The notes beneath the pieces are model-generated. The model saw only the letters and a program-made list of their open reading frames with translations, had not been told where the DNA came from and searched no databases. DNA of 16,101 bases from Tolypothrix carrinoi HA7290-LM1 (GTDB taxonomy: Bacteria > Cyanobacteriota > Cyanobacteriia > Cyanobacteriales > Nostocaceae), in assembly GCA_019358935.1 (NCBI GenBank), contig JAHHIK010000151.1, forward strand, positions 1 through 16,101. The letters are read 5' to 3'. A program made the position numbers and the translations under genes. Shown here piece by piece: positions 1-16,101 of the stretch. Within the stretch, counting starts at the first letter, position 1. Every line of letters begins with the position of its first letter.

Positions 1-100
1 TCCCGGAATCTACTTGATTCATTTCTATCAACAATTCTAAAAAGGGCTGATTTCAGAAATACTTGTTTCTAGTACTAAATTACTACTAATTGGCGATCGC

Positions 101-124
101 AATGTGCCAGTTGCGTAAGTCCTG
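101..124 (-). mobile_element. Probable terminal inverted repeat of an IS (IS4-like) or MITE; the rest of the element lies left of the window
   Basis: The reverse complement reads CAGGACTTACGCAACTGGCACATT, which resembles cyanobacterial IS4-type ends (from memory). Intron-protein similarity starts abruptly at 125 and there is an in-frame stop at 116-118. Confidence 0.5.
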
Positions 125-256
125 TTTATAAGTGAAGAACGAGTAAACCTACACCACGTAGATGGGAATCATGACAACTGGAAGAGTAAAAATCTAACAG
201 CAATACATGAATCCTGTCACGATTATACCCACATGAGTAAAAGGGTTATCCCTTAA
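125..256 (+). pseudogene. C-terminal HNH endonuclease domain of a group II intron-encoded RT/maturase (truncated)
   Basis: Manual translation gives FISEERVNLHHVDGNHDNWKSKNLTAIHESCHDYTHMSKRVIP*, with the HH.DGN..N...NL...H..CH...H HNH pattern. It lies directly before intron domain V. Confidence 0.9.
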
Positions 257-265
257 GAATATCGG

Positions 266-342
266 GAGCCGTGTGCAGCAAAAGTTGCACGCACGGTTCT
301 AACAGAGAGGGACGGGGAATAATATCCCCTCTCGACTCTAAC
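266..342 (+). ncRNA. Group II intron domains V and VI (3' end)
   Basis: DV (266-299) is GAGCCGTGT-GCAGC-AAAA-GTTGC-AC-GCACGGTTC with the AGC triad and AC bulge. The DVI hairpin has a bulged A near 335 and ends ...CTCTAAC at 342. Confidence 0.92.
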
Positions 343-722
343 TGGTAAGAAATCACTGTTTTGCCAAGTCTATTAATGATGTAGCTTGGACTCTATTTCG
401 TCGTTGGTTAGAATATTTTGCTGGTAAGTTCAACACTCAGGTTGTAGCTGTCAATCCTCGAATGACATCTCAAAAATGTTCGGACTGCGGTGCAATTGTG
501 AAAAAATCTCTTTCAACTCGTACCCATAACTGTAGTTGTGGATGTAAATTGCAAAGGGATGTAAACGCAGCCATAAATATTCTGAATCTTGGAAAACAAG
601 CTAGGTTGGGACACAGCCGAAGTAACGCTACAGGACTAGTGACCTCTGCTCTAGTTGGTGAGAGCCTGCTTGAGCAAGTAACTAGGATGAGTGTAGAATC
701 CCCTGGTTTTCTGAACAAATGA
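343..722 (+). pseudogene. tnpB: 3' part of tnpB (IS200/IS605 RNA-guided nuclease), interrupted by the group II intron
   Basis: The frame is open from the intron end: VRNHCFAKSINDVAWTLFRRWLEYFAGKF...VNPRMTSQKCSDCG...RTHNCSCGCKLQRDVNAAINIL. This covers the Zn finger and the RuvC-III RD.NAA.NI motif. Confidence 0.92.
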
Positions 723-758
723 GCGATAGCGAAATTTGTTCAACCAGGGGAGTGTCAA
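600..758 (+). mobile_element. IS200/IS605 right end and likely omega-RNA scaffold region
   Basis: There is a subterminal hairpin CCCCTGGTT (700-708)/AACCAGGGG (742-750) with an inner stem TGAACAAAT/ATTTGTTCA. It is followed by GAGTGTCAA ending in TCAA at 755-758. The 5' boundary of the scaffold is approximate. Confidence 0.75.
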
Positions 759-948
759 TGAGACTGATATGGTTAAGTCGGTTCCAGACAAAGTGAAAGA
801 GCGCATTGTGTCAGAGATTCCTTTTTGTCGCTTCGGTAAGCCTGAGGAGGTTGCCTGGGCAGTGGCTTTCCTGCTGTCGCCCATAGCCAGCAGCTACGTG
901 ACGGGTGAGGTTCTCCGAGTCAATGGTGCCCATCACACTCTTAGTTGA
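759..948 (+). pseudogene. phaB: C-terminal fragment of an acetoacetyl-CoA reductase (PhaB/FabG-like SDR), split by the IS
   Basis: ETDMVKSVPDKVKERIVSEIPFCRFGKPEEVAWAVAFLLSPIASSYVTGEVLRVNGAHHT starts right after TCAA. It closely resembles the cyanobacterial PhaB C-terminus as I recall it. Confidence 0.75.
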
Positions 949-989
949 TAACGGCAAGGCGAATGTTGAAACACTACGGGGAGCGAACT

Positions 990-1844
990 GTGAAAACTGC
1001 GGTTGAAGAGCAGGGAATAAATGTAAACGGTTTAACCACCCGCTACTTTACGGCGGGCGATTATGACCCACCGTTAGTGTTGTTACATGGAGATGCTGAC
1101 AGCGCTGTTGATTGGTCTTGGGTGATGCCCACGCTGGCTAATCATCACCGCGTCTTGGCATTGGACTTTCCAGGTTTCGGCGATGCTGCTAAACCCAACC
1201 GGGAATACTCGGTGGAATTTCTAACGCAGTTCGTGGCTGATTTTCTCAACGCCTTAGGAATCGAGCGGGCGATACTGGTCGGCAACTCGCTAGGTGGTCT
1301 GGTTGCCCTGCGCTTTGCACTGTCACATTCAGAGAAGGTGGCTGCTTTGGTGCTGGTAGACAGTTCGGGGCTTGGTCAGGTGGTCAACCCTATCCTGTCC
1401 CTTTTGACCATGCCGTTGTACGGAGAAGCTGCAATTAGTATGTGCAAAGTGCCTCCTAGCAACAAGCTGCGAGCTAGGGCACGGGCATCGCTGTTTTTCG
1501 CTCATCCCTCCCAGGTTCCCGAAGTGTGGATAGCAGAGCAGGAGAGAATGTCGCTTCTTCCCGGCTTTCTTGAAGCCACCCTGTCCTCCCTGCGTGACCA
1601 GCTTAATGTGTTTGGACAGCGCCAGGTGCTGCTTGACTCTTTAGGGCAGTTGCAGATGCCAACCCTTGTTGTCTGGGGTACTGAGGACTTGATTTTCCCA
1701 AAAGAACAGGCTCAAGATGCGGTCAGCCGTTTACAGAAAGGACAACTCGCTTTGATACCCGACTGCGGTCACATACCCCACATTGAGCGTCCCGAACAGT
1801 TTACCGCCGCGTTAAACGACTTTTTAGCTGGAATTGACCATTAA
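990..1844 (+). CDS. Alpha/beta fold hydrolase
   Basis: Motifs are LLHG, DFPGFG, nucleophile GNSLG, WG.ED and catalytic GH.PH.E.P. The GTG at 990 follows GGGGAG; alternative starts are 945 and 963. Confidence 0.9.
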   Translation: MKTAVEEQGINVNGLTTRYFTAGDYDPPLVLLHGDADSAVDWSWVMPTLANHHRVLALDFPGFGDAAKPNREYSVEFLTQFVADFLNALGIERAILVGNSLGGLVALRFALSHSEKVAALVLVDSSGLGQVVNPILSLLTMPLYGEAAISMCKVPPSNKLRARARASLFFAHPSQVPEVWIAEQERMSLLPGFLEATLSSLRDQLNVFGQRQVLLDSLGQLQMPTLVVWGTEDLIFPKEQAQDAVSRLQKGQLALIPDCGHIPHIERPEQFTAALNDFLAGIDH

Positions 1845-1857
1845 AGGAGAAAAATTA

Positions 1858-2874
1858 ATGCAACTGAAACCAATAAATCAACAGGTCGTTGCAGTCGTAG
1901 GCGCTTCCAGCGGCATTGGACGTGAGGCAGCCCTTCAGTTTGCTCGTCGTGGAGCGAAGGTGGTTGTTTCTGCTCGCAGTGAGCCAGGGCTAAATTCTTT
2001 GGTGGATGAGATTCATGCGGATGGCGGTGAAGCAACCGCTATCGTCGCCGATGTAAGCGTATTTGAGCAAGTCAAGGCGATCGCAGACAAAGCCGTGGAG
2101 GTGTACGGGCGACTTGATACCTGGGTGCATTGTCCCGCTATTGTCGTCTTTGCTACTTTTGAGAACACAACACCAGAAGAGTTTCAGCGTGTAATTGATG
2201 TTAGTTTGATGGGGCAGGTATACGGTGCTATGGTGGCGCTACCCCATCTCAAACGTGAAGGGCGGGGGGCGCTGATCCAGCTTTCTTCCGTCTTGGGCAG
2301 GCGAAGTGTTCCGCTCCAAAGTTCCTACTGTGCGGCAAAGCACGGTATGGAAGGTTTTCTCGAAGCTTTGCGCGTCGAGTTGCAACATGAGAAAGTACCC
2401 ATCAGTGTGACGAGTGTGAAACCCGCTGCAATCAACACTCCCTTCTACAACAAATGTCGCACAAAGATAGGCGTAAAACCGGTAGGATTGCCGCCCTTGT
2501 ATAAACCCAGCCTTGTCGCCGATGCCATCCTCTACGCTGCCGAACATCCCACCCGCGACATGATGGTTGGGGATGCAGCTAGGATGATAGATTTGCTACA
2601 ACGGCTCTCGCCATCACTCGTGGATTCTTTGTTGCAGGTCATTGGCTTTCCGTTCCAGCGCACTAATGAGCCGAAGTCTGAAGACGCGCCAAACAATCTT
2701 TACGAACCTGTTCCTGAATACGACAGAGTTGAGGGTGACTTTGGCAACCTGGTAATACCAAGCATTTCTGACTTGCTGGATAAGAATCCGCCGCTCAAGT
2801 GGGGTGCGATCGCTGCTACAGCGGCGTTAGCGTTGCTGGCGGTACAAGCGTTTCAAAACAAAGGCAATATTTAG
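1858..2874 (+). CDS. SDR family oxidoreductase with a C-terminal hydrophobic tail
   Basis: It has GASSGIG and the catalytic YCAAK. AAGGAG lies upstream of the ATG at 1858. Confidence 0.92.
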   Translation: MQLKPINQQVVAVVGASSGIGREAALQFARRGAKVVVSARSEPGLNSLVDEIHADGGEATAIVADVSVFEQVKAIADKAVEVYGRLDTWVHCPAIVVFATFENTTPEEFQRVIDVSLMGQVYGAMVALPHLKREGRGALIQLSSVLGRRSVPLQSSYCAAKHGMEGFLEALRVELQHEKVPISVTSVKPAAINTPFYNKCRTKIGVKPVGLPPLYKPSLVADAILYAAEHPTRDMMVGDAARMIDLLQRLSPSLVDSLLQVIGFPFQRTNEPKSEDAPNNLYEPVPEYDRVEGDFGNLVIPSISDLLDKNPPLKWGAIAATAALALLAVQAFQNKGNI

Positions 2875-2880
2875 GTAACT

Positions 2881-3255
2881 TTAAATTGTCTGTTGCATTC
2901 CTACGCTATCGCCTGACTTCGAGGGCCATCTCACACTAAGAATAGTACAATCAGATTCAGCGACCCAAGTATGCGCTACACCTGCACACCAAAGAACGTA
3001 ATCGCCCTCACGCGATAGTACAATTTCTCTATCCTCAAACTTCAGGCAAAACCTCCCATTGATGAGGATGGAAAGTGTCGCAGCTTGGTGATTGACTGCC
3101 CACTCAGTTCTGCTGTCACCTTTTTTGTGAACACCCCATTTCACTTCTAGGTCTTGCGTGGAACGCGGATCGTCAAGAGGGCTGATAAAGTGACCAAGGA
3201 ACCATCCTCCACGATTTACGCCTTCTTCGGCATTTCCAAAAACAACTTTAGTCAT
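2881..3255 (-). CDS. Small cupin-like protein
   Basis: 124 aa with cupin-like motifs (LSILINGRF; GDYVLWCAGVAHTW). It starts 19 bp after galK on the same strand. Confidence 0.7.
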   Translation of the reverse strand: MTKVVFGNAEEGVNRGGWFLGHFISPLDDPRSTQDLEVKWGVHKKGDSRTEWAVNHQAATLSILINGRFCLKFEDREIVLSREGDYVLWCAGVAHTWVAESDCTILSVRWPSKSGDSVGMQQTI

Positions 3256-3274
3256 TTGTCAATAGTCAATAGTT

Positions 3275-4357
3275 TTATTCCCCATTCCCCAATGTTGTAA
3301 CCGGCACTAAAATTCGTCCGTTGTTACCTGCATGGTTGTATTGTTCAAGGATATTCGTTGCGATCGCTTTCCCCTCACCTGCTGCAACCAAAGCTACACA
3401 AGCACCACCAAAACCTGCACCCGTTAGCCTAGCACCAAACACTCCCGGAGTTTTCTGTAACATCCCTACCAGCGTATCAAGTGCAGGTACTGAAACTTCG
3501 TAATCATCCCGCAAGCTAGCGTGGGAAGCGTTCATCAATTCCCCAAAGCGCGAAGATGATACTTCCTGCACAGCTTCCAAAACGCGATTATTTTCTGTTA
3601 CTACGTGACGGGCGCGACGTCGTAGCGGTTCTGGTAACTCTTCCACCGCACCAGCATCAGTAATATCTCGTAGCGCCTTTACATTCAGCAACTGCGCCGC
3701 TGACTCACACTCAGCACGACGCTGGTTGTATCCACTACCCGCCAGCGTGCGAGGTACGCCGCTATCTATCACCACAATCTCTGCCCCATCTGGCAAAGGC
3801 AGTACACGCCGTTCTAAAGTACGGGTATCTAAAAACAAGATATGCTCAGTGTCAGCCAAACTGGAAGCCATCTGATCCATAATGCCGCATTGCACACCAG
3901 CGTAGCGAATTTCCGCTTGCTGTGCTAGTTGGGCAATTTCCACATCATCAATGGAGAGATTGAGAAGTTGACGCAATGCCCGCAGTATAGCAACTTCCAA
4001 AGCTGCACTGCTAGACAAACCCGAACCCATTGGAACGGAAGATTTGACGTACAAATTCAGCGGGGGTATTGTGTTTCCTGCTGATTTCAAAACCTCGATA
4101 CAGCCAAAGATGTAACTTGCGAATCCAGAGGGTGTATTATTGTTTTCGGAAATGCTAACTTTTTCGTCTAAATCTTCAGAATAAAAATGGTGCTGTCCAT
4201 CAGTACTAAAACTAACTTGTACCGTTGTGGATTGGGGAATCGCTGTTGGAAGAACGAAGCCATCGTTATAGTCGGTATGTTCACCAAGTAGGTTTACCCT
4301 TCCTGGTGCGCTGGCTTGGTTTTGTGGTGATTTATTGAATACTTTTTGGAAGTTCAT
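3275..4357 (-). CDS. galK: Galactokinase
   Basis: Motifs are APGRVNLLGEHTDYN, PMGSGLSSSAA, CGIMDQ and GARLTGAGFGG. Confidence 0.97.
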   Translation of the reverse strand: MNFQKVFNKSPQNQASAPGRVNLLGEHTDYNDGFVLPTAIPQSTTVQVSFSTDGQHHFYSEDLDEKVSISENNNTPSGFASYIFGCIEVLKSAGNTIPPLNLYVKSSVPMGSGLSSSAALEVAILRALRQLLNLSIDDVEIAQLAQQAEIRYAGVQCGIMDQMASSLADTEHILFLDTRTLERRVLPLPDGAEIVVIDSGVPRTLAGSGYNQRRAECESAAQLLNVKALRDITDAGAVEELPEPLRRRARHVVTENNRVLEAVQEVSSSRFGELMNASHASLRDDYEVSVPALDTLVGMLQKTPGVFGARLTGAGFGGACVALVAAGEGKAIATNILEQYNHAGNNGRILVPVTTLGNGE

Positions 4358-4422
4358 AATACTTTTTTAATAGCAAAAATATTAAATCTTGCACCTGTGA
4401 CCATAGATTGAACTTGATAAAA

Positions 4423-4513
4423 AAACGCAGAGTCACGCTGAGTCAAGCGCAAAGTAACACAAAGGATAAATTATAATGGTAACTGCCTTAACATGAGGTG
4501 TACCTCTGCGTTT
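4423..4513. repeat. Intergenic inverted repeat with degenerate ~10-nt tandem units
   Basis: AAACGCAGAG (4423-4432) pairs with CTCTGCGTTT (4504-4513). Internal units include ACGCAGAGTC and ACGCTGAGTC. Confidence 0.55.
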
Positions 4514-4556
4514 AAACATAAAAATTCACCGTTACTACTTTTTTTTCATTTGTGTT

Positions 4557-5645
4557 TTAACTCTCCAAAACCAGCGATCGCAATCTTCCTTCTACCTCCA
4601 CGCTGGGAAAACTTGGATCAAAAGTCATATTTTCCAACTTTCCATCACCAAGAATCACAAAAGTATCTTCAATCTTTGCCCCTGGTAAACTGGGATTCCA
4701 AGCTACAGCCATGTTTTCTGCTAAAGTATCTTTTGTGAATGGATTTGCGACAACTTCCCGCGCTAAATATCCGGTAGTTCCTCCTTGGTGATGTTCTTTA
4801 ATGGCATTGGGAAATCCGTGTTGTTCGTAAGCAACCGCCAAGGCGTGATAAACTTCGTCTAGAGTAGTTCCTCTTTTGCACATGTTCAGCGCTTGAGCTT
4901 CAATTTCGCGGACATGACGGTGTAAATCAGCGCGTTCATCCGAAAGCGCACCAAAACAGACAAATCGTGTCAAATTCGCATACAAACCGTATCCCCTAGC
5001 GCAAAACACCATCATTGCTTGCCGTCCAATCTGTTCGCCAGTGGGTGTAGCATGACGGTATAGCGGTAAACGTCTCTCACCGGCTACCAAGGTCAGCGCT
5101 GGATGCAAACCAGAAGCCCACAAAGCCTCTGCACCCGCACCCGCTAACTGATATTCTGTCCAGGTAGGCTTGGCAGCTTTGAGTACCTCTGTCATCGCAA
5201 CGCTAGCTTTTTGCCCTACTTGGCGATATCGCTCAAGTTCACTTGACATCATTACTCTTTTATGCTGTTGTAAAGATGGGGGTAATGGCTTTTCTATTTG
5301 AGTGATGGGATGGTCGCTTAAAATTTCCCCCCCAGCCGTAACATCACGGACAAAAGACTCACGGGCATCAGCATCAGCCCAACGGTTGACGTGCAACTTG
5401 AAATTAACTGGCAATTCTTCATCCACAAGACGCTGCGCCTCAATTTCATCCGTCAATACCCAAGCATCTTCTGCCGTTACCAGCACTTCTGCTACCCCAG
5501 TTTCAGCGGTAAGCAGCACGGTGTTAGAAGCACCAGCAGTCACCCAAGCAAACCAGTCTGTACCGCGTAATCGTACACCTTGCGCCTCCTGAACGCTGAG
5601 GGTTTGGCGAATTAATTCCAACTTGATAGAAACTTCTTCATTCAT
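4557..5645 (-). CDS. M24 (pita-bread fold) peptidase-like protein
   Basis: The C-terminal domain has YANLTRF, HHQGG.TGY and KIEDT motifs, and the N-terminal domain is creatinase-like. Confidence 0.85.
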   Translation of the reverse strand: MNEEVSIKLELIRQTLSVQEAQGVRLRGTDWFAWVTAGASNTVLLTAETGVAEVLVTAEDAWVLTDEIEAQRLVDEELPVNFKLHVNRWADADARESFVRDVTAGGEILSDHPITQIEKPLPPSLQQHKRVMMSSELERYRQVGQKASVAMTEVLKAAKPTWTEYQLAGAGAEALWASGLHPALTLVAGERRLPLYRHATPTGEQIGRQAMMVFCARGYGLYANLTRFVCFGALSDERADLHRHVREIEAQALNMCKRGTTLDEVYHALAVAYEQHGFPNAIKEHHQGGTTGYLAREVVANPFTKDTLAENMAVAWNPSLPGAKIEDTFVILGDGKLENMTFDPSFPSVEVEGRLRSLVLES

Positions 5646-5686
5646 AGAAAATTCATATTAAAACAAACTTACGGTTATCGTATTAT

Positions 5687-5765
5687 GTAGGTCAGGCATC
5701 TTGCCTGACTGAGTATAAGTAGTGTTACGGAGCGCGACGTTAAAAGCCGTGCTTCGTAACACTAC
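5687..5765. repeat. GTAG-type REP-like hairpins
   Basis: GTAG-GTCAGGCA-TCT-TGCCTGAC (5687-5709) and GTAGTGTTACG...CGTAACACTAC (5719-5765). Confidence 0.65.
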
Positions 5766-5854
5766 CCCCCTCTAATCGTTAATTCCTAAGAAAAACCTCC
5801 TTAGCTTTCAGTAAGGTTGTATTCGCTCTTCTGTATCGCTTGCACGCTTTGGGG

Positions 5855-6053
5855 TTGAACAGGGTGTAAGGGGGTAGGGTGTGGGGTGTAGGGTTCGGTT
5901 AGATGGGGATTCAAACCCCAACGCGCCCGAAGACACCGTAAAAGACGGTGGGGTTTTAGACCCCATTGCTCCTGGGGCGGGGTCTTCCAATCTTCAAGGT
6001 ATTCCCCACACCCCACACCCCACACCCCACACCCCACACCCAGGAGCGAAGCG
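5855..6053 (-). mobile_element. Miniature palindromic non-autonomous element, copy 1 (IS200/IS605-like ends)
   Basis: On the minus strand it reads TTTAT|CGCTTCGCTCCTGGG(TGTGGGG)n...CCCAGGAGCAATGGGGTCTAAAACCCCACCGTC...CTGTTCAA. It is homologous to 9837-10121. Confidence 0.8.
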
Positions 6054-6062
6054 ATAAAGTTA

Positions 6063-7163
6063 TCACAACCGGACTGGCGTTTGGAGATTCACCACGACTG
6101 CTTGCAACTCCTTCGCCTTCTCCTCTGGAAGCGCATCATTCGCAAACATTCCCGCTGCAAGTTCAGTTCCCGCCAAATACTTCAGCCTTTCGCTTGTCCG
6201 ATATGGTGGGTAAAACTGAGCGTGTAAATGCGCTTCCGGATGCGCTTGTCCGTCAGTTGGTGCACCGAACCAAGCCATCAGATAAGGAAACGGGCGATTC
6301 CACAAACCGTCATACTTGAGAGTGACAGTTTTTAAGGCTTTGGCAAGTCCCTGACGTTGTACGTTCGTAAGTTCCATGAACGTGGGAACAGGCTTAATTG
6401 GCGCAATCCAAACTTCATAGGGGTAACGAGCGCATACCGGGACGAATGCGATCGCATACTCATCTTGATAAAGAATCCGCTGATTGTCAGCAATCTCCTT
6501 TTGAATCAAATCTTCTAGCAAACCCCGCTGATGTTGCTGGTAAAATTGCCGCTGTTGCTCCAACATCCGTGCTGGATGTGGCGGTATAAAAGGATAAGCG
6601 TAGATTTGCCCGTGGGGATGGTGCAAAGTAACACCTACTTCTACGCCTTTGTTTTCAAAGGGTAGTACGTACTGAATTTGCGGATTTTCTCCCAAGACGC
6701 GAGTGCGATCGCCCCACACTTGCAACAGCAAATCTAGATGATCCAGTGACAAAGAACTCAGAAAGGCGTTGGGGTCTTGCGTAAAAACCACTACCTCACA
6801 GGCTCCGTTGGCAGGCATAGTTTCCACAATGCTGGCTGGCGGTTCGCGTGCAGTCACCGCCATTGACGCAAAGCGGTTATCGAACACTGCCACGTCATAC
6901 TTACCTTGAGGTAGTTCCGTAGGAAACTCAGGATTGGTCGTGGGTGCTAGCGGGTTATACTCTGGAGGCGGCATGAAAGTCCGCCCCTGACGATGACTCG
7001 CATAAGCCACCCATTCACCGCGTAACGGATGCCAGCGCAGGTGGGGATTTGCCCGCACTGGCTCGTTACTGGGGCTAGTGGCTATGATATTATCCGAAAT
7101 TGGGTATCGACTGTATAATGTCAGTTGACGTCCATCTGGCTTTAACAGCTTGTGGGAGTACAT
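6063..7163 (-). CDS. galT: Galactose-1-phosphate uridylyltransferase
   Basis: Motifs are HLRWHPLRGEWV, FENKG, HPHGQ and AGTE. It has an AGGAGG RBS and overlaps the end of the GH2 gene. Confidence 0.96.
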   Translation of the reverse strand: MYSHKLLKPDGRQLTLYSRYPISDNIIATSPSNEPVRANPHLRWHPLRGEWVAYASHRQGRTFMPPPEYNPLAPTTNPEFPTELPQGKYDVAVFDNRFASMAVTAREPPASIVETMPANGACEVVVFTQDPNAFLSSLSLDHLDLLLQVWGDRTRVLGENPQIQYVLPFENKGVEVGVTLHHPHGQIYAYPFIPPHPARMLEQQRQFYQQHQRGLLEDLIQKEIADNQRILYQDEYAIAFVPVCARYPYEVWIAPIKPVPTFMELTNVQRQGLAKALKTVTLKYDGLWNRPFPYLMAWFGAPTDGQAHPEAHLHAQFYPPYRTSERLKYLAGTELAAGMFANDALPEEKAKELQAVVVNLQTPVRL

Positions 7164-8998
7164 AAACCTCCTGAAAGGGTTGCAGCGCGAATCGCCTCAA
7201 TGGGGAATTTCGGCGTGCGATCGCTATACAACAATCCGTTTGCTTCTTGAAAGGTATCCGTGAACTGCGTATAACAAAAGCCGCTGAATATCTCAATACT
7301 ATTGATACTTTCCAGCAAGGCAGTATATTTCATTTGTAGCTCGGAGATATTCCAGCAGCGCTCATATCCCCAAACTTTGTTAGCATCGGGGTTAGTCTCA
7401 GGAGCATAGGCAATACCGCCAAACTCGGTCAGCATTATTGGCTGTCCTTGATGAGGATAGTTGTCTAAGGTCAAGATACGCCCTCCGGGACGCTTGTGAT
7501 CGAATAAATCTGATAGCTTGACTTCCGGTCCATAGCGAGCAGTCAAGTGAGAAGGATTCGTGTCATAATCATGCAGAGCGAGAATGTCAGTATCTGTACT
7601 TTCCCAGCCATCGTTACCAATTACTGGGCGAGTCGGATCTAGCGTCTTTGTCAAGTGAAACATTGCTAAAACGTAGTTCCGGTGAGCTTGGGTTTCGACC
7701 AGATTCGGAACTCCCCAAGATTCGTTAAACGGCACCCAAGCCACGATACACGGGTGGTTGACGTCACGTTTGATGACTTCAGTCCACTCTTTGGTGGTGC
7801 GCTCAACTGCTTTAGGCGAGAAGCGATAGGCACTGGGCATCTCCTCCCATACTAACAGCCCTAACACGTCTGCCCAATATAAAAAGCGGGGGTCTTCAAT
7901 TTTTTGGTGCTTGCGGACACCGTTGAAACCCATTGCTTTGGCGAGTTCTACATCTCGTCGCAACGCTTCATCATCGGGTGCGGTCATGAGGCTATCATGC
8001 CAGTAGCCTTGATCGAGAACCAAGCGCAAATAGTAGGGACGACCGTTAAGCATAAAGCGATCGCGCTGGATGCTCACAGTTCGCAGTGCTGTATAAGTTT
8101 TAACTTCATCCAGTAGTTCGCCTTTATACCACAATTCTATATCAGCATCAATCAGGGTTGGCTTTTCCGGACTCCACAGCAATTCGTTGCGGTAGTCGTC
8201 TATACCTGGATCGGAAAGGGTGATACGGCGACTAACTTCGCCGTTGAATACTTCATAAGTATCGTTCGCCAGCAGGCGATCGCCAACGCTCAATTTTACC
8301 TTTATTTGTATCCCCGAAGCTGGAGCATCACCCGCTAGAGCCGCGTAACAACCAATTTCCCACCGCTCGAAGTCGGGAGTCCAGCGGATGTGATCTATAT
8401 AAGTCGCACCTACACGTTCAACCCAGACTGTCTGCCAAATACCGCTGGTGCGAGGATACCAAATACTGTGCGGTTCAAGTTGCCAATCCTGCTTTCCTCT
8501 AGGTTTGGCGAGGTCATAAGGGTCATCCTGCGCCCAGACTGTTACTTTTGTTATACCGCTGTCATTCAAGACATGGGTAATATCGAGGGTGAAATTGGTA
8601 TGTCCACCTTCATGTTCAGCTATGTATTGACCGTTAACCCAGACACGAGCGCGATAGTCTACAGCACCGAAGTGCAGCAATAACCTACCCTCGCTGGGTG
8701 GCGTTTCAAATTCCCGCTCGTACCAGCAATTTGGGTGAAATCCTGTGTCCCCAATACCACTTTTGGTAGATTCGGGAGCAAAGGGAACTTCTATATAATC
8801 TGTCCACTGACTAATGTCGCTGGGTTGAATGCATTTGCCTTCGTCATCAAATGCGAACTTCCACAGACCGTTTAGATTTTGCCAATGCGATCGCCGCAAC
8901 TGCGGACGCGGGTATGCCGTTTCTCTCAAACCGAAATTCGTCTGATTATCGGCATTAGAGGTTAGTCCGACCTCAAGATTGTCTAACTTCAACTTCAT
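7142..8998 (-). CDS. Glycoside hydrolase family 2 (beta-galactosidase/galactofuranosidase-like)
   Basis: Motifs are LNGLWKF, LHFGAVDY, SGIWQTVW, GFNGVRKH, acid/base FNE and nucleophile TEFGG. No signal peptide is evident. Confidence 0.92.
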   Translation of the reverse strand: MKLKLDNLEVGLTSNADNQTNFGLRETAYPRPQLRRSHWQNLNGLWKFAFDDEGKCIQPSDISQWTDYIEVPFAPESTKSGIGDTGFHPNCWYEREFETPPSEGRLLLHFGAVDYRARVWVNGQYIAEHEGGHTNFTLDITHVLNDSGITKVTVWAQDDPYDLAKPRGKQDWQLEPHSIWYPRTSGIWQTVWVERVGATYIDHIRWTPDFERWEIGCYAALAGDAPASGIQIKVKLSVGDRLLANDTYEVFNGEVSRRITLSDPGIDDYRNELLWSPEKPTLIDADIELWYKGELLDEVKTYTALRTVSIQRDRFMLNGRPYYLRLVLDQGYWHDSLMTAPDDEALRRDVELAKAMGFNGVRKHQKIEDPRFLYWADVLGLLVWEEMPSAYRFSPKAVERTTKEWTEVIKRDVNHPCIVAWVPFNESWGVPNLVETQAHRNYVLAMFHLTKTLDPTRPVIGNDGWESTDTDILALHDYDTNPSHLTARYGPEVKLSDLFDHKRPGGRILTLDNYPHQGQPIMLTEFGGIAYAPETNPDANKVWGYERCWNISELQMKYTALLESINSIEIFSGFCYTQFTDTFQEANGLLYSDRTPKFPIEAIRAATLSGGLCTPTSC

Positions 8999-9360
8999 CG
9001 AAATCTCTTCTCAACTCTACTACAGAATGAATTTTGGAAAATTCGCCTTTTTTTCAAGGTTTACAAATATTGCCCGTATTAACTCAAACCACACTATCCC
9101 GTGGCAGTAAATGTCGTCGGGATGGAGGGCATGGGTTAATGAGCGCGATCGCGCACTTGCCCTTTGATTGGGGGTGTCACGCGGTATTAACTTTTGGCTC
9201 GTGACATTATGGCACAACTTTGGGAAATGCGATCGCTATGAGTGGGGGAAAAAATCAGAATAAATTTTTGTTGCCTGACATCAGCAAACTGCCCCCATAT
9301 CAACTATTTTAAAGGCGGATTTGTTTAGCCAATTTTTTTTCCGGCGAAAAATATCGATGA

Positions 9361-9448
9361 AGGTAGGGGGTAGGGAGGTAGGGGGTAGGTGGGGAACCCC
9401 CATAAAGACCCCGTCCTTAAGGACGGGGACTCATTTGAGGGGTTTCAA
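9361..9448 (+). repeat. Palindromic element at the truncated 5' end of cas10
   Basis: It contains AGGTAGGGGGTAGG twice and a perfect palindrome CCCCGTCCTTAAGGACGGGG (9409-9428). It ends in TTCAA at 9448. Confidence 0.55.
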
Positions 9449-9836
9449 GCGCGTGTACCCTACTATCCCTTATCCTCAAGAAGAAAAGCCAAGTTCAGAC
9501 GACTTACAAGCGTTAAAGCAGCAAATTCACGAAAAAATCAAGTTTATTGAAAATAGCCCAGATAATTGGCAAAACTTATTGCTGTTAATGCTGATTTTAG
9601 AAAAGTTCGGTTCCTTTATCAGCTTTGGGGAAGCGGATGTAGCGTTGGTAGATAAAGCGAGAACTACCGCTGCGGTTGCGAGTGCGATAGCGCAAGCGTT
9701 GACTTGTCAGTTCGCAAATAATCCCGACGCAACTAAACTTAGTATCGTTGCGGGTGACTTATCGGGAATTCAGAAATTTATCTACACGATATCTTCCGAT
9801 GGTGCGTTAAAATCCCTTCGCGCACGCAGTTTTTAT

Positions 9837-10121
9837 CGTCGCTTCGCTCCTGGGTGTGGGGGAGCCACTGCGGTGGACGGGTTTCCACAGCAGTAAGGAG
9901 CCAGCCGCGTGGGCGGGTCTCCCGACTTGAGCGGACTGGCGTCAAGTGGCGTTGTGGGGTGTGGGGTGTGGGGAAAACTTTCATGTTTTGTACATCCCAC
10001 ACCCAGGAGCAATTGGGTTTAAAACCCCACCGTCGCAATAAGTGTCTCCAATTGGTTAGGTGCTGCACCGATCCAATTGACCCCTACACCCACTCAGCCA
10101 CCCCCAACAAGAGCTGTTCAA
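9837..10121 (+). mobile_element. Miniature palindromic non-autonomous element, copy 2, inserted in cas10
   Basis: It follows TTTAT (9832-9836), ends in CTGTTCAA and has no target duplication. Removing it fuses TAT|CTA and restores RSFYLEL. Confidence 0.88.
9862..9952 (+). repeat. Two nested ~45-nt small dispersed repeats (GAGCCA...TGGCGT)
   Basis: The outer unit is 9862-9897 plus 9943-9952 and the inner unit is 9898-9942. Removing both restores the TGTGGGG heptamer run. Confidence 0.75.
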
Positions 10122-10915
10122 CTAGAATTGGTGACGCAGGAAGTTGTTGTGCGACTACTTAGCAAATTAAAGCTTCCCCGCACCAATGTTATATATGCGG
10201 GTGGTGGAAACATCTATATATTGGCACCAGGTACTGACGCAACAAAAGATATTATAAAACAAGTTCGGATACAGTTTAACCAATGGTTGCGAAAATAATT
10301 TCAAGGACAAGTTTACCTTGCACTCGACAGTTCAAAACCGTTTACCATTGCAGATATTGCCAGCGAAGGTAAATTTGCACAACATTGCTTATACTGGACA
10401 AAACCCGGATATAACACTTTCGGGTGGAGTCAGTATTAATGATGCAAAATTTCCGCTTTACCAAGCAGCAGAAGAATAGGGAGACGCTGAAGAGATTGCC
10501 AAAGGTAATGGACGAGATAGTTTGTGTTTATTCGGTCAAGTATTTAAGTGGGATGAATGGTTAGGTATTGATAATATTGAAAAAATTAATTCAGATACTC
10601 AAGAGTATTTAAAGGAAGAAGCCAAGCCGAATTTGTTAGGGATAATGCCTTTTGTTGAACGTTTAGAATCACAGCAAATTAAACTAAACTATTCACGTAA
10701 CTTTGTGCGTAACTTGCTAGCAACAGCGCTTCAAGAACAAGCTTTGAAAAACTTTGTTTGGTGAGGAAGCTAAGAAATCAGAGGAGGCAAAAGGAACTCG
10801 CTATTATTTACATCTCCCAAAAATCGCTTATACTCTAGCTAGATTGCCGAGAGAGGTACTAAAAGATGATTTTCGTCAATCATTGAAAAATCCTTATAAC
10901 GCTCTTTACTTTTGA

Positions 10916-11167
10916 GCGATCGCACTCGCTATTAAGGAAGACGATGCGCTTGGGGGACATGGTTCACGCGGTTACGGTTCCGTACTATTCGGTGAATTTC
11001 CAATTTACAATAGCGCAACTTTGCACCCCGGTCAACAAATTACCAACACCCCACCCGGTCAATCTGGGTTACAAGAAATTGCACCCATCGCCAACACGCA
11101 AGCATTATTAGAAAACTTTGCACGTCTGCGTGACGACATTCAACGACGACTTGCACCAGGGGGTTAA
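10916..11167 (+). pseudogene. csm3: C-terminal remnant of csm3 (Cas7-group RAMP)
   Basis: Manual translation gives AIALAIKEDDALGGHGSRGYGSV... (RAMP G-rich loop), with a stop at 11165-11167 just before the csm4 ATG. Confidence 0.82.
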
Positions 11168-11169
11168 TT

Positions 11170-11644
11170 ATGACAACTTGGAAGCTGGTTAAACTCAACT
11201 TTGGGCGATCGCCTGTTCACTTTGGCGAGTTGGGTATTGGTATGGAAGAGTCGAAAGAACGGGTGCGTTCGGATACATTATTTAGTGCTTGGGTGAGTGC
11301 CTATGCGCGGTTATTTGGTAAAGAAGCAGTCGAAGCACTGTTACAGGAGTTTCAGCAAAATACATCCGTGCGGATGAGTTCGACCTTCATCTATCGAGAA
11401 GTTAATAAGCAAACAATTTTTTACCTGCCACGTCCTCTAAAATTCCCGATTAACAAACAAGGACAACGATTTGGCATTTTTCAAAACATACAAAGGACTA
11501 AACTACCTACCCCTAGAAATTTGGCAGCGATGGTATCAAACAGAAGGATTTAGTACAATCGATGTCACCCCTAGCAAATTCGGAAGACACAAAATTTACC
11601 GCAGTGGTATCAGCTTCAGCTTACCAATTAAAATCCAAATTTAA
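11170..11644 (+). pseudogene. csm4: csm4 (Cas5-group) pseudogene, frameshifted and internally deleted
   Basis: The N-terminus reads HFGELGIGMEE...SDTLFSA...SSTF...YLPRP. After a frameshift near 11460 it continues KTYKGLNYLPLEIWQRWY, then joins the C-terminal DVTPSKFGRHKIYRSGISFSLPI. Confidence 0.85.
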
Positions 11645-11704
11645 AAACCCTTCTTCTTCCTTGTCTGTTGCGGTTCAATCTTTCTTGCAAATCCCAAATC
11701 CAAA

Positions 11705-12335
11705 ATGCTTGCTTCTCCCGTCCTTAAAAAACCAGACACCGACGAGTCAAAACGGATACGCCTTGAAAGTCCGATTTTGCATATTGGTTTGTCTGTATCT
11801 CGCTTAAAGCCGTTTGAGTACGTACAGACCACCAATAAAGTATACCGGCTCAACCAAGAAGCGATCGCCAAAGCCTTCAAAAAGCAGGGAGGGCGATTTT
11901 TAGACGACTATATCCAAGCAATAAATGACCGTCAGGACATCACAAACTTGCTAAAACAAGCATTTGGTGATGAATGGTGGAACATTGTTGATACAGATGG
12001 CGCAGAAATGGTGCGGAATGTTCACACTGAATTTACCCTGACTTTAGACACAGAAATGTTGACTTGGTTTAAGCATAAACAAGCAATGCAACTACCATTT
12101 TCAACTCTCGATGAACTGATAAAAATCTGTCAAGAATTCGCTCAATATCAATGGGATTATGAACATGACTATTGGAACGATATTCAAAATAATCCTCGCG
12201 CATCTGGCAGAAATTTAGATTTTAATTATATCCGCGAATTTTACGAACCAGAAAAAAGTCCTTACGCTTTACGTCTAGGCTGGGGTAGCAAAATGACTAA
12301 AACAACTGTAGATTTACTTTTTGATAGCGAATTCT
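11705..12335 (+). pseudogene. csm5: csm5 (Cas7-group) pseudogene, internally deleted and 3'-truncated
   Basis: It has the N-terminal SPILHIG...PFEY and a late LRLGWGS motif, at only about half the usual length. The ORF runs on to 12406 in unrelated sequence. Confidence 0.8.
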
Positions 12336-12395
12336 TTACATATAGCACCGAGAGCGTATATTTCTCTTTCTCAACTAAGTCCACTATCGGTAAAA

Positions 12396-14003
12396 ATGCC
12401 CAATAAAGTGAGAAAACTTTTCCGTGAAGAAGCGTTAGAACGCTTGAACTCTCCAGAACAGCTTGACCGACTGATGCAGGTAGTCAGCCGTCAAGCCTGG
12501 GTGCCCTTGGTTTCTATGGGCTTAGTGGTAGCTGTAGCTGGCATCTGGAGTGTAGTTGGGCGAATTCCCCTCACCGTCACAGGTTCTGGCGTGTTGATTC
12601 GACCTCGTAATGTGGTACAATTTCAAGCACTTGGTGGTGGTCAATTGTTAACCCTAAACATCAAGCCAGGAGATGTAGTTAGGCAAGGTCAAGTACTTGC
12701 TACAATCGATCAATCTAATATTAAGCAACAACTACAACAAGAAAACGCAAAATTTATCCAACTGCAAGAGCAGAACCAAGACACAGATAGACTGCAAAAG
12801 CAACAAATAGTCCTAGAACAAAAAATTCTCTCTCAGCAGCAAAAAGACCTTGAAGAAAGCCTGCGTCGAGAATCAGTAGCACCAACGCTATACTCAGAAA
12901 CGCTTGCTGCGTTAGAGCAAAAACGACAAAGCCTCGAGCAAAGCTTGTCAAGAGAAAAAGTCGAGCCAGTGTTGTACAAACAAACTCTCCTTGCACTAGC
13001 AGAAAAACGCAAAAGTCTCCTAGAGCGCTCATCAAAAATTAGCTCATTACTGCAAACTTTGCAACAAAGAGTTGAAACTCGTCGTAGTCTCTTTCAACAG
13101 AAAGTGATTAGTCAGGATGTACTGCTGCAAGCCCAGCAGGACTTGTTGAACCAAGAGACGCAACTGGGGGATATTCAAACACAACTCAAAGACCTTGATG
13201 TTCAAAAAACGTCGAGCGAACGGGAATATCTACAAAATCTTAATAGAATTGATGATATCAAAAACAACATTCAAGAAATTAAAGTTCAAAAAACCAATGC
13301 AGACCGGGAATACCTGCAAAATCTGAATAAACTTGACGACATCAAAACCAAAATTAAAGATATTGAAGCCCAAAAAACCAAACTAGTTCAACAAGACTTA
13401 GAAAAATCAATAGGGAAATTAAATCAAATTCAGGAAGTAAGACGCAAGATTGCTTCCTTAAAACTGCAATTAACTCAGTCTGGACTAATTATCAGCAAAT
13501 ATGATGGTCGCGTCTTGTCAGTTGGTGTCCTCCCCGGTCAAATTGTCAGCGCAGGTACCCGGATTGGGACGATTGAAGCTGAAGACCCCAACACCAAACT
13601 GTCCAGTCTTGTTTACTTTGCTGATAAGGATGGCAAGCTTCTAAAACCTGGCATGACTGTACAGGTAACACCCAGCGTTGTCAAGCGCGATCGCTTCGGT
13701 GGAATTGTTGGGGTAGTAACGAACATTTCTCCCTTTCCCGTGACAACTCAAGATATTACAGCGCAAGTGGGTAACGAAGACTTAGCTAAAAGCCTTGCAA
13801 ATAGTAACGCGGCTCGTGTGCAAGTTTTTGTCCAACTGGAAAAAGACTCAACCACTGTCAGTGGTTACAAATGGTCTTCCTCTTCTGGACCTGCACTAAA
13901 AATTTCATCAGGTACGACTACGCAAGTTCGGGTCAAAGTTGGAGAAGTGGCTCCTATCTCTTACATTATTCCAATATTTCGCTCTTGGACTGGCATTTAT
14001 TAA
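12396..14003 (+). CDS. NHLP/bacteriocin system secretion protein (HlyD-family periplasmic adaptor)
   Basis: It begins LFREEALERLNSPEQLD, followed by one TM segment, a lipoyl-like half motif, a long coiled coil, GYKWSSS.GP and a PISYIIP end. Confidence 0.93.
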   Translation: MPNKVRKLFREEALERLNSPEQLDRLMQVVSRQAWVPLVSMGLVVAVAGIWSVVGRIPLTVTGSGVLIRPRNVVQFQALGGGQLLTLNIKPGDVVRQGQVLATIDQSNIKQQLQQENAKFIQLQEQNQDTDRLQKQQIVLEQKILSQQQKDLEESLRRESVAPTLYSETLAALEQKRQSLEQSLSREKVEPVLYKQTLLALAEKRKSLLERSSKISSLLQTLQQRVETRRSLFQQKVISQDVLLQAQQDLLNQETQLGDIQTQLKDLDVQKTSSEREYLQNLNRIDDIKNNIQEIKVQKTNADREYLQNLNKLDDIKTKIKDIEAQKTKLVQQDLEKSIGKLNQIQEVRRKIASLKLQLTQSGLIISKYDGRVLSVGVLPGQIVSAGTRIGTIEAEDPNTKLSSLVYFADKDGKLLKPGMTVQVTPSVVKRDRFGGIVGVVTNISPFPVTTQDITAQVGNEDLAKSLANSNAARVQVFVQLEKDSTTVSGYKWSSSSGPALKISSGTTTQVRVKVGEVAPISYIIPIFRSWTGIY

Positions 14004-14125
14004 TCTTAATTCGTTGTTGCTAGTAAACCTCCGAAGTGAGAGTCAATATCGATTAAAAAGCAGTGATGGAAATAGTCAAATTAGCGCACAATAAAATAAA
14101 GCTGCCTGGTCTCAAAATATGACCT

Positions 14126-14731
14126 ATGACCTACACCCCACCCAAACTCCTAACTTTCGAGCAATTTCTCACCGAGTATGGGGATAATCCCCGCTATGAA
14201 CTCATTGACGGAGAACTACGTGACATGGAACCCACAGGTCCCCACGAAGCAGTTTCAGGAAGTATTGCTGGTAAAATCTATGCAGAAATTTTTCGTTCTA
14301 ATTTAAACTGGTTGATTCCAAAAAGTTGTCTAATTAAACCACCAGCTGCTGAAGCTACAGCATTACGTCCAGACGTGATTGTTCTAGATCAAGCAGAACT
14401 TAAAGCGGAACCGCTTTGGCAAAAAGAACCTATTATCTGTAATGGCAGTACAATTAAGCTCGTTGCCGAAGTTGTGAGTACTAATTGGCAAGATGATTAT
14501 GCAAGAAAAGTAGAAGAATATGCAATTCTTGAAATCCCAGAATATTGGATTATAGACTTTCGCGGTTTGGGTGGCAAGCAATTCATCGGTAATCCAAAAC
14601 AACCCACCTTTACCGTCTGTCAACTAATTAATGGCGCATACCAGCAGCAACAATATCGCTATAGAGATGCTATTACCTCTTACCTCTTCCCGAACTTGCA
14701 ACTCAAACTCGACGATATTATGCCGCACTAA
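14126..14731 (+). CDS. Uma2 family (DUF820) PD-(D/E)XK endonuclease
   Basis: Motifs are RYELIDG, RPDV, LVAEVVS, DY..K..EY and IPEYWIID. Confidence 0.93.
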   Translation: MTYTPPKLLTFEQFLTEYGDNPRYELIDGELRDMEPTGPHEAVSGSIAGKIYAEIFRSNLNWLIPKSCLIKPPAAEATALRPDVIVLDQAELKAEPLWQKEPIICNGSTIKLVAEVVSTNWQDDYARKVEEYAILEIPEYWIIDFRGLGGKQFIGNPKQPTFTVCQLINGAYQQQQYRYRDAITSYLFPNLQLKLDDIMPH

Positions 14732-14877
14732 CCCAAAACATTCGCGCTTCATTGCTGCTTTTTCAACGCGATATCGCTCCGTCATTTTTGCTTGCTACTA
14801 GAATAGCATTGCTTGATCGTGCTGCGCTCATCTTGATGAACTTGCAGCCTAGTGGCTAAGTACGGCAAAATTATCTA

Positions 14878-15996
14878 ATGCCTTTTGCCTTCATTAAAAG
14901 TATCCTACCCCAACCTAAAACCAGTCGCGTCCGTACCCCCACGCTGCTGCAAATCGAAGCAACCGAATGCGGCGCTGCTGCCCTCGGAATTATTTTAGGC
15001 TATTACTCGCGCATTGTCCCCTTGGCAGAATTGCGGCGCGAGTGTGGCGTCTCGCGAGATGGTAGCAATGCCTTTAATATCGTCAAAGCAGCGAGGAACT
15101 ATAACTTAAACGCTAAAGGTTTCAAACCGTCTCTAGAAAGTCTGAAAACCCTGCCTCCCCCCTACATTGTCTTTTGGAATTTCAACCACTTTCTCGTGGT
15201 GGAAGGGTTCAAAAAAAACCACGTCTACCTCAACGACCCAGCCACAGGACGCCGGACAGTTTCCCTAGAAGAGTTTGACCGTGCTTACACTGGCGTCGCC
15301 TTAATGATGCAACCAGGACCGGAATTTCAACCTGGAGGTCAAAAAAGTAACATTGTATCGGCATTAGCCTCACGTTTGCAACACTCACAGAGTACTATTA
15401 TATTCTGCTTTATCCCAGGGCTTTTACTGAGAGTTTTTCGGTTGGCAGTGCCAGGTTTTACTCAGGTATTTGTGGATGAAATTCTCATTTCTGAGCGAAC
15501 TGACTGGATACGTCCGCTGGTAATAGGAATGGTTCTCACTGGTGTACTGCGGGCACTACTTGCCAGACTGCGGCTTACCTACCTACGCTTGCTGATGCTG
15601 AAGTTGTCAGTCACGCTGTCGGGGCAGTTTCTCTGGCATATTCTCCGCTTGCCAGTTGGGTTTTATGCTCAACGCTTTGCAGGTGAAATCAGCAGCCGGG
15701 TGTCACTCAACGATAAAATTGCGAATGTACTCTCAGGTCGTCTTGCTACCACGGTCATCGACGCGGTGATGATGGTGTTTTACTTTCTGATTATGCTTCA
15801 GTATGACCTTGTACTGAGTGCGATCGCTGTTGGTTTTGCTGCTATCAACTTTTTCGCCCTCCAGTGGCTATCGCAAACGCGGGTGGATGCCAATATGAAG
15901 TTGGCGGCTGAATATGGTAAGGTCAATGGGGTAGCGATCGCTGGCATCCAAAATATAGAAACAATCAAAGCTTCGGGGTTAGTTGCTGTTCGCTAA
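14878..15996 (+). pseudogene. NHLP-family C39 peptidase/ABC transporter, truncated before the ATPase domain
   Basis: It has the C39 motifs QIEATECGAA, HFLVVEG and NDPA, then a TM domain. Similarity ends at ETIKASGL, followed by VAVR*. There are no Walker motifs. Confidence 0.85.
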
Positions 15997-16009
15997 TATC
16001 TGGACAAGC

Positions 16010-16101
16010 CTACCCATCATTTCCCGTTTGTCCAGCTATCAACCGTTCAACGTATTCTCTAAGCCGTTTTTGCCAGTTAGGAACGGCTTTCAATTTGTCT
16101 T
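16010..16101 (-). CDS. 3' end of a small hypothetical protein (partial, runs off the window)
   Basis: Manual translation gives ...DKLKAVPNWQKRLREYVERLIAGQTGNDG*, an amphipathic helical segment. Confidence 0.45.
   Translation of the reverse strand, partial: DKLKAVPNWQKRLREYVERLIAGQTGNDG

Follow-up and report, generated by a model that had tools for sequence, protein, structure and literature searches.

About 50 places in the genome of Tolypothrix carrinoi HA7290-LM1 are occupied by a non-coding mobile element roughly 200 bases long, and two of these places lie within the window, the 16,101-nucleotide stretch of DNA analysed here. It is likely, at a probability of roughly 78%, that this TTAT element is moved as single-stranded DNA by a borrowed IS200/IS605 TnpA, whose cut sites are found via two four-nucleotide guides held in hairpin loops. 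A borrowed 'peel-and-paste' transposase acting on an unusual end layout is likely because the loop letters change in step with both ends of the element. The best reading of the compared sequences would be a parasite of the PATE type (palindrome-associated transposable elements; Dyall-Smith et al. 2011, PMC3119063, accessible in part) on the IS200/IS605 system, with a circularly permuted right end. This class of element is already known, and the surprising part would be guides that are permuted, long-range and naturally reprogrammed. The original prediction recognised the type of family, but overlooked the conserved core that bears the mechanism, and its proposals of a reversible gene knock-out, an omega-like RNA and a construction from heptamer repeats were not supported.

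Copies in the genome and at the cas10 locus

Copies were collected by anchoring on the core motif, and 49 full-length records could be parsed, which occupy 48 distinct sites; the parser demanded a TTCAA end, and only two core matches were without one (the first a chance hit within a gene, the second at the end of a contig). A covariance model gave 58 matches in this genome at E values up to 0.05. The parsed records comprise group A (38 records of 195–196 nt, 18 of them identical), group B (nine records, including the cas10 copy) and group C (two records, including the copy at 5855). The units, 192–199 nt long, are without coding capacity, and the open reading frames that cross copies are spurious overlaps. 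TTAT stands directly before 47 of the 48 sites, and the remaining site follows TTCAA in a tandem pair. The TTTAT that had been expected upstream is present at both window copies but is not constant (28/48 sites), the target being TTAT. Likewise, the supposedly shared terminus CTGTTCAA closes both window copies but only 11 of the 49 parsed copies, and the main subfamily (38/49) ends in CTTCTTCAA. Every parsed copy begins with C, the sequence beyond the TTCAA end is random among copies, and target duplications were seen at 0/48 sites for 5-mers and 2/48 for 4-mers. Near-identical empty paralogous sites exist for the copy on contig C119. Fixed ends, no duplication, empty alleles and the covariation of guides and cut sites together bear out a non-autonomous, PATE-like family of the IS200/IS605 type, as predicted.

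Half of the sites (23/46) lie inside open reading frames, compared with 55% of 1500 random TTAT sites, and 18 of these 23 copies are in coding-strand orientation against a background of 66% (p = 0.15). Since both shares are near background, there is evidence neither that the element avoids genes nor that it chooses a strand; the site distribution is most simply read as a recent burst. Splicing, or tolerance through a sense-strand bias, was rejected on the same non-significant excess (18/23 vs 66%). In genome G155, which holds at least 30 copies, the strands of the matches alternate along the chromosome, as judged by eye in a look for replication-strand bias.

An internal TTAT of group A has been reused as a left cut, and a short copy on contig C2 begins there; this reuse fits the flexible spacing reported for a Geobacillus TnpA in the accessible text of bioRxiv 10.1101/2023.03.14.532601. 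Tandem right-to-left joints occur on contigs C52 and C42. On C52, three cores stand in tandem with TCAA joined to an internal-TTAT start, an array of the kind that would arise if a 141-nt circle had been excised and then inserted into its parent. At loci L105, L264, L152 and L169, too, family members are nested or stand in tandem, having entered another copy at a TTAT or TTAA within it. Distant single-copy relatives are found in this genome as well (C16:85770-86030, C52:31700-31930, C113:6709-6950, C141:13830-14000, C10:23480-23620, C54, C57 and C125), with other guide/end pairs (CAAG/TGAC, GAAT/TCAA and AAGT/TTAA), along with many more heptamer-armed cassettes.

The cas10 copy is a precise insert without target duplication. 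Removal of its 285 nt (9837-10121) joins TTTTAT to CTAGAA and restores RSFY/LEL, so that the coordinates originally given for the split motif were correct. The TIGR02578 match breaks at the joint and resumes there (positions 119-261 before the insert, 262-318 after it), and Pfam Csm1_B positions 1-16 precede the insert while positions 13-73 fall in the open reading frame that follows. RSFYLEL is present in 19 of 20 cas10 homologues and RSFYLDL in the other one, and a homologue from the same genus reads RSFYLEL across the site, with TTTTATCTAGAG. The suggested search for empty cas10 alleles succeeded: three further public data sets (X2, X4 and X5) have contigs in which 9836 is fused exactly to 10122.

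The idea that the element knocks out cas10 reversibly had to be given up for this locus. The gene here carries an extra stop (10296-10298), its first 118 profile positions are unmatched, and segments of ~850 and ~1360 nt of the X4 gene are missing; open stretches of 663–739 residues are found in 18 of the 20 homologues. The decay is older than the insertion, because the empty allele of X2 is already without the same two segments, and with the gene already dead, excision of the element would not repair it. The cas10 hit is incidental. A second cas10 is present in the same genome, on contig C153.

The type III-A locus around the insert (9357-12406) is wholly decayed, with cas10 in pieces, more frame breaks and a truncated csm4 (TIGR01903 positions 1-96 of 304). 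At the broken 5' end of cas10 (9355-9470) lies a further heptamer-armed cassette that contains CCCCGTCCTTAAGGACGGGG, a perfect hairpin, as well as GGGGTTTCAAG, which resembles a loop; the cassette may be a decayed relative of the TTAT-element family. Elsewhere in the window, positions 264-757 are likely an intron-interrupted tnpB element: a group II intron, of which the 3' end is present (264-342; Rfam RF00029, 60 bits), is followed by a C-terminal piece of tnpB (387-719) and a classical IS605 right end finishing GTGTCAA, with a ~30-nt small repeat in the hairpin loop. Positions 945-8998 are an ordinary galactose-use cluster (hydrolase, short-chain dehydrogenase, cupin, galactokinase, M24 peptidase, galT and GH2 glycosidase), and positions 12321-16101 are a bacteriocin-type export locus (HlyD-family protein, Uma2 endonuclease and C39-peptidase ABC transporter).

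The second window copy sits between galT and the M24 peptidase, 10 nt past the galT stop; as claimed, it is 199 nt long, on the minus strand, starts after TTTAT and terminates in CTGTTCAA (Table 1). Its orthologous locus, found in one of five genomes, carries a different repeat cassette, and X2 has other DNA there. The 285 bp originally taken as the length of the element is the size of the insert but consists of a 194-nt unit plus a 91-nt nested insert: with 9862-9952 taken out, the cas10 copy is identical to a 194-nt copy on contig C70. The joints 9861-9953 and 9897-9943 were both seen in contigs of other public data sets, and the repeats are nested one in another. Small repeats of ~45 nt like those at 9862-9952 nest in themselves and in heptamer tracts genome-wide, and a loose pattern for them has 286 matches in this genome. 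They resemble SDR elements, and the heptamers of the element arms are presumably of the STRR type; cyanobacterial small dispersed repeats were reportedly described by Elhai et al. in 2008. The 15-bp stem noted earlier is present in the cas10 copy (9846-9860 with 9996-10010) but is subfamily-specific and lies outside the conserved core. The hairpin GGGTTTAAAACCC, also noted earlier, lies at 10015. The inner-hairpin region of this copy is degenerate. RNA folding of the two window copies is far better than that of shuffles (z of -4.3 and -5.6).

Table 1. Features of the two window copies and of the interrupted cas10 gene
Feature	Positions	Strand	Remarks
Target tetranucleotide TTAT, putative left cleavage site	9833..9836	+	Host sequence, retained; present in empty allele
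Whole cas10 copy	9837..10121	+	Unit of 194 nt with a nested insert of 91 nt
5' spacer arm, G-rich heptamers	9846..10010	+	Subfamily-specific; missing from minimal relatives
Nested 91-nt insert	9862..9952	+	~46-nt small repeat holding a second, 45-nt repeat (9898-9942)
Left recognition module	10015..10044	+	GGG, 7-nt loop TTTAAAA, CCCC, then inner-hairpin region; layout of autonomous IS605 left ends
Putative left guide AAAA	10021..10024	+	Predicts target TTNT; +185 from left cut
Right hairpin, variant form, loop TGCTGCA	10049..10079	+	Without the GANT guide of sister subfamilies
3' C-rich heptamer spacer arm	10080..10117	+	
Right terminal tetranucleotide TCAA, putative right cleavage site	10118..10121	+	Flanks random directly beyond
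Target TTAT of second copy	6054..6057	-	
Second copy, 199 nt	5855..6053	-	Intergenic; canonical core; 71 bits, covariance model
Putative left guide AAAA of second copy	5954..5957	-	In loop TCTAAAA
Putative right guide GAAT of second copy	5909..5912	-	In loop TTTGAAT; predicts end TCNA
cas10/csm1 pseudogene, piece before insert	9357..9836	+	TIGR02578 positions 119-261
cas10/csm1 pseudogene, piece after insert	10122..10298	+	Ends at premature TAA; TIGR02578 positions 262-318

The conserved core and its putative guide letters

A pattern scan with one genome per species returned at least 100 loci, and among the 80 named loci listed all but four are cyanobacterial (Okeania, Lyngbya, Scytonema, Rivularia, Calothrix, Nostoc, Cylindrospermum etc.); L089, L117 and L149, non-cyanobacterial chance matches, were excluded from counts. 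When 151 genomes from the phylum were examined with the covariance model, 14 of them gave matches, and every one of these belongs to the order of the window (Cyanobacteriales); 14 of the 67 model-found matches were read by eye only. Viral contigs gave 36 matches to the short core pattern and none with the two-hairpin pattern, and plasmids gave a single record with a match, which was partial.

Across these relatives, the arms vary freely in heptamer type and number, and minimal forms of ~125 nt are without the 5' arm; the heptamers are exchangeable spacers and not, as had been proposed, what the element is built on. What is conserved is a core of ~80 nt. Its first part consists of GGG, a 7-nt loop, CCC, a 6-bp hairpin and a short linker, and its second part of an 11–12-bp stem, in which two T face each other as a T-T mismatch, and another 7-nt loop. 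Over 76 distinct cores, this fold is 93.8% paired, pairing falls to about half when the fold is slid, and two-sided changes fill 79 cells compared with 26.8 after shuffling. One caveat is that the left stem offers only three invariant pairs and that, for most rows, the search pattern itself demanded these as well as the GGG/CCC (GGGG/CCCC) pairs; evidence for the fold therefore comes from the outer pairs and the model-found matches. A nested fold pairing the left CCCC with the right GGGG was rejected, with one two-sided change only. At loci L239 and L252 the right hairpin is kept with a wholly different stem (CATAG/CTATG), the loop TTCAAGA and the end TTAT.

In IS608, the left guide AAAG goes with the target TTAC and the right guide GAAT with the terminus TCAA, and the pairing is crossed, the first guide base pairing with position -3 and the second with -4 (A+16:T-3 and A+17:T-4; G-35:C-3 and A-34:T-4), as described in the accessible parts of PMC5934647 and PMC3201880. 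The same published four-letter pairs suggest that the fourth guide base pairs with -1. This rule was applied to the last four letters of each 7-nt loop of the miniature elements, and changes of loop letters 4, 5 and 7 go together with changes at -3, -4 and -1 in the end to which the loop corresponds. On the left, AANA is seen with TTAT and AANT with TTAA; on the right, GANT is seen with TCAA, AAAT with TTAA, AANA with TTAT and GAAA with TCAT. Single copies carry the same pair at both ends (CAAG/TGAC on C16, GAAT/TCAA on C52), and sister copies in one genome switch together, L258 having AAAA/TTAT while L232 and L248 have AAAT/TTAA. A simple antiparallel pairing of loop and target was rejected, as TTTAAAA would give TTAA where TTAT is observed (the wrong base at -1).

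With subfamily boundaries drawn from the divergence of flanks among copies, the right guide fits in 17 of 18 subfamilies (permutation mean 6.7) and the left guide in 15 of 15 (permutation mean 9.1); the permutation p values of 5e-6 and 8e-4 overstate the significance, given that the subfamily table was compiled by hand and includes kin subfamilies. The predicted right tetranucleotide lies at most 75 nt away in 130 of 146 distinct elements, and some of the 16 misses are parse errors or decayed copies. The one exception among subfamilies is the right end of the cas10 subfamily, in which the right loop reads TGCTGCA and GANT is absent from the whole 194 nt, yet the end is TCAA at five sites. Relatives with a hairpin of the TGCTGCA type end in TCAA (five), TTAA (one) or TTAT (two). 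A right guide lent in trans would be one explanation.

Origin of the modules and the enzyme that may move them

An IS605 clade of cyanobacteria, whose tnpA and tnpB are divergent, has a left end of the same build. Of 30 such ends, 27 obey the guide rule (CAAG/TGAC, AAAA/TTAT and AAAG/TTAC, with the guide at +15 to +17). The TTAT-type members of this clade (L335, L344 and L355, for example) have the loops TATAAAA, TTTAAAA and TCTAAAA, which are the loops of groups A, B and C, and the covariance model of miniature cores picks out autonomous IS605 left ends (E values of 6e-5 to 0.1). The TnpA of the clade passes the IS200/IS605 transposase model NF033573 (126.9 bits, cut-off 55). The right ends of the clade are classical, guide then downstream hairpin, in all 12 parsed cases. 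When the 12 nt after the right guide were compared with the strand upstream of the loop and with the downstream sequence, 99 of 104 distinct modules of the miniature elements were found to have a right stem that pairs upstream (mean 9.5 of 12), the downstream mean being 2.8. From these comparisons we infer that loop 1 holds the left guide, derived from the left end of this IS605 clade, and that loop 2 holds the right guide in a circularly permuted palindrome.

Under the favoured mechanism, a TnpA supplied from elsewhere would cut the element out and re-insert it as single-stranded DNA, each cut site being located by pairing with the four-letter DNA guide in one of the core hairpin loops. At the permuted right end, the partner strand and the base-triplet T would lie upstream of the guide instead of downstream, with the stem foot, the guide and the IS608-type triplet bases all retained and rejoined as a T-N-N-guide loop; the invariant T and A of the loop would make the triplet with T-4. 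The heptamer arms would act as flexible spacers, so that the left cut would lie 17 to 185 nt ahead of its guide and the right cut about 20 to 80 nt beyond its own. A flexible spacing is reported for Geobacillus TnpA in the accessible text of bioRxiv 10.1101/2023.03.14.532601.

The TnpA clade with the matching left end occurs in 81 of 301 family genomes; it was not found in the fragmented 184-contig assembly here, even though 18 copies of the element are identical, and was not found in G155 either, despite the at least 30 copies there. The presence in this genome of classical PATEs with the left end of this clade (on C28, C34, C48, C86 and C41) means that the enzyme may be recently lost, hidden in a gap or replaced, and the replacement may be one of the five IS200/IS605-type TnpA genes of other clades found here, on contigs C56, C149, C90, C133 and C55. 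The autonomous tnpA/tnpB/iscB elements with the same two ends that had been anticipated did not appear among the inspected loci, which in this genome were 7 Y1 matches, 6 of 7 RRXRR matches and 49 of 51 TnpB-domain matches and in ten other genomes 30 + 20 + 30 Y1 loci; nor was the permuted right end found on an autonomous element among the 12 parsed right ends. The classical PATEs, ~350–450 nt long (C28:59779, C34:45067, C48:6071, C86:36064 and C41:56698), have a left end of the IS605 type, with a guide that matches their TTAC or TCAT target, a tnpB-tail-like stretch and, in four of five, a right end finishing GTGTCAA. They are better candidates for stand-alone omega-RNA loci than the TTAT element.

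The same guide logic could serve another HUH mover, such as TnpA(REP)/RAYT, a subclass 1.2 Y1 enzyme or an unrecognised relative that uses loop guides. The long and variable distances between guide and cut would suit such a mover, as would the lack of the best-matching IS605 TnpA in this assembly and in G155, and two Y1 proteins on contigs C46 and C51 have YxxNQxxHH tails, the motif of subclass 1.2 (PMC6006769, accessible in part). This alternative is nevertheless unlikely, as the left module shares homology with the left ends of genuine IS605 elements and the RAYT-like and subclass 1.2 genes bear palindromes of their own, none of those inspected in this genome and five others being flanked by the core. 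The two Y1 genes (C46:32571 and C51:17950; L007 and L006) are flanked here by repeated palindromes, and genes of their type are described, in the accessible part of PMC6006769, as generally without terminal structures. REP/REPIN elements with a RAYT were likewise rejected as a class for the element, given that its copies flank none of the RAYT-like genes inspected and have no GTAG-type 5' guide.

Doubt of another kind concerns the right loop, which might be a passive relic, with the right cut made by protein preference or by a guide lent from another bound end and the match between loop and terminus merely inherited. The cas10 subfamily spreads without a right guide, and a few copies end in the tetranucleotide predicted by the left guide (L237, L238 and L296), both of which speak for a relic. 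At least four right loop/end pairs in multi-copy subfamilies, together with single-letter switches between sisters, are hard to obtain by drift, and with the compensatory change in the right stem they leave a passive loop improbable.

Spread through a structured RNA (omega-, bridge- or intron-like), in which the loops would pair with DNA as RNA, is very improbable. The tRNA T-loop consensus has T first and A fifth, and the loops resemble it when compared by eye with a tRNA arm; the RNA folding scores are strong, and the share of sites in open reading frames (23/46) is no lower than background. Against an RNA stand the crossed pairing order, which is the IS608 rule for DNA, the sense-strand excess that stays within background (18/23 vs 66%, p = 0.15), the lack of a relevant Rfam family, and the absence of a tnpB tail, though the separate classical PATEs here have one. 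The originally suggested omega-like RNA is not supported by these findings, the covariation pointing to DNA cut sites. No HEARO or related Rfam match was found in the window at E values up to 5, a weak negative as Rfam covers few TnpB scaffolds, and the element is unlike the tnpB or iscB flanks of this genome; an OMEGA locus was rejected.

Beyond the loop-guided TnpA reading itself, a wider proposal can be put forward tentatively. The ~80-nt core may be a portable two-guide DNA module in which each loop is a circularly permuted IS200/IS605 end that names the tetranucleotide for TnpA, so that both donor end and target would be programmed at a long and variable distance, possibly on another DNA molecule. 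Such a module would have been naturally reprogrammed many times (TTAT, TTAA, TCAA, TCAT and TGAC), could mobilise any DNA between a matching upstream and a matching downstream tetranucleotide, and could provide the right guide for relatives that have none of their own, the cas10 copy among them.

Comparison with known systems

Transposases of the IS200/IS605 family select cut sites by DNA-DNA pairing (PMC3201880, PMC5934647), and in the characterised ends described in the accessible parts of the literature searched the guide stands at the open foot of a near-terminal hairpin. The present family suggests that a guide may also work from a closed loop whose strands come in another order, and from as far as ~185 nt away. 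With it, what TnpA recognises could be tested directly and cheaply, and it would offer a compact natural template for scarless insertion at targets of choice, as well as a mechanism for widespread gene-breaking cyanobacterial repeats, the sites here interrupting open reading frames in 23 of 46 cases. No description of this family or of a loop-held guide was found in the literature searched, whose coverage was partial and does not establish absence from print.

The closest relatives at the left end are the cyanobacterial IS605 elements (TnpA P0001 and its relatives; L301, L333-L362 and L404-L423), which share the layout C-N8-10-GGG-NNN-guide-CCCC-hairpin. Unlike the miniature element, they have a classical right end (GAAT, a downstream hairpin and TGTCAA) and code for TnpA and TnpB. 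In the miniature element, the left module is near-terminal in minimal relatives and central in the copies of this genome. The likeness to IS608, as far as PMC3201880 and PMC5934647 are accessible, lies in four-nucleotide guides that pair crosswise with left target and right terminus and covary with the cut sites, in the T at -4 and the A at -2, in the right-hand GAAT/TCAA pair, in the C that begins the element and in a conserved unpaired T in the stem. The two differ in that the IS608 guide dangles 5' of the hairpin foot, with the triplet bases 3' of the foot, whereas in the miniature element the foot is closed into a 7-nt T-N-N-guide loop and the partner of the right stem lies upstream. IS608 cuts 19 and 10 nt from the feet, while the distances in the miniature element vary several-fold.

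Among repeats already described in cyanobacteria, the MITEs of Wang et al. 2012 (PMC3542288, accessible in part) and the small dispersed repeats reportedly described by Elhai et al. 2008 are likewise structured, 100–300 bp long and disruptive of open reading frames, and likewise hold small repeats nested in heptamer tracts. Compared by description, since the supplement is without MITE sequences, the MITEs of Wang et al. differ in having terminal inverted repeats and no link to an insertion sequence. In the TTAT element, the termini C... and ...TTCAA are unrelated, and the complementary arms are internal and missing in minimal relatives; with neither terminal inverted repeats nor target duplication, a classical MITE mobilised by a DDE enzyme was rejected. 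Members of the family may be hidden among the published cyanobacterial lists of MITEs and small repeats.

PATE-like elements are also described from Geobacillus (bioRxiv 10.1101/2023.03.14.532601, accessible in part). As in PATEs (PMC3119063, to the extent that the accessible text describes them), the TTAT element is non-coding, has no terminal inverted repeats or target duplication, uses a target of 4–5 nt, carries palindromes, the left one related to IS605 left ends, and has small repeats nested inside. Unlike PATEs, its palindromes are fused in a central core of ~80 nt, ~95–185 nt from the left cut in long forms, and only the left palindrome matches an IS605 end, the right one being permuted. 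The element would work like an IS200/IS605 substrate and shares most of the features that define PATEs, and it departs from both in the geometry of its right end.
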